A stretch of 64,000 nt of DNA from Oscillospiraceae bacterium. GTDB taxonomy: Bacteria; Bacillota; Clostridia; Oscillospirales; Ruminococcaceae. Every line of letters starts with the position of its first letter. The first letter of the stretch is position 1. Positions 1 through 64,000 of this stretch are shown here, piece by piece. Position numbers and translations under genes: made by a program. The stretch is taken from the NCBI GenBank assembly GCA_045536425.1, contig JAZSNN010000031.1, positions 60,203 through 124,202 on the forward strand. The letters are read 5' to 3'. The notes under the pieces are model-generated. The model did no database searches. It was not told where the DNA came from and saw only the letters and a list, made by a program, of their open reading frames with translations.

Positions 1-374
1 GTGAGTCCCATATTGCGTTTTTTGACGACCTTTATGTAGTCGTCTACAAATCCCAAAAATCCAAACGCCAATGCCATAAGCACCGTTATCGCAACACGCA
101 CAAGCATTTGGGTCTCGAGCTCGGGAAACTCCGGTGTGTAAAAAACACAGTAAAGCACAAATGCCACAACCACTGCTATTGCAGTGCCGATTATGAACAT
201 AAAACCGCCCATTGTGGGAGTCCCTTGTTTCGTTTTGTGCCATGTGGGGCCGTATTCCTCAATAATATTCTGTCCGTATTTTATCTTTCGAAGATACGGT
301 ATGAACCATTTACCTATTATGCCCGTTACTGCAAAAGCTATTACAGCGGCAATTATTACGGTGAGATTTGACAT
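1..374 (-). CDS. mraY: phospho-N-acetylmuramoyl-pentapeptide transferase MraY, N-terminal part only (gene runs off the window start)
   Basis: Reverse-complement translation from the ATG at 372-374 gives MSNLTVIIAAVIAFAVTGIIGKWFIPYLRKIKYGQNIIEEYGPTWHKTKQGTPTMGGFMF... This is typical MraY N-terminus (GPxxHxxKxGTPTMGG). It sits 2 nt downstream of the murF stop as expected in a dcw cluster. It is absent from the ORF track because there is no stop inside the window. Confidence 0.8.
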   Translation of the reverse strand, partial: MSNLTVIIAAVIAFAVTGIIGKWFIPYLRKIKYGQNIIEEYGPTWHKTKQGTPTMGGFMFIIGTAIAVVVAFVLYCVFYTPEFPELETQMLVRVAITVLMALAFGFLGFVDDYIKVVKKRNMGL

Positions 375-376
375 CT

Positions 377-1729
377 TTATTTCCCCTTGCTGTATTTTTC
401 TATCAGTTCCTCAAACTTCATTCCGCGACTTGCCTTAAACCACAGAACGTCGCCTTGTTTTGTCGTTTCTATGAGGTATTTTGCAAGTTCTTCGCGGTCT
501 TCAAACCAAGTAGCCTTTCCGCCCGACAAAGAACATCCTCTTTCATATTCTTTCGCTTCGTCACCGAGGCAAACAAGCTCGTCGATATTAAGCTCTGCAC
601 AGAGCTTTCCTGCGTCAAAATGTCCTTGTTTACTAACCGAGCCGAGCTCGAGCATATCGCCGAGAACGGCTATTTTCCTGCCGTCTGTTGTCATCGACGC
701 GAGAGCCTTTAATGCGGCTGTTACAGAGTCGGGGCTCGCATTATAGCAGTCTTCAACAACGGTGGTATCCCCCACCCTTGTAATCCTCTGTCGCATACCG
801 CTGGGAGTATAGTTTTTGAGTCCTCTGACTATCTCCTCATCGGTCATATCAAAGTGCTTTGCTATCGCGTATGCCGCGAGGGCATTATATACATTGTGAA
901 TGCCGATGCAGGGGATTGTCGCCCTGACACCGTTTATCAAAAAGCTTGTATTTTCACCGTCAGATTCGATATCGGTTGCCATAATGTCGGCTTTTTTCTC
1001 GATGCCGTAGGTTATTATCGGGCGGTCGAGCTCCACGGTAGAAAGCATATCGTTATCAGTGTTTATAACAAGCGGTGACGATGCGTTCATTCCGTCGGTT
1101 ATCTCGAGTTTTGCTTTCAAGATATTCTCTCGTGTACCGAGATTTTCGAGGTGCGACACACCGATGGTGGTAATTACCGAAATATCGGGAACGGCACACA
1201 TCGAAAGCTCGTGAATTTCTCCCAAGTCGCTCATTCCCATCTCGATAACAGCGGCTTCAAAGCTTTTATCAAGCTGCAAAAGCGTTTTGGGAAGACCAAT
1301 CTGATTATTGAGATTTCCTTGTGTTTTATGGGTATTAAAGCGTTCGGAAAGCACCGCGTAGATCATCTCTTTTGTGGTGGTTTTTCCAACGCTTCCCGTG
1401 ACTCCAACCAGCTTTAGAGAGAGTTTGCTACGATAGAGGTGCGCTATATCAAGAAGTGCTTTTTCGGTGTTCTCAACAAGTATGAGGTTTTTTGCGGTTT
1501 TATCAACAAACGGGCTGTTTCTCTCCGCAACACAAGCCGAGGCACCTTTAGCAAAAGCATCATTGACAAACTTGTTTCCGTCGAACTTTTCTCCTCTAAG
1601 CGCCACAAACAGTGAGGCCTCGGGTGTACTGCGTGAATCGGTGGATATTTCGTTTATTTCTATATCACACATATTTTGGCAGGTTCCGTTTACTGCCACG
1701 GCTATCTCGGAAAGCTTTAGCGGTTCCAT
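377..1729 (-). CDS. murF: UDP-N-acetylmuramoyl-tripeptide--D-alanyl-D-alanine ligase
   Basis: 450-aa ORF with Mur-ligase motifs (GVTGSVGKTTTKEM) in dcw-cluster position, start overlapping the murE stop. Confidence 0.9.
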   Translation of the reverse strand: MEPLKLSEIAVAVNGTCQNMCDIEINEISTDSRSTPEASLFVALRGEKFDGNKFVNDAFAKGASACVAERNSPFVDKTAKNLILVENTEKALLDIAHLYRSKLSLKLVGVTGSVGKTTTKEMIYAVLSERFNTHKTQGNLNNQIGLPKTLLQLDKSFEAAVIEMGMSDLGEIHELSMCAVPDISVITTIGVSHLENLGTRENILKAKLEITDGMNASSPLVINTDNDMLSTVELDRPIITYGIEKKADIMATDIESDGENTSFLINGVRATIPCIGIHNVYNALAAYAIAKHFDMTDEEIVRGLKNYTPSGMRQRITRVGDTTVVEDCYNASPDSVTAALKALASMTTDGRKIAVLGDMLELGSVSKQGHFDAGKLCAELNIDELVCLGDEAKEYERGCSLSGGKATWFEDREELAKYLIETTKQGDVLWFKASRGMKFEELIEKYSKGK

Positions 1730-3198
1730 TATTTCACAGCACTCCCTATGCCTTTTTCTTCTATTATTTTGCTTACTATCTCGCGCTCGTCAAAGCAAAC
1801 CGTGCCAAAATCGAGCACCTGATAGTCCTCGTGTCCTTTTCCTGCAAGAAGGAGAATGTCGCCCTTTTTCATATTGGTGACCGCCCATTCTATTGCAGTA
1901 AATCTATCGGCAATAGTAATATACGGGGTTTTATATTGTTCAAAGCCTTTTCCGGCTTCTTTGATTATTTTGTCAACAGGCTCTCTGCGCGGGTTATCCG
2001 ACGTTAGTATCATAAAATCGGAATTTTCTGCCGCTGCAGCCGCCATCACAGGTCTTTTTTTGGAGTCGCGGTTTCCGGCACAACCAAATAGTATCGAAAG
2101 GCGTCGGTCACCCGAAAAACTGCGTATCGCCTGAAGTATCTTTTTTATTCCGTCGGGGGTGTGTGCATAGTCACAGATTATAGTATAGTTGTCATCGCTA
2201 TATATGACCTCTGCCCTGCCCTTTACACCTTTGCATTTTGCTATACCCTCGGTGCAATCCGAAAGCTTTTCTCCTGCCGCTATACACGCGGAAACTGCTG
2301 CCATCGCGTTGGAAACCGAAAACTCGCCCGGCATCGCAAAGCTTACTCTGCCGATAAGGTCCATTCCGACAAACGCAAATCTAACGCCGTCTGCTTTGAA
2401 CCTTATATCCTTTGCAGTGAAGTCTGCGCTATCACGACTTGTGGAGAAGGTTTTTACCGCTCTATTGTCATAGGTCAGTTTTTCGTAAAGGACTTCGCCA
2501 TATTTATCGTCTAGGTTTATAACCGCCGTTTTCGACATATCAAAGAGCTTTGTTTTGGCATCAAAGTAGTTTTCCATACTCTTGTGATAATCGAGGTGGT
2601 CTTGTGTGAGATTTGTAAACACGCCAACGTCAAACTCACAGCCATCGAGTCTATGCTGGTCAAGCGCGTGGGAGGAAACCTCCATAACCGCATATTCACA
2701 GCCCGCCTGCACCATTCTGTCGAGCAGAGCGTGAAGTTCCATCGGGTCGGGTGTAGTGTGCTTTGCGGGTATTTCGAGGTCATCTATCTTGTTGGAGATA
2801 GTGCCGAGAAGTCCCACCTTATAGCCGTTGTGTTCGAGTATACTGCGGATAACGGTGGTTACGGTGGTTTTTCCGTTAGTGCCCGTAACTCCTATCAGCT
2901 TTATCTTCTTTGAAGGATATCCAAAGTAGGCACTGCACATCTTCGCGTATGCTTCGCGGCTGTTTTTGACGAGTATCTGGTTCTCAAGTCCGAGGTCTTT
3001 TTCAACGACCACAGCCCTTGCGCCTTTTTTCATCACATCGGATGCAAAGTCGTGTCCATCGATGTTAAAGCCCTTTATGCAAACAAACACGCTGTCCTTT
3101 TCCATAGCATCTCTCGAGTCGCAGGTAAGGACCGATATTTCAAAATCCTCGAAGCTTCCGCTATATTTAACATTCTCGAGCAGTTGTGATAAAAGCAT
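1729..3198 (-). CDS. murE: UDP-N-acetylmuramoyl-L-alanyl-D-glutamate--2,6-diaminopimelate ligase
   Basis: 489-aa ORF with GVTGTNGKTT P-loop and Mur ligase middle and C-terminal domains; lies between the PBP gene and murF. Confidence 0.9.
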   Translation of the reverse strand: MLLSQLLENVKYSGSFEDFEISVLTCDSRDAMEKDSVFVCIKGFNIDGHDFASDVMKKGARAVVVEKDLGLENQILVKNSREAYAKMCSAYFGYPSKKIKLIGVTGTNGKTTVTTVIRSILEHNGYKVGLLGTISNKIDDLEIPAKHTTPDPMELHALLDRMVQAGCEYAVMEVSSHALDQHRLDGCEFDVGVFTNLTQDHLDYHKSMENYFDAKTKLFDMSKTAVINLDDKYGEVLYEKLTYDNRAVKTFSTSRDSADFTAKDIRFKADGVRFAFVGMDLIGRVSFAMPGEFSVSNAMAAVSACIAAGEKLSDCTEGIAKCKGVKGRAEVIYSDDNYTIICDYAHTPDGIKKILQAIRSFSGDRRLSILFGCAGNRDSKKRPVMAAAAAENSDFMILTSDNPRREPVDKIIKEAGKGFEQYKTPYITIADRFTAIEWAVTNMKKGDILLLAGKGHEDYQVLDFGTVCFDEREIVSKIIEEKGIGSAVK

Positions 3199-3220
3199 CT
3201 GTTCTCACCTTTCCAGAGAA

Positions 3221-5467
3221 TTACGCCATTTCTTCCGTACTGACAAATTCTACTGTTACTACCGTTCCCGGAGCAACCCTTTCTCCCGCTGCGGGAGATT
3301 GTGAAATGGCTTTTGTATTTCCGTCTGAGATATCTATTCCCGATATCTTTATGTTTAGATTTTTGTTGGTAAGTGCCTTGCTCGCCTGCTGACCCGAAAG
3401 CCCGATTACATCAGGCACCGCAACGGTTTTTTCTGTTGATTCCTGATCGGTATAAAGCACCACCGTTCCGCCCTTCGCAAGAGGCTCTCCTGCGCCCGGA
3501 ATCTGCTTTACAACCTTATTTCCATCGCCTACGGTATAGACGTCGAAGCCACTGCTTTTGAGGGTGTTTTGCGCCTCATAGGGCTGTTCGCCTATAAGGT
3601 ACGGAACGCTGATTTCAATAGACTCTAGGTCTTCTGCAGAATATTCGGGCTCTATACCGATGTATGGCAGGATATCAGCAAGGATATTTCCTACTACAGG
3701 AGCCGCGATAACGCTTCCGTATACGCTGTCATTGTGCGGCTCGTCGAGTGCGAGAAGTACTGCTATCTGCGGGTCATCGACGGGTGCAAATCCAAAGAAG
3801 GATGAAATTCTGAGTGAATTATCACCGCTGTCAAGTTTCTCAGAGGTACCTGTCTTTCCGCCAATGCGATAACCTTTTACCTTCGCATATCGTCCGCTTC
3901 CTGTTTCTACGACCTGCTCCAGCATAAGTGCAAGTTCTTTTGAGGTTTCTTCGGAAATTACCTGTCTGACAACAGTGGGAGTTGTTACCTCTACGATATT
4001 TCCGTCGGAATCGAGCTGTTGTTCAACAATATAGGGCTGCATCAGCTTTCCACCGTTGAGAACGCCGGAAATTGCCGTTATCAGCTGTATAGGTGTTACC
4101 TTGAACGTTTGACCGAAAGCCGAAGAAGACAGATAGCTCAAGCTCTCGCTTCCGAGCTCGGTGAGATTGTAAAGGCTGTGAACGAGTCCCGCGTTGTCAG
4201 CTTCACCGGGAATATCAATTCCGGTTTTTGCGTTTAGGCCGTAGTTTGTAAAGTACTTATAGAAAAGTGCTCCACCAAGTCTTTGGCCCATCGTGATAAA
4301 CGCAGGGTTGCAGGAGTTTTTCAAGGTTTCAACAAAGGTTTGTGTTCCGTGGTTTCTGGGGTATCTCCAACATTTTATGGTGTTTCCCGAAACGTTTATG
4401 GCACCGTTGCAAACGAAGGTCGACGAGGAATCGTAGAGGTTTTCCTCTAAAACTGCAGCAGCGGTGAGAATCTTGAATACCGAGCCGGGCTCATATGGCT
4501 CGGAAACTGCTTTGTTTCGCCACTGAAGTTCTTGCTCTATTTTCAGTTGAGCGTAGTACTCGTCGCTTCCCTCTTCGTGCTGTTCAAGGCGCTCTATGGC
4601 ATAATCGTCATACAGCACGAACGGAGAGTTGGGGTCAAAGTCCCCTTTAGTCGTCATTGCGAGTATTCTGCCCGTTTTTATTTCCATTACTATACAAAAC
4701 GCTCTGCCGCGAACGTCGTGTTCTTTCACCGCATTGTCGAGGTGTTTTTCAACAAACATCTGTATTACGGAATTCATTGTGAGCACGAGGCTATTTCCGT
4801 CTGATGCCTCGAACATCTGCTCATATTTATAGGGCATATCGCTTCCCCAAGCGTTTTTGGCAGAAACAATTCTTCCGGGAGTTCCGCTGAGAATTTTGTT
4901 ATAGTATGCCTCGATTCCGTAGAGACCCGAGTTTTCGTCGCCTACAAATCCGAGAACGGTGGATGCGAGCGACCCGTAGGGGTAGTATCTCTTGGTGTCC
5001 TCTTCCATACTTATCGAGCCATTAAGGTCGTTATCGAGGATAAACTGTCTTACTGCGTCAGCTTCTTGGTCTTCGATGCGTTTTTTAACTATCTGATAGT
5101 AGGAGTTTGATTTCTTTGCTCTTTGGTAGATGGTGTCATAGTCGGTACCGAGAATTTCGGACATTCCTCTTGCGATGAGCTGTGCTTCCTCATCACTGTC
5201 TATATTGACGGGGACGAGGTAGACCGTCCACACGGTAGCGCTCTTTGCAAGCTCGTTTCCGAGAGAGTCGTATATTGTGCCGCGGTTGGGGGTTATTGAA
5301 GTGACCTTGAACTGTTGCTGTGACGCTTTTTGTTTATACTCCTCATAGTTCACAAGGTGCAGATACGCGAGTCTTGCAACAAGTATCGCAACCATCACAA
5401 ACGCCATAAAAAAGCTTATGAACTGTATTCTTCTTCTCATCGAAAGATTGGGAGCTTTTACAGCCAA
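3221..5467 (-). CDS. class B penicillin-binding protein (FtsI/SpoVD family) with two C-terminal PASTA domains
   Basis: 748 aa with an N-terminal TM anchor, dimerisation domain and transpeptidase motifs (SVFK, SGN, KTGT), followed by two tandem PASTA repeats; dcw position after ftsL. Confidence 0.9.
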   Translation of the reverse strand: MAVKAPNLSMRRRIQFISFFMAFVMVAILVARLAYLHLVNYEEYKQKASQQQFKVTSITPNRGTIYDSLGNELAKSATVWTVYLVPVNIDSDEEAQLIARGMSEILGTDYDTIYQRAKKSNSYYQIVKKRIEDQEADAVRQFILDNDLNGSISMEEDTKRYYPYGSLASTVLGFVGDENSGLYGIEAYYNKILSGTPGRIVSAKNAWGSDMPYKYEQMFEASDGNSLVLTMNSVIQMFVEKHLDNAVKEHDVRGRAFCIVMEIKTGRILAMTTKGDFDPNSPFVLYDDYAIERLEQHEEGSDEYYAQLKIEQELQWRNKAVSEPYEPGSVFKILTAAAVLEENLYDSSSTFVCNGAINVSGNTIKCWRYPRNHGTQTFVETLKNSCNPAFITMGQRLGGALFYKYFTNYGLNAKTGIDIPGEADNAGLVHSLYNLTELGSESLSYLSSSAFGQTFKVTPIQLITAISGVLNGGKLMQPYIVEQQLDSDGNIVEVTTPTVVRQVISEETSKELALMLEQVVETGSGRYAKVKGYRIGGKTGTSEKLDSGDNSLRISSFFGFAPVDDPQIAVLLALDEPHNDSVYGSVIAAPVVGNILADILPYIGIEPEYSAEDLESIEISVPYLIGEQPYEAQNTLKSSGFDVYTVGDGNKVVKQIPGAGEPLAKGGTVVLYTDQESTEKTVAVPDVIGLSGQQASKALTNKNLNIKISGIDISDGNTKAISQSPAAGERVAPGTVVTVEFVSTEEMA

Positions 5468-5587
5468 CGGTACCTCTCCTCTCGAAAAATCTTATCTATA
5501 TTACGGCTTAACGGCGAGGCAGACAGCCTCGCCGTATTCTTTGATTTTCTGTCCTCTGTTATTTGTATGCCGTCATTTCAGCCTTTA

Positions 5588-6043
5588 TCACTGAAAGATT
5601 CTGCTGAACAGAGTTACTGCACCTTCGTCTTCTACGGCGGCGGTGACTATGACCTCGTCATTATTGTTGATGGATATCATCTCCACCTGATACTGTTCTA
5701 TCTTGCTCATATTGAGAGTTTCGGTAGCGTATTCTTCGATCGCGCTGATAGACATCTTTCTATTGAGATCCATCTCAAGACGGGTGTATTCGTTATTAAG
5801 ATCCTCGAGTGTGTTTGTTGCAGCGTTCACCTCTGCGGTTACCTCTGCGAGCATAACGTTTGAGTACAAAAGTGCAGCAACCATAGCCACTACAACTGCA
5901 CCGATGCTGAGCATCTTGAGAGGTGACATATTGAGGACTTTCTGCTTTTTGGGGAGCTTTACTTCTTCAATTTTAGGCTGTCTTTGTACCTCTTCAAACA
6001 ACGAGAGGTCATATGCTACATTTGTTGCACCCATCGGACTCAT
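5588..6043 (-). CDS. ftsL: cell division protein FtsL-like (septum formation initiator)
   Basis: 151 aa with a single TM helix plus coiled coil, in the canonical position between rsmH and the PBP gene. Confidence 0.6.
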   Translation of the reverse strand: MSPMGATNVAYDLSLFEEVQRQPKIEEVKLPKKQKVLNMSPLKMLSIGAVVVAMVAALLYSNVMLAEVTAEVNAATNTLEDLNNEYTRLEMDLNRKMSISAIEEYATETLNMSKIEQYQVEMISINNNDEVIVTAAVEDEGAVTLFSRIFQ

Positions 6044-6055
6044 TTGCCTTCTCCT

Positions 6056-6982
6056 TTAAATCTTTTCTATTACTCTGAGCTTTGCACTTCTGCTTCGCTG
6101 ATTTATCTCCAGCTCCTCTCGCGAGGGCTCTATTGCTTTTCTAGAAACAAGCTTTCCCTGCGGCTTGCATCCGCACACGCACACCGGAAAATCGGGCGGG
6201 CAGATACAGCCTTTGGAGAGTGATGCGAATTTTTGTTTTACCATTCTGTCCTCGAGCGAATGGAAGGTTATTATTGCAAATCTGCCTCCCTCGTTTAGCC
6301 TATCAAAAGCGGTATCCAAAACTCTTGACAGACTGTCAAGCTCGGAGTTTACGGCAATTCGTATTGCCTGAAAGCTTCGCTTTGAAGGGTTTTTTCCTTC
6401 CCAACGCATCTTGGGAGGGAAAGAGGAATTTATTATCTGAGAAAGCTCAGACGTTGTTTCTATCGGTTTTATCTTTCTATTGCGTTCTATATTCAGCGCT
6501 ATCTTGTAGGCAAGCTTTTCTTCGCCATATTCTCTGAGTATCCTCGCAAGTTCCTCAACGGGATATTCATTTACGATATCATAGGCACTGATGCCTTCCA
6601 TACTCATTCGCATATCAAGCTTTGCATCGGAATGATAGGAAAAACCGCGTTCTGCGTTGTCAAGCTGATATGACGAAACCCCAAGGTCTAAAAGTATTCC
6701 GTCAACCTTTTCAATCGAAAGAGAGTCAAGCACGCTGCACATCTCGGAAAAATCACTGTGTACAACCTGTGCATTGGGAAATTCTTTCAGTCTTTCGGTG
6801 GCTACTGCGACAGCCTGCGGGTCTTTATCAAAGGCTATCAATCTGCCGGTTGTGAGTCTTTTTGCTATCTCACGGCTGTGTCCTGCGCCACCTGCGGTGC
6901 CGTCGACATAAATCCCGTCGGGTTTTATATCAAGAGCGTTTATACTTTCATTCAGGAGTACCGATATGTGTTTAAATTCCAT
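6056..6982 (-). CDS. rsmH: 16S rRNA (cytosine1402-N4)-methyltransferase RsmH/MraW
   Basis: 308 aa with SAM-binding motifs (DGTAGGAGHS, LLDLGVSS); follows mraZ. Confidence 0.9.
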   Translation of the reverse strand: MEFKHISVLLNESINALDIKPDGIYVDGTAGGAGHSREIAKRLTTGRLIAFDKDPQAVAVATERLKEFPNAQVVHSDFSEMCSVLDSLSIEKVDGILLDLGVSSYQLDNAERGFSYHSDAKLDMRMSMEGISAYDIVNEYPVEELARILREYGEEKLAYKIALNIERNRKIKPIETTSELSQIINSSFPPKMRWEGKNPSKRSFQAIRIAVNSELDSLSRVLDTAFDRLNEGGRFAIITFHSLEDRMVKQKFASLSKGCICPPDFPVCVCGCKPQGKLVSRKAIEPSREELEINQRSRSAKLRVIEKI

Positions 6983-6990
6983 ACCGCCAC

Positions 6991-7434
6991 CTAGAATCCA
7001 AGTTCGTCCATAATTTCGGAAAGAGAATCAGAAGTGAGCTCATCGCAGCTAGCTTCCCATCTTTCCTTGTTCCATATCTCCGCTCTATAAGAAGCACCGA
7101 TAACGGTTATATCCTTGTCAATGTGGGCATATTCACGAAGTCTTTGTGTGAGAAGTATTCTTCCCTGCTTGTCCGCCTGTACCTCAACAGCTGCCGCAAA
7201 CAAAAATCTCTGCATTGCTCTAGCCTTGGACATCGGGAGGTCTTTAATCTTTTCTTCGAGGCGTTTCCATTCCTCTATTGAATAGACAAAAAGGCACTCG
7301 TCAAGGCCTTTTGTAACTATAAAGCTCTCGCCGAGGTCTTCGCGAAGTTTGGAGGGAAAACTAAATCTGCCCTTTACATCAAGAGTCGATGAATACTCGC
7401 CTATAAGCATTGCCTTGACACCACCTTTCACCAC
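6991..7434 (-). CDS. mraZ: transcriptional regulator MraZ
   Basis: 147 aa, MLIGEYSSTLDVKGRFSFPSKLRE, duplicated MraZ fold; first gene of the dcw cluster. Confidence 0.9.
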   Translation of the reverse strand: MVKGGVKAMLIGEYSSTLDVKGRFSFPSKLREDLGESFIVTKGLDECLFVYSIEEWKRLEEKIKDLPMSKARAMQRFLFAAAVEVQADKQGRILLTQRLREYAHIDKDITVIGASYRAEIWNKERWEASCDELTSDSLSEIMDELGF

Positions 7435-7606
7435 TTTTTCCCACTTTTACTATAATTATACCTCATTTTAGGGAAAATGCAATACCTTTTGGGCAAAAAA
7501 GTAAAAAATTTTTTATCTTTTTTCAGATAGTTGTACAAAGTGGCAAAAATATAGCGGGAAGCCGTGACTTCCCGCTATACAAGAGCTATCTAGAGTGTTT
7601 TCTGTT

Positions 7607-8947
7607 TTAGGAAACCGATTCGTATTCGCGGATTATTCTGTTCCACGTTTGTCTGCCTACTATTCCGTCAACAGAAAGTCCAAACAACCGTTGAAATTCG
7701 CGCACCGCCCTCGAGGTCGTATTTCCAAACACTCCCACCGTATTCATACGCGGTATTGACGGGTAGAAGTTCGAGAGGTATGCGAGGTATTGTTGCAGTC
7801 TGCGGACATCCTCACCCGTGCTTCCTTCTCTCAGTACCCGTCCAGGATACTGAATTATCGGAACATCTGAGAAAGTAGGCGGAACAGATGCGCGAGCAGA
7901 GTTAAAGGCGTTGTAGAGGGTGTTCCAGGTTTGTCTTCCCACTACCCCATCGGCTGTGAGTCCAAACTGTCTTTGTGCCGCTCTCACCGCATTTTCTGTT
8001 CCTGCTCCGAAGTTACCGTCTATTGTAACGTATGGAATTGACGGATAGAAGTCGGACAGATAAGCAAGAAAGTATTGCAGTACTCTTACGGTATCTCCCG
8101 AGTCGCCACGGCGCAAAACACGGACATATCCCTGCGGGAACCCGAGTATTCTTTCCCCTTCCGACTCTAACTCGGCAAGATTTTTTACCGAAGTGTAGAT
8201 ATACGCGATTTTATACCACGTCTGTCTTCCTACTATGCCGTCGGGCGTGAGGTTGAATATCCTCTGAAACTGTCTGACCGCATCCTGAGTATAATCTCCA
8301 AATATTCCGTCTACGGTGAATATTCTCGGTATACTCGGATAGTTTTTGCCGATACGATTTAGCTTTACTTGAAGCGCTCTTACGTCATCTCCGCGAGAGC
8401 CTTTTCTGAGAGGTGTTCCCGGATAGGATTCGCCTATCGCCTGTACCGGCGCGTTTTTAACTATTTCCAGATTGTTTCCGTAGTAGTAGGTCAAAATCTG
8501 ATAGGGTGTCATTCCTTGTCTTGCAAGGTCAGCCGTTCCCCATTGTGACAGTCCACGGCAGGTTACGGTGCTTCCGTTGCAGTACTGTGCAAAAAGCGGC
8601 TCCAAAACACCGTTTCGGCGCAGGTAATCGTTGAAGAGCTCATCGACAAGACGGTCGATGTTTTGGAATATTCCTCGTCCGTATTTAAAAGACTGGTCGT
8701 ATGACGTACTGCTTGTTATATCAAAGTCATAGCCACGGCTTCTATACCATTCGGTATAAACTCTATTGAGGGCAAACGATATCTGTGCATATATATTAGC
8801 TCTGAGCGCATTTTCGGGCCAGGTCGGGTAGATTTCACTACTTGCGACGTTCTTTATATAGTCAGGGAAAGTGACTGTCACATTCGCTGCACTTGCTGAC
8901 GGCGCACCAAGATGAACGGTTATAAATTCAGGTATTACAACAGGCAT
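7607..8947 (-). CDS. peptidoglycan-binding-domain protein (three PG_binding_1 repeats; SleC-like putative spore cortex-lytic enzyme)
   Basis: 446 aa. The C-terminal half holds three repeats of the DxVRxLQxxLxxxxxxYPSIPxxxxDGxFGxxTxxAVRxFQRxFxL motif. The N-terminal ~170 aa is a separate domain of unknown family. Confidence 0.55.
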   Translation of the reverse strand: MPVVIPEFITVHLGAPSASAANVTVTFPDYIKNVASSEIYPTWPENALRANIYAQISFALNRVYTEWYRSRGYDFDITSSTSYDQSFKYGRGIFQNIDRLVDELFNDYLRRNGVLEPLFAQYCNGSTVTCRGLSQWGTADLARQGMTPYQILTYYYGNNLEIVKNAPVQAIGESYPGTPLRKGSRGDDVRALQVKLNRIGKNYPSIPRIFTVDGIFGDYTQDAVRQFQRIFNLTPDGIVGRQTWYKIAYIYTSVKNLAELESEGERILGFPQGYVRVLRRGDSGDTVRVLQYFLAYLSDFYPSIPYVTIDGNFGAGTENAVRAAQRQFGLTADGVVGRQTWNTLYNAFNSARASVPPTFSDVPIIQYPGRVLREGSTGEDVRRLQQYLAYLSNFYPSIPRMNTVGVFGNTTSRAVREFQRLFGLSVDGIVGRQTWNRIIREYESVS

Positions 8948-8958
8948 ATCGGTCTCCT

Positions 8959-10104
8959 TTACAACTCGTAGTCACTGATATCAAACTGTTCTCTTCCGTC
9001 ATTTTGTCCCGAGGGAAGCGGAATTAGGTTGACAGGTTCCACAGTGGTTATAGAGTCAAACATCTGTATGCCGCGAACGGTGTTATCATAGTACCCGCTC
9101 TTCTTCACGTCAACGGTATACTCGGAATACGGATGGCTGTTTCCGGGGGTCTCTGACAGATACTGCGGGGGTGTCGGAAGCGGTATTGCGGGGGTTTTTC
9201 CGTTTTCATCGGTGATATGCACAGCCATAACCTCTCGTCTTCCCTGTACATCCGTAATTCTGGAAACCGTAACCGACGCTTCGCTTATCGGCAGAGCCTG
9301 ACGGGCAGTGAAAACCTGCACAATAAGGTCTGCCGTCCCCGTGAGAAGCGAAGTGTCAAATCTATCGCGAGGGGTGTTTTGCATTTCGGTAGGTATCTTT
9401 TCGAGTTGTTCTACAGGTTCATCTACCCGCGCCATTCGATAGTCGGGACGCAGTATTCTATCACCGTTTGGGGTTGTTGAAGAAAAATTGTTTTCGGTTA
9501 TATCAATCTGCATATTCTCCTCGGTAGTCTGTGCAAAAACCGCAGGCTCATCAAATTCGTCCTGTTCGACAATACTTTCGGTTTCCCACTCGCCAGGCTC
9601 ACGGTCGAAGTCGATTATCTCGTTGTCATTCGCCCCGGGACCTTCGTTTGGCGGCGGCATTACAACCGAGCTATTATTAAAGGGAAGTTCCCTTTCGGGC
9701 ACGGGGATAGAGTTTGGCAACCGACGCATATTTTCAACTGACCAATAATCAGTATCATCGTTTTCATTAGAGCGAGGCTGCGGTCTTGGTCTTATCTGTT
9801 CGCGTTGTTGTTCAACAAGTCTTTCGAGCTCTCTTTTTTCTGCTTCAAGTCTTTCAAGCTCCTCACGTGCATCCTTTATCCTGTCAAAAAGGCGTCGGAG
9901 CTCCTGTTCCTCACGAAGTCTGTCCTCGTTTGTATCGGGATTTACGGGCGGTTCGGAAAGGGGCACAGGTTTGGCTTGGGGAGGTTTGGGGCGAGAAAAA
10001 ATCTCGTTTTGCTTTGCAAGATTGAGCATATCCTGTCTATATCTTTCTACCGTCTTTTTCCAGTTTTCCGATTTCATCTTCGTATAGTCTTTGGGGTTGT
10101 TCAT
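8959..10104 (-). CDS. hypothetical Pro/Glu-rich coiled-coil protein
   Basis: 381-aa ORF with a charged coiled-coil segment (EELERLEAEKRELERLVEQQREQ), a proline-rich low-complexity region and a C-terminal globular part; no recognisable catalytic motif. Confidence 0.45.
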   Translation of the reverse strand: MNNPKDYTKMKSENWKKTVERYRQDMLNLAKQNEIFSRPKPPQAKPVPLSEPPVNPDTNEDRLREEQELRRLFDRIKDAREELERLEAEKRELERLVEQQREQIRPRPQPRSNENDDTDYWSVENMRRLPNSIPVPERELPFNNSSVVMPPPNEGPGANDNEIIDFDREPGEWETESIVEQDEFDEPAVFAQTTEENMQIDITENNFSSTTPNGDRILRPDYRMARVDEPVEQLEKIPTEMQNTPRDRFDTSLLTGTADLIVQVFTARQALPISEASVTVSRITDVQGRREVMAVHITDENGKTPAIPLPTPPQYLSETPGNSHPYSEYTVDVKKSGYYDNTVRGIQMFDSITTVEPVNLIPLPSGQNDGREQFDISDYEL

Positions 10105-10231
10105 AGCGTTATAAATCCCTCCTGAAAATACTTTTTGTCATCAATTGATATGCATTCTCCACGTGTTTTATGTTACAAGGGCGCAAAAAAGCGGATGCCG
10201 AAATTTTGGCATCCGCTTTATAGGTTTTTAA

Positions 10232-10645
10232 TTATTCAACAACGAGGGGCTTGAGGTCGTCTACGAGGTCTTCCTTAGCACAGGAAACTGTAAACACAAT
10301 CTCAACCTTTCTGGACTCTGCCAAAGGTGCGAGCTTGTCAATCATCTTAGCGAGATCCGCTGTATCTCTTCCGCCGATTCTGAGTGTTCCGTCGATGAAG
10401 AGGTCTGTAATGTCATAGTTGCCTGCGAGAACGCCGCAGATCATTCCATAGAACGCATCGTAGCCTACGATGCCGTAGCCATCAACGTCAACAAGACGTA
10501 CAGAATGGTCGATATTATAGGTGAGCTGAAGTTCCTTCTCTATACACACAACACTACCGTTGGTTGTACGGGCTGCCTCATTAATCTTCTCCACCAGAAC
10601 CTTTGTTTTTCCGGAGCCTTTTTTGCCGACGATAAGTTTAATCAT
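10232..10645 (-). CDS. small P-loop (Walker A GKKGSGKT) protein, uncharacterised
   Basis: 137 aa with N-terminal MIKLIVGKKGSGKTKVL; good coding context, sitting upstream of the pgi stop on the same strand. Confidence 0.5.
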   Translation of the reverse strand: MIKLIVGKKGSGKTKVLVEKINEAARTTNGSVVCIEKELQLTYNIDHSVRLVDVDGYGIVGYDAFYGMICGVLAGNYDITDLFIDGTLRIGGRDTADLAKMIDKLAPLAESRKVEIVFTVSCAKEDLVDDLKPLVVE

Positions 10646-10707
10646 AATTGTTCCTCCTTGCAGGTTTCCCTGTAATTTTTATATCAAATGCAGATGCATT
10701 CAATTAC

Positions 10708-12081
10708 TTAGCCAAGCTTTGCTTCGAGCGCCGCTTTTTCGTTCTCGTATCCCGGTTTGCCGAGAAGCGCAAACATATTTTTCTTGTAGCTTTCAACTCC
10801 GGGCTGATTGAAGGGGTTAACGCCCATCATATAGCAGGAGATTGCACAAGCTTTTTCAAAGAAGTAGACCATATAGCCAAATTCTTTTTCGTCCATCTTC
10901 TCAACATCCAAAACGATATTGGGAACGCCACCCTCTGTATGAGCGAGGACTGTTCCGCCAAACGCCTTTTGGTTGACAACCGACATATTCTGGTTGGACA
11001 AGAAGTTGAGTCCGTCGAAGTTGTCGGGGTCGGGTTTGATAAAGAGGTCTTTTTTGGGTGTTTTTATATTTACAACGGTTTCAAAGATGTTTCTTGTTCC
11101 GTCCTGTATAAACTGTCCCATTGAGTGAAGGTCGGTGGAGAAGATAACGGATGCGGGGAATATTCCTTTGTTATCCTTGCCTTCGCTCTCACCGAAGAGT
11201 TGTTTGAACCACTCTGCCATCATCGCAAAGGAAGGATCATAGCTTACGAGCATCTCGATAGCCTTGCCCTTACGATAGAGGATGTTTCTGAGTGCCGCGT
11301 ATTTATAGCAGTCGTTCTTCTCGATATCTTCAACAGCGAGTTCCTTCTGTGCTTCCTGTGCACCCTGCATAATAGCGTCGATATCAACGCCTGCAACAGC
11401 GATAGGAAGAAGTCCTACTGCAGTGAGAACGGAGTATCTTCCGCCAACGTCATCGGGTACAACGAATGTTTCAAAGCCCTCTCTGTCGGAAAGCTCCTTG
11501 AGTGTTCCCTTTGCCTTGTCGGTTGTAGCGTAGATTCTTTCTCTTGCGCCCTCTTTGCCGTATTTATTTTCAAGAAGCTCTCTGAAAACTCTGAAAGCAA
11601 GTGCGGGCTCGGTTGTTGTTCCTGATTTGGAGATGATGTTTACAGAAACATCTCTTCCCTCGCAGATAGAAAGAATTTCGTTTAGGTATGTAGCGCTGAT
11701 ATTGTTTCCTACATAGTAGATATCAGGTGTGTCTTTCTTGAGGTTATTGTAGAAAGGTGATGTTAGAAGCTCGATTGCCGCTCTGGCACCGAGATAAGAG
11801 CCGCCGATACCGATAACGATGAACACGTCGGTATCCTTCTTTATCTTTTCAGCCGCTTTCTTTATTCTCGCAAACTCTTCCTTGTCATAGTCTGTAGGAA
11901 GGGTCAGCCAGCCGAGAAAGTCGTTGCCGAGTCCTGTCTTTGAATGAAGTGTTTTTGCCGCATCATAGACCTGAGTCTTGATGCCTTCGATTTCGTGATC
12001 AGCCACGAAATCTTTTAAGTATTTTGTGTTAAGTTTAAGTCCCATTTTTAATTCCTCCGATTGTATACTTCTATTGTACAC
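10708..12081 (-). CDS. pgi: glucose-6-phosphate isomerase
   Basis: 457 aa with PGI family signatures ([25 protein letters not shown]). Confidence 0.9.
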
Positions 12082-12117
12082 GAAGAGGGGAAATTTTGCA
12101 AGATATAATCTGGGATT

Positions 12118-13344
12118 TTATTTCATCGAGACAAGATTTTTCAGAAAAATTTCAAGGCTTTTTAATATTGTCATTCTCTCTACCGATTCCGCAGCCATAA
12201 TCGGACATTCACCGACGGTTTTTTCACCGAGCCTTAGCACCACTTTTCCAATCTGCTGTCCTTTTTCCACGGGGGCTTCGAGAGATTCCTCGACTACTAT
12301 CTCTTGTGTTATCTGCGATTTTTCTCCCTTTTCGAGAAGGATTTTTTCGTTCATATTAACTTTGCAAGGCACTTCTCTCAGCACACCGTGGGAAACCTTG
12401 ACGGGAGTGAGGCTTTCGGTCGAAATTTCGGGTGTCGTGACCTCGTAGTTTGCAAAGCCGTAGTCAAGAAGCTTTCTTGCAGAGAAAAATCTGTCGTCAG
12501 TTGTTGATGAGCCAAGATTTACTGCAATAAGCTGCATCCCGTCGCGCAAAGCTGTTGCCGCAAGGCAGTAACCCGCTCCGACGGTAGTACCTGTTTTGAG
12601 TCCGTTTGCACCTTTGTAAAATCTAATAAGTTTATTTGTGTTTACAAGCTGTGTTTCGCCATTACGCAACGAATCCATCCAAATAGAAGTGTATTCAAAG
12701 ATTTTTTCGTGTTTTAGAAGTTCTCTCGACATCAATGCGATATCAAACGCTGTGGTTTTGTGGTTTTCGTCGTCAAAGCCCGTCGCATTTGTAAAGGTGG
12801 TATCGTTCATCCCGAGTTGTTTTGCGCGCTCGTTCATCAGTTTTACAAAGCCCTCTTCGCTACCCGCAATGTGTTCTGCAAGAGCAACGGTAGCGTCGTT
12901 TGCACTGGAAACCACAACGGCTTTCAGAAGCTCGTGGAGGGTCATTGTTTCCCCAACCTTGAACCATATCTGCGTTCCGCCCATCGAGTTTGCGTGTTCG
13001 GAGCAGGTGACGGTATCTTCGAGTGTTATTTTACCTTCTTTGAGCGCTTCCATAACAAGAAGCAGAGACATTATCTTTGTGATAGACGCGGGGGACATTC
13101 TCTCGTTTGCATTGTGTTCGACAAGCACTCTCCCGCTCGATGCCTCGACCAAGATATAAGACAGAGCCTTTATCTCGAGCGTCGAAGGGTCGGCACCCAC
13201 AAGCGCGCTGTCTATAGTTTCTATCATAGTCCCTGCCGAAACGAGATTATCCACCTCGCCTTTATCATCGTCGGAGATAGCGTTTGCAAAGGCCGGCAGA
13301 ACCGAAAGTGTTATTGCAAGTGCAAAAGCTATTATTTTTTTCAT
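12118..13344 (-). CDS. D-alanyl-D-alanine carboxypeptidase (DacB/DacF-type, serine peptidase S11)
   Basis: 408 aa with signal peptide, SxxK active site (SPASITKIMS), SGN and KTG motifs and a C-terminal beta-sandwich domain. Confidence 0.85.
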   Translation of the reverse strand: MKKIIAFALAITLSVLPAFANAISDDDKGEVDNLVSAGTMIETIDSALVGADPSTLEIKALSYILVEASSGRVLVEHNANERMSPASITKIMSLLLVMEALKEGKITLEDTVTCSEHANSMGGTQIWFKVGETMTLHELLKAVVVSSANDATVALAEHIAGSEEGFVKLMNERAKQLGMNDTTFTNATGFDDENHKTTAFDIALMSRELLKHEKIFEYTSIWMDSLRNGETQLVNTNKLIRFYKGANGLKTGTTVGAGYCLAATALRDGMQLIAVNLGSSTTDDRFFSARKLLDYGFANYEVTTPEISTESLTPVKVSHGVLREVPCKVNMNEKILLEKGEKSQITQEIVVEESLEAPVEKGQQIGKVVLRLGEKTVGECPIMAAESVERMTILKSLEIFLKNLVSMK

Positions 13345-13435
13345 ATCAGCACCCCTTTTGTGTTCATATAAAACCTATATGACAAGCAAGGGGCATGATA
13401 TGCAAAAGGGACGCACTTTCGTGCATCCCTTTTCA

Positions 13436-13666
13436 TCATTCTACTATAAAATTCTTTATTTCGGCAAGAAACGCGCCGCAATCGTCGCAGTGAATCCTCA
13501 TAGTCAAAACCTTGGAAAGATCAAGGCTGAATATTCCCATAATGGATTTCGCGTCAACCGCGTATCTGCCCGAAATGAGGTCTACGTCAAAGTCGTACTT
13601 GCCTACGCAGTTTACGAAAACCTTTACGTCGTTTATTGCATCAAATTTTATATTTAATTCTTTCAT
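13436..13666 (-). CDS. HPr-like phosphocarrier-fold protein (no canonical His15 context)
   Basis: 76-aa ORF; the central AVDAKSIMGIFSLDL resembles the HPr SIMGVMSLG region. Confidence 0.45.
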   Translation of the reverse strand: MKELNIKFDAINDVKVFVNCVGKYDFDVDLISGRYAVDAKSIMGIFSLDLSKVLTMRIHCDDCGAFLAEIKNFIVE

Positions 13667-13797
13667 AACATATTACCTCCTATTAGGTTTATGATATTAT
13701 ATTAACATTTTCCTTTTGTATAGTCAACAGATAATTGCATTTTCCGGAAAAAGTTTGTATAATAGGTACACCACTTATATAACAAAGGATAATTTTT

Positions 13798-15087
13798 ATG
13801 AGAGTTGCCTTTTACACGCTTGGCTGTAAGGTAAACCAATATGAAACCCGCATTATCGAACAAAAATTCATCGAAAACGGGTTTGATGTGGTGGACACTT
13901 CGGCAGAGGCGGATATTTACGTTATCAACTCCTGCACCGTTACGGCGACGGGAGACAAAAAAACAAGACAGATTGTACATCGCTTCAAGAAAAAGAATCC
14001 CGAGGCAATTATCGTTTTGACAGGATGCTTTCCGCAGGCGTATCCCGAGGACGCAAAAGCTATTGAAGAGGCTGATATCGTCACGGGAACACGTGACAGA
14101 AACGGGCTTTTCGGACTGGTACAGCAGTTTATCTCTGACGGCAAACGCATTGTCAAAATCACCCCTCACGAAAAGGGTGAAGAGTTTGAAAAGATGTGTG
14201 CGAAGGGATTTTTCGAGCGCACACGCGCTTTTGTGAAGATTCAAGACGGATGCAACAGATATTGCTCCTATTGCATTATTCCTACCGCCCGTGGTCCTAT
14301 CAGAAGCAAGGAGCTTGAAGACATTAAAAACGAGCTTGTCACCCTTGCAAAAGAGGGGTACAAGGAAGTCGTTTTGGTGGGAATCAATCTCTCGCTATAC
14401 GGAAACGAGTTTGGGCTGAGGCTCATTGATGCGATAAAAGCCGCTTGTGCTGTTGATGGCATTGAAAGGGTGCGTTTGGGTTCTATTGAGCCCGAGCTCA
14501 TCACCGACGAAGACCTCAAAGAGATGGCGTCGTTAAAAGAATTTTGTCCACAATTTCATCTCTCGTTGCAGAGCGGCTGTACCGACACGCTGAAGCGGAT
14601 GAACCGCCACTACACTGCAGATGAATATGCCGAACTTGTACAAAAAATCCGCAGCGCTTTTGAAAACCCCGCTATTACAACCGACATTATGGTCGGTTTC
14701 CCGAGCGAAGACGAGCACGAGTTTGAAGAATCCTGCGAGTTTGTGAAAAAGGTCAAAATCGCAAAATCGCACGTTTTCTCATATTCGAGAAGACCAAACA
14801 CCAGAGCTGACAAGATGCCAAATCAGGTCACAAAAGCAGAAAAGGAAAAGCGGAGCAGAAGGCTCATTGAGGTTTGTGACAAGGTGCGAGAGGAATTTTT
14901 GCAGACTCAGGTGGGAGTCGAGTGTGAGGTTTTGTTTGAAACGTTTGATAACAGTCTCGGATATTTCGGATATTCGGAAAACTACACTCCCGTTTATATA
15001 AAATGTGAGCAAGACCCTCGAGGAGAGATAAAAACAGTAAAAATCACAGCTTCCTATGGTGATTATTGCGTGGGCGAGCTTGTATAG
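13798..15087 (+). CDS. mtaB: tRNA threonylcarbamoyladenosine methylthiotransferase MtaB (radical SAM, MiaB-like)
   Basis: 429 aa with MTTase N domain, CxxxCxxC radical-SAM motif (CNRYCSYC) and TRAM domain; an extended -10 TGtATAAT lies ~25 nt upstream. Confidence 0.85.
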   Translation: MRVAFYTLGCKVNQYETRIIEQKFIENGFDVVDTSAEADIYVINSCTVTATGDKKTRQIVHRFKKKNPEAIIVLTGCFPQAYPEDAKAIEEADIVTGTRDRNGLFGLVQQFISDGKRIVKITPHEKGEEFEKMCAKGFFERTRAFVKIQDGCNRYCSYCIIPTARGPIRSKELEDIKNELVTLAKEGYKEVVLVGINLSLYGNEFGLRLIDAIKAACAVDGIERVRLGSIEPELITDEDLKEMASLKEFCPQFHLSLQSGCTDTLKRMNRHYTADEYAELVQKIRSAFENPAITTDIMVGFPSEDEHEFEESCEFVKKVKIAKSHVFSYSRRPNTRADKMPNQVTKAEKEKRSRRLIEVCDKVREEFLQTQVGVECEVLFETFDNSLGYFGYSENYTPVYIKCEQDPRGEIKTVKITASYGDYCVGELV

Positions 15088-15178
15088 AAAGGGTTTTATT
15101 AAGGAAATCAAAATCAAAGGTAAAAAAGCGAGGTCGTCATCTCAACTCTCAGCACTCATCTATGGCAAGGAATATGAA

Positions 15179-15847
15179 ATGGGCCGCCACGGATTTATTC
15201 GATTTATGGAATTTGAGTTTATGCAAGAGGGCGAAAACTTCGTTACAATGCGTTTTGTTGCTAACGAAGAAACCCTCAAAATGTATCCTTTCAACTTCAC
15301 ATTTGATGCTACATTTATGATAAACGACGATGATTCCATCCTCTCCACACTCACCGTCACAAACAAGGACGAAAAGGTTATGCCGTTTACCATCGGTCAG
15401 CACACAGGCTACACTGTCCCCAACGACATCTACAACAGCTGTATTATCACCTTTGAAAAGCCCGAAACGGTGGCATATCCCAAGGTTGTGGTCGAGGAAG
15501 GTCTTATTGACACCACTGTTCGCACTCCCTTTTTGAACAACGAAAAGAGCTTTACGCTAAATCACAGTTTGTTTGACATTGACGCTATTGTCTGTGACGG
15601 AATAAAGTCGCGTTCGGTTACTCTTGAAAGTCCAACAACAGACCTCAAGTTCAGAGTTGATTTCCCCGACTTTGACAACGTTATGTTCTGGGCTATGGCG
15701 GGTGAAACCCCCTACGTTTGCATCGAGTCCGTTATCGGCTACTGCACCACCACAACCGAAAGCGACGTCTTCGAGGACAAGGCGGGAATCATCAAGCTTT
15801 CTACAAACGAATCAAAGAGCTTTGATATGACAATTACACCACTATAA
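15179..15847 (+). CDS. aldose 1-epimerase (galactose mutarotase-like, LacX) family protein, apparently N-terminally short
   Basis: The reading frame runs from 15056 and overlaps the mtaB 3' end. The first ATG after the mtaB stop is at 15179 (MGRHGFIRFMEF...). The HGF(A/I)R motif and following beta-sandwich motifs fit the epimerase family, but ~20-40 N-terminal residues expected for the family are missing or encoded in overlap. Confidence 0.5.
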   Translation: MGRHGFIRFMEFEFMQEGENFVTMRFVANEETLKMYPFNFTFDATFMINDDDSILSTLTVTNKDEKVMPFTIGQHTGYTVPNDIYNSCIITFEKPETVAYPKVVVEEGLIDTTVRTPFLNNEKSFTLNHSLFDIDAIVCDGIKSRSVTLESPTTDLKFRVDFPDFDNVMFWAMAGETPYVCIESVIGYCTTTTESDVFEDKAGIIKLSTNESKSFDMTITPL

Positions 15848-15856
15848 ACGAGATGC

Positions 15857-15890
15857 GCCGACTCAAAAATGAGTCGGCGCGTTTTGTCAT
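15857..15890. terminator. bidirectional intrinsic terminator between the convergent epimerase-like and RNase J-like genes
   Basis: GCGCCGACTCAaaaaTGAGTCGGCGC hairpin flanked by A/T runs on both sides. Confidence 0.6.
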
Positions 15891-17485
15891 CTAATCCATT
15901 TGTTGTGGAGGTTTAGAATCTGGTCGGTGAATTTTGCAAGGTCTTTGTTTGCGCCGTCTTTATTCGCGCGAACGGCAGAAAGAAGCTTGTTATACGCCGC
16001 CATAAGTTTTTCATAGGCGGTGTTCTTTTTATTCTCAACACTTTCCTTTGTGCGAGGTATGGGCTGTGTCTCAACGAGCCATTTGTTTTCGGTCAAATCA
16101 AACACAGAGCCCGAAGAAGGCATCTCGGTTTTAAAACCTGTCTTTTCCTCAACTGCAGGTGCAAAAAGCTTCATCGCGCTATCGTCACCGTGTACGAGAA
16201 ATACTCTCGACACCTTATTTTCAAAGGCGGAAACCCAGTTCAAAAGTCCGTTCTTATCCGCGTGTGAGGACATAGCAGACATCGTTTCGATGTGCGCTCT
16301 GACGGTTATCTCCTCACCAAAAAGCTTGACGGTCGGCGCTCCATCCAAAAGCACTCTGCCGAGCGTTCCGTTTGCCTGATATCCCGCGAAAACGACGGTG
16401 CTTTCCGCTCTCCAGAGGTTGTGCTTTAGATGGTGGCGTATTCTGCCCGCGTCGCACATTCCCGAAGCGGAGATTATAACCTTTGGGGTTTTATCGAGGT
16501 TTATAGCCTTTGACTCATCGGAGGTCACCGAGAGGGTGAGCCCTGCAAAGTCGATGGGGTTTATACCTTTTTCAACAAGCGCTCGGGTTTCGTCATCATA
16601 GCACTCGAGCATATTTTCTCTGAAAACGTGGGTAGCTTCAACGGCAAGCGGGCTGTCGACGTAGACAGGAAAATTATCGTGACCTTTTACAAGTCCGTCG
16701 GCTTTTATCTTTCGAATGAAGTACAAAAGCTCCTGCGTTCTGCCCACTGCAAATGCGGGAAGAAGGACGTTGCCTCCCCTATCGAGAGTTTGTTGTATTA
16801 TTCTTGTCAGCGTTTCAATATGGTCGGTGACTCGCTCGTGGTTGCGGTCGCCGTAGGTAGATTCCATCACAACGTAGTCGGCATTTTTTATATACTGCGG
16901 ATTTCGAATGAGCGGCTTGTCAAGGTTTCCGATATCCCCCGAGAAAACAATGGCCTTTTCAACGCCATTTTCTTTGAGGTGGATTTCGGCACTTGCAGAG
17001 CCCAAAAGATGTCCCGCATCAACAAATTTTACAGAAAATCCATCGGCAAGTGTGACGGTTTCGCCGTATGGCACGCTTCTGAAATTTTCAAGAGCGACAA
17101 GTGCATCGTTTACGTCATAGATAGGCTCGACGGGCTTTTTACCCGCTCTGAGAGCCTTTTTGCTTTTATATTCCGCCTCGCTCTGCTGAATATAGGCGCT
17201 GTCACGGAGCATTATGTTTGCGAGCGCTTCGGTCGCCTCTGTGCACAAAACTGTACCTGTGAAACCGTTTTTGAATGCTAACGGTATCATTCCCGCGTGG
17301 TCGATGTGCGCGTGGGTGAGGATGATATAATCCAAATCAACGTATTTTATAGGCATCGGAGCGTTTTCAAAAGGGTTTTGCCCCTGCTCCATTCCCATAT
17401 CTATCGCTACCTTTAAGCCACAAGCCTCCAACAGATGCAACGAGCCCGTGACCTCTCGGTCCGCTCCTATAAACGTAAGTTTCAT
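15887..17485 (-). CDS. rnj: MBL-fold beta-CASP ribonuclease (RNase J family)
   Basis: 532 aa with HAHIDHAG metallo-beta-lactamase motif, beta-CASP and a C-terminal RNA-specificity region. Confidence 0.7.
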   Translation of the reverse strand: MKLTFIGADREVTGSLHLLEACGLKVAIDMGMEQGQNPFENAPMPIKYVDLDYIILTHAHIDHAGMIPLAFKNGFTGTVLCTEATEALANIMLRDSAYIQQSEAEYKSKKALRAGKKPVEPIYDVNDALVALENFRSVPYGETVTLADGFSVKFVDAGHLLGSASAEIHLKENGVEKAIVFSGDIGNLDKPLIRNPQYIKNADYVVMESTYGDRNHERVTDHIETLTRIIQQTLDRGGNVLLPAFAVGRTQELLYFIRKIKADGLVKGHDNFPVYVDSPLAVEATHVFRENMLECYDDETRALVEKGINPIDFAGLTLSVTSDESKAINLDKTPKVIISASGMCDAGRIRHHLKHNLWRAESTVVFAGYQANGTLGRVLLDGAPTVKLFGEEITVRAHIETMSAMSSHADKNGLLNWVSAFENKVSRVFLVHGDDSAMKLFAPAVEEKTGFKTEMPSSGSVFDLTENKWLVETQPIPRTKESVENKKNTAYEKLMAAYNKLLSAVRANKDGANKDLAKFTDQILNLHNKWIR

Positions 17486-17571
17486 ACAATCGCCTCCTTT
17501 ACATCTCTATTATACTTGGTATTTTAGGATTTTTCCATACAAAATATAAAAAGGGCGGAAATCCACCCTTT

Positions 17572-17775
17572 TTATTCTTCAATCTTAACAATATCTACAG
17601 CTGCATTTAAAAGCAAATTTATAAGTTCATTACGAGAGCGGTTTGTTTTGACAGACAAATCATCTAAACGCTCTATCAATTCATCTTTCATTCTTACAGA
17701 AACAACCTTGCAACCATCATCGCCCCTGCGAGCATTCTTTTTTGTTATTTTAATTACATCTGCCATATTCTCCAC
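17572..17775 (-). CDS. ribbon-helix-helix (CopG/Arc-like) DNA-binding protein
   Basis: 67 aa: N-terminal beta-strand then two helices (SVRMKDELIERLDDLSVKTNRSRNELINLLL); AT-rich context; hairpin plus T-run downstream. Confidence 0.5.
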   Translation of the reverse strand: MENMADVIKITKKNARRGDDGCKVVSVRMKDELIERLDDLSVKTNRSRNELINLLLNAAVDIVKIEE

Positions 17776-17883
17776 CCCTTACTCTTCGTACTTATATTCT
17801 AACTTGACAAAAGTAGTATTGGTATATTATAATTATGTAGTGTATTATATACTACAACTTGTAATATAGAAGGAGGCGGCAAG

Positions 17884-18090
17884 ATGAGAAGCAAAACCAG
17901 CAGAGTTATCTGCGGCACCTGTCAGTATTGGACAGGGAAACGTGAACCTGTATTTGACGGCAATGGCAATCCTAAGATTGATATTGTTGATGAATTCGGT
18001 TTATGCGAACACTTTATAATGGATGAAAGTGTTGCGAGAAGAAAAGATTTAAAATGCAAGCACTTTAGCAAATGGACAGAAATTTTGTAG
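17884..18090 (+). CDS. small Cys-rich protein (CxxC ... C ... C), hypothetical
   Basis: 68-aa ORF with a GGAGG RBS 6 nt upstream and four Cys in zinc-ribbon-like spacing. Confidence 0.4.
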   Translation: MRSKTSRVICGTCQYWTGKREPVFDGNGNPKIDIVDEFGLCEHFIMDESVARRKDLKCKHFSKWTEIL

Positions 18091-18101
18091 GGAGATATAA
18101 A

Positions 18102-18671
18102 ATGCAAGAAAAAATCTTATTTAATGAAAAGGCGTCCGCAACTGGTGCTGCGTTAGCTTGTTTAGCTTTGTCAACTATACCTTTTATATTAAGTTATTGT
18201 TGTTTGATGGCCTTTTTTGGTCTTGATGCTTGGGATTTTGGATTTCCATTAATAGCAATAGGGTGCGTCCTCGTCTTGCTAGCTCTTTTAATATTAGTTT
18301 TCGGTAGAGACAGTCAAATTTGTATTACTGATAAAAGGGTATACGGTAAAACTCTATTAGGAAAAAGAGTTGATTTACCATTGGATTCCGTTTCGTCTGT
18401 AGGATTGACCAACCCATTGTTTAATGGCATCTCTGTTTCATCTAATTCTGGTAATATAAGTTTTTATTTGATTTCAAACAGAGACAAAGCGCACAAAGTT
18501 TTAAGCAACCTAATCATTGATAGACAGCGAAGGACAAATGAAACTAGTGTGAGACAAGATGTTCTACAAAGCACTGCCGATGAATTGAAAAAATATAAAG
18601 ATCTACTTGATAGCAGTGTAATTACACAAGAAGAATTTGACCAAAAGAAAAAACAGTTATTAGGTTTGTAA
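18102..18671 (+). CDS. membrane protein with bacterial PH-like domain and C-terminal SHOCT domain
   Basis: Start chosen at MQEKILFNEK (the ORF-track start at 18072 overlaps the previous gene). It has two TM helices and a C-terminal LKKYKDLLDSSVITQEEFDQKKKQLL, typical of SHOCT. Confidence 0.5.
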   Translation: MQEKILFNEKASATGAALACLALSTIPFILSYCCLMAFFGLDAWDFGFPLIAIGCVLVLLALLILVFGRDSQICITDKRVYGKTLLGKRVDLPLDSVSSVGLTNPLFNGISVSSNSGNISFYLISNRDKAHKVLSNLIIDRQRRTNETSVRQDVLQSTADELKKYKDLLDSSVITQEEFDQKKKQLLGL

Positions 18672-18696
18672 AATATCAAAAATTAAAGGAGAAATT

Positions 18697-19017
18697 ATGA
18701 TGAAAAAAATACTAGTAATGCTCTTGGTTGTGATTATATTACTCACAAATGTTGGATGCGGGTCAAAAAGCAATTCTATTGATTCGCAAGATTCTAATTA
18801 TACGGAAGCAGAACTTAAAGATTTTAAAGAAGAACTAAGAGAATTGTTGTTGGGAGCTAGTAAAGCCACCGTAGAGGATGCATTAGGTTCAGCCTATGAG
18901 GTTTCAGGAGGCACTTACTTTTATGTGTTACCTAAGCAGCGTTTGGTGGCCGCAATAACTTATACATTCAATGGTTACAATCAGGTTGTTAAAACAGTAA
19001 CTTTTCTTGATTTGTAA
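18697..19017 (+). CDS. small lipoprotein
   Basis: 106 aa with signal peptide and lipobox LTNVGC|GS; RBS AAAGGAGA upstream. Confidence 0.5.
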   Translation: MMKKILVMLLVVIILLTNVGCGSKSNSIDSQDSNYTEAELKDFKEELRELLLGASKATVEDALGSAYEVSGGTYFYVLPKQRLVAAITYTFNGYNQVVKTVTFLDL

Positions 19018-19094
19018 ATTTATAATACATAAAAAAGGGGAGCGGTTTTTCCGTTCCCTTTTAGTTTTTGTAGTAAAATACACCTGCAAGTAGT

Positions 19095-19445
19095 TTACAG
19101 ATTATACTTTTCTTTTGTTGTGTTTATAGAAGAAATCAATATGCGTCTGATTTTTCCACAGTCGTTTTTAAGTTCGGAACACTGTTTGCTATCAACTATA
19201 TTCGTTTTTGAAAAGAGTTCCAACCAATATTCTGTTTCGTAACATTCCTTTAACGCTATTTGGAGTTTTGAAACAAAATCAGCCTTGCTTTGTGCGTAAT
19301 TTGCTTCGTGAATATTCGCACCTATACTTGTTCCGCTTCTTAGAATCTGATTTTTCAAAGCACTTCTTCCTTGAATTTGGTCTGTCGTTTTTACAATCTT
19401 TACCGCAAACTCAACAGAGAGTTCTATTAACAGGTTGTCAGACAT
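19095..19445 (-). CDS. four-helix-bundle protein (23S rRNA intervening-sequence protein family, Avd-like)
   Basis: 116 aa from MSDNLLIELSVEFAVKIVK... with a GGAGA RBS. The track's longer ORF start lacks an RBS. Family assignment rests on the characteristic pattern (LxxQxxRSxxSIxxNIxEa ... aLKEcxETxYWLeL). Confidence 0.6.
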   Translation of the reverse strand: MSDNLLIELSVEFAVKIVKTTDQIQGRSALKNQILRSGTSIGANIHEANYAQSKADFVSKLQIALKECYETEYWLELFSKTNIVDSKQCSELKNDCGKIRRILISSINTTKEKYNL

Positions 19446-19449
19446 ATTT

Positions 19450-19645
19450 TTCTCCTTTTGATGAAATGCGCTTTGCGCATGAAATGAATTCTTCATGAAA
19501 TGCAGCCACGGCTGCATGAAATAAAATTTGCCCAAATTTAATTTTTCAAACAATGTGCCACATCCGAAACGGATGTGGCACATTTCATGCTTTAGCATTT
19601 AATTCACAGCGTGAATTTCATTTGCCGTGAGGCAAATTTCATTAC
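19450..19645. repeat. array of six short GC-rich hairpins, each abutting a CATGAAAT/ATTTCATG motif (three forward then three inverted)
   Basis: Hairpins gcgctttgcgc, cagccacggctg, gtgccacatccgaaacggatgtggcac and catttgccgtgaggcaaat. Motif copies lie at ~19487, 19506, 19530 (forward) and ~19587, 19605, 19625 (reverse). Confidence 0.5.
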
Positions 19646-19660
19646 AAATAATCTGCGATT

Positions 19661-19755
19661 ATTTGTTAAGTGCTTCGTTTACTGCAACTGCGCAAGCAAC
19701 TGTCATACCAACCATGGGGTTGTTACCAGCGCCGATGAGACCCATCATCTCAACG
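19661..19755. repeat. left direct repeat (attL-like): displaced duplicate of the last 31 codons of the GGGtGRT-family gene
   Basis: 91/95 identity with 36309..36403. All four mismatches fall on synonymous third codon positions when read on the minus strand (...GIGAGNNPMVGMTVACAVAVNEALNK*). Confidence 0.75.
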
Positions 19756-19888
19756 CATATTGAACCAGTAGATAAAACAACTCCACAAATATAGCCCGAA
19801 AGTCTTTGTAAAACCTAATCTTTAAACGTCAAATCAAATACACCAAACACATCGTTTTAAGTTTCCTTAAACGCATTATAACGTGTTT

Positions 19889-22012
19889 TCACACATTTGT
19901 AAGCTCTTTATCAATTTCATCTTGTATTTGGCTCATTTCTTCCAACAGTTCCTCTGATCGATCATATAGACGCTTAATTTGAGCATCTATATCTTTCAAA
20001 ATCTTCAACTTAACGAAAAACTTGATAATGATAGCCTCTGATACCCATTTCAAGAATCGTGAAACGAATTTCAATTTAGTTCCCAACCAACTAGCACCCG
20101 CTGAAACAACTATGCTTAAAAACCAAAAGAGCATTTGATGTTCAGAGTACCAATAATCAAGAGAATCAATAAACGGAAGTGCACAAAACAGCAAACGTAA
20201 TAACAACAAGAAAAGAAGAACTCCCAAGCAGACAGTAGTTACACGAACTCTATTAGTTTTTTTACTATCAAGAGCAATTGCCTGGTTTGTAAATGAATCG
20301 TATTTTGTTTGCTTGTCATTTTTCCTATCAGTCAATGACTTTATAAGTTTTTCTGTTTGTATACTCAAAAGACTCTTTGTGTCATTAAAGGCACGAGATA
20401 AATTGTCTTTTTCAGTAATATGCGACCTAATACTTTGTTCTTGCTCCGCAATTTTCTTTTGGCTTCTTTCAAAGTTTTCTTGAGATTCACTTAACATTTG
20501 ATCGAATTTGTGATCTACTTCTTCGCTATCTTCAGAAAGTAAATCTTGAATGCTCAAAAGTCTTTGGGAAAGCACAAGAGAAAGTTTTTTTAGTTTAGGC
20601 TCATCGCCAGACAAGCGTTCTTTTTGCCGCTCAATTTCTTTGGAAATCTTAACATAATCTCCGTTTGTTACCAAGCCTTGACTCTTAAACGCAATGACAG
20701 TATTAAAAAAGCCATCTAGTGAAGCTTTTTTAGGGTTGCACAACCACATAACAGTTGCCAATTGAGCCTCAGTAATACACTCAGGAACATTTTTGTGCGA
20801 ATTTTTTACATTCCAATTTGTAAGCCTATTATCGTCAGTTAAAACCCACCAATTAGCTTGATCTGCTTTATACAGGGACTTAGGACGATTAGAGTTCACC
20901 ACATGCACTAGCAATAAGTCGTGTGCTATACCATTGGAAGATGAATTAAGTTTAACTTCCTGCAGTGAATTAAATTCATCACTGTTGATATCAATCAAAT
21001 CAATGTTAAAAATATTCTCATCGACAAAACGAACCTTATATTTGTTAACCAAAATATCTTCCAGTTCATCAATGATAAGTTCTAATTTTGCCGACGTCAA
21101 AGACCTCCTGATGAAAGCCGATGCAAGTCCCGTAAACCCTTCTTCTCCGTATGAACGCAGAACTGTATTTGTAGTTTCTGTAGTATAAGTGGAAAACGAT
21201 CTAATGGTATCTGCTATTTGCTTTATAGTATCTTTGCAAACCCAAAATGTACAGCCCATGTCCGATAGTGCCTCATATGTATCCTGTGCCGCCTGATGTT
21301 CAAGACTTGTTTGTAAGTCTAACAATCTAAAAATATAGTTGCTATCTAGCAAGGCGTTTCCTATACGAAACTCTTCGTTTGAACTTGAAACAAATTGTTC
21401 ATTTGAAATAATAATACTAGACAAAACAATTCCTGCGAATATTTCCTTCATAAATTTGTAATGAACCGTATCATTTTTTCTCTCTTCAAGCAGAAATTCA
21501 GTCAAGTCAATAAACAACTCTTCTACTTCATCATCTATTTCCATATTAGATTGATAATTTATGAAAGAATTGAACTCTATTGCATTTTTTTGTAAAAATT
21601 CAATTATTCCTTTCGAAATTACATTTCTCTCAAAAGAATGTCCTTTTTTTCTGCAAAAAATATCAACATCGCTAAGGAGTGCACGCAACTTAAAATCGTG
21701 TTCCTCCTTTATGGAATACGATTTTAAAGTTTCTTTATTAATTTGGATGCATTCATTCTTAAGTTTTTCTATTTTTCCTTGCCTTTGCAAAATCCTAAGC
21801 AATTGGTTAAGTATAGCCGAATGAATGCGATATCCATATATTTCTTCGTATGTATCGTTTATATTAACTTCCTCAACATAATTTTTGTCGATACTGAACA
21901 AGGCATGTTCTACTAAAGGAAGAAAGCTATCAAGTAACTTGCTATTCGAGTCATATTTAGTTGAAATTACCACATATGAAATAATATTGAATTGTGCATC
22001 CATACCCAACAT
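19889..22012 (-). CDS. large hypothetical protein: ~470-aa N-terminal globular region, long coiled coil, two C-terminal TM helices
   Basis: 707-aa ORF. Predicted hydrophobic helices are ~VTTVCLGVLLFLLLLRLLFCALPFI and MLFWFLSIVVSAGASWLG. Heptad-rich segments flank the TM helices. No known catalytic motif recognised. Confidence 0.55.
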   Translation of the reverse strand: MLGMDAQFNIISYVVISTKYDSNSKLLDSFLPLVEHALFSIDKNYVEEVNINDTYEEIYGYRIHSAILNQLLRILQRQGKIEKLKNECIQINKETLKSYSIKEEHDFKLRALLSDVDIFCRKKGHSFERNVISKGIIEFLQKNAIEFNSFINYQSNMEIDDEVEELFIDLTEFLLEERKNDTVHYKFMKEIFAGIVLSSIIISNEQFVSSSNEEFRIGNALLDSNYIFRLLDLQTSLEHQAAQDTYEALSDMGCTFWVCKDTIKQIADTIRSFSTYTTETTNTVLRSYGEEGFTGLASAFIRRSLTSAKLELIIDELEDILVNKYKVRFVDENIFNIDLIDINSDEFNSLQEVKLNSSSNGIAHDLLLVHVVNSNRPKSLYKADQANWWVLTDDNRLTNWNVKNSHKNVPECITEAQLATVMWLCNPKKASLDGFFNTVIAFKSQGLVTNGDYVKISKEIERQKERLSGDEPKLKKLSLVLSQRLLSIQDLLSEDSEEVDHKFDQMLSESQENFERSQKKIAEQEQSIRSHITEKDNLSRAFNDTKSLLSIQTEKLIKSLTDRKNDKQTKYDSFTNQAIALDSKKTNRVRVTTVCLGVLLFLLLLRLLFCALPFIDSLDYWYSEHQMLFWFLSIVVSAGASWLGTKLKFVSRFLKWVSEAIIIKFFVKLKILKDIDAQIKRLYDRSEELLEEMSQIQDEIDKELTNV

Positions 22013-22065
22013 ATTTTGTGCTCCTTTGTGCTTTTTCTACATTATAGCACACAATTAGACACAAA

Positions 22066-22272
22066 TCAATCGAGATGATTGATGTCGTTTATACGGATCG
22101 CCTCAATCTTGTTGTGTTTTGCAAAACAATCTAGCTTTAGTGGTAATGAATATTTTGTTATATTTTGTATAACAAATCTGTTCTCATAAAAATACACAAT
22201 GTACAAAGCATCATTGTCGAATTTCAAAATATCTCCCGCACGAATTTGATTGTTCAATTTATCCACAAACAT
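22066..22272 (-). CDS. small hypothetical protein, co-oriented immediately upstream of the 707-aa gene
   Basis: 68-aa ORF, 53 nt upstream of the 707-aa gene start, same strand. Confidence 0.4.
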   Translation of the reverse strand: MFVDKLNNQIRAGDILKFDNDALYIVYFYENRFVIQNITKYSLPLKLDCFAKHNKIEAIRINDINHLD

Positions 22273-22436
22273 TGTACCACTCCACTTTATAATCTTAATA
22301 TATTATAATCATACGACACCAATAAACATTCTTGACACACAAACTCACGCTTATTTCTTTTCGCTAAATTATGTAGATAGCATTATTTTGTGCTCTGATG
22401 CTATAAATATAATTTTAAAAAGGATTTGAAAACACT

Positions 22437-22799
22437 ATGGATAAACAAGAAAACAACATCAATAAAGCCGCTGAAACCCTAACCAAAGAACTAGATAACA
22501 TGAGTGCCGAGGGACTACACGATTTCTTCATGTTCTTCTATAAGTTGAATCACCAGCACTATAACATGATTGTCCCAGACAAGTTCGAAGAATTTCTTGA
22601 AGCCTTTGACAGTAATCCATTTAAGATTAATGACGATAAGGCGTTTAGAAAGCAACTGATAGATAATATCATCAAGTATGCTTTCGATCATATGAGTTTG
22701 ATAACTGCTGCCGTACTGATCAAAAAGAAGTTTACGGTAGAGGAAATTACACAAAATTACTACTCTATTATTGACGCATTCACAAACGAATGGTTTTAA
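22437..22799 (+). CDS. hypothetical protein
   Basis: 120-aa ORF with AAAAGGA RBS, followed by a terminator-like hairpin at ~22850-22890. Confidence 0.4.
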   Translation: MDKQENNINKAAETLTKELDNMSAEGLHDFFMFFYKLNHQHYNMIVPDKFEEFLEAFDSNPFKINDDKAFRKQLIDNIIKYAFDHMSLITAAVLIKKKFTVEEITQNYYSIIDAFTNEWF

Positions 22800-23061
22800 T
22801 TTACTTTTGCACACATATTGATAGCACAAAATATCAATTTTTGTTGTCGCAACAAAAAGAAAAGCTGATGATTTCTTATAAATCGTCAGCTTTTTAAATT
22901 TTTTAATTATTTTTTGAAAATTCTAAAAATTTGAAAACTTTACCGTATTATATGTTAAGGAGGTTATTATAATTAAAGTTAATTAAAAATTTTGTGATTT
23001 AATTAAAAGTATTAAAATTTATTGATTTTAGAATTAGTATTTATTTTATGAAATTTATTTA

Positions 23062-23406
23062 ATGAAAGGACTTAAAAACGTTATGTTTAAAAAATTTAGT
23101 TTAAAAACTATTCAACAACAGCTCTCAACTCTAACCTATGATCAAATCGAATTGCTCTTCTTTACGTTCAAGCAACTCAATCTCGACCGTAATTTCTTTT
23201 CAACCGAAAAGTCTCACATGAAATTTATCGTCGATCTATTCGAACTTCCATGTAACAGAAACCCCTCATCTTTTAAGACCTTTATTACATATTCCATCCC
23301 CAAGTATACCTCCAAATCAAAATACCCTCGATTACTACAAACTATAGAAATGATAAAAAAAGATTACACCCTCAATCAAGTAATCAATAACCTTATCAAA
23401 AAATAA
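23062..23406 (+). CDS. hypothetical protein
   Basis: 114-aa ORF with AAAGGA RBS. Confidence 0.4.
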   Translation: MKGLKNVMFKKFSLKTIQQQLSTLTYDQIELLFFTFKQLNLDRNFFSTEKSHMKFIVDLFELPCNRNPSSFKTFITYSIPKYTSKSKYPRLLQTIEMIKKDYTLNQVINNLIKK

Positions 23407-23599
23407 CTAAACTTAAGACGTTCTTGCAACCTTTTATTGCAAGAACGTCTTTTCTTTTGCCAAATTAATATCACTTATATAAAGTCTTAACCTTACATAC
23501 TATTTTGTTCATAAGACCCCTTTTGTTCAATTTTCGAACAACCATTTTATTTTTATTCATATTACTCAAGATACAGCTAATACATTTTCTAAATAAAAC

Positions 23600-23760
23600 T
23601 ATTATAAATTTTTACCCAAAAATTTATAATATAAATATTATTAATTTAATATTATTAATTTATTATTATTTTTATTTAAAATATCAACCATATACATCCA
23701 AAAACTTAACCACCGCACATCAAAAATCCAACCATATACATCCAAAAATCCGACCATTCA
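23600..23760. repeat. AT-rich tract plus two exact 20-bp direct repeats (iteron-like), putative replication origin of the island
   Basis: CAACCATATACATCCAAAAA occurs at 23685..23704 and 23729..23748. It is preceded by a nearly pure A/T stretch (aatattattaatttaatattattaatttattattattttta). The RepA_N-like gene lies immediately to the right. Confidence 0.45.
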
Positions 23761-23790
23761 AATTTTGCACCAAACTTGTATATAATAAAA

Positions 23791-23809
23791 GCCCGCGCAA
23801 AGTGCGGGC
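23791..23809. terminator. hairpin GCCCGCGCAAAGTGCGGGC with flanking A/T runs (terminator of the RepA_N-like gene, also serving the plus strand)
   Basis: Perfect 6-bp GC stem with a 7-nt loop, followed by A/T runs on both strands. Confidence 0.45.
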
Positions 23810-23816
23810 AAAATGT

Positions 23817-24209
23817 TTAAAAAGAAAACTGAAACTTTTCGTTCTCCTCTTCGTTCGAATTTGAATTTAATCTAAAATCACTATATAACTTGTTAAATGC
23901 CGCTGGATCGAATTTAAAATATCTCTTCTTTGGCATCCCATGATATTTAACTTTAATGATACCATATGTTTCAAGTTCTTTACACGAAACCAATTGTTGA
24001 TGTTTACTTAACCCCGTATTGTAATACATATTCTCAACCGTACTAAAGAACCAACCACCCTGTTGTAATCCGCCATGTTCTTTCCAATATGTATATTCAG
24101 AATATATTTCCGATAACATAACCGCCGTATTTAAATTAAACTTTCGAATAAACGGTCGCGGAAGTCTAACAAAATCACTTTCGAACATCTTATCTAATTT
24201 ACTTTTCAT
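23817..24209 (-). CDS. RepA_N-like winged-helix replication initiator (short form)
   Basis: 130 aa. The segment LSEIYSEYTYWKEHGGLQQGGWFFSTVENMYYNTGLSKHQQLVSCKELETYGII matches the RepA_N / DnaD-like wHTH pattern (GWFF.T.E.m...TGLS..QQ...K.LE..GiI). Adjacent to iterons. Confidence 0.45.
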   Translation of the reverse strand: MKSKLDKMFESDFVRLPRPFIRKFNLNTAVMLSEIYSEYTYWKEHGGLQQGGWFFSTVENMYYNTGLSKHQQLVSCKELETYGIIKVKYHGMPKKRYFKFDPAAFNKLYSDFRLNSNSNEEENEKFQFSF

Positions 24210-24332
24210 ATAACAATATAAGTAGATCTTAAAATTTTATATATAGATATAATAAACCCACTTATCCTTTCAAAATACTATACAGTATTTTTAAAAGAAT
24301 CAAATCAAACAAAAAACAATACGCTAAATTAA

Positions 24333-24860
24333 TTGAATAAATCAAAAGCCCGAGATAGATCTATTAACATCAGAAAGATAATCATTATGAAAACAACGAA
24401 TCGAACAAAATCAGATTTACAAAGACTGATTAAAGAATCCCTCGTCAAACTAGACGCAAGACAATTCAAAACACTTTATGCCATTATTGTTCATTGTCGC
24501 GCACATGATAAACATTTTATAAGCACACAGAACTTCTTCAACCTCTGGTGCGAACTTAATATTCTATGTGCCGACTTTGACGAAAGTTTTCCTAGTCCGT
24601 ACGACGATCACTTACTACTCAAATCCTTCTGCAGTGCTCACCCGTATTATTTTATAGATATATTACCATTAGACCTAATCGAAAAACTCTTTTCAGAACA
24701 CTTAGACCTAAACTTAAACATATTATTGAATCTAATTCAAACCATATATGAACAAGATTCTAAAGCCGCACACCAGTATATTATAGATGAATTCAACATT
24801 GAGCACACCGCAGATAAACTTGTTGCCGACTTGGAAGCGCACATCAAATATTACTCATGA
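24333..24860 (+). CDS. hypothetical protein
   Basis: 175-aa ORF; an alternative start MKTTNRTK lies at ~24387. Confidence 0.4.
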   Translation: MNKSKARDRSINIRKIIIMKTTNRTKSDLQRLIKESLVKLDARQFKTLYAIIVHCRAHDKHFISTQNFFNLWCELNILCADFDESFPSPYDDHLLLKSFCSAHPYYFIDILPLDLIEKLFSEHLDLNLNILLNLIQTIYEQDSKAAHQYIIDEFNIEHTADKLVADLEAHIKYYS

Positions 24861-24953
24861 ATTTGTTTAGGGCCATAGTTAAAAACTATAGCCCTAACTA
24901 TTCTATTTTTACAAACTATTCAATCGACTTAAGTTGTATATTTTTTAGATTTA

Positions 24954-25445
24954 TTATGATTCTGTTAGTGTGTAACAAGCACTATTATATTCACCATTTT
25001 TATCAACATAATATTTCAACATACAATAATCAAAATCGTCTATACTTGAAGTTTCTTCAAAAACAACTTTATATTTTCTTTTCTCAAATTTGTCGAAATC
25101 GTACTCTTCTACCGTATACAGTTTTCTTTCAGCAACACCTTTTACGTTTTCATCCTTACAGCCCGAAGCTGCAGCGCAAGTAGCAGGCATCCATTTTTTA
25201 TTTTCATCTGTTTCTTTCACAAGAGTTTCGCAAAATGTTGATTCAGTATATTTCATAATAAGACTATCTCTAACTACAAGTAGAAACTCGTCACTCCAAT
25301 CGAGCACTGATGGTAGATCACCCTTTTCACCCGTACAACCAAAATAAACCTTGGGGACTTGATAAGAAATATCACCATCACTAACAAAATCTTTCTTTTC
25401 AATTTCTGGTCTCATAGGAACCGAACCATTAAAATAATTATTCAT
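24954..25445 (-). CDS. hypothetical protein
   Basis: 163-aa ORF, Cys-containing; GGAAAGG RBS region. Confidence 0.4.
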   Translation of the reverse strand: MNNYFNGSVPMRPEIEKKDFVSDGDISYQVPKVYFGCTGEKGDLPSVLDWSDEFLLVVRDSLIMKYTESTFCETLVKETDENKKWMPATCAAASGCKDENVKGVAERKLYTVEEYDFDKFEKRKYKVVFEETSSIDDFDYCMLKYYVDKNGEYNSACYTLTES

Positions 25446-25544
25446 ATTTTTTACCTTTCCGCCTTAATAGGCATTTCAAATTTTTTTAATATTTTTTGTT
25501 TTGGGGCTATATTGTTGATTTATAGTCCCTATGTTGTTGATAAC

Positions 25545-26078
25545 TTAGAACTTTAATCCATCAAACACCAACTGACGCTGAGAAGGCACAGGTGGAACAT
25601 ACTCGTTAGGCATAGGCGAAGTATTGTTAAATGAATATCCAGTCACCGACTTCTGATAAGTACTTGTACAGGATACCGGATCTCTCCACTCGGGAAGCTT
25701 AGCCTGATAAGCACGAGTAATACAAAAGAGCACCTTTGCATAGACAGCGCCATTATAGCTATCGTGCTTAACTCTTACAGCTCCGTCTTTACCAACCCAA
25801 GACTCATAGTCATTAAGGTCATAGTTGGTGATTCCAAAGGACTCAAAGAACTTGCCGAGATGATGATTGGTTTTCTCGGGGTTGCTAGGGTCTAGAATGA
25901 TTCGATGCCAAAGTTTTCCTGGATAGCCAGACACATCAAGCATAATCTCAAATCCATCGTTGCCCGAGCTATAGGTTTTAATTGTTACTTTGCTCACTAC
26001 TACTCTGTGGTCTCCCTCAGGGATGAGGGTATTCTCGTTAATCTTAAAGTCTGCTGCGTTATAATTCCATGTAATCAT
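25545..26078 (-). CDS. hypothetical protein (possibly phage/island-associated)
   Basis: 177-aa ORF with AAGGAG RBS; no family confidently recognised. Confidence 0.45.
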   Translation of the reverse strand: MITWNYNAADFKINENTLIPEGDHRVVVSKVTIKTYSSGNDGFEIMLDVSGYPGKLWHRIILDPSNPEKTNHHLGKFFESFGITNYDLNDYESWVGKDGAVRVKHDSYNGAVYAKVLFCITRAYQAKLPEWRDPVSCTSTYQKSVTGYSFNNTSPMPNEYVPPVPSQRQLVFDGLKF

Positions 26079-26143
26079 TTTTTGCTCCTTTGATTTAATA
26101 AAATTTTATATAAGTATTTAGCCGTTTTAACGTCGGCCGCACG

Positions 26144-26338
26144 TATAACAAAAAATATAAAACAACTACAAAATCCAATATTCAATTTCCAAAGATCAAT
26201 TCAAAAAATACAAACACCAAAAACCACTTAACTCAAACTAAACCACCAAAAACCACACCCCACTTTCTAAACACCAACCAAACAACCACTCCTTTTATAC
26301 TTTTATAAAAACAAACAATAACCACCCCCAAAAAAATT
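26144..26338. repeat. ~195-nt tract with a single G on the plus strand, containing two exact CACCAAAAACCAC repeats
   Basis: Visual scan shows only one G (26194) between 26144 and 26338. Thirteen-mer copies lie at 26215..26227 and 26244..26256. Additional AACCAC-type half-repeats are present. Confidence 0.5.
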
Positions 26339-26411
26339 TGTATATAGTACAATACGGTAAAATTTCTTATAATTTTGCATTTTTGTAAAAAATTTTAAAA
26401 AAAAAGCTATA

Positions 26412-26450
26412 AAGACTCCGCACCTTAAAAACAAAGTGCGGAGTCTTTAT
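26412..26450. terminator. bidirectional terminator hairpin AGACTCCGCAC...GTGCGGAGTCT
   Basis: Perfect 11-bp stem flanked by A/T runs on both sides. Confidence 0.5.
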
Positions 26451-26580
26451 AAATTTACAGTATCAAAAGAAACCTTAAAGATTTTGTATTAAAAGGGGCT
26501 CCCGAAACAAGCAAAACACGACATAATATAAGTATAAAAAGAAGCTTTAGTTTGTTTCAATACTGAATCAGGAGGCCAAC

Positions 26581-27294
26581 ATGGCAACATATGCTTATTG
26601 CAGAGTATCAACACCGCATCAGAGGTTAGAGAGACAAATTACCAACATCACAGCAATCTATCCAAACGCTATTATCATTAGAGAATTCTTTACAGGAACA
26701 ACCCAGAACAGACCCAACTGGGAAAAACTCATGGGGCAAATAAAATCGGGAGACGTCATCGTTTTTGATAGTGTCTCTAGAATGAGTCGTAATGCCGAAG
26801 AAGGTTTTAGAGATTACAAAATGTTATATGAGCGTAACATTAGCCTCGTCTTTCTCAATGAACCTTTAATTAATACTTCTGTCTTTGATTCTACACGTAA
26901 CAACTTATTGAAAATTGATATCGAAACCGGTAATAATGCCGTTGATGAGTTTTTCAAGGGCAACGTTCAGCTCATAAATAACTTTATGATGGCTCTTGCC
27001 GAACAACAAATCAAAGCAGCCTTTGAGCAATCCGAAAAGGAGGTCACAGACTTACATACACGCATTAGTCAGGGGATGCGTGAGAGCAAAAAGAACGGTA
27101 AACAAATCGGGCTCACAAAGGGAACGACATTGATTACTAATAAATCAATCAAGTGCAAAGAAATAATAAAAAAGCATGCCACCGAATTCGGTGGCATGCT
27201 TAGTGACAAAGAGGTAATGACACTCTGTAAAATATCAAGGAATTCTTATTACAAATATAAGGGAGAATTAAAGAAACAAAGTACCAACACCTAA
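26581..27294 (+). CDS. small serine recombinase (resolvase/invertase family) with C-terminal HTH
   Basis: 237 aa with catalytic Ser in YCRVSTPHQ, conserved D/R residues (DSVSRMSRN) and a C-terminal HTH; GGAGG RBS. Confidence 0.85.
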   Translation: MATYAYCRVSTPHQRLERQITNITAIYPNAIIIREFFTGTTQNRPNWEKLMGQIKSGDVIVFDSVSRMSRNAEEGFRDYKMLYERNISLVFLNEPLINTSVFDSTRNNLLKIDIETGNNAVDEFFKGNVQLINNFMMALAEQQIKAAFEQSEKEVTDLHTRISQGMRESKKNGKQIGLTKGTTLITNKSIKCKEIIKKHATEFGGMLSDKEVMTLCKISRNSYYKYKGELKKQSTNT

Positions 27295-27296
27295 TA

Positions 27297-27578
27297 TTAT
27301 AAACTTTCCAAAAAAGCTATTAACAACTTCTTTTGCTTTGGTGTAAGTTTAGAAAACGCAGTAGCGAGTTCGTCCTGTTGTATTTCCACCCTAAAGAATT
27401 CTTGGAGGGAAATATCCATAGCATCACACAAGAGTTGCAAGTGACCGACAGTAATATCAGCTTGTCCAAGTTCAACCCTGCGAAGATGCGTTTGAGAAAC
27501 CCCTGCCCTTTCCGCAAGACCATTTTGGGTAAGCCAACTCTTATTTCTTAATTCAACCAATCTTTCTCCAACGTTCAT
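27297..27578 (-). CDS. XRE-family helix-turn-helix transcriptional regulator
   Basis: 93 aa, LTQNGLAERAGVSQTHLRRVELGQADITVGHLQLLCDAM; AAGGAG RBS; divergent from the four-gene operon. Confidence 0.7.
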   Translation of the reverse strand: MNVGERLVELRNKSWLTQNGLAERAGVSQTHLRRVELGQADITVGHLQLLCDAMDISLQEFFRVEIQQDELATAFSKLTPKQKKLLIAFLESL

Positions 27579-27591
27579 AATACGACTCCTT

Positions 27592-27678
27592 AATTAGTCT
27601 TATAAGAATATACTAACACTTTAATAGGGAAAATATTAGTTTTATAAGGTTGACGAATTAGTCTTATAGTGATATAAT
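27592..27678 (+). promoter_or_regulatory. sigma-A-type promoter (TTGACG-17-TATAAT) with two AATTAGTCTTATA direct repeats (candidate XRE operators)
   Basis: -35 at 27650..27655 and -10 at 27673..27678. Thirteen-mers lie at 27592..27604 (overlapping the XRE gene RBS) and 27656..27668 (inside the promoter spacer). Confidence 0.45.
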
Positions 27679-28001
27679 TTGTAATAATACCAAACGATAT
27701 GTCGAAAGAAGAAAAATGAGTACAAACAACAACCTAGCAAAAGATGAAGTAATATCAAAAGCTAGAAGCGAATTCAGTACTACTTGATAAAGCATTATCG
27801 ATTAAAAAGATTGGGAATTTTGTATTATAACGTTACTTGCCAAACTATAATTCAGCAGATCGAAAAGCACACCAAAAAGTGGGTAGTATACAGTTTTTGT
27901 ACTTACGCTTCAAATTTGATAAAAACGCAAATTCCATCGATGTGAGTGCATAGTGTTTTTCTTATCAATATGGTTTGGCAACTACTGGAGTTTGTGTTTT
28001 T

Positions 28002-28033
28002 AGTGCGACTACTTCGGTAGTCTCACTTTTTGT
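28002..28033 (+). terminator. intrinsic terminator/attenuator in the leader upstream of the four-gene operon
   Basis: AGTGCGACTAC-TTCG-GTAGTCTCACT hairpin followed by TTTTTG, ~140 nt before the operon start codon. Confidence 0.45.
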
Positions 28034-28170
28034 TTCAATCTCTTTTAAAAAATTAAACCTAAGACTTTATAGAAATTGATTTTTAAACTCGAACCAAATT
28101 CTAAACGACTTTTTAAATAAATCCAATTAAATTCACACCAAAACATCTCACATTTCGAGGAGGTTTAATA

Positions 28171-30966
28171 ATGAAAATACAAGCTATAGAGTGTACAAGA
28201 TGTAAGGGTGAACTCAAAGAAAAAGGAAAGTATTGGGAATGTCCTTACTGCGGAGCAAAGTTTTCAGTACAATTAGATGCCGACGGCGATCAAATTATTT
28301 ATAGAAACGATGCTCCCAAAGAGTTGCCGTGTGGACAAGTTGCTGAGAGAGCGACACAAATCAATGTTGATAAAATTACGACAGTAAATATTAAGCCACC
28401 TAAAACTATCGAATCTGATGTGTATCAAAGTAGTGATGATTTGGATTATTACGACAATGTTAACCTGATTGTCACATATCTAAAAAAAGAAAAATGGGAT
28501 ATCGCTCAAGATAACATTTGTAAGCTTCGCAATTTGAACGATCCATGTTCAACAGCTGTTGCGGATTGGTACGGCATGGCCTGGGAACACAAAGTGCATA
28601 ATGACTCTGAATTAGTGCATTCTTTTACCGCCATCACGGACGATGAATTACAAAAACTGTATAATCTCTTGCTAAATGCTATGCCCGATTTCAGAAAACG
28701 AATTTTGGATCTCGTTTTAAATTCGGGTTACGTTGGTGATGAATCGACTAATAAAATTTTGGTAACCACTTTACCATTCTTATTTAGTGAGTTGATTTAT
28801 TCACCCGAAGAAAGAGATGAAAAAATAGAGATAATTTTTGACAAAACAATATCTCTTAAATATGCAGAAACATTTAAATATCTTCTTACACATGCTTTAG
28901 AAAGTCACGAGGTTGATCGCTACATTGGCTATTTGGAACGTTTTGCCGATAATTGTGATCCAGAGTCCTCTCAAGAATATTATTCAATGATTATTTCTGT
29001 GGATCCCGGAAACGCACAAGCACACCACAGTTTAGTCAACGCAGATATAAAAGCTAATTCTTCAGCTCAAAAGTGTATCGATGACTTTGAAAATTTACTT
29101 TTGTATTCTCAAGATCCTATCAAAGACGTTGAGACATTCATAACAGTTTTAATCAACGAACAGACAACGATTGAAGATAAAGCAGAATTTATGTGGGCCT
29201 TGTTAAGCTATCTTCACGAAGATACGGAAACACAGACTGAGGCAATGTCTCTGTATGCTAATTTGCTACTTCAATCGGAGTTGTGGAATAGAGCAAGTGA
29301 ATTTTATAGCGCAGTACTTTCTAGAGATACCAGTAATGCAAAAGTATATTTCAATTTATGTTTGGCTGATATGCAGGCTAAAGATACTAGAGAGTTGATT
29401 GCTAAAGAAGATGACTTCTCTGGTCATCCGTACTATAAAAAAGCTCTTGCTCAGGCATATAAAACCAGTAAGATTTATTCCAAAGAACTTGAAGGGCTCA
29501 TAGATTCTCGCGACAAAAGAATTAAAGACGAACAAGCCAAAAAGAAAAGAATTAGAAATTTCATTTTTGCAGCACTAATTATCGTTGTAATTGGGGGGAT
29601 TATTGCTGGATTCAAGTTGTACAGCAACAACAAAAAATATAATGAAGCTAACATTAGTTTCATTGTAACCAGCAAAGAATACCCTTATGACTCTGTTTAT
29701 CCTTGCTACTTCTTCCTAGATATGAATGTCAAAAACAACAGTTCTTTGGAGATCAACAGAATTGATGGAATTATGCGCTTTTATAACGATGAAGGTAAAC
29801 TCTTATATGAGTCTAACATTTGGCTAACTGGCAACCTAGAACCAAAAAAAGACTACAATTACGAATTAGAAATCGAACAATATGCAACAGAAGAAACCAC
29901 AGAACTTCACAACACTCCTCTATCCAGTCTAAAAATCACTTGGGAGTTAACCAAGGTAACATATGAAAACAACGAGGTCAAAGAATATACCTCGGGCAAA
30001 GAATATGTGATAAATGAAATTGCGGATTCAAACGACAAACAAAACTCTCAAGAAAAACCTCAAGATGATTTAGAAGATAATTCAAACGGGCCTTCAAATG
30101 ATCAGTTTGACGAAGAAACAATCATTTCCCAAGCGGAATCTCTTGCAGCCACAGGCAATTATGACGGAGCATGTGAACTACTTGAAAGAACTGGATATAA
30201 CGATACATATTTATATCAAGCATACAAATATGCAAGTGAAGGAAACTTTGCCGATGCAGTAAAATATGGATTGACAGTTGTTGTTATTCCTCAAGGCATT
30301 GAGACAATTCCAGATAATTGTTTCAAAATTGAATATGGTACAAATGAACTCAAGAAGGTGGTTCTTCCGACATCTATAAAGAGTATTGGAGCCTCTGCCT
30401 TCTATGGATGTACTAAACTCGTCGAGATTGACCTACCGAGCGGGCTAAAAAGCATCGGGAACTATGCCTTTGCTAAATGTAAATCCTTGAAGTCCATTGA
30501 AATACCTAACAGTGTGGAAAACATGGGTTCGAACGTATTTCAAGAGTGCACTAGCCTTCAATCCGCATCAATCCCCGGCAACCTGAATACAGTTCCGTCG
30601 CAAACATTTATGGATTGCTCAAGTTTGACAACGATAACTCTACAGAACGGTATAGAGATTCTTGATAGCGGTACATTTTCGGGATGCACCAACCTTGTTA
30701 ATATCACATTGCCTGATTCTTTAGTTTCTATTGAGAGTAATGCGTTTTATAAGTGTTCTAGTCTCGTTGAAATCACAATACCAGCCAAGGTCAACTTAAT
30801 TAGATATTCTGCTTTTTCTAGTTGTTCTTCCCTGCTAAAAGTATATTTTGCAAATCAAGAGGGTTGGCAATATGAATATGGCGGTTCAAAGATTAATGTA
30901 ACTAACGCTCAAGAGAACGCAAAAGAATTAAGAAGTGTTACATCAAACACAATAGAACGAAAATAA
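28171..30966 (+). CDS. transmembrane protein: N-terminal zinc ribbon plus helical TPR-like cytoplasmic domain, one TM helix, extracellular BspA-type leucine-rich repeats
   Basis: 931 aa. The N-terminal zinc ribbon is CTRCKG...ECPYCGAKF. The single TM helix is IFAALIIVVIGGIIAGFKLY, at ~residues 462-482. About 8 tandem ~23-aa repeats follow (xIPxSVxxIGxxAFxxCxxLxxIxxP), a pattern typical of BspA-like LRRs. GAGGAGG RBS. Confidence 0.7.
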   Translation: MKIQAIECTRCKGELKEKGKYWECPYCGAKFSVQLDADGDQIIYRNDAPKELPCGQVAERATQINVDKITTVNIKPPKTIESDVYQSSDDLDYYDNVNLIVTYLKKEKWDIAQDNICKLRNLNDPCSTAVADWYGMAWEHKVHNDSELVHSFTAITDDELQKLYNLLLNAMPDFRKRILDLVLNSGYVGDESTNKILVTTLPFLFSELIYSPEERDEKIEIIFDKTISLKYAETFKYLLTHALESHEVDRYIGYLERFADNCDPESSQEYYSMIISVDPGNAQAHHSLVNADIKANSSAQKCIDDFENLLLYSQDPIKDVETFITVLINEQTTIEDKAEFMWALLSYLHEDTETQTEAMSLYANLLLQSELWNRASEFYSAVLSRDTSNAKVYFNLCLADMQAKDTRELIAKEDDFSGHPYYKKALAQAYKTSKIYSKELEGLIDSRDKRIKDEQAKKKRIRNFIFAALIIVVIGGIIAGFKLYSNNKKYNEANISFIVTSKEYPYDSVYPCYFFLDMNVKNNSSLEINRIDGIMRFYNDEGKLLYESNIWLTGNLEPKKDYNYELEIEQYATEETTELHNTPLSSLKITWELTKVTYENNEVKEYTSGKEYVINEIADSNDKQNSQEKPQDDLEDNSNGPSNDQFDEETIISQAESLAATGNYDGACELLERTGYNDTYLYQAYKYASEGNFADAVKYGLTVVVIPQGIETIPDNCFKIEYGTNELKKVVLPTSIKSIGASAFYGCTKLVEIDLPSGLKSIGNYAFAKCKSLKSIEIPNSVENMGSNVFQECTSLQSASIPGNLNTVPSQTFMDCSSLTTITLQNGIEILDSGTFSGCTNLVNITLPDSLVSIESNAFYKCSSLVEITIPAKVNLIRYSAFSSCSSLLKVYFANQEGWQYEYGGSKINVTNAQENAKELRSVTSNTIERK

Positions 30967-31003
30967 AACTGAATTCAAACGCATAATGTAAAGGGGTTTT
31001 AAT

Positions 31004-32998
31004 ATGGCAAAATACATTATAGAATGTCCACGTTGTGGTAAACCAATTGAAGCTAGTACAGGACTATTTGCGAAAAAAGAAATTGTTTGTCCTGAATGTA
31101 AAAGAAAAATTGATCTTGCTATGGAGAAAATGGTAGAAGAAACTTGTCCTCGTTGCGGAGGTAGAGTTGTATACGACCGCACAAAACCTTCTTCTGCAAT
31201 TTGCCCTACTTGCCATACAAATATTAAGTCTGGCAAGCAAGAGGAAATAACTTGTCCTTCTTGCCAAATGCACTTGAATGTTGATACAAACGCAAAAACA
31301 TGCACTTGCCCTCAATGTAAAACAGAAATTGATGTACAGGCTAGATTGGCGCAAAAAGAAAGTGGCAAAACCGCACAAGTAATTAAATGGGATGGCGAAA
31401 ACGGAGTGTTTATTTATCGTCATCCGATGGAGAACTTCAAACTCGGTTCTCAACTAATTGTTAAAGAGAGCCAAAAAGCCGTATTTTTCCGCAACGGTAA
31501 AGCTTTGGATGTTTTTGGTCCTGACAGATATACTCTTGAAACTCAAAATCTACCTTTGATGGAAGAAATCCTAAAATATCCCACTAATGCAGATTTGACA
31601 TTCAGCTCTCAGGTATACTTCATTAGGACTGATGGACCAATATCAGTTAATTGGGGCATTCCAAAAATGAAATTGCGAAACCCGGGTATGGATTTCTATG
31701 TTGATGTAAGTGCACGCGGTTCGGCTTTTATGCAGATTAAAGATGGAAACGAAAACGTTAGAAAGTTCCTTTCAAAGGTAATAGGTACAGCCACAACTAA
31801 TGGTGTAATAGAGAAGTATGATTCAGAGTATATAACAAATAAATTCCGTGATTATATTACAGCTCGTTTGGGATCGTTACTTGCAGAAATTATCACCTCA
31901 AGCAATATCAATGTCTTAGATCTTGCATCCAAAAGGGCCACTATCAGTGATATGCTGGTCAAGGACTACAACGAATTGTTAGAGGAATACGGCTTAGAGA
32001 TTCCTCCCAAACAATTTATGGTAACAAGCATAGATCCTGTTATTACCCCTGAAGTTGAAACTTGGATTCGCCAAGAGTCTGAAAAGGTGCTCAAAGTTCG
32101 ACAAGAGGGTGTCCTCAAGGCCGAAGCTGAAGCTCGTCAAGGAAGAGTTCTTGTTGAAGAGCAAACCGAAGTTCAAAAGAAAATCCTTAGGACTCAAGGT
32201 GAAGGCGAAGAACGCAAAATCTCTGCAATGGCTGATGCTGATGTTACTCGTATTGAGGCACAAGGTGCGGCTGATGCTACTATTATTTCAACGAAAGCTA
32301 ATGCGGAATCTACCATTATATCTAGTCAGGCAGAAGCGGAAGCGACAATTGTTACCGGACGTGCTGAAGCAGAAACTACTAGACTTACCGGTCAAGCATC
32401 AGCTGAAGCATATAGAGCACAAGCTATCGCAGAGGCTGATGAAATGCACGCCAAGGGTTATACATATGCACAAGAAACCTCTCGCCAAATTGGTTTGGAA
32501 GCATTGCAGAATGGTTTGCCCGGAACCGGTGTGAATATTTCTTCCTCTTCCGAAAAAGGTGGTTCTGGACTTACAGACACACTCGGTGATATGATTGGAC
32601 TTGGTGTTGGTTTGAGCGCAATGGGCGGCGTTGTAAATATGACAAAGGATATTGTGAGTCCTATCATAGGCCAAATCTCTGATATTGGCAAACAACCGAT
32701 AGAAACCCCAGTTGCTACTATGCCTCAAACGAATTTGGTCAGTGCGTGGAATTGTGCTTGTGGCAAATCATGCATCACATCAAAATTCTGTCCAGAATGT
32801 GGTTCTCCCAAGCCGGTAACTTTGGATAACGGCGTTTGGAATTGCACCTGTGGTCAGAGTGGAATCACTTCTAATTTCTGTCCTAATTGTGGTGCTCGTA
32901 AGCCTATAAGCAATACAAATTGGAATTGCCACAACTGCGGACAAACTGACATTACAAGCAATTTCTGTCCTAACTGTGGCAGTAAGAAAGGTGAATGA
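31004..32998 (+). CDS. SPFH/band-7 domain protein flanked by three N-terminal and three C-terminal zinc ribbons
   Basis: 664 aa. There are six N-terminal CxxC pairs. The central region fits SPFH (VIKWDGENGVFIYRHP...KESQKAVFFRNGKALDVFGPDRYTL). An Ala/Glu-rich coiled coil follows (QGAADATIISTKANAESTIISSQAEAEATIVTGRAEAE), then a Gly-rich linker. The C-terminus has three WNCxCGxxxITSxFCPxCG double-zinc-ribbon repeats. Confidence 0.7.
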   Translation: MAKYIIECPRCGKPIEASTGLFAKKEIVCPECKRKIDLAMEKMVEETCPRCGGRVVYDRTKPSSAICPTCHTNIKSGKQEEITCPSCQMHLNVDTNAKTCTCPQCKTEIDVQARLAQKESGKTAQVIKWDGENGVFIYRHPMENFKLGSQLIVKESQKAVFFRNGKALDVFGPDRYTLETQNLPLMEEILKYPTNADLTFSSQVYFIRTDGPISVNWGIPKMKLRNPGMDFYVDVSARGSAFMQIKDGNENVRKFLSKVIGTATTNGVIEKYDSEYITNKFRDYITARLGSLLAEIITSSNINVLDLASKRATISDMLVKDYNELLEEYGLEIPPKQFMVTSIDPVITPEVETWIRQESEKVLKVRQEGVLKAEAEARQGRVLVEEQTEVQKKILRTQGEGEERKISAMADADVTRIEAQGAADATIISTKANAESTIISSQAEAEATIVTGRAEAETTRLTGQASAEAYRAQAIAEADEMHAKGYTYAQETSRQIGLEALQNGLPGTGVNISSSSEKGGSGLTDTLGDMIGLGVGLSAMGGVVNMTKDIVSPIIGQISDIGKQPIETPVATMPQTNLVSAWNCACGKSCITSKFCPECGSPKPVTLDNGVWNCTCGQSGITSNFCPNCGARKPISNTNWNCHNCGQTDITSNFCPNCGSKKGE

Positions 32999-33714
32999 AT
33001 ATGAAGCTAACAAAACGTAAAAAATCGGTGATAATAATTTATTCAATCGCCACCATAGTATTTCTTATCCTGACAATAGGCATTCCTTTTGCCAAACCTG
33101 CTGCCTCTTGGATGATGTTTGCTTTTTCCATTGTGTCATTAACAGGTGGATGTGGTATTACCTTATTTGCTTTTAGTAAATCAGAAGAATTAAAGAGCAA
33201 ATTTTACGGATATCCTGTTTTTAGAATAGGAAGCCTTTACACAATTATTCAACTAGCATTAACAGTTTTGATATACATCATTGGTGCTTTTGTAAACATT
33301 CCGTACTGGGTTGGTTTAGCAATATCTGTTTTACTTATGGGACTGGCTTCCATCGGAGTAATCACAACAGATACCGCAAGGGATTATGTTGAGGAAATAG
33401 ATACAAAAACCACAGCAACGGTTAAAACGTTGACAAGATTCAATGTGGATATCTCTGATTTGGTAGACGTTTGTAAATACGATTCTGCCAAAAGCTCCCT
33501 GAAAAAGTTGGCTGAGAAGTTTAAATATAGTGACCAGGTTTCATCTTCTGCGACGGAAGAAAAAGAGGCACTTATTATGGAGGAACTGAATAACTTAAGA
33601 GAAATCATAACTAGAAATGATGCAGAAAAAATCATCGAACAGGTTGAGGCGGTTTCTAATCTGCTTAATAGCCGAAACCGCATTTGCGAATCGGCCAAAT
33701 CAACAAACAGATAA
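32995..33714 (+). CDS. membrane protein (4 predicted TM helices) with cytoplasmic coiled-coil tail
   Basis: 239 aa; the start ATG overlaps the previous stop (ATGA), indicating translational coupling. Confidence 0.55.
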   Translation: MNMKLTKRKKSVIIIYSIATIVFLILTIGIPFAKPAASWMMFAFSIVSLTGGCGITLFAFSKSEELKSKFYGYPVFRIGSLYTIIQLALTVLIYIIGAFVNIPYWVGLAISVLLMGLASIGVITTDTARDYVEEIDTKTTATVKTLTRFNVDISDLVDVCKYDSAKSSLKKLAEKFKYSDQVSSSATEEKEALIMEELNNLREIITRNDAEKIIEQVEAVSNLLNSRNRICESAKSTNR

Positions 33715-33769
33715 TGTTGTTTAATATTGACTTAGTCAATAATTTATAAAAAAGAAAGAGGTAATTATT

Positions 33770-34537
33770 ATGAGTAGTTCAGTAGAAATTAGGTGGTTGA
33801 GAGCCACTATGAACAGTGTCAACGGCGCAGGAGTTGAACATTGGTACTTCAATGCTACCGATAAGGAAATTAAGTACTTAACTTTTGTTTATGTTCCGTA
33901 CAATCAGGTTGGTGATCAGGTTCAATGCACAATGTCCAGGAAAAGCGAGGTTTCATGCAAATTAACAGGTCCTATTAAACCTTATCACGAAAACAATGTG
34001 AAATGGGAAGCTTTGTGGTATAACCCCACTGTAACGAAGATTGAATTAGTTCAGATTCATATTGACTATATGGATGGTTCTGAAGAAACCATCGATGGTG
34101 CAGATGTTGTAGATATGTCTGATAAACAAAGTGTGTATTATGAAAAAGTTGAAAAACCTGCAGAGGAAGAACGAGCTGAAAGAGAAAAACAATTGGCTAT
34201 TCAGCTTGCTGAAAGTGAAAAGAAGGCGGCAGAAAAAAAGGCAATTGATGATAGAAATAATGAATTAGCAACGGCATATTTGTGTTTCAAGGTGTTCAGC
34301 TGCTTTAAGAAAATGAAAGACGATGACGAAATGAAATTCCATGTTAATCAAGGTTTGTGGCTTTTCATATTTGAAGTTATTGGGATTATCTGTGCTATCA
34401 TAAGCGGTTTTGCTACTCTTCTTTCCCTTGTTTTTGAAGGACTAGCTATATTCCTTTCTATTAAAGGATTTAAAGAAACTAGAGAAGGCAAACGTTTTGA
34501 AATTCCTCTCATCAGCAAAATCAAATTAATCAAATAA
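33770..34537 (+). CDS. protein with N-terminal soluble domain, charged coiled coil and C-terminal TM hairpin
   Basis: 255 aa with AGAGG RBS. The coiled coil is EEERAEREKQLAIQLAESEKKAAEKKAIDD. Hydrophobic helices are GLWLFIFEVIGIICAIISGFATLLSLVFEGLAIFL. Confidence 0.55.
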   Translation: MSSSVEIRWLRATMNSVNGAGVEHWYFNATDKEIKYLTFVYVPYNQVGDQVQCTMSRKSEVSCKLTGPIKPYHENNVKWEALWYNPTVTKIELVQIHIDYMDGSEETIDGADVVDMSDKQSVYYEKVEKPAEEERAEREKQLAIQLAESEKKAAEKKAIDDRNNELATAYLCFKVFSCFKKMKDDDEMKFHVNQGLWLFIFEVIGIICAIISGFATLLSLVFEGLAIFLSIKGFKETREGKRFEIPLISKIKLIK

Positions 34538-34651
34538 AAATTGGTCTGATTTTGTAGGGTTTTGGATATAAAAGTATTAATATAAATCAAAGCCCTGAAT
34601 ACGAAAAGTTATTGAAATGATTCAAGTCACTTGTAAAGTAATACATAGTAA

Positions 34652-34688
34652 TCCGGCACATAGAAAATTCTATGTGCCGGATTTTTTG
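34652..34688. terminator. strong intrinsic terminator ending the four-gene operon
   Basis: CCGGCACATAG-aaaatt-CTATGTGCCGG perfect stem followed by ATTTTTTG. Confidence 0.65.
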
Positions 34689-34812
34689 TATAACGAAAAG
34701 ATAGCCTACGCAATTGCGCGGGCTATAATCATAATTTCGTTTGTAATTTTAAATTATACTCATCAATTCACAACCTGCTACTGTGTATCTATACAAATAA
34801 CCGTCGTTCAAA

Positions 34813-35151
34813 TTATTCACCTATTCTATCGATAGCATCCTTAATTTCCTCTATATTGGCGTCACGAGTCAAAAAATATTTATTCAAACCATTTACTACT
34901 GAAACAATCTCTTGATAGTAGCAGTGAAGTGGTGTATCATCCAAATCGCTAACCCACCAGCCAAAATCGTGCATTTCAAGAAGCAACCCTGCCAACTCTT
35001 TGGGTACGAGTTTTTCTTTGCTATATTCTTCAATAATTTCACAAGTGTCTTTAAACAAAGCACGGACTTTCTCAAAACCCAGATTGTTGAATTCAATTAC
35101 ATCCCACGTTGCCTTGTGCCAATCGTTAGATATCATTTCTATTCTTCCCAT
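34813..35151 (-). CDS. hypothetical small cytoplasmic protein
   Basis: 112-aa ORF between the integrase gene and the operon terminator; acidic, no motif recognised. Confidence 0.4.
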   Translation of the reverse strand: MGRIEMISNDWHKATWDVIEFNNLGFEKVRALFKDTCEIIEEYSKEKLVPKELAGLLLEMHDFGWWVSDLDDTPLHCYYQEIVSVVNGLNKYFLTRDANIEEIKDAIDRIGE

Positions 35152-35222
35152 ATATAACCTCCCGACAATTTTAGACTAATTAAATTATAACACATAATCT
35201 TTAAAAAGGTTATACTTTAAGA

Positions 35223-36161
35223 CTAACTTTTCAATGAAATGTGCTTCCTGCCGTGGAACTTATCTAACACATTTATTTCATCAACCTGTTTTGCCACATC
35301 ACTGACTAAGAGGTTAATATAATTCTGTGTTATATCTAAGCTTGAATGACCTAACAGTTTTGAGAGTGACACGACGTTGCCTCCACTCAGAATCCATTGT
35401 TTCGCAAACGTATGTCTATACCTGTGTATTCCTGTTGTCTCTACGCCGCGCTTTTTATTATACTCATAGAGCTTATGATAGCAGGTACTTTTAATCAGTT
35501 GTTGACCAAACACATTGCAAAACAGATAGTCATCATCAGACTTATGCTGTCGATATTTTAAATATTCGGTCAAGATATTGACCATTGTTTGATTAAGTGG
35601 AACGATCAACGGTTTTCTATTTTTAGTCACATTCACATAGACGACGCTGTTATCAAAATCAATATCCTTGACTTTTATGTGCATCAGGCTTCTTTGTCTC
35701 ACAGCAGTTGAAAACAAGAAGTTAGTCATAACCCAGCACTGATATTCAGTGAAAGAGCATTTCTTTAAATCGGGCTTCTTAAGCAATAACCTCAGTTCCT
35801 GCTCGTCATACGTTTCTACGTGGGATTTATCGACCTTTATTGACTTCATTTTAAAAGGCTCAATATAGCCCTCATTCATAAGAAAATGCAATGTGGTTAT
35901 CAAATCTCGCAGGTATGAGTTAATACTGACATCATTGTTAAGCGTTGCCTTCAAGTGCAAGACATATCTGTTATATTCATTTTCGTTGAGTCTTTCTATT
36001 GGCATTTCAGGATCAAAGAACTTGAAAAACTGTGTATAGCTTTGGCGATAATGGTTGATAGTTCCTTGTCTTAAATTACGCTGTCGGCAATACTCCAGAT
36101 ACCTATCACACCCCTCTTCAAAAGTAATAGATTTTGTTGCTTTCATTTTCAGTTTGTGCAT
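35223..36161 (-). CDS. tyrosine-type site-specific integrase
   Basis: Conserved R...HxxR...Y catalytic signature (HRYRHTFA ... LGHSSLDITQNY) with an N-terminal SAM-like core-binding domain. Start chosen at MHKLKMKATK with a GTGAGG RBS 9 nt upstream. The gene abuts the right att repeat. Confidence 0.85.
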   Translation of the reverse strand: MHKLKMKATKSITFEEGCDRYLEYCRQRNLRQGTINHYRQSYTQFFKFFDPEMPIERLNENEYNRYVLHLKATLNNDVSINSYLRDLITTLHFLMNEGYIEPFKMKSIKVDKSHVETYDEQELRLLLKKPDLKKCSFTEYQCWVMTNFLFSTAVRQRSLMHIKVKDIDFDNSVVYVNVTKNRKPLIVPLNQTMVNILTEYLKYRQHKSDDDYLFCNVFGQQLIKSTCYHKLYEYNKKRGVETTGIHRYRHTFAKQWILSGGNVVSLSKLLGHSSLDITQNYINLLVSDVAKQVDEINVLDKFHGRKHISLKS

Positions 36162-36306
36162 TGTAACATACCTCACTTTTAACATAAAAAATATAGACAC
36201 ATCATCAAAGAAAACTCTAAAATGATGTGTCTAACTTTTTATTTATTGGTTTTTGTAACAGGTCTTTTACAAGTTGCCCAAAAGCTTTAAAAAGCCTTAT
36301 AAATCC

Positions 36307-37314
36307 TTATTTATTAAGTGCTTCGTTTACTGCAACTGCACATGCAACTGTCATACCAACCATGGGGTTGTTACCTGCGCCGATGAGACCCATCATCTCA
36401 ACGTGTGCGGGAACGGAAGAGGAACCTGCAAACTGTGCATCGGAGTGCATTCTTCCCATTGTATCGGTCATACCGTAGGAAGCGGGGCCTGCAGCCATAT
36501 TGTCAGGATGGAGAGTTCTTCCTGTGCCGCCACCGGAAGCAACGGAGAAGTACTTCTTGCCCTGCTCAACACACTCTTTCTTGTATGTGCCTGCAACGGG
36601 GTGCTGGAAGCGTGTGGGGTTGGTGGAGTTACCTGTGATGGAAACGTCAACGCCCTCTTTGTGCATGATAGCAACGCCCTCACGAACGTCGTCTGCACCG
36701 TAGCAACGAACCTTTGCACGCTCACCGTCGGAGTATGCTGTTTCTTTTACTATCTCAAGCTTGCCTGTGTAGTAGTCAAATTTTGTCTGCACATAGGTGA
36801 AGCCGTTGATTCTGGAGATAATCTGTGCGGCATCCTTACCGAGACCGTTGAGGATAACGCGGAGGGGCTCTTTACGAGCTTTATTAGCACTTCTTGCAAG
36901 ACCGATAGCGCCTTCAGCAGCTGCGAAGGACTCGTGACCTGCGAGGAATGCGAAGCACTTTGTCTCATCTCTGAGAAGCATTGCGCCGAGGTTACCGTGG
37001 CCGGTACCAACCTTACGGTCGTCAGCAACGGAGCCGGGGATACAGAAGGACTGGAGTCCGAGGCCTATCTTCTCTGCAGCCTCTGCAGCGGATTTAACCT
37101 GATCCTTGATAGCGATAGCGCAGCCTACTACATAAGCCCAGCCAGCGTTCTCGAAGCAGATAGGCTGAATACCTTTAACGATATTATAAGCATCAACACC
37201 TGCTTTATCGCAGATTTCCTTAGCTTCCTCAATGGAGGAAATGCCGTGTTTATTAAGTTCTGCGTTGATTTGGTCTATTCTTCTTTCATAACTTTCAAAC
37301 AAAGCCATTGTCAA
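36307..37314 (-). CDS. GGGtGRT-family protein
   Basis: 335 aa containing the eponymous SGGGTGRTLHP motif and a Gly/Ala-rich C-terminus. Confidence 0.7.
   Translation of the reverse strand: MTMALFESYERRIDQINAELNKHGISSIEEAKEICDKAGVDAYNIVKGIQPICFENAGWAYVVGCAIAIKDQVKSAAEAAEKIGLGLQSFCIPGSVADDRKVGTGHGNLGAMLLRDETKCFAFLAGHESFAAAEGAIGLARSANKARKEPLRVILNGLGKDAAQIISRINGFTYVQTKFDYYTGKLEIVKETAYSDGERAKVRCYGADDVREGVAIMHKEGVDVSITGNSTNPTRFQHPVAGTYKKECVEQGKKYFSVASGGGTGRTLHPDNMAAGPASYGMTDTMGRMHSDAQFAGSSSVPAHVEMMGLIGAGNNPMVGMTVACAVAVNEALNK
36309..36403. repeat. right direct repeat (attR-like) forming the current 3' end of the GGGtGRT-family gene
   Basis: The repeat starts exactly at the stop codon of the gene at 36307..37314 and is contiguous with the remainder of the gene. 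Confidence 0.75.
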
Positions 37315-37327
37315 AATCCTCCTTCAA

Positions 37328-38020
37328 TTATTCTTCACGGGGATCGACGAGCTTTGCAGCGTCATCAACTCTACCGTACTGGCCGCTTGCTTTAACGAGA
37401 GCCTCGTTAGCGTCTGTGCCCTTTTTGATCATGTCCATCATTCTGCCGAGATTAACGAACTTGTAGCCGATAATCTCGTCGTTCTCGTCAACTGCAACGT
37501 GGGTGATATAGCCCTCTGCGAGTTCGAGGTAACGGGGGCCTTTAACCTTTGTAGCGTAGGTTGTACCTACCTGAGAACGAAGTCCTTTACCGAGGTCCTC
37601 AAGACCAGCGCCAACGGGAAGTCCGTCCTCGGAGAAAGCTGTCTGCGTACGTCCGTAGACGATCTGCAAGAACAGTTCTCTCATTGCTGTATTGATAGCA
37701 TCACAAACGAGGTCTGTGTTGAGAGCCTCGAGAATTGTTTTGCCGATGAGAATTTCAGATGCCATTGCTGCAGAATGGGTCATACCCGAGCAGCCGAGTG
37801 TCTCAACGAGTGCTTCCTCGATAACGCCCTCTTTGACGTTGAGCGTGAGCTTACATGCGCCCTGTTGAGGTGCACACCAGCCTACACCGTGAGTAAGACC
37901 GGAAACTTCTTTGATTTCCTTGACCTGTGTCCATCTTCCCTCTTGAGGAATGGGAGCAGGTCCGTGATATGCGCCTTTTGCGAGAGGGCACATCTTCTCT
38001 ACTTCATGCGAATACTTCAT
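37328..38020 (-). CDS. hypothetical Cys-containing protein co-transcribed with the GGGtGRT gene
   Basis: 230 aa; 14-nt gap to the downstream gene on the same strand; motifs CPLAKG, GWCAP and LGCSGMTHSAAMASE suggest metal or cofactor binding. Confidence 0.45.
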   Translation of the reverse strand: MKYSHEVEKMCPLAKGAYHGPAPIPQEGRWTQVKEIKEVSGLTHGVGWCAPQQGACKLTLNVKEGVIEEALVETLGCSGMTHSAAMASEILIGKTILEALNTDLVCDAINTAMRELFLQIVYGRTQTAFSEDGLPVGAGLEDLGKGLRSQVGTTYATKVKGPRYLELAEGYITHVAVDENDEIIGYKFVNLGRMMDMIKKGTDANEALVKASGQYGRVDDAAKLVDPREE

Positions 38021-38238
38021 GATAAGTATTACTCCTTTCGAGCTGTTTTATATTATTGTCCGCGTGCAACTGCGGACAACGCGTCTGCCGTTCACACACA
38101 TAAGACATTATACTATAAATAGTATAAATTATCAAGTGTATTTTTTATCTTTTTCACTTTACTATTTTCCTAATGTATGATAAAATAGTAAAGATTTGAA
38201 TATGTTTATGTATCTGACTATATTTTGAGGGTGCTTTT

Positions 38239-39291
38239 ATGGATAAACTCAGCGTTGGTATTATTTTCGGCAGTAACTCAACCGAATATGAGGTTTCGCT
38301 CGTTTCTGCCTCGTCGGTTATTCGAAACATTGACCGCGAGCGTTTTGACGTCGTTATGATTGGCATTTCCCGCGACGGAAGATGGTTTTCATATTTCGGC
38401 GACGTTGACAGCATTGAAAACGGCAGTTGGATAGATTCTGACAAAAAAGTCCCCGCCTTCATCTCCCCCGACAGCACAAAGAAATGTTTGTTTGAGGTGA
38501 GAAACGGTGAGATAAATGAAGTGAAGCTCGACGTGGTTTTCCCCGTACTGCACGGCAAAAACGGTGAGGACGGAACGGTGCAAGGGCTTTTGGAGCTCGC
38601 TGAAATTCCATACGTTGGCTGTGGTGTTCTTGCGAGTGCGGTTTGTATGGACAAGGAGCTCACCCACATTGTTTTGACACATCACGGCATTCCCAACGCA
38701 AATTGGAAGTGCTTTAGAAAAGAGAATATTGCAGAATTCGAAGAGTTTGCAGATGATGCAGAAAAAACTCTCGGTTATCCGATGTTTGTAAAACCCGCGA
38801 ACGCAGGTTCATCGGTTGGCATCTCAAAGGCTAAAACTCGCGAGGAGTTGAAAGCTGCGGTCGAACTCGCTTTCACAGTTGACGAAAAGGCAGTTCTTGA
38901 GGAGTTTATCAGCGGTGTTGAAGTCGAGTGTGCCGTTATGGGAAATCTAAAGCCTACGCCTTCGGTTTTGGGCGAGATTGTTCCCTGCAACGAGTTTTAC
39001 GACTACGAAGCAAAGTATCAGGCGGATTCCGAAACACACATCCCCGCTCGTCTGACTCCCGATATGACAAAGCTCGTTCAGGAAACAGCAGTAAAGGCGT
39101 ATTTGGCTCTCGGTTGCAGAGGATTGACAAGAGTGGATTTCTTTGTTAAGGATGACGGCGGTATCGTATTAAACGAGCCAAACACCCTGCCCGGATTCAC
39201 CTCAATCAGTATGTATCCAAAGCTCAGACAGGCTGACGGTACTTCGTATAAAGAGATAATCACACAGCTTATTGAATTTGCACTTGAATAA
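38239..39291 (+). CDS. ddl: D-alanine--D-alanine ligase
   Basis: 350 aa, ATP-grasp, typical Ddl N-terminus (VGIIFGSNSTEYEVSLVSA) and C-terminal motifs. Confidence 0.9.
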   Translation: MDKLSVGIIFGSNSTEYEVSLVSASSVIRNIDRERFDVVMIGISRDGRWFSYFGDVDSIENGSWIDSDKKVPAFISPDSTKKCLFEVRNGEINEVKLDVVFPVLHGKNGEDGTVQGLLELAEIPYVGCGVLASAVCMDKELTHIVLTHHGIPNANWKCFRKENIAEFEEFADDAEKTLGYPMFVKPANAGSSVGISKAKTREELKAAVELAFTVDEKAVLEEFISGVEVECAVMGNLKPTPSVLGEIVPCNEFYDYEAKYQADSETHIPARLTPDMTKLVQETAVKAYLALGCRGLTRVDFFVKDDGGIVLNEPNTLPGFTSISMYPKLRQADGTSYKEIITQLIEFALE

Positions 39292-39315
39292 TTTTTATAA
39301 GGGGGACCCGCGAAG

Positions 39316-40131
39316 ATGGATAACCGTCCTATCGGCGTTTTCGATTCAGGTCTTGGAGGACTTTCGGTTGTAAAAGAGCTGAGAAAGATTCTCCCAAACG
39401 AAAATATTGTTTATTTCGGTGACACGGGCAGAGTGCCCTATGGCACAAGAGGAAAGGACACCATTCTACGTTATGCGTCGCAGGACATTGCCTTTCTGAA
39501 AAGTTACGACGTCAAGATGGTGGTTGCCGCTTGTGGTACAGTTAGCTCGACTATCACCGACGATATGATAAAAAGCATCGGTGTTCCCTACACGGGGGTT
39601 GTTATTCCTGCCGCACAGAGCGCGTGTGCTATGAGCGCGACGGGAAGAATCGGTGTTATCGGAACTACCGCTACCATTCGCAGTATGGCTTTTGGCAGGG
39701 CAATTCGCAGTATTCGTCCGAACGCAGTAGTTATCGGCAAAGCGTGTCCGTTGTTTGTTCCGCTCGTTGAAAATGGGCTAATCGAAAATGACAACGAAAT
39801 AACAAAGCTCACCGCAAATATGTATCTTGACAGCATAAAGAAGGAAAACGTTGACACACTCATTCTCGGGTGCACACATTTTCCGATAATATATGACATA
39901 ATCTCCGAGGTTATGGACTACTCGGTGGTTATGGTAGACCCCGGCAAAGCGACCGCGGAACACGTTAAAAAGTATCTCATTCAAAACGGTATGCTCGCAG
40001 ACAGCGAAAAGAAGGGCGAAGAACGTTTCTTTGTCAGCGACTCGGTCGAGGATTTCTCGAAAACCGCTTCAATCTTTTTGGGATACAGCGTTAGCGGAGA
40101 GGTCGAGAGCGTGGACATAGAAAGGTTTTAG
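39316..40131 (+). CDS. murI: glutamate racemase
   Basis: 271 aa, IGVFDSGLGGLSV and second catalytic Cys region (LGCTHFP). Confidence 0.9.
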   Translation: MDNRPIGVFDSGLGGLSVVKELRKILPNENIVYFGDTGRVPYGTRGKDTILRYASQDIAFLKSYDVKMVVAACGTVSSTITDDMIKSIGVPYTGVVIPAAQSACAMSATGRIGVIGTTATIRSMAFGRAIRSIRPNAVVIGKACPLFVPLVENGLIENDNEITKLTANMYLDSIKKENVDTLILGCTHFPIIYDIISEVMDYSVVMVDPGKATAEHVKKYLIQNGMLADSEKKGEERFFVSDSVEDFSKTASIFLGYSVSGEVESVDIERF

Positions 40132-40133
40132 AA

Positions 40134-40556
40134 ATGAAGAAAAAGGCAACCATCTACATTTTGGGTACCCAGTATGTAGATGATGACAAGGATTTTATCG
40201 AGCTCACCACCGAGGGTGAGTTTCAAAAAAAAGGCGGCAGCTTCTTTCTCACCTACAGTGAGGACGAGCTTTCGGGCGTTAAGGGCTCGAAAACAACTAT
40301 AAAAATCGACGGAGACAAAAAGGCTGTTATAATGAAAAACGGCAATTCGCACTCCACACTCATCATTGAGCCCGAAAAAAGAAATCTCTGCCGATATGAA
40401 ACCGAATATGGCGACATTCTGTTTGGAATAAGCGACTGTGACATCTTCTGTCAGCTTGACGACAACGGCGGAGAGGCAAAGCTTAGATACAGTCTTGACG
40501 TGAATTCGGGACTAGTGAGCAAAAACGAACTTGATATAAAGGTTAGGTTGAACTAA
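40134..40556 (+). CDS. DUF1934 (YwiB-like) beta-barrel protein
   Basis: 140 aa; conserved position immediately upstream of argS as in Bacillus ywiB-argS. Confidence 0.55.
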   Translation: MKKKATIYILGTQYVDDDKDFIELTTEGEFQKKGGSFFLTYSEDELSGVKGSKTTIKIDGDKKAVIMKNGNSHSTLIIEPEKRNLCRYETEYGDILFGISDCDIFCQLDDNGGEAKLRYSLDVNSGLVSKNELDIKVRLN

Positions 40557-40573
40557 CGAAAGGACGTACTACA

Positions 40574-42253
40574 ATGTTTTTAAAGGCAAAAGCACAGGTT
40601 AGCGACTGTCTTACAGCCGCACTAAAAAAAGCAATGGCAGAGGGTAGACTTCCCGAGGCTGAAATTCCCGATTTTGCAGTTGAGGTTCCTGCCGACAGCA
40701 CACACGGAGATTTTGCATCTAACATCGCGATGGTTTCTGCACGCACATTCCGCAAGAGCCCAAAGATGATTGCAGACGCTATTCTCGAGGGATTGTCACT
40801 CGAGGGTACCTGTCTTTCTCGCTGTGAGGTTGCAGGAGCAGGATTTATCAACTTCTTCCTCGCTGATAGTTGGTATGGCGACAGTGTGAAGGCTGTTCTC
40901 GATCAAAAAGAAAATTTTGGCCGTTCCGATTTTGGAAAAGGCAAAAGATATATTGTTGAATACGTTTCCGCTAACCCAACAGGCCCTATGCACATCGGTA
41001 ACGCCCGTGGCGGTGCTATCGGTGACGGACTCGCGTCTGTTCTCGATTGGGCAGGCTTTGAGGTTTGCAGAGAGTTCTACATAAACGATGCGGGAAACCA
41101 GATTGCAAAGTTTGCGCTTTCTCTCGATCTCAGATATCAGCAGTTGTATGTTGAGGGTGTTGAGATGCCCGAGGACTCCTATCACGGAGAGGATATTGTA
41201 AACCACGCGAAAGCTTTCTCGGAAATTCACGGCGACAAATATATGACCGTCTCCGAGGAAGAGAGAAGAAACGCACTCGTTGAGTTCGCACTTCCGAAGA
41301 ATATCGAGGGTCTTGAAAGAGATCTCAAGAAATATCGTATCGTTTACGACAACTGGTTCAAGGAATCTACCCTTCACAACAACGGCGAGGCAAAAAAAGT
41401 CGTTGATATGCTCACCGAGCGCGGATACACCTACGAGCAGGACGGCGCTATTTGGTTCAAGGCTGAGCAGTTTGGTGCGGACAAGGATTTCGTTCTCCGT
41501 CGTTCCAACGGATTTTTCACCTACGTTGTTCCCGACATCGCTTACCACTACAACAAGCTCGTTACAAGAAATTTTGACATTGCTATAGATGTTCTCGGCG
41601 CTGACCATCACGGATACGTTCCGAGACTCAAAGCCGCTTTGCAGGCGCTCGGCATTGACCCCGAGAGGCTAAACGTCGTTTTGATGCAGATGGTGCGCCT
41701 CGTTCGCGGCGGAGAAACAGTAAAGCTCTCCAAGCGTTCCGGAAAGGCTATCACGCTTGTAACGCTTCTCGACGATATCCCGATTGATGCGGCTCGTTTC
41801 TACTTCAACCTCAGAGAAGCAAATTCGCAGTTTGACTTTGACCTCGACCTTGCGGTAGAGCAGTCCTCTCAAAACCCTGTTTATTACGTTCAGTATGCCC
41901 ACGCGCGTATCTGCAGTATACTCAAAAACCTCAAAGCAGAGGGCATCAATACCGAGCCTTGTGCTGACAACGCAGGCGAGCTTCTCGTTTGTGATGAGGA
42001 GAAACAGCTCATTCGTCATCTTTCCTTTATGCCCGTACAGATTATCGAGGCGGCAAAGGACTATGACCCCTCGAAGATGACAAGATATGCAACCGAGCTT
42101 GCGACCTTGTTCCACAAGTTCTACAATGCGTGTCGCGTTAAGTGCGACGACGAAAAGCTGATGCAGGCGCGTTTGGCACTCTGTGTTGCAGTTAAAACTG
42201 CTATACAGAACGTCCTCACCCTTCTCAAGATTGACGCACCCGAAGTTATGTAA
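40574..42253 (+). CDS. argS: arginine--tRNA ligase
   Basis: 559 aa, class I HIGN motif (PTGPMHIGNARGG), KMSKS-like region (VKLSKRSGKA) and DALR anticodon-binding domain. Confidence 0.9.
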   Translation: MFLKAKAQVSDCLTAALKKAMAEGRLPEAEIPDFAVEVPADSTHGDFASNIAMVSARTFRKSPKMIADAILEGLSLEGTCLSRCEVAGAGFINFFLADSWYGDSVKAVLDQKENFGRSDFGKGKRYIVEYVSANPTGPMHIGNARGGAIGDGLASVLDWAGFEVCREFYINDAGNQIAKFALSLDLRYQQLYVEGVEMPEDSYHGEDIVNHAKAFSEIHGDKYMTVSEEERRNALVEFALPKNIEGLERDLKKYRIVYDNWFKESTLHNNGEAKKVVDMLTERGYTYEQDGAIWFKAEQFGADKDFVLRRSNGFFTYVVPDIAYHYNKLVTRNFDIAIDVLGADHHGYVPRLKAALQALGIDPERLNVVLMQMVRLVRGGETVKLSKRSGKAITLVTLLDDIPIDAARFYFNLREANSQFDFDLDLAVEQSSQNPVYYVQYAHARICSILKNLKAEGINTEPCADNAGELLVCDEEKQLIRHLSFMPVQIIEAAKDYDPSKMTRYATELATLFHKFYNACRVKCDDEKLMQARLALCVAVKTAIQNVLTLLKIDAPEVM

Positions 42254-42265
42254 GCGGAGTGATTT

Positions 42266-42974
42266 TGTGAGCGAATTTCGTTTCGAGCCGTTGGGCGAAA
42301 AGCTGAATATCTGTGTTTCAAACGAGCATTCCTTTGGTACCGATGCGTTTTTGCTGTCAGCCTTTGCTTCGCCCAAAAAGAGCGACGTTGTGTATGACCT
42401 CGGCACCGGATGCGGTATCATTCCTGTGCTTTGGTATCGCACTACACCGCCCAAAAAGGTCTTTGCAGTAGATGTTCAGCCACAAGCGATTGAACAGCTT
42501 GAGATCACCGTTAAGGAAAATGCCCTTGAGGGATTTTCCCCTATTTGTGCGGATTTAAAGGAGCTAAAACCCGTTGAACTTGCTGACGTTGTCACCTGCA
42601 ACCCTCCCTACAAGGCGACGGGTACTGGAATTGTCAGCGAACTTACGGCAGAGCAGATAGCGCGTCACGAGGTGCTTTGTAACATCTACGACGTGACCGA
42701 TGCGGCGGCAAGGCTACTAAAATTTGGCGGAAGGCTCTGCATCTGTCAGCGACCTGAAAGGCTCTGCGATGTCATTTCGGCTATGAAGAAAAGTGGCATC
42801 GAGCCAAAACGTCTGAGATTTGTTCAAAAAAACTCTGATTCTGCACCTTGGTTATTTTTAATCGAGGGCAAAAAAGGCTCTAAACCGTTTTTGACGGTGG
42901 AAAAGCCGTTTCTCATAAACGAGGGCAGCGAACCCTCTGAGGAAACAAAGAAATTGTATCGTCCGGAGGGATGA
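42266..42974 (+). CDS. SAM-dependent methyltransferase with NPPY motif (tRNA m6A37 TrmN6/YfiC-like)
   Basis: A GTG start with GGAG RBS is chosen, because the track's longer ATG start overlaps argS. Motifs are VYDLGTGCGIIP and TCNPPYK. Confidence 0.6.
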
Positions 42975-43810
42975 AGATGAGCGGAAAGCTTTTTGTGGTG
43001 GGAACTCCCATTGGAAATCTCGGGGATTTTTCGCCCAGAGCTATTCAAACTCTGCAGGATGTCGATCTTATTGCATCCGAGGACACGAGAGTCACGCTAA
43101 AGCTTTTAAACTATTTTGAAATAAAAAACACACTTGTCAGCTATCACGACCACAACATTCGCGAAAAAGGCGAAGCCATTGTCCGCGAAATTCAAAGCGG
43201 GAAAAACGTCGCTATCGTCACCGACGCGGGTATGCCGTGTATCTCCGACCCCGGAGAAGATTTGGTGAGATTGTGCGCTGAAAACGGGATAGTCGTCGAG
43301 GTTGTCCCCGGTCCGAGTGCTGTTATCTCCGCTCTCGCAGTTTCGGGTCTTATTACCTCTCGTTTCTCATTTGAGGGATTTTTGTCCACTTCGAGAAAGA
43401 GCAGAACCGAGCATCTCGAATCACTTGTAGACTACCCTAACACCCTCATTTTCTATGAAGCACCGCACAAGCTGGTGGCAACGCTAAAGGATTTTCTTGA
43501 ATATTTCGGCGACAGAAAAATTTCCCTTGCACGAGAACTCACAAAGATTCACGAAGAGGTTTTTCGCACAACAGTTTCCGAGGCTCTTGAATTCTACGAG
43601 CATCACACGCCGAAAGGCGAGTTTGTTTTGGTGCTAGAGGGTGCTCCAAAAGAAGAGCCCGAGGACGTTTTGTCCTTTGAGGATGCGGTAAAGCTCGTAA
43701 ACCGTATGGTCGAAAACGGAAAACCGTTGTCACAGGCGGCAAAAGAGGTCGCGCAGGCTACGGGGTACAAGAAAAACGAGCTGTACCAGAGCATAGTTAA
43801 AAACGATTGA
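42971..43810 (+). CDS. rsmI: 16S rRNA (cytidine1402-2'-O)-methyltransferase
   Basis: 279 aa, LFVVGTPIGNLGDFSPRA tetrapyrrole-methylase-fold N-terminus. Confidence 0.85.
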   Translation: MKMSGKLFVVGTPIGNLGDFSPRAIQTLQDVDLIASEDTRVTLKLLNYFEIKNTLVSYHDHNIREKGEAIVREIQSGKNVAIVTDAGMPCISDPGEDLVRLCAENGIVVEVVPGPSAVISALAVSGLITSRFSFEGFLSTSRKSRTEHLESLVDYPNTLIFYEAPHKLVATLKDFLEYFGDRKISLARELTKIHEEVFRTTVSEALEFYEHHTPKGEFVLVLEGAPKEEPEDVLSFEDAVKLVNRMVENGKPLSQAAKEVAQATGYKKNELYQSIVKND

Positions 43811-43851
43811 CATACAATAAACTAAAGAGTATAATTTCATTACAATTTAAA

Positions 43852-43884
43852 ATAGTTCCGCATTTAGCGGAACTATTATTTTTA
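43852..43884 (+). terminator. intrinsic terminator after rsmI
   Basis: ATAGTTCCGC-attta-GCGGAACTAT followed by TATTTTT. Confidence 0.6.
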
Positions 43885-43954
43885 CCTAGGAGGTGAAACC
43901 GGATGGACGCGGATAGTTTCGGGCGATTATGTTTTTTAGTAGGAGGAAGCTATT

Positions 43955-45310
43955 ATGACACAAGAAATTTTGTTGGAACTACTGGGGAAAAAGGAATTTG
44001 TTACCATAAAAACCGTTATGGGCGTTATGAATCCGGTGGACCTCGCACATCTGCTTCGTGACCTTTCCGAAAACGACCTTGCGGTTACCTTTCGGCTTAT
44101 CGCAAAGGAAAAGGCGGCAGAAGCATTTTCCTATATGGAATCAGACGAGCAGGAAGCCCTGCTCAACATCTTTACAAACGCGGAGATAAAAACAATTCTA
44201 GAGGAAATGTACACCGATGACGTGGCAGACCTTCTCGAAGATATGCCCGCAAACGTTGTAAACAGAATACTCGACAACCTCGACCGTGACACACGCGCGG
44301 TCATCAACACCATCCTGCGTTATCCCGAGGACAGCGCAGGAACCATTATGACCACCGAGTATATCGACCTGCGAACAGGTATGACGGTTAAGGACGCTAT
44401 TGCAAAAATCAGAAAAATCGGCATACACAGCGAAACCATCTACACCTGCTATGTGACCCAAAGCGGAAAACTGATTGGTGTTGTGAGCGTGAAAGACCTC
44501 TTGACAAGTGCTGACAGCTGTACTGTCGGTGAGCTGATGGAGACCAACGTTATCACCGTCAGCACCCACGACGACAAGGAAAAGGTTGCCGAGCTTTTTA
44601 ACAAGTACGGTCTCCCCGCTCTTCCTGTCGTGGACTCAGAGTACTGTATCGTCGGTATTGTAACATTCGACGATGCGTTTGAAGTCCTCACAGACGAAGC
44701 CACTGAAGACATTTCAAAGATTTCGGCGGTCACGCCAAACGACACGCCATATCTGAAAACGGGAGTGTTTTCGCTCTTCAAATCCCGTATCCCGTGGCTA
44801 TTGATACTTATGATTTCTTCCACCTTCACAGGTTGGATAATAAGCTATTTCGAAGATTCGCTTGCGGCATCTATTGCGCTGACCGCTTTCATACCGATGC
44901 TGATGGGCACGGGCGGTAACAGCGGTTCACAGTCGTCCGTAACGATAATCCGCGCGTTGTCTTTGGGTCAGGTGGATTTCAAGGACACGCTTGGAGTCAT
45001 CTTCAAGGAGCTCAGAGTCGCATTTTTATGCGGTATCACCCTCGCCGTAGCAAATTTTATAAAGATTTGGCTTGTGGACATTCTGCTTTTACAAACCGAA
45101 GGCCTCACGCTCCTCATTTCAGCGGTAGTTTGCATTACACTTGCTGTAACGGTGGTTTTTGCAAAGTTCATCGGCTGTACCCTACCGATACTTGCAAAGA
45201 AGCTCAGACTTGACCCTGCGGTAATGGCAAGTCCCTTTATCACAACCTTGGTCGACGCACTTTCGCTTTTGGTCTACTTCAAGGTTGCTGCAGTAATGCT
45301 TGGAATATAA
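43955..45310 (+). CDS. mgtE: magnesium transporter MgtE
   Basis: 451 aa with MgtE N domain, two CBS domains and C-terminal 5-TM channel domain. Confidence 0.9.
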   Translation: MTQEILLELLGKKEFVTIKTVMGVMNPVDLAHLLRDLSENDLAVTFRLIAKEKAAEAFSYMESDEQEALLNIFTNAEIKTILEEMYTDDVADLLEDMPANVVNRILDNLDRDTRAVINTILRYPEDSAGTIMTTEYIDLRTGMTVKDAIAKIRKIGIHSETIYTCYVTQSGKLIGVVSVKDLLTSADSCTVGELMETNVITVSTHDDKEKVAELFNKYGLPALPVVDSEYCIVGIVTFDDAFEVLTDEATEDISKISAVTPNDTPYLKTGVFSLFKSRIPWLLILMISSTFTGWIISYFEDSLAASIALTAFIPMLMGTGGNSGSQSSVTIIRALSLGQVDFKDTLGVIFKELRVAFLCGITLAVANFIKIWLVDILLLQTEGLTLLISAVVCITLAVTVVFAKFIGCTLPILAKKLRLDPAVMASPFITTLVDALSLLVYFKVAAVMLGI

Positions 45311-45346
45311 AAATTCAAGGCAGACACATTTGTGTCTGCCTTTTTG

Positions 45347-46615
45347 TTATTCTTCCTCGGGTTCGGGAGTTTCGACCTTGACCCTTATCTTTTCGACGCG
45401 TTTTTCGCCGACCTCTTCGATGGTTACGGTGAGGGGATCAAATTCAAAGGATTCGCCTTGTTCGGGAATCTTTTTCATCTCCTCGAGCACCCATCCGCCG
45501 ACGGTGTTGCTCTCGGGCTCGAAGTCCTTGATTTCAATTTCAAGTTCCTCGAGCATATCAAAGATATTGAGGTCTGCGTCTACTATATATTCATTTTCAG
45601 CGACCTTTACGACAGTTTCGACAACCTCGTCCTTTTCGTCCCAGATCTCACCGACAAGTTCCTCGACTATATCCTCTAAGGTTACGATACCTACCGTGCC
45701 ACCATAGGAATCGGTGACAACCGCCATATGTATCTTGGACATCTGCAGTTCGCGCATCAGCGAGGATATCAGCTGTTTTTCGGGAACGAAGATAGTTTTT
45801 CTTGTGAGGCTTCGTATATCTACCTCGTTGCCGTTTATCAGTTCGCGGAAGAAGTCTCTCTCCCACAGAACACCGATAATACTGTCAACGGTTTTTTCAT
45901 ATATCGGGATTCGGGAATAGCGATGCTCCATAAACAGCGCCTTTATCTCCTCGACGCTATCGTTTACATCCGCGGCTACGAGGTCAACTCTTGGGGTGAG
46001 TATCTCGTCAACGGTGATTTCCTGAAACTCGAGTGCAGATTGCAAAAGCTCGCTTTCGCTCTCCTGCAGAACGCCTTCGTCCTCGATTTCCTCAATTATA
46101 AACTTGAGTTCTTCCTGTGTGACGCTCGGGGTATCTTCTTCGCCCTTTTTGCTCTTAACAAGCGATTGGAGCTTGGTAAAAATCCACACAAGCGGTGTGA
46201 GCACAACCATTACTACATTCAAAGGTGCGGCAAAGCTCATCGTTACCTTTTCGCTGTTTTCTTTTGCATAGGATTTGGGAAGTATCTCTCCGAAGATGAG
46301 CACTACTATCGTCATCACAACTGTTGATACCGCAGCACCTGCCGCACCAAACATCTTTGTGAATATTACGGTACCGATGGAAGCCGACGCTATATTGACG
46401 ATGTTATTTCCTATGAGGATTGCAGACAGCATTCTGTCAAAATCCTCTGCTATCTTCAGCGCTCTTTCTGCCTTGCGGTTTCCGTCAGAAGCATAGTTTT
46501 TCAAGCGTATCTTATTAACACTCGAAAATGCAGTCTCCGATGCGGAGAAAAACGCTGACAATGCTGTCAGCACCACAAGAAGTATATACTGTCCTAAATT
46601 CGCGGGGTCGTCCAA
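45347..46615 (-). CDS. CNNM/CorC-HlyC family protein (DUF21 TM domain + CBS pair + CorC_HlyC)
   Basis: 422-aa ORF with a DUF21-type TM N-terminus and a C-terminal CBS/CorC_HlyC region, the architecture of hemolysin-family (TlyC/CorC) proteins. Confidence 0.8.
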   Translation of the reverse strand: MDDPANLGQYILLVVLTALSAFFSASETAFSSVNKIRLKNYASDGNRKAERALKIAEDFDRMLSAILIGNNIVNIASASIGTVIFTKMFGAAGAAVSTVVMTIVVLIFGEILPKSYAKENSEKVTMSFAAPLNVVMVVLTPLVWIFTKLQSLVKSKKGEEDTPSVTQEELKFIIEEIEDEGVLQESESELLQSALEFQEITVDEILTPRVDLVAADVNDSVEEIKALFMEHRYSRIPIYEKTVDSIIGVLWERDFFRELINGNEVDIRSLTRKTIFVPEKQLISSLMRELQMSKIHMAVVTDSYGGTVGIVTLEDIVEELVGEIWDEKDEVVETVVKVAENEYIVDADLNIFDMLEELEIEIKDFEPESNTVGGWVLEEMKKIPEQGESFEFDPLTVTIEEVGEKRVEKIRVKVETPEPEEE

Positions 46616-46680
46616 AGTATTTCACTCTCCTAAAAATTAATCGTGGGTATTATATCATACTTGTAAAAATATTGCAAGTA

Positions 46681-47307
46681 TCAGGTCTTTGCAAAGGTCA
46701 GCGCTGTGACGCGTCTTGCCCCTGCTTTGTAAAGCATCTTTGCGTTTTCCTTTAGGGTTGCTCCCGTTGTGACTATATCATCGATGAGAAGAACGTTCTT
46801 TCCCTCCACGTCTTTTATCACCTTGAAAGCACCCTTTAGGTTGGTTCTTCTTTCTGCAGCTTTGAGGGATTTCTGCGGTTTGGTTTCGCGAATCTTTATC
46901 AAAACGTCCTTTTCAAACTTTAAATTCAGATGCTTTGAAATTATCCTTGCAAAAACCTCCGACTGATTAAATCTGCGCTTTGCTTTCGCCTTTCTCGTCA
47001 TCGGGACGTATACGACAAGGTCAAAGGGAGTGTTTGAATGCAATCTTTCGGCTTCTTTTACCAGAAGGTGACCCACCTTTTTACAGGTCGTGAGGCTGTG
47101 TTTGAACTTTATACAGCGTATTACTCCCTTTACCGAACCGTCATATTTATAAAGAGAGGTGCAGTCAAAATCGGTAGAATGGAAATCTATATAGTTTTTC
47201 CTTGTTTCAAAATCCTTTATACACTTTTCGCAGACGAGCGTGTTTGGTTTGACAAAGTCAAAACAGCATATACATCTGGGTGGATAGATAAAGTCTAGTA
47301 ATTTCAC
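46681..47307 (-). CDS. comFC: ComF-family protein (phosphoribosyltransferase-type, ComFC-like)
   Basis: 208 aa, N-terminal CxxC...CxxC zinc finger and PRTase motif LLIDDIVTTGATL; overlaps the recD2 stop. Confidence 0.7.
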   Translation of the reverse strand: MKLLDFIYPPRCICCFDFVKPNTLVCEKCIKDFETRKNYIDFHSTDFDCTSLYKYDGSVKGVIRCIKFKHSLTTCKKVGHLLVKEAERLHSNTPFDLVVYVPMTRKAKAKRRFNQSEVFARIISKHLNLKFEKDVLIKIRETKPQKSLKAAERRTNLKGAFKVIKDVEGKNVLLIDDIVTTGATLKENAKMLYKAGARRVTALTFAKT

Positions 47308-49526
47308 AGGTTGTTCCTCAGCTTTTCAAATTCCTCGTCGACGAATTTTCTCAGATTCGTGTAGCGATCGGTTTTTCTTTTATTTTCGACCATCTGTGCC
47401 ACCGTCGCCTCTTCACCGAGGATTATCAGTATCTTTTTTGCTCGGGTCACGGCTGTGTACAGAAGATTTCGGTAGTGAAGCTTTGCGTGTTTGCCCATAA
47501 GCGGAAGTATAACTGCGTCAAACTCGCTTCCTTGACTCTTGTGTACGGTCACGGCATAGGCGGCTTCTATTTCGTTTAGTTGCTCGAAGGAATATTCCGC
47601 AACCTTGTCGTCAAAGCGGATTTTCATAGTTGCAAGGCGTTTATCAAGCGCGATTATCTCACCAATATCTCCGTTATAGACGCCCGCTCCCCTTTCGCCG
47701 TCGTCCTTTGTCCAATTTATATCGTAGTTATTCTTTATCTGCATTACCTTGTCGCCCTGACGGAAGATTATCCCGCCAAAGCTATGCTCGGGTTTTTGCG
47801 GTGCGGGGGGATTGAGCACCTGTTGCAATGCTGCATTGAGGTTGTGGGTGCCGAGCTCGCCCATCTTGCTGGGACAGAGCACCTGTATATCCCATTTGGG
47901 CGAAAAGTCATACTTCGCGGGAAGGCGCTTTGAAACAAGGGATATGAGCGTGTCTGCCGCTTTTTGTGGAAGCGCCTCGGGCATAAAGAAAAAGTCCTTG
48001 CTTCTCACCTTCAGTTCGGGCATTTCACCCGCGACTATACAGTGGGCGTTAGTGACAATGAGGCTCTCGGCGGCTTGACGGAATATCTGCGTCAAAGTTA
48101 CTGTAGGGAGTCTATCACAAGCAAGCAGGTCGCCGAGCACGTTTCCGCAACCCACCGACGGAAGCTGATTCGAGTCACCTACTATGATGAGTCTACAGCC
48201 GAGGGGCATTGCTCTGAGAAGCGATTCAAAAAGAAGTATATCCACCATTGAAAACTCGTCGACGATAACTACGTCACAGTTTAGCGGATTTCTCTCGTTG
48301 TGGACAAAATTTGAGCGGTCGCTATCGCGGTAGTCAACCTCCAAAAGTCTATGTATGGTTTTGGCTTCGTATCCCGTGAGCTCGGCAATTCGTTTTGCCG
48401 CGCGTCCTGTAGGAGCGGCTATCTCAACACGAAGTCCCTGTCTTTTATAAAGCGAGATTATGGCGTTTAGCGTGGTGGTTTTTCCCGTACCGGGTCCGCC
48501 TGTGAGAATCAAAATACCTTTATTCATTGCCATTTTGATTGCTTCGCGCTGAAGTGCTTCGTATTTTATCTTATCTTTTTTCTCGAGCTCGTCTATCCAT
48601 TTTTCAGGGTCGGTATCGTTATCCGCAAGGTTAGATAGAAGCGTTGTACGCATAGCGCAGTATCTCTCCGCGGTGTAGAGCTGAGAAAGGTAGAGGTATT
48701 CTTTTCTATTTATATTGCAGTAGGAAAGAACGTTAGTTTCAATCATACTGTTCACGCAAAGTTCAACGTCAAGGCGGGTAGCTCCGAGAAATTCGGTGCT
48801 GATATCTATAACCTTGTCATACGGCAGGCAGGTGTGTCCGTTTTTGCTATTGTAATAAAGCGCGTGGGCAATTCCCGCCTTTATGCGATAGGGGCTGTCT
48901 GAGTCTATACCAAGCTCTGATGCTATTTCGTCTGCTTTTTCAAAGTCTATTCCTATATCCTCGTCACAAAGGACGTAGGGATTTTCGCGGATTATATCCG
49001 CCGAAGCGGTGCCGAATTTTTTCCATATTCTAACGCTGTGCACAGGAGAAATTTTGTATGCGGACAGAAACATCATAACCGCACGGATTCCAAAAACTCT
49101 TTTAAGTTCTGCATTTATAGCCTCTGCCTTTGCGGGCGAAACTCCACGCACCGTTGTGAGCCTTTTGGGGTCTTTTTCGGCTATCTCGAGGGTATCCGCA
49201 CCGAACTCCTCCACCAAACGACGCGCCAAAACAGGCCCGATACCCTTTATCGTGCCTGAAGAAAGATATTTGAGCATTGCGTGAGCCGTCGACGGAAGTC
49301 TTCGCTCGGTCAAGATGACCTTGAACTGTCTGCCAAAGCTGGGGTGGATAGTATAGCTTCCGGTGAGGTCAACCTCCTCGCCTTCTTCTATTCCCGTTAT
49401 CTCCCCTACCGCAGTCACGAGCTCTCCCTCGCAGTCTATCTCCATCACGGTAAATCCCGTGTCCTCATTTCGATAGACAATGTGCTCCACAGCACCCGAA
49501 ATTTTTATCTGCTCGGTGTTTTCCAT
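47304..49526 (-). CDS. recD2: RecD2-like ATP-dependent DNA helicase
   Basis: Start chosen at MENTEQIKISGAVEH with GGAGAA RBS (the ORF-track start lies 33 codons upstream). Evidence is HhH N-terminal domains, Walker A GGPGTGKTT, SF1 motifs and a C-terminal SH3-like region. Confidence 0.85.
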   Translation of the reverse strand: MENTEQIKISGAVEHIVYRNEDTGFTVMEIDCEGELVTAVGEITGIEEGEEVDLTGSYTIHPSFGRQFKVILTERRLPSTAHAMLKYLSSGTIKGIGPVLARRLVEEFGADTLEIAEKDPKRLTTVRGVSPAKAEAINAELKRVFGIRAVMMFLSAYKISPVHSVRIWKKFGTASADIIRENPYVLCDEDIGIDFEKADEIASELGIDSDSPYRIKAGIAHALYYNSKNGHTCLPYDKVIDISTEFLGATRLDVELCVNSMIETNVLSYCNINRKEYLYLSQLYTAERYCAMRTTLLSNLADNDTDPEKWIDELEKKDKIKYEALQREAIKMAMNKGILILTGGPGTGKTTTLNAIISLYKRQGLRVEIAAPTGRAAKRIAELTGYEAKTIHRLLEVDYRDSDRSNFVHNERNPLNCDVVIVDEFSMVDILLFESLLRAMPLGCRLIIVGDSNQLPSVGCGNVLGDLLACDRLPTVTLTQIFRQAAESLIVTNAHCIVAGEMPELKVRSKDFFFMPEALPQKAADTLISLVSKRLPAKYDFSPKWDIQVLCPSKMGELGTHNLNAALQQVLNPPAPQKPEHSFGGIIFRQGDKVMQIKNNYDINWTKDDGERGAGVYNGDIGEIIALDKRLATMKIRFDDKVAEYSFEQLNEIEAAYAVTVHKSQGSEFDAVILPLMGKHAKLHYRNLLYTAVTRAKKILIILGEEATVAQMVENKRKTDRYTNLRKFVDEEFEKLRNNL

Positions 49527-49731
49527 AGGTTCTCCGTAGAAAATGTTTATGGTTAAATTATACCATAAATTGTTGTAATTTTCAATGATGCATCGCCTTT
49601 GGCGATATGATGTTATGCTTCGCATAAAGATGTTGCTCTCGTTGTTCGCAATGATGCGATGTTTGCCAAAACATTAGCGAAGCGACATCATTAGGCAAAG
49701 CCGTCATCATTTGCTGAAAGCAAACATCATT

Positions 49732-49766
49732 GAAAAAAGCACTTGCTGTCGCAAGTGCTTTTTTCT
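49732..49766 (-). terminator. intrinsic terminator of tRNA-Val (bidirectional hairpin)
   Basis: AAAAAAGCACTTGC-tgtc-GCAAGTGCTTTTTT. Confidence 0.6.
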
Positions 49767-49842
49767 TGGTGGACGCTAAGGAACTCGAATCCCTGACCCT
49801 TTGCACGTCAAGCAAATGCTCTACCAGCTGAGCTAAGCGTCC
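49767..49842 (-). tRNA. tRNA-Val (anticodon GAC), CCA encoded
   Basis: Reverse complement GGACGCTTAGCTCAGCTGGTAGAGCATTTGCTTGACGTGCAAAGGGTCAGGGATTCGAGTTCCTTAGCGTCCACCA folds as a cloverleaf with anticodon loop TTGACGT. Confidence 0.8.
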
Positions 49843-49854
49843 GTAACAGTAATT

Positions 49855-49883
49855 ATTATACTTATTGGCGGGTTGAAAGTCAA
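49855..49883 (-). promoter_or_regulatory. promoter of tRNA-Val (TTGACT-17-TATAAT on minus strand)
   Basis: -10 ends 12 nt upstream of the mature tRNA 5' end. Confidence 0.5.
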
Positions 49884-49942
49884 TAGGATTTTATCTTTTT
49901 TAAACATTTTGGGCAATTATGTAACATACTTCAATAAAAAAC

Positions 49943-49972
49943 TTGACAAAAGTGCCTAAATCGTTATACAAT
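49943..49972 (+). promoter_or_regulatory. candidate promoter for rny (TTGACA ... TACAAT)
   Basis: Consensus -35 with -10-like hexamers 16-18 nt downstream; ~200-nt leader before rny. Confidence 0.35.
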
Positions 49973-50184
49973 ATGTATTGGAATATTTATAACATTTTTA
50001 ATGTTTTATTGAATATTTTATCTCCCGATTAGGATTTTCTGTTTTTTAAATTTGTCTTTTCTATATATTTTTAGCGGATTGGGGTTCCTCTTTCCGCAGT
50101 TTTGACATATTTATACGATTTTAACTTCCTTTTCGGGTATCATTCTGCCTATGTGGCATATTTTATCGAAAAGGAGGTTTTTTT

Positions 50185-51756
50185 GTGACATTTGAATTGC
50201 CAATGGTCATACTGTTCTGTGCTATCTCCGCAGTGGCTTTTGCTCTTATTGCCGGTTTTATTTCGTTCAGATTGGGTATCTCATATCGCAAAAGAGTTGC
50301 CGAGGCTGAAATCGGCTCCGCTGAGGAAGAAGCAAGAAAGATTGTTAACAACGCATTAAAAGCAAGTGAAGCAAAGAAGAAAGAGTCTCTTGTAGAGGCT
50401 AAGGACGAAATCTATAAGATGCGTCAAGAAGCTGAAAAAGAGCTCAAAGAACGTCGCAGTGAAGTTCAAAGACAAGAACGCAGACTGCAACAAAAGGAAG
50501 AATCTCTTGACAAAAAACTCGACAACATCGAGAAAAAAGAAGAGGTCCTTCAGGAAAAGCTCCGCGATGCAGACGAAAAGCTCGCTGAGGTAAACGAAAT
50601 CAAAAAGCATCAGTTTGAGATGCTCGAAAAGATTTCAAACTACACCGCCGAGCAGGCTAAAGAGGCTATCCTCGAAGCGCTCGACAAGGAACTCGTTCAC
50701 GAAAAGTCACTCAAGATTGCCGCTTACGAGCAGCAGTACAGAGAGGAATCCGAGCAGAAGGCTCGCGACATCATCTCGGTCGCTATACAGAGATATGCTG
50801 CCGATCAGGTTGCTGAAGCTACCGTTTCTGTTGTTCCGCTCCCCAACGACGATATGAAGGGCCGTATCATTGGCCGTGAGGGTAGAAACATCCGTGCCCT
50901 TGAAACCGCTACGGGCGTTGACCTCATCATCGACGACACTCCCGAAGCTATCACAGTTTCGAGCTTTGACCCCGTCAGACGTGAAATCGCTCGTTTGTCC
51001 CTTGAAAAGCTTATTACCGACGGAAGAATTCATCCTGCTCGTATTGAGGAAATGGTTGAAAAAGCTACCCGTGAGGTTGAGACAAAGATCAAGCAAGACG
51101 GTGAACGCGCTGTTATGGATCTTGGCATCCACGGTATGCATCCCGAGCTTATCAAGCTTCTCGGTCGTCTGCGTTACCGCACAAGCTACGGACAAAACGT
51201 ACTTAATCACTCCATTGAAGTTGCTTATATCGCAGGTATGATTGCCGGAGAGGTTGGCGGAGACGTTGCTCTCGCAAGAAGAGCAGGACTTCTTCACGAC
51301 ATCGGCAAGGCACTCAACCACGAAATCGAAGGTTCTCACGTTGCTATCGGTGTTGATATCTGCCGTAAGTATAAAGAGAACGAGGACGTTATCCACGCTA
51401 TCGAGGCGCACCACGGTGACGTTGACCCCAAGACACTCGTTGCTTGTATCGTTCAGGCTTCCGATGCTCTATCCGCTGCAAGACCCGGTGCAAGAAGAGA
51501 AAACCTGCAGAACTACATCAAGCGTCTTGAAAAGCTTGAGGAGATTGCAGAGTCCTTCAACGGTGTTGACCGCTCGTTTGCTATTCAGGCAGGCCGTGAG
51601 ATTAGAATTATGCTCAAGCCTGAGGTTATCTCCGATGACCAGATGACTCTCGTTGCAAGAGAGATCGTCGAAAAGATTGAAAACGAGATGGAATATCCCG
51701 GACAGATCAAGGTTCATCTTATCAGAGAAAGCCGTGCTATCGAGTACGCAAAATAA
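50185..51756 (+). CDS. rny: ribonuclease Y
   Basis: 523 aa with N-terminal TM helix, long coiled coil, KH domain and HD domain ([13 protein letters not shown]...LLHDIGKA). Confidence 0.9.
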
Positions 51757-51768
51757 TCAAAAACACAT

Positions 51769-51810
51769 CCGCTCCGAAGTTAAATTCGGGGCGGAATTCT
51801 TTTTATTTTT
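51769..51810 (+). terminator. intrinsic terminator after rny
   Basis: CCGCTCCGAA-gttaaa-TTCGGGGCGG followed by a T-run. Confidence 0.55.
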
Positions 51811-51834
51811 TATTCTAATTTTTTAAAAATACTA

Positions 51835-51863
51835 TTGACATATCAGATTTGTTGTGGTAGAAT
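51835..51863 (+). promoter_or_regulatory. promoter of tRNA-Leu (TTGACA-17-TAGAAT)
   Basis: Perfect -35 with 17-nt spacer; -10 ends 15 nt before the tRNA. Confidence 0.55.
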
Positions 51864-51878
51864 ATCAAGGTACCAAAC

Positions 51879-51961
51879 GCGAAGGTGGCGGAATAGGCAG
51901 ACGCGCACGTTTGAGGGGCGTGTGGGCAACCATGTGGGTTCAAGTCCCATCCTTCGCACCA
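51879..51961 (+). tRNA. tRNA-Leu (anticodon GAG), long variable arm, CCA encoded
   Basis: GCGAAGGTGGCGGAATAGGCAGACGCGCACGTTTGAGGGGCGTGTGGGCAACCATGTGGGTTCAAGTCCCATCCTTCGCACCA; anticodon stem CACGT/GCGTG with loop TTGAGGG. Confidence 0.8.
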
Positions 51962-52005
51962 TAAAAACAGTTCAACCATTAGGTTGGGCTGTTTTTATTT
52001 TGTTT

Positions 52006-52113
52006 GGGACTTGAATATGAGTTCCAAGAGCACAAGTGCAACGCAGTGCGATTGGGAAGAACAGTCCGGTGGACTGTTCTGTTCACGAATGGATAGTCCC
52101 ATCCTTCGCACCA
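52006..52113 (+). ncRNA. tRNA-3'-end-capped structured repeat, copy 1 (ends in an exact copy of the tRNA-Leu T-stem 3' half + acceptor 3' strand + CCA)
   Basis: GGGACTTGAA...(~85 nt with internal hairpins ACAGTCC-ggt-GGACTGT and GCAC-aa-GTGC)...AGTCCCATCCTTCGCACCA. It is preceded by the tRNA-Leu terminator and followed by its own terminator at 52121..52150. Confidence 0.5.
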
Positions 52114-52162
52114 AATAAAGAAGACTCAACCGACAGGTTGGGTCTTTTTTATTTCATTCGAT

Positions 52163-52373
52163 GGGACTTGAATATGAGTTCCAAGAGCACAAGTGCAACG
52201 CAGTGCGATTGGGAAGAACAGTCCGGTGGACTGTTTCGTTCGTGAATGGCAAAGCCGACGAGCGCTGCCGGTGGCAGAAGAAGCGAGGAGGTCTTTGATG
52301 CCGTCGTCGGCTGGATGCGAACGGAATGTGAGCAGACAGACGCTAACGACAAATGGAAATCCCATCCTTCGCA
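52163..52373 (+). ncRNA. tRNA-3'-end-capped structured repeat, copy 2 (same 5' 95 nt as copy 1, then a ~100-nt insertion with a long-range stem, ending TCCCATCCTTCGCA)
   Basis: The first ~95 nt are near-identical to copy 1. The insertion contains the AGCCGACGA...CGTCGTCGGCT inverted repeat. A terminator AGTCCCTGCCGaaatatCGGCAGGGACTTTT follows at 52374..52405. Confidence 0.45.
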
Positions 52374-52408
52374 AAGTCCCTGCCGAAATATCGGCAGGGA
52401 CTTTTGGT

Positions 52409-52969
52409 TTATTTTGCTATTCTTTTTTTAATCGCCTTCGTCGCTTGTTCTATCACCCAAAACACAAAGCAGGTTATTGTTGCTATCAAGAGCGATTGCA
52501 GGACGTCATACAGCGTTATGCTTTTTATCATATCAAAAACTGTAACTGTAATTTCTTCGGGTTTTGCTATGATGGTATCCGCAGGATAACTTGTATAAGG
52601 CGATCCAAAGAATCTTGGATTTAGATAAAACTCCTTAAAACAAAGGTAGGCTAGTGTGGTTGTAGTTGCCATAATACCGTAATACAGCGGTCTTTTCATC
52701 TTTACAAAGATTTGCACAGCAAAGACTATGGTTGCCATTACAAGCGCAGGAACAGCGTTATACAGTACTGTGTTGAGAACGATTTCTACAAAATCGGGGG
52801 ATTTTGAGAAAAGCAAAAAGTAGTCCTTCGTCCCAATCCACTTCGGTGTATTTATCTGTGAATCTGCAAAGACATATGTCGCTACATATACTGCAACTAT
52901 AAGTACAGTTGGTATCACAAACCACAAAAGTTCCTTTTGTCTTTTCTTCATTTTGTTCCTCCCTATCAA
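52409..52969 (-). CDS. hypothetical polytopic membrane protein
   Basis: 186-aa ORF with ~5 hydrophobic helices; alternative start MKKRQKELLWF six codons in. Confidence 0.5.
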   Translation of the reverse strand: MIGRNKMKKRQKELLWFVIPTVLIVAVYVATYVFADSQINTPKWIGTKDYFLLFSKSPDFVEIVLNTVLYNAVPALVMATIVFAVQIFVKMKRPLYYGIMATTTTLAYLCFKEFYLNPRFFGSPYTSYPADTIIAKPEEITVTVFDMIKSITLYDVLQSLLIATITCFVFWVIEQATKAIKKRIAK

Positions 52970-53133
52970 CTAATGTCTGATGTCAAATACGTATCGGGGC
53001 TCCAAAAAGTATTTTTTAAAGCCTTCCTTTATTTTATAATATCATGCTGTTATTAATAAATCAAGGTGTTTTTGAAGGAATATTATTTATATTGCTGATT
53101 CCGAAAAAAATGCGTTTTTATGAAAATTTATAG

Positions 53134-53162
53134 TTGACTTTTCGGAACAAGTGTGGTATCAT
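53134..53162 (+). promoter_or_regulatory. promoter of tRNA-Pro (TTGACT-17-TATCAT with TG extension)
   Basis: Same architecture and spacing to the tRNA 5' end as the tRNA-Leu promoter. Confidence 0.5.
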
Positions 53163-53177
53163 ATATAAGCAAAATAC

Positions 53178-53253
53178 GTCTGGGTGTGGCGCAGCTGGTA
53201 GCGCGCTACCTTGGGGTGGTAGAGGCCGCAAGTTCAAGTCTTGTCACTCAGAC
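53178..53253 (+). tRNA. tRNA-Pro (anticodon GGG), CCA encoded
   Basis: CTGGGTGTGGCGCAGCTGGTAGCGCGCTACCTTGGGGTGGTAGAGGCCGCAAGTTCAAGTCTTGTCACTCAGACCA; anticodon loop TTGGGGT; acceptor stem has one G-U pair. Confidence 0.75.
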
Positions 53254-53297
53254 CAAGAAAAGCCGTCGACTTTCGTCGATGGCTTTTTTTGCGTGGC

Positions 53298-53407
53298 GAG
53301 ACTTGAAGATGAACTCCAAGAGTGCAAGTGTCAACGCAGCACGATTGGGAGAAACAGTCCAGTGGACTGTTTCGTTCGTGGTTGGACAAGTCTTGTCACT
53401 CAGACCA
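53298..53407 (+). ncRNA. tRNA-3'-end-capped structured repeat, copy 3 (homologous to copies 1/2 but capped with the tRNA-Pro 3' end CAAGTCTTGTCACTCAGACCA)
   Basis: It is ~85% identical to copy 1 over the internal ~85 nt. The ACAGTCC-agt-GGACTGT hairpin is preserved with a loop change. It is preceded by the tRNA-Pro terminator (53254..53290) and followed by its own terminator (53408..53440). Confidence 0.5.
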
Positions 53408-53504
53408 AAAAGAGATGCACGAAAGTGCATCTCTTTTTGCATTTATCGCAGAAGCTTTACGGTTTGCACAAACTTCTTGAACTTGCGGGCTCTACCATTG
53501 CCAT

Positions 53505-53570
53505 CCCCGAGCGGTTGTCGCTTTGGCGACGAGCGAGTGGGGGAATCCCCGCTTTTGTAGGCGGGAGTGA
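53505..53570. repeat. left copy of a ~45-bp direct repeat flanking the GDSL-hydrolase gene
   Basis: GTCGCtttgGCGACGAGCGAGTGGGGGAATCCCCGCTTTTGTAGG versus GTCGCagtaGCTACGAGCGAGTGAGGGCATCCGCCGCTTTTATATGG at 54818..54875. Confidence 0.45.
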
Positions 53571-53574
53571 TGAA

Positions 53575-54738
53575 TCAATTGACATCTTCGCTGAACAGAG
53601 CTTTAATCATTGCATTGCTTATCAGATCCATACCAAGCTCATTAGGATGGACACGACGGTCGGCGATATATTTATCAAAATTTTTCCGATTTTCTGTTAT
53701 GCCGCAGTTTTCAAGGTCTACCATAGTGTAGCCAAAGTGCTTGATAATCTTTTCCAGCTCTGCATTAAACTCAGTGGGAGCCGGTACAACGTCTTTTCCA
53801 TCTAAATCCGGCACTCGACGCGGCAACAGTCCCATGCAGTATACCTCAGCGTCGGGATAGCGGACGCTGATTTTGTGGAGCATGATAGCGTAGGCTTCGC
53901 AGGCGGTAGTGGGTTCTGCATCGGATTGAATCAGCGCGTCATAATCCAAATCAGCCGTACCCAGAGTATCCTGATAGTAGCTGTAGTCGTTAGTTCCCAT
54001 AAACACAACGATTATATCAGGTTCTTCACCTGTATTATCGTTGTGAAGCTGCTCACATCGGCTGACATAAGCGCCCTTTGCATCGTCACGTTCTTGCAGT
54101 ACATAGCTTCCGCTCCAGGAATTGTTGACGCACAGCTTCATTTCCAGAGCATCGATAACCTGTTGCCACCACGTTTCCGATTGGGTGACTTCCGTATTTT
54201 TTACACCGTAATACACAGCATTTTCACCGATCGTAGAGTTATAATCGGAATTATTCGATATACCTATGTAGGTTGAAATACTATCGCCAAGGATTGAGAT
54301 AGTTTTACCTGCATAGGGGTTGGAAGTATAATCGGAGAAAAGGGGCACCTCTTCGCCATAGGTGAAGAGCTTACTATCTGCGGTATCCTCCAGTTCTCTC
54401 GCATTATAATCTTCGCCGATCAGAGCAACAAGTGCTTCCTCCCGGGTGGTGTAGGTTCCAACGGGCTCGCCTTTCTTAACAGCTATGACCTTGCCCTGTG
54501 TTACTTCATACAGGAACAGCTTTGGCATTTCGATTTTATCAGCGTTCTCTGCCATATATTCGGTGTACGCGTCCTTCGCCGCCTGCTTGTCATAGTTATC
54601 CTGCGCTTTAGCGTCGGCCTCACGCAAGATCGGAATCATTACCGATGCCAGTATGACAACGACCGCAACCACAGTCACGAGCACTGCAGCAATTAAAACT
54701 TTTTTGTTTTTTGTTCTTTTCATATCATTTATCCTCAT
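53575..54738 (-). CDS. secreted SGNH/GDSL-family hydrolase
   Basis: 387 aa with N-terminal TM/signal anchor, GDS(I) block ILGDSIST and catalytic D/H-containing block VVFMGTNDY...; C-terminal catalytic domain. Confidence 0.75.
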   Translation of the reverse strand: MRINDMKRTKNKKVLIAAVLVTVVAVVVILASVMIPILREADAKAQDNYDKQAAKDAYTEYMAENADKIEMPKLFLYEVTQGKVIAVKKGEPVGTYTTREEALVALIGEDYNARELEDTADSKLFTYGEEVPLFSDYTSNPYAGKTISILGDSISTYIGISNNSDYNSTIGENAVYYGVKNTEVTQSETWWQQVIDALEMKLCVNNSWSGSYVLQERDDAKGAYVSRCEQLHNDNTGEEPDIIVVFMGTNDYSYYQDTLGTADLDYDALIQSDAEPTTACEAYAIMLHKISVRYPDAEVYCMGLLPRRVPDLDGKDVVPAPTEFNAELEKIIKHFGYTMVDLENCGITENRKNFDKYIADRRVHPNELGMDLISNAMIKALFSEDVN

Positions 54739-54817
54739 ATCAGATATTTTGTACTTTCATTGTACCATATTCCGCAAAGAATCTCAAGTTTTCCTCTCAA
54801 ATCGGCAATAAAAAGAT

Positions 54818-54875
54818 AAGTGTCGCAGTAGCTACGAGCGAGTGAGGGCATCCGCCGCTTTTATATGGAAAAAGG
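54818..54875. repeat. right copy of the direct repeat flanking the GDSL-hydrolase gene
   Basis: See feature 53505..53570. Confidence 0.45.
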
Positions 54876-54879
54876 ATGC

Positions 54880-54950
54880 GAAAAATCGCATCCTCTATTT
54901 TTTATATTTTCTTTTAGTTGCTAGGCCTCCGCGAATGTGTCGCAACATTG
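54880..54950. repeat. displaced duplicate of the spoIIID 3' end (last 12 codons) plus its terminator stem
   Basis: Forty-eight consecutive identical nt with 56568..56630. The minus strand encodes ...RHIRGGLATKRKYKK*. The stem GGATGCGA/TCGCATCC is conserved while the loop differs. Confidence 0.65.
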
Positions 54951-55315
54951 AGAGAGGCGTTTTCTCCATTGGAAGCAGAAATCCCAGCGTTTACAAGAGT
55001 ATCGCTTAAAAAACCAGGATAACAAACAATCACGCGCCTCGCGAGAGGAGCGTGTTCCTATATTGTCAAAAGAAAGGTCTATTATGGCACGACCAATCAC
55101 GTAGTCAAAACAATATAGGCTTTTCCTTGCTTTGTTCTTTTACAAACAGTTAAGTGTCCCAGTATACACCGCTTTTTGCAGCGCCTCAATGGGCGTATCC
55201 AAATTATAATTAGTATTCAAAAAACTGTCAACTTTGGTTGGCGGGATTTTTGCTTTTTATTGTTTTTTTGGGGCGGTTGTGGTATATTTTATTCATAGTG
55301 CTTTTGGAGGTTTTT

Positions 55316-56551
55316 ATGCGCAGGTATAGATTTGGTAAAATTATTGCTCTCGTTTTGTTTGTTGTCCTTTCCTTTTCCGGATGTTTTTCGGATTTCGACT
55401 TAATCTATGATGATTACAGCGATTCATATTCATATGACGTCAGTTATGATTACGTTTCCGCCGGACCATCTTATGACGTTTCTTTTGAAGAAAGTTCTTC
55501 TTGTTCGAGCGAAGACCCATCTGAATACGCCTCGTCAGCTAATGTTTCTTCAAAGATTGAAGAACCGCAGATTCCAAAGATATGCAGCTTGGTTGAGTTG
55601 AGGGATTATTTTAAAGATAACCTGAGAAACGACGTTTTGGTGGTACAATTTGAGTGGCTTGGAGAGGAAGATTTATCTGCAAACGAAATAGCACGTATGA
55701 CCATGACCTGTTACGTTAATTACAGGCGCACAGGCAATAAATATACCGTCACCTTTACCGAATATCCCGGTGACAGAATTGTTGACGCTTATTTTTCGGG
55801 CGACAGGTCCAAACTTAACGTAGGTGAGATTTCCGCTTTGGAGAAGGCGATTGAAATTGTCAATGAGGCAAAGGCTGTTACCTCCGATTTAATCGATTTG
55901 GAAGTGTATCTGCACGATTATATCTGCAGAGCCGTGACGTATGACGACAACACGCGTTCTGTTGAGGACCCGATGAATCCTCCGCGAAACCTAACCGTTG
56001 TTGGAGCGTTGTTGGACGGCAGAGCAAACTGTCAGGGATATACCGACGCGTTTTATGCTCTGGCTTCGATTGCGGGATTTACAGTTGACAGGATGTTTGT
56101 TAAAACCGCCAACGATCTACACGTTTTGAGCACCATATATCTTGGCGGACAATGGCTTATCGTAGATTCAACCTTTAACGATTCCAATTACTACGGCAAC
56201 GAGTCCAAGGATTATCATCTGTTTAACGCAAGTAAAGACGTCGTTGAGCAGTTTTCTTGGCCTGAACATTATGAAATGAATCCTATTGCCAACGAGACGT
56301 CGAATTATTTTTACTACAATTACTATGATTGTTATTACCGCAATGCAGAGGAGTTTGCAAATGCTCTTCTTAATCAGTACATAAACGGCAAAACCGAGAT
56401 ACACGGCGCTCTGGTGAGCAGCGAAAGCGTGTATGACGTTTCAGACGCATTTAGCCTCGCGATTGCTAACGCAAATTTCGAACAAGCAGGATATATTTAT
56501 TTTTACAGGCATTTTGGCAACACATACTATTGCCAGTTTTTGATTTCGTGA
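55316..56551 (+). CDS. transglutaminase-like cysteine-protease-domain lipoprotein
   Basis: Start chosen at MRRYRFGK with GGAGG RBS (the track start is 26 codons upstream). It has a lipobox LSFSGC. The Cys/His/Asp core is NCQGYTDAFYALASIAGF ... HV ... D. Confidence 0.65.
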   Translation: MRRYRFGKIIALVLFVVLSFSGCFSDFDLIYDDYSDSYSYDVSYDYVSAGPSYDVSFEESSSCSSEDPSEYASSANVSSKIEEPQIPKICSLVELRDYFKDNLRNDVLVVQFEWLGEEDLSANEIARMTMTCYVNYRRTGNKYTVTFTEYPGDRIVDAYFSGDRSKLNVGEISALEKAIEIVNEAKAVTSDLIDLEVYLHDYICRAVTYDDNTRSVEDPMNPPRNLTVVGALLDGRANCQGYTDAFYALASIAGFTVDRMFVKTANDLHVLSTIYLGGQWLIVDSTFNDSNYYGNESKDYHLFNASKDVVEQFSWPEHYEMNPIANETSNYFYYNYYDCYYRNAEEFANALLNQYINGKTEIHGALVSSESVYDVSDAFSLAIANANFEQAGYIYFYRHFGNTYYCQFLIS

Positions 56552-56587
56552 AATATATAGAAAAGGATGCGATTTAATTCGCATCCT

Positions 56588-56833
56588 CTATTTTTTATAT
56601 TTTCTTTTAGTTGCTAGGCCTCCGCGGATATGGCGTTGGGCTTTGTTGAGGTCGAGCACCTCTTTTACGTTTGCATACAGGCTTGGATTTATCTTTTTGA
56701 GTCTTTCTGCGACGTCCTTATGTACAGTTGATTTACTTATACAAAATTTCTTTGCGGCGGCTCTTACAGTTGCTTTGTTCTCGATTATGTACTCAGCGAG
56801 CATCACCGCTCGTTCTTCTACTACCCCTTTCAC
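56588..56833 (-). CDS. spoIIID: stage III sporulation protein D, mother-cell transcription factor
   Basis: 81 aa aligning along its length with B. subtilis SpoIIID (KSTVHKD, IRGGLATKRKYKK C-terminus). Confidence 0.85.
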   Translation of the reverse strand: MKGVVEERAVMLAEYIIENKATVRAAAKKFCISKSTVHKDVAERLKKINPSLYANVKEVLDLNKAQRHIRGGLATKRKYKK

Positions 56834-56926
56834 AATCTCAACTCCTTATGAATGTTCATTCAAATATATGAGCCGAAAGGAGTTAGTATGCAAAAACAGA
56901 CCCGAAAATTCGGGTCTGTTCAAAAA

Positions 56927-58315
56927 TCAAACGAGTTTTCTACCCATCAAAACACCCATTACAGATGCCATCATAAGTCCTCTTGTCCATCCGCTCGAAT
57001 CGCCGAGGCAGTGAAGTCCTTTGACATTTGTATTTAAGTCCTTATCCATCTTTACGCGGTTGGAATAAAACTTTAATTCGGGCGAGTACAAAAGTGTTTC
57101 TGTGGACGCAAAACCGGGCACTACGTGGTCTACCGCTTGGATGAAGTTTATGATATTCATCATAGCGCGGTACGGCATAGCAGCGGTTATATCCCCTGCT
57201 ACAGCGTCGGGGAGTGTTGGCTTGAGGTTTGACTGTGCAAGTTCCTTTGGCCAAGTGCGTTTGCCGTCAAGAATATCGCCGAAGCGTTGCACCAAAATAT
57301 GTCCCGCACCGAGCATATTTGTGAGCTCGCCAACCTTTTGCGCATAGGCAATAGGCTGATTGAACGGTTCGGAAAAATTATGCGAACATAAAATTGCGAG
57401 GTTTGTGTTATTGGATTTGAGTTCCTTGTAGGAATGTCCGTTTACGACAGCAAGGTCGTTGTCGTAGTTTTCCTGACTTACAAATCCGCCGGGGTTTTGG
57501 CAGAAGGTGCGAACCTTATTTTTAAAGGGCTTGGGATAGCCGATGAGCTTGGACTCATACAGCACCTCGTTTACCTTTTCGATAACTTCGTTTCTTACCT
57601 CAACTCTAACACCGATATCTACTGTTCCGGGTTGGTGCGCGATGTTATGCTCTGCACAAATCTTTTCGAGCCAATCTGCTCCTCTTCTGCCTGTTGCAAC
57701 AACGGTGTGCTCACCAAAAATTTCGAGGTTGTTTTTGCCATCTGTGATGTAAACTCCCTTGCATTCGTTTCCCTCTAAAATGAGGTCGGTGCATTCATAT
57801 CCAAACATCATCTCAACACCGTTGTTGAGAAGATACTGCTCAATTGCGTAGTATATCTGCTGTGCCTTTTCGGTGCCCATATGTCGAATGGGACAGTCAA
57901 CAAGCTTGAGTCCTGCTTGGATTGCGCGTTTTCTGATATCCTTTACCTCTTCGGAGTTTCCGATACCCTCTACGTGCTCGTCAGCGCCAAACTCCAGATA
58001 TATCTTGTCGGCGTAGTTAATGGTTTCCTGCGCGAGATCATCACCGATCAAAGTGGGAAGGTCACCGCCCACCTCGCTACTGAGAGAGAGCTTTCCATCG
58101 GAAAAGGCTCCCGCACCCGAGAATCCCGTAGTGATGTGACAGTATGGTTTGCAGTTGACGCATTGCTTGGTCTTGTGTTTTGGGCAACGTCTGTTTTCAA
58201 CCGATTGTCCTTTTTCTACTATAACAATCTTTTTGTCGCTTCCCTTTTTGACCATTTCGAGTGCAGTAAATATACCCGCAGGGCCTGCACCGACTATAAT
58301 GACATCCTTGTTCAT
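56927..58315 (-). CDS. FAD-dependent oxidoreductase (COG2509-like)
   Basis: Start at MNKDVIIVGAGPAGIF with AAGGAGAG RBS; Rossmann dinucleotide-binding motif. Confidence 0.7.
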   Translation of the reverse strand: MNKDVIIVGAGPAGIFTALEMVKKGSDKKIVIVEKGQSVENRRCPKHKTKQCVNCKPYCHITTGFSGAGAFSDGKLSLSSEVGGDLPTLIGDDLAQETINYADKIYLEFGADEHVEGIGNSEEVKDIRKRAIQAGLKLVDCPIRHMGTEKAQQIYYAIEQYLLNNGVEMMFGYECTDLILEGNECKGVYITDGKNNLEIFGEHTVVATGRRGADWLEKICAEHNIAHQPGTVDIGVRVEVRNEVIEKVNEVLYESKLIGYPKPFKNKVRTFCQNPGGFVSQENYDNDLAVVNGHSYKELKSNNTNLAILCSHNFSEPFNQPIAYAQKVGELTNMLGAGHILVQRFGDILDGKRTWPKELAQSNLKPTLPDAVAGDITAAMPYRAMMNIINFIQAVDHVVPGFASTETLLYSPELKFYSNRVKMDKDLNTNVKGLHCLGDSSGWTRGLMMASVMGVLMGRKLV

Positions 58316-58451
58316 ACAAGACTCTCCTTTACGCAAGAATAAAGCGTTCTGCAGAGAACGCTTTACATATTTTTGACATCACAAAGAACTCGAGTGAAAA
58401 TCATTCGAGTTCCTTTTTACTATAAACCAGTTTGTTGATTAGATTCTATTA

Positions 58452-58565
58452 TTATTTTTTAAATTCATCCAATCCAACATCGTTATCACCACTAGTAGTG
58501 ATAATGTCTTTTGTTTCGATTTCCTCTACCTCAAGTACAGGAGTTTCAAATTTTTCGATATTCAT
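58452..58565 (-). CDS. unannotated 37-aa acidic peptide ORF with consensus RBS
   Basis: GAGGAGG sits 7 nt upstream of the ATG. It encodes MNIEKFETPVLEVEEIETKDIITTSGDNDVGLDEFKK. It lies in the 360-nt gap between the oxidoreductase and IMPDH-like genes on the same strand. Confidence 0.35.
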   Translation of the reverse strand: MNIEKFETPVLEVEEIETKDIITTSGDNDVGLDEFKK

Positions 58566-58695
58566 CAGATATCCTCCTCAGATAAAATTCATATAATTAC
58601 CAAAAACAAATACAATAATTTATAATCAGTATACACCCGTTTTCAACGATTGTCAATAGTTTTTCGTGAAAAAGACGTAATTGTTTTTAACGTAA

Positions 58696-60201
58696 TTAAC
58701 CGATCTTTGCATTAGCATCCTTGAGCACTACGTCGTGTGCTCCGCCCTCTACTATAGAAGTTGCAGACACCATTGTAAGCTTGCTGTTCTTCTGAAGCTC
58801 GGGTATTGTCAAGAAGCCACAGTTACACATTGTGGAACGAACCTTTGCGAGAGATTTGCCCACGTTATCCTTGAGTCCACCTGCATAGGGAACGTAGGAG
58901 TCGACGCCTTCCTCAAAGGAGAGCTTTTTATCTCCGCCGAGGTCGTAGCGCTGCCAGTTTCTCGCACGGTTTGAGCCTTCACCCCAATATTCCTTCATAT
59001 AGCTACCATTGATTACAACCTTGTTTGTGGGGCTCTCATCAAATCTAGAGAAGTATCTGCCGAGCATTATGAAATCTGCGCCCATAGCAAGTGCGAGTGT
59101 CATATGATAGTCGTGAACGATACCGCCATCAGAGCACACAGGAATATAGATACCTGTTTTCTCGTAGTATTCGTCTCTTGCCTTTGCAACCTCGATAAGA
59201 GCTGTTGCTTGTCCACGGCCGATTCCCTTCTGCTCACGGGTGATGCAGATAGAACCACCGCCGATACCGACCTTTACAAAGTCAGCTCCTGCTTCGGCAA
59301 GGAACATAAAGCCATCGCGATCAACAACGTTTCCTGCGCCAACCTTTACTGTATCGCCGTAGTTTGCGCGAATCCAGTCGAGAGTGAGTTTCTGCCACTC
59401 GGAATAGCCCTCGGAAGAGTCGATACACAGAACGTCTGCGCCTGCTTCTACAAGTGCGGGAACACGCTGTGCATAGTCGCGGGTGTTGATACCTGCACCT
59501 ACTACGTATCTCTTCTGCGCGTCGAGAAGTTCATTGGCATTCTCTTTATGTGTAGAGTAGTCCTTGCGGAAAACCATATACTTGAGGCATCCGTTTTTGT
59601 CAACTATCGGGAGAGAGTTGAGCTTGTTGTCCCAAATTATATCGTTTGCAGTTTTGAGCGAAGTGTTCTCGTCTGCAACGATGAGCTTGTCCAAAGCGGT
59701 CATAAACTCGCTGACCTTTGTATCCATAGACATTCTGGAAACGCGGTAGTCACGACTTGTGACGATGCCGACGAGCTTTCCGTTTGCAGTTCCATCCTCG
59801 GTTACTGCTACTGTGGAGTGCCCTGTTTTCTCTTTAAGGTCGAGGATATCCTTTAGTGTAGCGTCGGGCTTTATGTTAGAATCACTTGTTACGAAGCCCG
59901 CCTTATAATTCTTGACTCTTGCTACCATTGCAGCCTCGTCCTCAATGGTCTGAGAACCATAAATAAAGGAGATTCCGCCCTCTTTTGCAAGTGCAATAGC
60001 CATTCTGTCGTCAGATACAGCCTGCATTATTGCAGAAACGAGGGGAATATTCATAACGATAGAAGAGGTTTCGCCCTTCTTGTATTTTACTACCGGTGTC
60101 TTGAGACTTACGTTTGCAGGAATACACTCTGAAGAGGAGTATCCAGGTACCAAAAGGTACTCGCCAAAGGTGCGAGAAGGTTCTTCGTAAATAAAAGCCA
60201 T
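58696..60201 (-). CDS. guaB: IMP dehydrogenase family protein with CBS pair
   Basis: 501 aa, TIM barrel with catalytic Cys loop [15 protein letters not shown] subdomain inserted; TTGACA-17-TACTAT promoter ~35 nt upstream. Confidence 0.75.
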
Positions 60202-60316
60202 ATTTGTTCTCCTTATATTTATATTACTCTTAATAGTACTCTAAACAGCGCCCTGTGTCAAGGCATTTTGAGCCTTCAAAATAATTTTCGGCAGTTTACA
60301 CATATCGCGGATAAAA

Positions 60317-60661
60317 TCAGCCGTTTTTCTCGTCTTTCGGCTCATGCACCATCTCGTTTTTTATCTCCCAATGTATCAAAAGTGTGAGCGCGGCACGAAG
60401 AAGAATTATCGCACCTACCATCAAAAGCTCTTCCCACTCCTGAACCACAACTGTTCTCAAAATCTCGCTCGCAAGCTTGAATTCGAGGGCGGTTGCAAGG
60501 CTCTGCGCAAGGGCGAGTCTTACCCCTTTCTTTTTGCGTACATATCCTATGAAGTTTACTACTGCGGCTTGAAGAATTATAAGTACTCCGATAAGTTCAA
60601 CCGGAATTATCAAAACTTCTACCACTTCTCTAAAGACCTTTTCAAAGAGTTCCATTTTCAA
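60317..60661 (-). CDS. small membrane protein (DUF1622-like)
   Basis: 114 aa, three hydrophobic helices. Confidence 0.45.
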   Translation of the reverse strand: MKMELFEKVFREVVEVLIIPVELIGVLIILQAAVVNFIGYVRKKKGVRLALAQSLATALEFKLASEILRTVVVQEWEELLMVGAIILLRAALTLLIHWEIKNEMVHEPKDEKNG

Positions 60662-60709
60662 CTTCCTCCGTTTTCACTTTCTATAATTATACTACCTTAT
60701 TTTTCGGTT

Positions 60710-61483
60710 TTAGTCAATCTTTTTATGTTGTATGCCTTGTCTGTCCACATAGTAATTTTCTGTGTATATCAACTCTGACACGGGCACTATTTCATAGCCT
60801 TTTTCTTCGATGGTGTCGATTAGCGTCGGGAGCGCTTTAGCGGTGTGTTCGGCTCCGAGATGAAGCAGTACTATTGAGCCGTTATCAAGCTTCTTCATAA
60901 CCCGCTCTATCATTTCGTCAGCAGTATATCCTTTCCAATCCACCGTGTCGCAATTCCACTGTATACAGTGATACCCAAGCTCATTTGCAGTTTGTATGAG
61001 GCGGGTATTATACGAGCCCGAGGGAGCGCGAAACAGCGTGGGTCTTATTCCCGTGACCTTTTCTATTTTGTTTCCTGCCGAATTGAGCTCCTTTTTTATC
61101 TGTTCCTCGGTCAAGGTCTGCATATCAGGATGGCTGTCCGAGTGGTTTCCTATCTCGTGTCCCGCTTTCGACATTCTGACCACCGCGTTTTCGCATCTTT
61201 GTACAAATTCACCTGTGACAAAAAAGGTGGTTTTTACCCCTTTTTCCTCGAGGATTTTCAGGAAAATATCGGTATCGTCATCCTCCCAAGCGCAGTTTAT
61301 TCCGAGGGCAACCTTTTTTTCTTCGGTATCTACGCTATACACAGGATAGAGCTTTCCCTGTGCTGCAACGGTTGCGGCTTTGAAGATGAGCGGAAGCACC
61401 ACCGAAAGCACCAGCGCAGTTATCACCGCCGCCGAGCATATCATCATAGCGGTTTTTTGAATAGTAATATACGGCTTTTTCAT
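60710..61483 (-). CDS. polysaccharide deacetylase (NodB homology domain)
   Basis: 257 aa with N-terminal TM anchor and motifs TFDDG-like (INCAWEDDD), HSDSHPD and LLH. Confidence 0.8.
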   Translation of the reverse strand: MKKPYITIQKTAMMICSAAVITALVLSVVLPLIFKAATVAAQGKLYPVYSVDTEEKKVALGINCAWEDDDTDIFLKILEEKGVKTTFFVTGEFVQRCENAVVRMSKAGHEIGNHSDSHPDMQTLTEEQIKKELNSAGNKIEKVTGIRPTLFRAPSGSYNTRLIQTANELGYHCIQWNCDTVDWKGYTADEMIERVMKKLDNGSIVLLHLGAEHTAKALPTLIDTIEEKGYEIVPVSELIYTENYYVDRQGIQHKKID

Positions 61484-61535
61484 ACAAACACCTCTTTAGT
61501 GAGAATATGAAAAAAGCAGACGTATTATGTCTGCT

Positions 61536-62363
61536 TTAAAATTCCTCGGATGTTCGTGCATAGTGGAAGATATACTGCTGTGCGATACCTGCATAGCGTT
61601 TGCAATTTTCGGGAAGTCCGTCGGGATAGAGCTTTGCCATTGCGCGTTTTATCCACACGTCCTCGGGAAAAGCCTCAAGGCGATAAAATCCGTACAGAAG
61701 CGCACAGTCTGCAACCTTGCTTCCTATGCCGCAAATCTGCATCAATTCCGCTTTTGCCGTGGCGTAGTCGGAGTTTCTTATTCTATCTATGCTGACCTCT
61801 CCGCTGTCGAGCTTTTTGGCGGCATCAAGAATATACTTTGCACGAAATCCGCTTCTGAGCGGTGCCAGCTCCTCGACCGTGAGTTTTGCTATAACGCTAT
61901 AATCGGGGAAGGTGCTGAAGCCGTCTGTTATCGGCTCTCCAAAGGTGTCGCAGAGTCTTTTGACGATGCCTTTTATGCGTTTTATGTTGTTGTTTTGACT
62001 GATGATAAACGAACAGATAGTTTCCCACGCGTCTTGCTTTAGTATGCGGATACCCGACGCGTAGTCCCCCGCTCTTTGCATTATCTCGTCTTTACATATC
62101 TCATCGCGGATTGCATTATAGTCAAGCTCGAAATCGAAGTAGTCCTTCCAGACTTTTTCAAAGGTTTCCTTGTCGGTGTCGAAAAAGGTGATCGTGTCAT
62201 CGGTTTGGTTGATTTTGCACACCATTTTCCCGACTACGCCCACAAAGGTGTTCTCTTCGATTTCGTCCCATCTGAAGCACTGTCCGCAGTCCAGGGTTTG
62301 TCTCAGAGAAAAAGGTGACACTCCGCTTATCAGAGTGTCCTTTCCTTTGTATTGTATCTTCAT
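61536..62363 (-). CDS. HhH-GPD DNA glycosylase (Ogg/AlkA-like N-glycosylase/DNA lyase)
   Basis: 275 aa; helix-hairpin-helix GIGSKVADCALLYG followed by the catalytic Asp region. Confidence 0.65.
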   Translation of the reverse strand: MKIQYKGKDTLISGVSPFSLRQTLDCGQCFRWDEIEENTFVGVVGKMVCKINQTDDTITFFDTDKETFEKVWKDYFDFELDYNAIRDEICKDEIMQRAGDYASGIRILKQDAWETICSFIISQNNNIKRIKGIVKRLCDTFGEPITDGFSTFPDYSVIAKLTVEELAPLRSGFRAKYILDAAKKLDSGEVSIDRIRNSDYATAKAELMQICGIGSKVADCALLYGFYRLEAFPEDVWIKRAMAKLYPDGLPENCKRYAGIAQQYIFHYARTSEEF

Positions 62364-62893
62364 TTTATCAATTCTTTCAGTTTGAGGATAGCGACCTGTG
62401 TTTTGGAGTCGCGGATTTCTCCGCTCATCACCATCTTCACAGCATCGGCAAGAGGTATGTGCTCTACGCTCAAGAATTCGTCTGCGTCGAGGTGTTGTGC
62501 GGTTTTTGAGAGGTTTTCGGCGTAATACATATGTATCACTTCGGTGACGTAGGCAGGGGTCGGATAGAGCTTTCCGAGGTCGGTATATTTTTCTGCAACG
62601 TAGCCCGTTTCCTCTTCCAGTTCACGTTTTCCGCATTCAAGCGGGTTTTCGCCCTTTTCGAGCTTTCCTGCAGGAATTTCGAGAAGCACCTCGCCATATG
62701 GATAGCGAAACTGACGCACCATCAAAAGACATCCGTCTTCATCAAGAGCCGCAACACAGACTCCCCCGTGGTGTTCTACAACCTCACGAAGCGCGGTTTT
62801 GCCGTTTTCAAGCTCCGCCTCGTCAACGCGAAGGCTCAGGATTTTTCCGTTATATTTATATTCTTGTGAAAGGGTTTTTTCAAACAGCTTCAT
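62360..62893 (-). CDS. NUDIX hydrolase (ADP-ribose pyrophosphatase-like)
   Basis: 177 aa, Nudix box GKLEKGENPLECGKRELEEETGY. Confidence 0.8.
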   Translation of the reverse strand: MKLFEKTLSQEYKYNGKILSLRVDEAELENGKTALREVVEHHGGVCVAALDEDGCLLMVRQFRYPYGEVLLEIPAGKLEKGENPLECGKRELEEETGYVAEKYTDLGKLYPTPAYVTEVIHMYYAENLSKTAQHLDADEFLSVEHIPLADAVKMVMSGEIRDSKTQVAILKLKELIK

Positions 62894-62894
62894 T

Positions 62895-64000
62895 CTATTT
62901 CACCAAAGGAATGTCAGCGCCGTCAATCTCGAGCGCATATCTTGTCGCAGAGTATTTTTTAGCCTCTTTTATCTGATTTTGCACGTCCTCGTCCTCATAG
63001 CCATAGCCCTGAAGCAAAGCAAGTATCTCAACTCCGTCTGTGTTCATACTCTGGCATTTGCCGATAACGGTACGAATGAGGTCGCGATAGTTTTTGGAGG
63101 GGGTTTGAATAGTGGTATTGTTTATAAATATCGAAGGTCCAAAGTCCTCTGCAACCAAATTTATGACGACACAGTCTGCGCCATACTCAAACGGATTCGT
63201 TCCATATATTTCGGGTTGCTGTCCGAGATAGTGAGGCATATCGACCTCTACCCAAACCTCTGAGTTTGCATATTCGAGGGTAGCTTTCATCTTTGAAACA
63301 AAACGAGCAAGGCATTCCTCGCGGGAAACGGTATTGCTATCATAACCGTAGTATGCAAACTGCTGGTGTCCGCCGGGGAAGCGAAGCGACGAAAGAAGAA
63401 CGTTATCAACGCCCATATCTGTGAGTTCTTTTGCTATATTCAAAAGGTAGTTTACTGCAGTATCAGAATAGGGGTTGAGCCAGGATTTTCCGCCGTTTTC
63501 TTTGTAATCATCCAGCCATTTACCGCCGTTTTCGCCCTGATATTTTACTGCGGCATCGGCAATATCGGTGGCAGTTCTATCGCTGAAGCAGTTGATTTTT
63601 GCGGTTACGGTGATGCTGTTTTCACGAAGCTTTGAAATTATTGCAGAGAGGTTTGTTATCGCATTTGAGCTTATTGCCTTGCAGTTTTTCGCGTCCCTGA
63701 GGTTGCTCTTATAGTAGAGATATCCCTCAGCATCCTTGAGCTCGATTATTACATTCTCCACGCCCTGTGCTACTGCGCTCTGCAAGAACGCTTCGAATTT
63801 TTCGGAGTTTCTGACAACGTCGCGGTCGAGCACAACACTCAGTCCTGCGGTATATTCGGTTCGGTCAGGGCGCACAACAACCGCCTCGGACGAGGTGTTC
63901 TGCGAATTATCGCCTGTGCTCTCACTTTTGTCGTCAGACTCGTCGGGTTGTGTCGAGGTCGTGTCGCTCGCATAGGAAACCGTGGGGTTGAATTCGGACG
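62895..64000 (-). CDS. putative secreted glycoside-hydrolase-like (TIM-barrel GHL-type) protein, 5' end outside window
   Basis: The frame stays open to the window end. The listed M is a GTG codon, and upstream in frame is a Ser/Thr/Asp-rich linker (...DESDDKSESTGDNSQNTSSEAVVVRPDRTEY), so the true start lies beyond 64000. Confidence 0.5.
   Translation of the reverse strand, partial: SEFNPTVSYASDTTSTQPDESDDKSESTGDNSQNTSSEAVVVRPDRTEYTAGLSVVLDRDVVRNSEKFEAFLQSAVAQGVENVIIELKDAEGYLYYKSNLRDAKNCKAISSNAITNLSAIISKLRENSITVTAKINCFSDRTATDIADAAVKYQGENGGKWLDDYKENGGKSWLNPYSDTAVNYLLNIAKELTDMGVDNVLLSSLRFPGGHQQFAYYGYDSNTVSREECLARFVSKMKATLEYANSEVWVEVDMPHYLGQQPEIYGTNPFEYGADCVVINLVAEDFGPSIFINNTTIQTPSKNYRDLIRTVIGKCQSMNTDGVEILALLQGYGYEDEDVQNQIKEAKKYSATRYALEIDGADIPLVK

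What the first reader, a model, noticed from the sequence alone, without database searches (positions are those of the whole stretch)
54880..56630. Single-gene cassette (transglutaminase-like lipoprotein) flanked by a duplicated spoIIID 3' end plus terminator stem
The last 12 codons of spoIIID and the 5' half of its terminator hairpin (48 identical nt) occur twice: once as the real gene end (56568..56630) and once 1.7 kb to the left (54880..54950). The displaced copy still encodes ...RHIRGGLATKRKYKK* with synonymous changes just outside the identical core. The hairpin stem is conserved but the loop is different. This is the same insertion signature as the large island: the element brings a replacement gene end. 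Here, however, the inserted DNA contains only one cargo gene, a secreted transglutaminase-like Cys protease lipoprotein, and no recombinase. This suggests either a decayed island or an in-trans mobilised cassette targeting the end of a sporulation regulator gene.
Basis: seen in the sequence. Interest (0 to 1): 0.55.

Follow-up and report, generated by a model that had tools for sequence, protein, structure and literature searches.

The report
Repeat-flanked single-gene insertion behind spoIIID
A 1.7-kb piece of DNA carrying one secreted transglutaminase-like lipoprotein gene was inserted into the last codons of the sporulation regulator gene spoIIID without damaging it; it most likely came from the same locus of a related bacterium rather than from a self-mobile element, so it is a clean but fairly ordinary case of strain-level gene gain.

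Summary
A 48-nt perfect direct repeat (54886-54933 / 56579-56626) lies inside an 81-83-nt gapped repeat. The repeat covers the last 15 codons of spoIIID and its whole terminator hairpin, and the two copies bracket 1,693 bp with one intact gene, a transglutaminase-like lipoprotein.

The closest relative found (L087: spoIIID 98% nt, lipase 95% nt) has the exact empty site, spoIIID-terminator-lipase. It is colinear with the window once the 1,693 bp are removed, so this is a real insertion, or excision, by crossover within the core. The flanks are reciprocal. The left copy has the resident loop plus foreign RHI codons; the right copy has a foreign loop plus resident RHI codons.

The cargo is not exotic. 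Diverged alleles of the same gene (55-63% aa) sit next to spoIIID and share its terminator in four related lineages, none with a repeat. The insert's upstream part carries locus-specific modules. No recombinase, phage or plasmid link was found.

Best reading: single-crossover insertion of a circularised fragment from a diverged relative's homologous locus, carried out by host recombination. Main rival: an integrase-less, CIME-like element moved in trans. Interest is modest.

The parts
53575..54738 (-). SGNH/GDSL lipase gene. It is the gene that directly follows spoIIID in genomes with the empty site.
   Evidence: Matches Pfam PF16255, PF13472 and PF00657. It is adjacent to spoIIID in L087, L089 and L094. 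The gene is itself flanked by 44-45-nt direct repeats at 53516-53559 and 54821-54865.
54739..54861 (-). Resident left flank ('a'): the lipase promoter (TTGAGA-17-TACAAT at 54787..54759) and a 45-nt motif. In L087 this stretch is contiguous with the spoIIID terminator.
   Evidence: Promoter scan. Colinear alignment with L087. Motif repeat.
54862..54942 (-). Displaced copy of the spoIIID end (attL-like). It holds the original terminator hairpin (54873-54894), a pseudo-stop (54895-54897) and 15 codons, RHIRGGLATKRKYKK. The 48-nt core is 54886-54933. The three foreign RHI codons are 54934-54942.
   Evidence: The loop and U-tract match L087's native terminator. The hairpin folds at -17.4 kcal/mol.
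54943..55315 (+). Non-coding left part of the insert ('b').
- 54943-55134 is orphan sequence with no match in any fetched locus; 55135-55176 has only a weak similarity to L088.
- 55177-55251 is a module shared with relatives, including the hairpin CTGTCAACTTTGGTTGGCGG (55225-55244) that follows tRNA-Pro elsewhere.
- The transglutaminase-like gene's promoter is TTGTTT (55260-55265), TG, TATATT (55283-55288), with a GGAGG ribosome-binding site.
- A perfect TTGACA-17-TATAAT lies on the minus strand at 55231..55203 and points toward the displaced terminator.
   Evidence: No Pfam hit for any of the translated fragments tested (seven of 38-72 aa). No Rfam hit.
55316..56551 (+). Transglutaminase-like (Cys-His-Asp) lipoprotein gene, 411 aa, intact. 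It is the only gene in the insert.
   Evidence: PF01841 at E=4e-6. Homologues lie at the same locus in L002, L003, L005 and L090 at 55-63% aa identity.
56554..56635 (-). Functional copy (attR-like). It holds the bidirectional terminator hairpin 56564-56587 with the insert-derived loop, the spoIIID stop at 56588-56590, and the last 15 codons. The core is 56579-56626.
56588..56833 (-). spoIIID, intact, 81 aa.
   Evidence: PF12116 at E=6e-39. TIGR02844 equivalog, above its cutoff.

Best explanation
The 1,693 bp between the repeats were inserted by one reciprocal crossover within the roughly 80-nt 'spoIIID 3' end + terminator' homology. The exchange is resolved inside the 48-nt core.

One partner was the resident site (lipase promoter, terminator, spoIIID, as in L087). 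The other was a circular, or circle-equivalent, DNA molecule. That molecule carried the transglutaminase-like gene, its promoter, the shared terminator and the last 15 codons of another lineage's spoIIID.

The fragment comes from the homologous tRNA-Pro-to-spoIIID interval of a diverged relative, where this gene is natively the convergent neighbour of spoIIID. It is not an autonomous mobile element. Host recombination functions, RecA-dependent or short-repeat RecA-independent, made the exchange. The same 48-nt repeats allow precise loss.

Consequences:
- SpoIIID protein is unchanged and keeps a working terminator.
- The old terminator is stranded upstream of the lipase promoter.
- The cell gains a surface or secreted enzyme gene with its own promoter, next to the lipase it is often paired with.

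Shown: the repeat, the empty site, the reciprocal flank pattern, the resident status of the gene in relatives, and the absence of a recombinase gene in the insert.

Inferred: the circular intermediate, the donor, and which enzymes acted.
For: 1. Precise empty site. L087 is colinear with window 'a + core + spoIIID' at 94% over 1.9 kb, with no gap at the junction. L089 and L094 also have spoIIID next to the lipase gene.

2. Reciprocal parentage.
   - The left copy's loop and U-tract match L087's native terminator, while its RHI codons (CGA CAC ATT) are unlike those of any of the seven relatives read at that position.
   - The right copy's RHI codons (CGC CAT ATC) match L087, L002 and L003, while its loop is unique.
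   - That is the product expected from a-core-d crossing with c-core-b.

3. Differences are confined to the edges of the repeat (P about 0.002). The three RHI differences are all synonymous, so that arm once evolved as coding spoIIID in another lineage.

4. The cargo is locus-native.
   - The gene is convergent with spoIIID in L002, L003, L005 and L090.
   - Its stop lies about 30 nt from the spoIIID stop across one hairpin in L003 and L090, as in the window.
   - The roughly 100 nt upstream of the gene, including an extended -10, are conserved in L002, L003 and L005.
   - The post-tRNA-Pro hairpin is present in the insert.

5. Housekeeping neighbours are 96-99% aa identical across these lineages, but the transglutaminase-like alleles are only 55-63% identical to the window's. 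Presence and absence also differ between near relatives in a second pair (L005 has it, L094 does not; lipase genes 94% nt). The interval is therefore a recombination and turnover hotspot.

6. No recombinase or ORF remnant in the insert. No match in phage or plasmid collections. No integrase next to spoIIID in any of the 10 related loci.

7. GC content of the insert (0.37-0.46) is not sharply different from that of its flanks.

8. Precedent: recombinase-less islands and 46-bp direct repeats recombine independently of RecA in E. coli (PMC5426353).
Against: - No donor has been found. The nearest allele is 63% identical, and the roughly 190-230 nt at 54943-55176 have no clear homologue in any locus.
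- A donor diverged enough to differ at 3 of 9 nt in the RHI codons would not be expected to match the resident at 48 of 48 nt next door. Heteroduplex repair or later gene conversion has to be invoked.
- 48-80 nt is short for RecA-mediated recombination.
- How a 1.7-kb chromosomal fragment would circularise, with spoIIID codon 66/67 joined to sequence upstream of the gene, is unexplained.
- All sequences compared are metagenome assemblies, most of them short contigs. No reads were inspected.
- Polarity is not proven. L087 could descend from a filled ancestor by excision, although its core has the ancestral CTC codon where both window copies have CTA.
Confidence: 0.55

Rival explanations
1. It is a non-autonomous integrative element: a CIME-like remnant of a larger island, or a cassette mobilised in trans. 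Its attP mimics the spoIIID 3' end. A site-specific (tyrosine or serine) recombinase encoded elsewhere in the genome, or by a since-lost element, inserted it.
For: - The topology is exactly attL-element-attR, with a restored gene end and a precise empty site.
- An identical core with diverged arms is the classic att pattern.
- The same 64-kb window holds other events of the same style. There is a 16.6-kb island with a tyrosine integrase and a 97-nt duplicated gene end, and tRNA-Leu and tRNA-Pro each have a duplicated 3' end around small inserts.
- L087 carries TnpV and DUF6809 genes just beyond the lipase gene.
- CIMEs are defined as elements that lost their integration and transfer genes but kept attL and attR (PMC6323972).
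Against: - No integrase-bearing element was seen at the spoIIID 3' end in any of the 10 related loci.
- A degenerate spoIIID-tail pattern gave 0 hits in the viral contigs and 0 in the JGI metagenome contigs. A protein scan of the viral contigs found only an unrelated phage-borne SpoIIID-like gene.
- There is no remnant of a recombinase in the 373 nt of non-coding insert DNA.
- The 'cargo' and its junction with the terminator are the native chromosomal arrangement in L003 and L090, and the insert carries other locus-specific modules. That would be a coincidence for an evolved attP.
- The large island's core shows no evident similarity to this one on reading the two sequences; no alignment was run.
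Confidence: 0.27
2. It is a local (paralogous) duplication. An 81-nt copy of the spoIIID end was pasted upstream of a resident transglutaminase-like gene in an L005-like ancestor. The copies then diverged at their edges while gene conversion kept the centre identical. L087 arose afterwards by deletion between the copies.
For: - L005 shows that lipase, transglutaminase-like gene and spoIIID can be a resident arrangement in the lipase-bearing clade.
- Both window copies share derived or subclade-specific states: a CTA codon seen only in this strain (window and L001), and ACT and a TAG stop shared only with L087.
Against: - The derived states are distributed reciprocally. The non-functional left copy keeps the ancestral loop, and the functional right copy has the odd loop. 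Decay of one copy would not give this.
- The three RHI changes are all synonymous, which is unexpected in a non-coding copy.
- The window's allele is only 55% identical to L005's, although flanking genes are 82-98% identical.
- No mechanism is known for pasting an 81-nt copy 1.7 kb away.
Confidence: 0.1
3. It is an assembly artefact. A metagenome assembler threaded a separate molecule or strain into the chromosome through the shared 48-nt sequence.
For: The window probably comes from a metagenome-assembled genome. All its relatives are MAGs or metagenome contigs, and no reads could be checked.
Against: - The junction core-CGACACATT-b must exist in real DNA for any assembler to output it, and it already implies a core on each side of the gene.
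- 48 nt is shorter than the final k of the usual metagenome assemblers (my own knowledge; the source assembly's settings are not known).
- The independent contig L001 stops exactly at the core boundary, as expected if two continuations exist in another sample.
Confidence: 0.05

Closest known systems
CIMEs (cis-mobilizable elements) and other integrase-less islets flanked by att sites at the 3' end of a gene (ICESt1/ICESt3-type systems; definition in PMC6323972)
   Same: Direct repeats that include the 3' end of the target gene. The gene is restored by element-borne sequence. There are no integration or transfer genes inside, and related genomes show a precise empty site.
   Different: No cognate ICE or IME using this site is known or was found. 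The 'cargo' is a resident gene of the same locus in relatives, and spoIIID has not been reported as an attachment site: a search of the held papers for 'spoIIID' together with 'attB' returned 6 papers, and none of their titles or abstract starts suggests it (full texts not read).
Recombinase-less islands flanked by direct repeats, and 'unconventional circularizable structures' (H47 genomic island; 46-bp repeat model; PMC5426353, which also cites Palmieri et al. 2013)
   Same: A DNA segment bounded by short direct repeats, with no recombinase gene. Excision leaves one repeat copy, and the host supplies the recombination function.
   Different: Circular forms and excision were shown experimentally for those. 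Here they are only inferred from a filled/empty polymorphism. Here the repeat is also a functional gene end plus terminator.
Campbell-type single-crossover integration of a circular DNA through a short homologous segment
   Same: It produces exactly this topology: a duplicated homology segment flanking the insert, with hybrid parentage of the two copies.
   Different: It is usually seen with engineered suicide plasmids and with hundreds of bp of homology. A natural 1.7-kb chromosomal circle and a homology of 48-80 nt are unusual.
Sporulation-gene intervening elements (skin in sigK, gin in gerE, SP-beta in spsM; PMC5025042, PMC5595907)
   Same: DNA inserted within a sporulation gene of an endospore-forming Firmicute.
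   Different: Those elements split the coding sequence, carry or depend on a dedicated recombinase, and are excised in the mother cell to rebuild the gene. Here spoIIID stays intact and no recombinase is present.

Membership tests
Site-specific integrative island / prophage / ICE / IME | Flanking direct repeats (attL/attR) at the insertion point, often the 3' end of a gene that the element restores | tested here: met
   48-nt perfect core within an 81-83-nt repeat. spoIIID is intact.
Site-specific integrative island / prophage / ICE / IME | Element-encoded integrase or recombinase | tested here: not met
   The insert has a single ORF of 100 aa or more, a PF01841 protein. The seven translated fragments of the 373-nt non-coding part that were tested give no Pfam hit at E<=1.
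Site-specific integrative island / prophage / ICE / IME | Empty site in related genomes | tested here: met
   L087 is colinear across the junction. L089 and L094 have spoIIID next to the lipase gene.
Site-specific integrative island / prophage / ICE / IME | Cargo foreign to the locus (found at other sites or on other replicons, or with atypical composition) | tested here: not met
   Homologues sit at the same locus in L002, L003, L005 and L090. No phage or plasmid match. GC content is unremarkable.
CIME (cis-mobilizable element) | No integration or transfer genes, but attL and attR retained | tested here: inconclusive
   The repeats are present and no recombinase is present. Whether the repeats are substrates of any recombinase is unknown.
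CIME (cis-mobilizable element) | A cognate ICE or IME that uses the same att site | tested here: inconclusive
   None in the 10 related loci. There were 0 pattern hits in the viral and JGI metagenome contigs, and one irrelevant viral hit by protein search.
Recombinase-less direct-repeat-flanked circularizable structures (H47 island / UCS type) | Segment bounded by direct repeats, with no recombinase gene | tested here: met
Recombinase-less direct-repeat-flanked circularizable structures (H47 island / UCS type) | Detectable excision as a circle, leaving one repeat copy | not testable with these tools
   This needs reads or outward-facing PCR. L087 has the sequence expected of the excised state, but it may be primitively empty.
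Sporulation-gene intervening element (skin/gin type) | Interrupts the coding sequence, so that excision is needed to rebuild the gene | tested here: not met
   The spoIIID ORF is complete at 81 aa and scores above the TIGR02844 equivalog cutoff.
Integron gene cassette | attC recombination site, and an IntI integrase with attI at the head of the array | tested here: not met
   No IntI is nearby. The only tyrosine recombinase found among the ORFs scanned in the window (35223-36200) belongs to another island. The hairpins are plain GC-rich terminators. By eye they lack the RYYYAAC/GTTRRRY core sites; no attC model was available to test this formally.
Transposon / insertion sequence | Terminal inverted repeats, a transposase, and a short target-site duplication | tested here: not met
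   No transposase is present. The repeat is 48-81 nt and is partly diverged at its edges. The inverted-repeat scan found nothing at the insert's ends other than the terminator hairpins themselves.

The most novel reading that the evidence does not exclude
The tRNA-Pro-to-spoIIID interval of this uncultured Oscillospiraceae genus may be a cassette-exchange hotspot. Single secreted-enzyme genes (the transglutaminase-like lipoprotein, the SGNH/GDSL lipase, a GH16 glycosidase) would be gained and lost as 1.3-1.7-kb units, bounded by direct repeats built from terminator hairpins or gene ends. This would be done by an undescribed recombination system with no linked recombinase, targeted at hairpins or terminators: functionally integron-like but mechanistically different.

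Hints:
- The lipase unit is also flanked by 44-45-nt direct repeats, in the window and in L087.
- Gene content of the interval differs in nearly every lineage.
- Presence and absence of the transglutaminase-like gene differ within two independent pairs of relatives that are about 95% identical.
Probability: 0.12. Interest if true: 0.65.

Novelty: new member of a known kind. Interest (0 to 1): 0.3.

Why it matters
It is a well-resolved natural example of a bacterium gaining a single accessory gene inside the end of an essential developmental regulator gene without harming that gene. All three states are available: filled, empty and 'native neighbour'.

It shows that a 'replacement gene end' signature does not by itself indicate a mobile element. 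The same signature arises when a neighbouring gene is re-acquired from a relative through the shared gene end.

It also marks the region downstream of spoIIID in these gut Oscillospiraceae as a hotspot for turnover of fast-evolving surface or secreted enzymes. That is useful for strain typing, and for asking what selects on these proteins.

If a dedicated recombination mechanism were behind it, that would be more interesting. Nothing found here requires one.

Tried and rejected
- **Genome-contig scan with the neighbouring FAD-dependent protein.** The protein is so conserved (82-89% aa across families) that 79 of the 80 loci had no spoIIID nearby.
- **Exact-protein look-ups.** The window's transglutaminase-like protein and lipase are not on record. 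The look-up of the window's SpoIIID gave only the 981-nt L001.
- **Degenerate spoIIID-tail DNA pattern.** It gave 0 hits in viral contigs and 0 in JGI metagenome contigs; the genus seems absent from the JGI set. The second metagenome scan that this permitted was not run.
- **SpoIIID protein scan of viral contigs.** It found only a 48%-identical phage-borne homologue in the middle of a 137-kb contig, which is irrelevant.
- **BLAST of the whole unit against phages and plasmids.** No match.
- **Second copy of the spoIIID end in L002, L003, L005, L007, L087, L088, L089 and L090.** None was found, while the same method scores 118 on the window as a positive control.
- **L005 versus L089 or L094 as a second clean filled/empty pair.** The borders are messy, with no repeat, and there is probably a deletion in the empty genomes.
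- **Degenerate spoIIID body or recombinase remnant in 54943-55315.** Stop codons in all frames and no Pfam hits.
- **Rfam on 51800-56700 at E<=1.** Only the two tRNAs and sub-threshold noise.
- **Considered by eye and rejected.** An integron attC site, a dif/Xer site and IS200/IS605-type ends. The sequences do not fit, and no matching enzyme is nearby.
Full report
**1. The observation**

The 48-nt sequence TCGCATCC...CCTCCGCG occurs exactly twice in the 64-kb window, at 54886-54933 and 56579-56626. None is expected by chance.

With gaps allowed, the repeat spans 54862-54942 versus 56554-56635, which is 83 alignment columns with 9 differences. It contains:
- the U-tract;
- both halves of a GC-rich stem, with a different loop in each copy;
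- a stop codon;
- 15 codons reading RHIRGGLATKRKYKK on the minus strand.

The right copy is the real end of spoIIID (56588..56833, minus strand, 81 aa). It matches PF12116 at E=6e-39 and the TIGR02844 equivalog above its cutoff.

Outside the core, the three RHI codons differ only at synonymous third positions (CGA CAC ATT versus CGC CAT ATC). All nine differences sit at the two edges of the repeat. A 48-nt perfect run given 9 differences has P about 0.002.

Both hairpins are stable on both strands, at -16 to -18.6 kcal/mol, and both were picked up by the terminator scan.

Between the repeats lie 373 nt of non-coding DNA and one intact gene, 55316..56551. It encodes a 411-aa protein with a weak but above-threshold PF01841 transglutaminase-core match. 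By reading the sequence, it has a lipoprotein signal (…LSFSGC) and Cys (NCQGY), His (DLHVL) and Asp (IVDST) residues in the expected order.

**2. Related genomes**

The window belongs to an uncultured Oscillospiraceae/Acutalibacteraceae lineage known only from MAGs and metagenome contigs.

Context look-ups used homologues of the transglutaminase-like protein (referred to below as the TGase-like gene) and of the neighbouring GDSL lipase. They gave 10 distinct loci from the same genus. Across them the FAD-dependent protein is 96-98% and IMPDH 96-99% aa identical to the window's, and spoIIID is 83-98% nt identical.

| Locus | Arrangement between spoIIID and the far side |
|---|---|
| L087 | spoIIID, lipase |
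| L089 | spoIIID, lipase |
| L094 | spoIIID, lipase |
| L088 | spoIIID, GH16, lipase |
| L005 / L006 | spoIIID, TGase-like, lipase |
| L003 / L004 | spoIIID, TGase-like |
| L090 | spoIIID, TGase-like, tRNA-Pro |
| L002 | spoIIID, GH16, TGase-like, tRNA-Pro |
| L007 | spoIIID, apparent GH16 3'-end remnant (by eye), tRNA-Pro |

The window itself reads spoIIID, TGase-like, [second copy of the spoIIID end], lipase, tRNA-Pro.

**3. The empty site**

L087 is the closest relative found (spoIIID 98.0% nt, lipase 94.8% nt).

I joined the window's spoIIID body, one copy of the core, and the sequence to the left of the displaced copy. This construct aligns to L087 over 1.9 kb at 94% identity, with no gap at the junction.

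L087's terminator loop (GATTTTC) and U-tract (TTTTTCCATATAAAA) are those of the window's displaced copy, not of the copy now attached to spoIIID. The 1,693 bp are therefore an insertion, or the substrate of a precise excision, with the exchange inside the core. The displaced copy is the original terminator.

No other locus carries a second copy of the spoIIID end, while the same search scores 118 on the window as a positive control.

**4. Who contributed what**

Comparison with relatives shows a reciprocal pattern:
- The left copy has the resident, ancestral-type loop side but foreign RHI codons. None of the seven relatives read at that position has CGA or ATT there.
- The right copy has a unique loop (GAATTAAATC on the minus strand) but resident RHI codons, identical to those of L087, L002 and L003.

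This is the product expected from one reciprocal exchange between a resident sequence (a-core-d) and a foreign one (c-core-b). The foreign partner must be circular, or equivalent to a circle. It is not expected from decay of a local duplicate, where the non-functional copy should carry the changes.

The purely synonymous RHI differences indicate that this arm once evolved as coding spoIIID in another lineage.

Both window copies share a CTA Leu codon where L087 and most relatives have CTC. This fits either one resident mutation or homogenisation of the core during or after the exchange.

**5. The cargo is native to this locus**

- In L003 and L090 the TGase-like gene ends about 30 nt from the spoIIID stop, across a single hairpin, exactly as in the window.
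- The roughly 100 nt upstream of the gene are conserved in L002, L003 and L005. They include TTGTTT, a TG-extended TATATT and GGAGG.
- The insert also contains the hairpin CTGTCAACTTTGGTTGGCGGGATTTTT. This hairpin follows tRNA-Pro in L002, L005 and L090, and lies beyond the lipase gene in L087.
- A further 48-nt module is shared with L088.
- Only about 190-230 nt at the left of the insert (54943-55176) have no clear counterpart in any fetched locus.

The TGase-like alleles are very diverged. The window's is 55-63% aa identical to all others, while L002, L003 and L090 are 84-88% identical to each other. Flanking housekeeping proteins are 96-99% identical.

Presence and absence also differ within a second close pair: L005 has the gene and L094 lacks it, with their lipase genes 94% nt identical. 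There the borders are untidy and no repeat is present.

So the interval between tRNA-Pro and spoIIID is a turnover hotspot for secreted enzymes. The window's insert looks like a piece of that same interval from an unsampled relative.

**6. What is absent**

- No recombinase lies in the insert, and none of the translated fragments tested shows a remnant of one.
- No Rfam family matches.
- Nothing matches in the phage or plasmid collections.
- No integrase sits next to spoIIID in any related locus.
- The spoIIID tail pattern has no hit in the viral or JGI metagenome contigs.
- The one viral hit by protein search is an unrelated phage-borne SpoIIID-like gene.
- A search of the held papers for 'spoIIID' together with 'attB' returned six papers; none of their titles or abstract starts suggests spoIIID as an attachment site, and I did not read the full texts.

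The large island in the window (repeats at 19659-19755 and 36307-36403) has its own tyrosine integrase (35223-36200) and targets the 3' end of a GGGtGRT-family gene. It shares only the topology with this insert.

**7. Mechanism**

Best supported, at about 0.55: a Campbell-type single crossover. The partners were the resident spoIIID end plus terminator, and a circular or circle-equivalent fragment of about 1.7 kb from a diverged relative's homologous locus. Host recombination carried it out.

Recombinase-less islands, and perfect 46-bp direct repeats, are known to recombine independently of RecA in E. coli (PMC5426353).

The weak points are:
- no donor has been found;
- how the fragment circularised is unexplained;
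- the 48/48 identity next to a 3/9 mismatch requires heteroduplex repair or gene conversion.

Main rival, at about 0.27: a CIME-like, integrase-less element (definition in PMC6323972) moved in trans by a recombinase that targets the spoIIID end. The topology is identical. This rival would gain if a cognate integrase-bearing element were found.

A purely local duplication (about 0.1) and an assembly artefact (about 0.05) are less likely. Against the artefact, the independent contig L001 has a spoIIID sequence identical to the window's. It ends exactly at the last base of the core, as expected at a graph branch.

**8. Consequences for the cell (inferred)**

- SpoIIID is unchanged, and it retains a strong bidirectional terminator shared with the new gene.
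- The old terminator now sits upstream of the lipase promoter (TTGAGA-17-TACAAT with TG, 54787..54759).
- The new gene has its own sigma-A-type promoter.
- GDSL lipase and TGase-like domains are adjacent, or even fused, in unrelated genomes (L091, P0105, P0143). The insertion may therefore restore a functional pair.

**9. Verdict**

This is a new example of a known kind of event, an integrase-less insertion flanked by direct repeats at a gene's 3' end. It occurs at a site not previously noted, and its overall interest is modest.

Noticed in passing
window 53516-53559 and 54821-54865; L087 470-504 and 1776-1810: The GDSL lipase gene with its promoter (a 1,305-nt unit) is itself flanked by 44-45-nt direct repeats (TGTCGC...ACGAGCGAGTGnGGGnATCC...CGCTTTT). 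The alignment score is 48 against a shuffle maximum of 27, and the same repeats occur in L087 at 91% identity. The motif occurs nowhere else in the window. This suggests an older insertion of the same style next to the spoIIID terminator.
   Followed up: partly
window 51879-52400 (tRNA-Leu) and 53180-53415 (tRNA-Pro): Each tRNA is followed by a terminator, a conserved element of about 90-110 nt (52003-52113, 52162-52249, 53300-53377), and then a duplicate of the last 19-25 nt of that tRNA. The element starts with the reverse complement of the T-loop segment (GGGACTTGAA). It is present across the genus (L002, L003, L005, L090). It has no Rfam match and ARAGORN does not call it. It may be a miniature integrative or MITE-like element, or a remnant att site.
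   Followed up: partly
window 19659-19755 and 36307-36403, with integrase at 35223-36200 (-): A 97-nt direct repeat (96% identical) duplicates the 3' end of a GGGtGRT-family gene (36307-37314) and brackets a 16.6-kb island. The island has a tyrosine integrase, a resolvase-domain protein (26581-27294), a BspA-type LRR protein and an SPFH/zinc-ribbon protein.
   Followed up: partly
window 55231..55203 (minus strand): A perfect sigma-70 consensus (TTGACA, 17 nt, TATAAT) lies inside the insert and points toward the displaced terminator. It could drive an orphan transcript of about 330 nt ending at 54873-54894. The -35 element lies inside the stem of the post-tRNA-Pro-type hairpin. The homologous module in L088 sits upstream of a 777-aa ORF.
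   Followed up: no
L091 2226-4325; proteins P0105 and P0143: In unrelated genomes a GDSL/SGNH hydrolase and a transglutaminase-like protein are adjacent in the same orientation, or fused into one polypeptide. This suggests that the two enzymes brought together in the window work as a pair.
   Followed up: no
L087 2029-2663: In the empty-site relative, TnpV and DUF6809 genes (typical of mobile elements) lie just beyond the lipase gene, where the window has the tRNA-Pro region. This is another sign that the interval is an integration hotspot.
   Followed up: no
L093 6001-6222 (IMG/VR contig IMGVR_UViG_3300017589_000061, 137 kb): A SpoIIID-like protein (48% identical to the window's) is encoded in the middle of a large predicted viral contig. 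It would be a phage-borne homologue of a sporulation regulator.
   Followed up: no
L001 973-981: A Logan contig from an independent sample has a spoIIID sequence identical to the window's. It ends on exactly the last base of the 48-nt core, consistent with an assembly-graph branch at the repeat boundary.
   Followed up: yes
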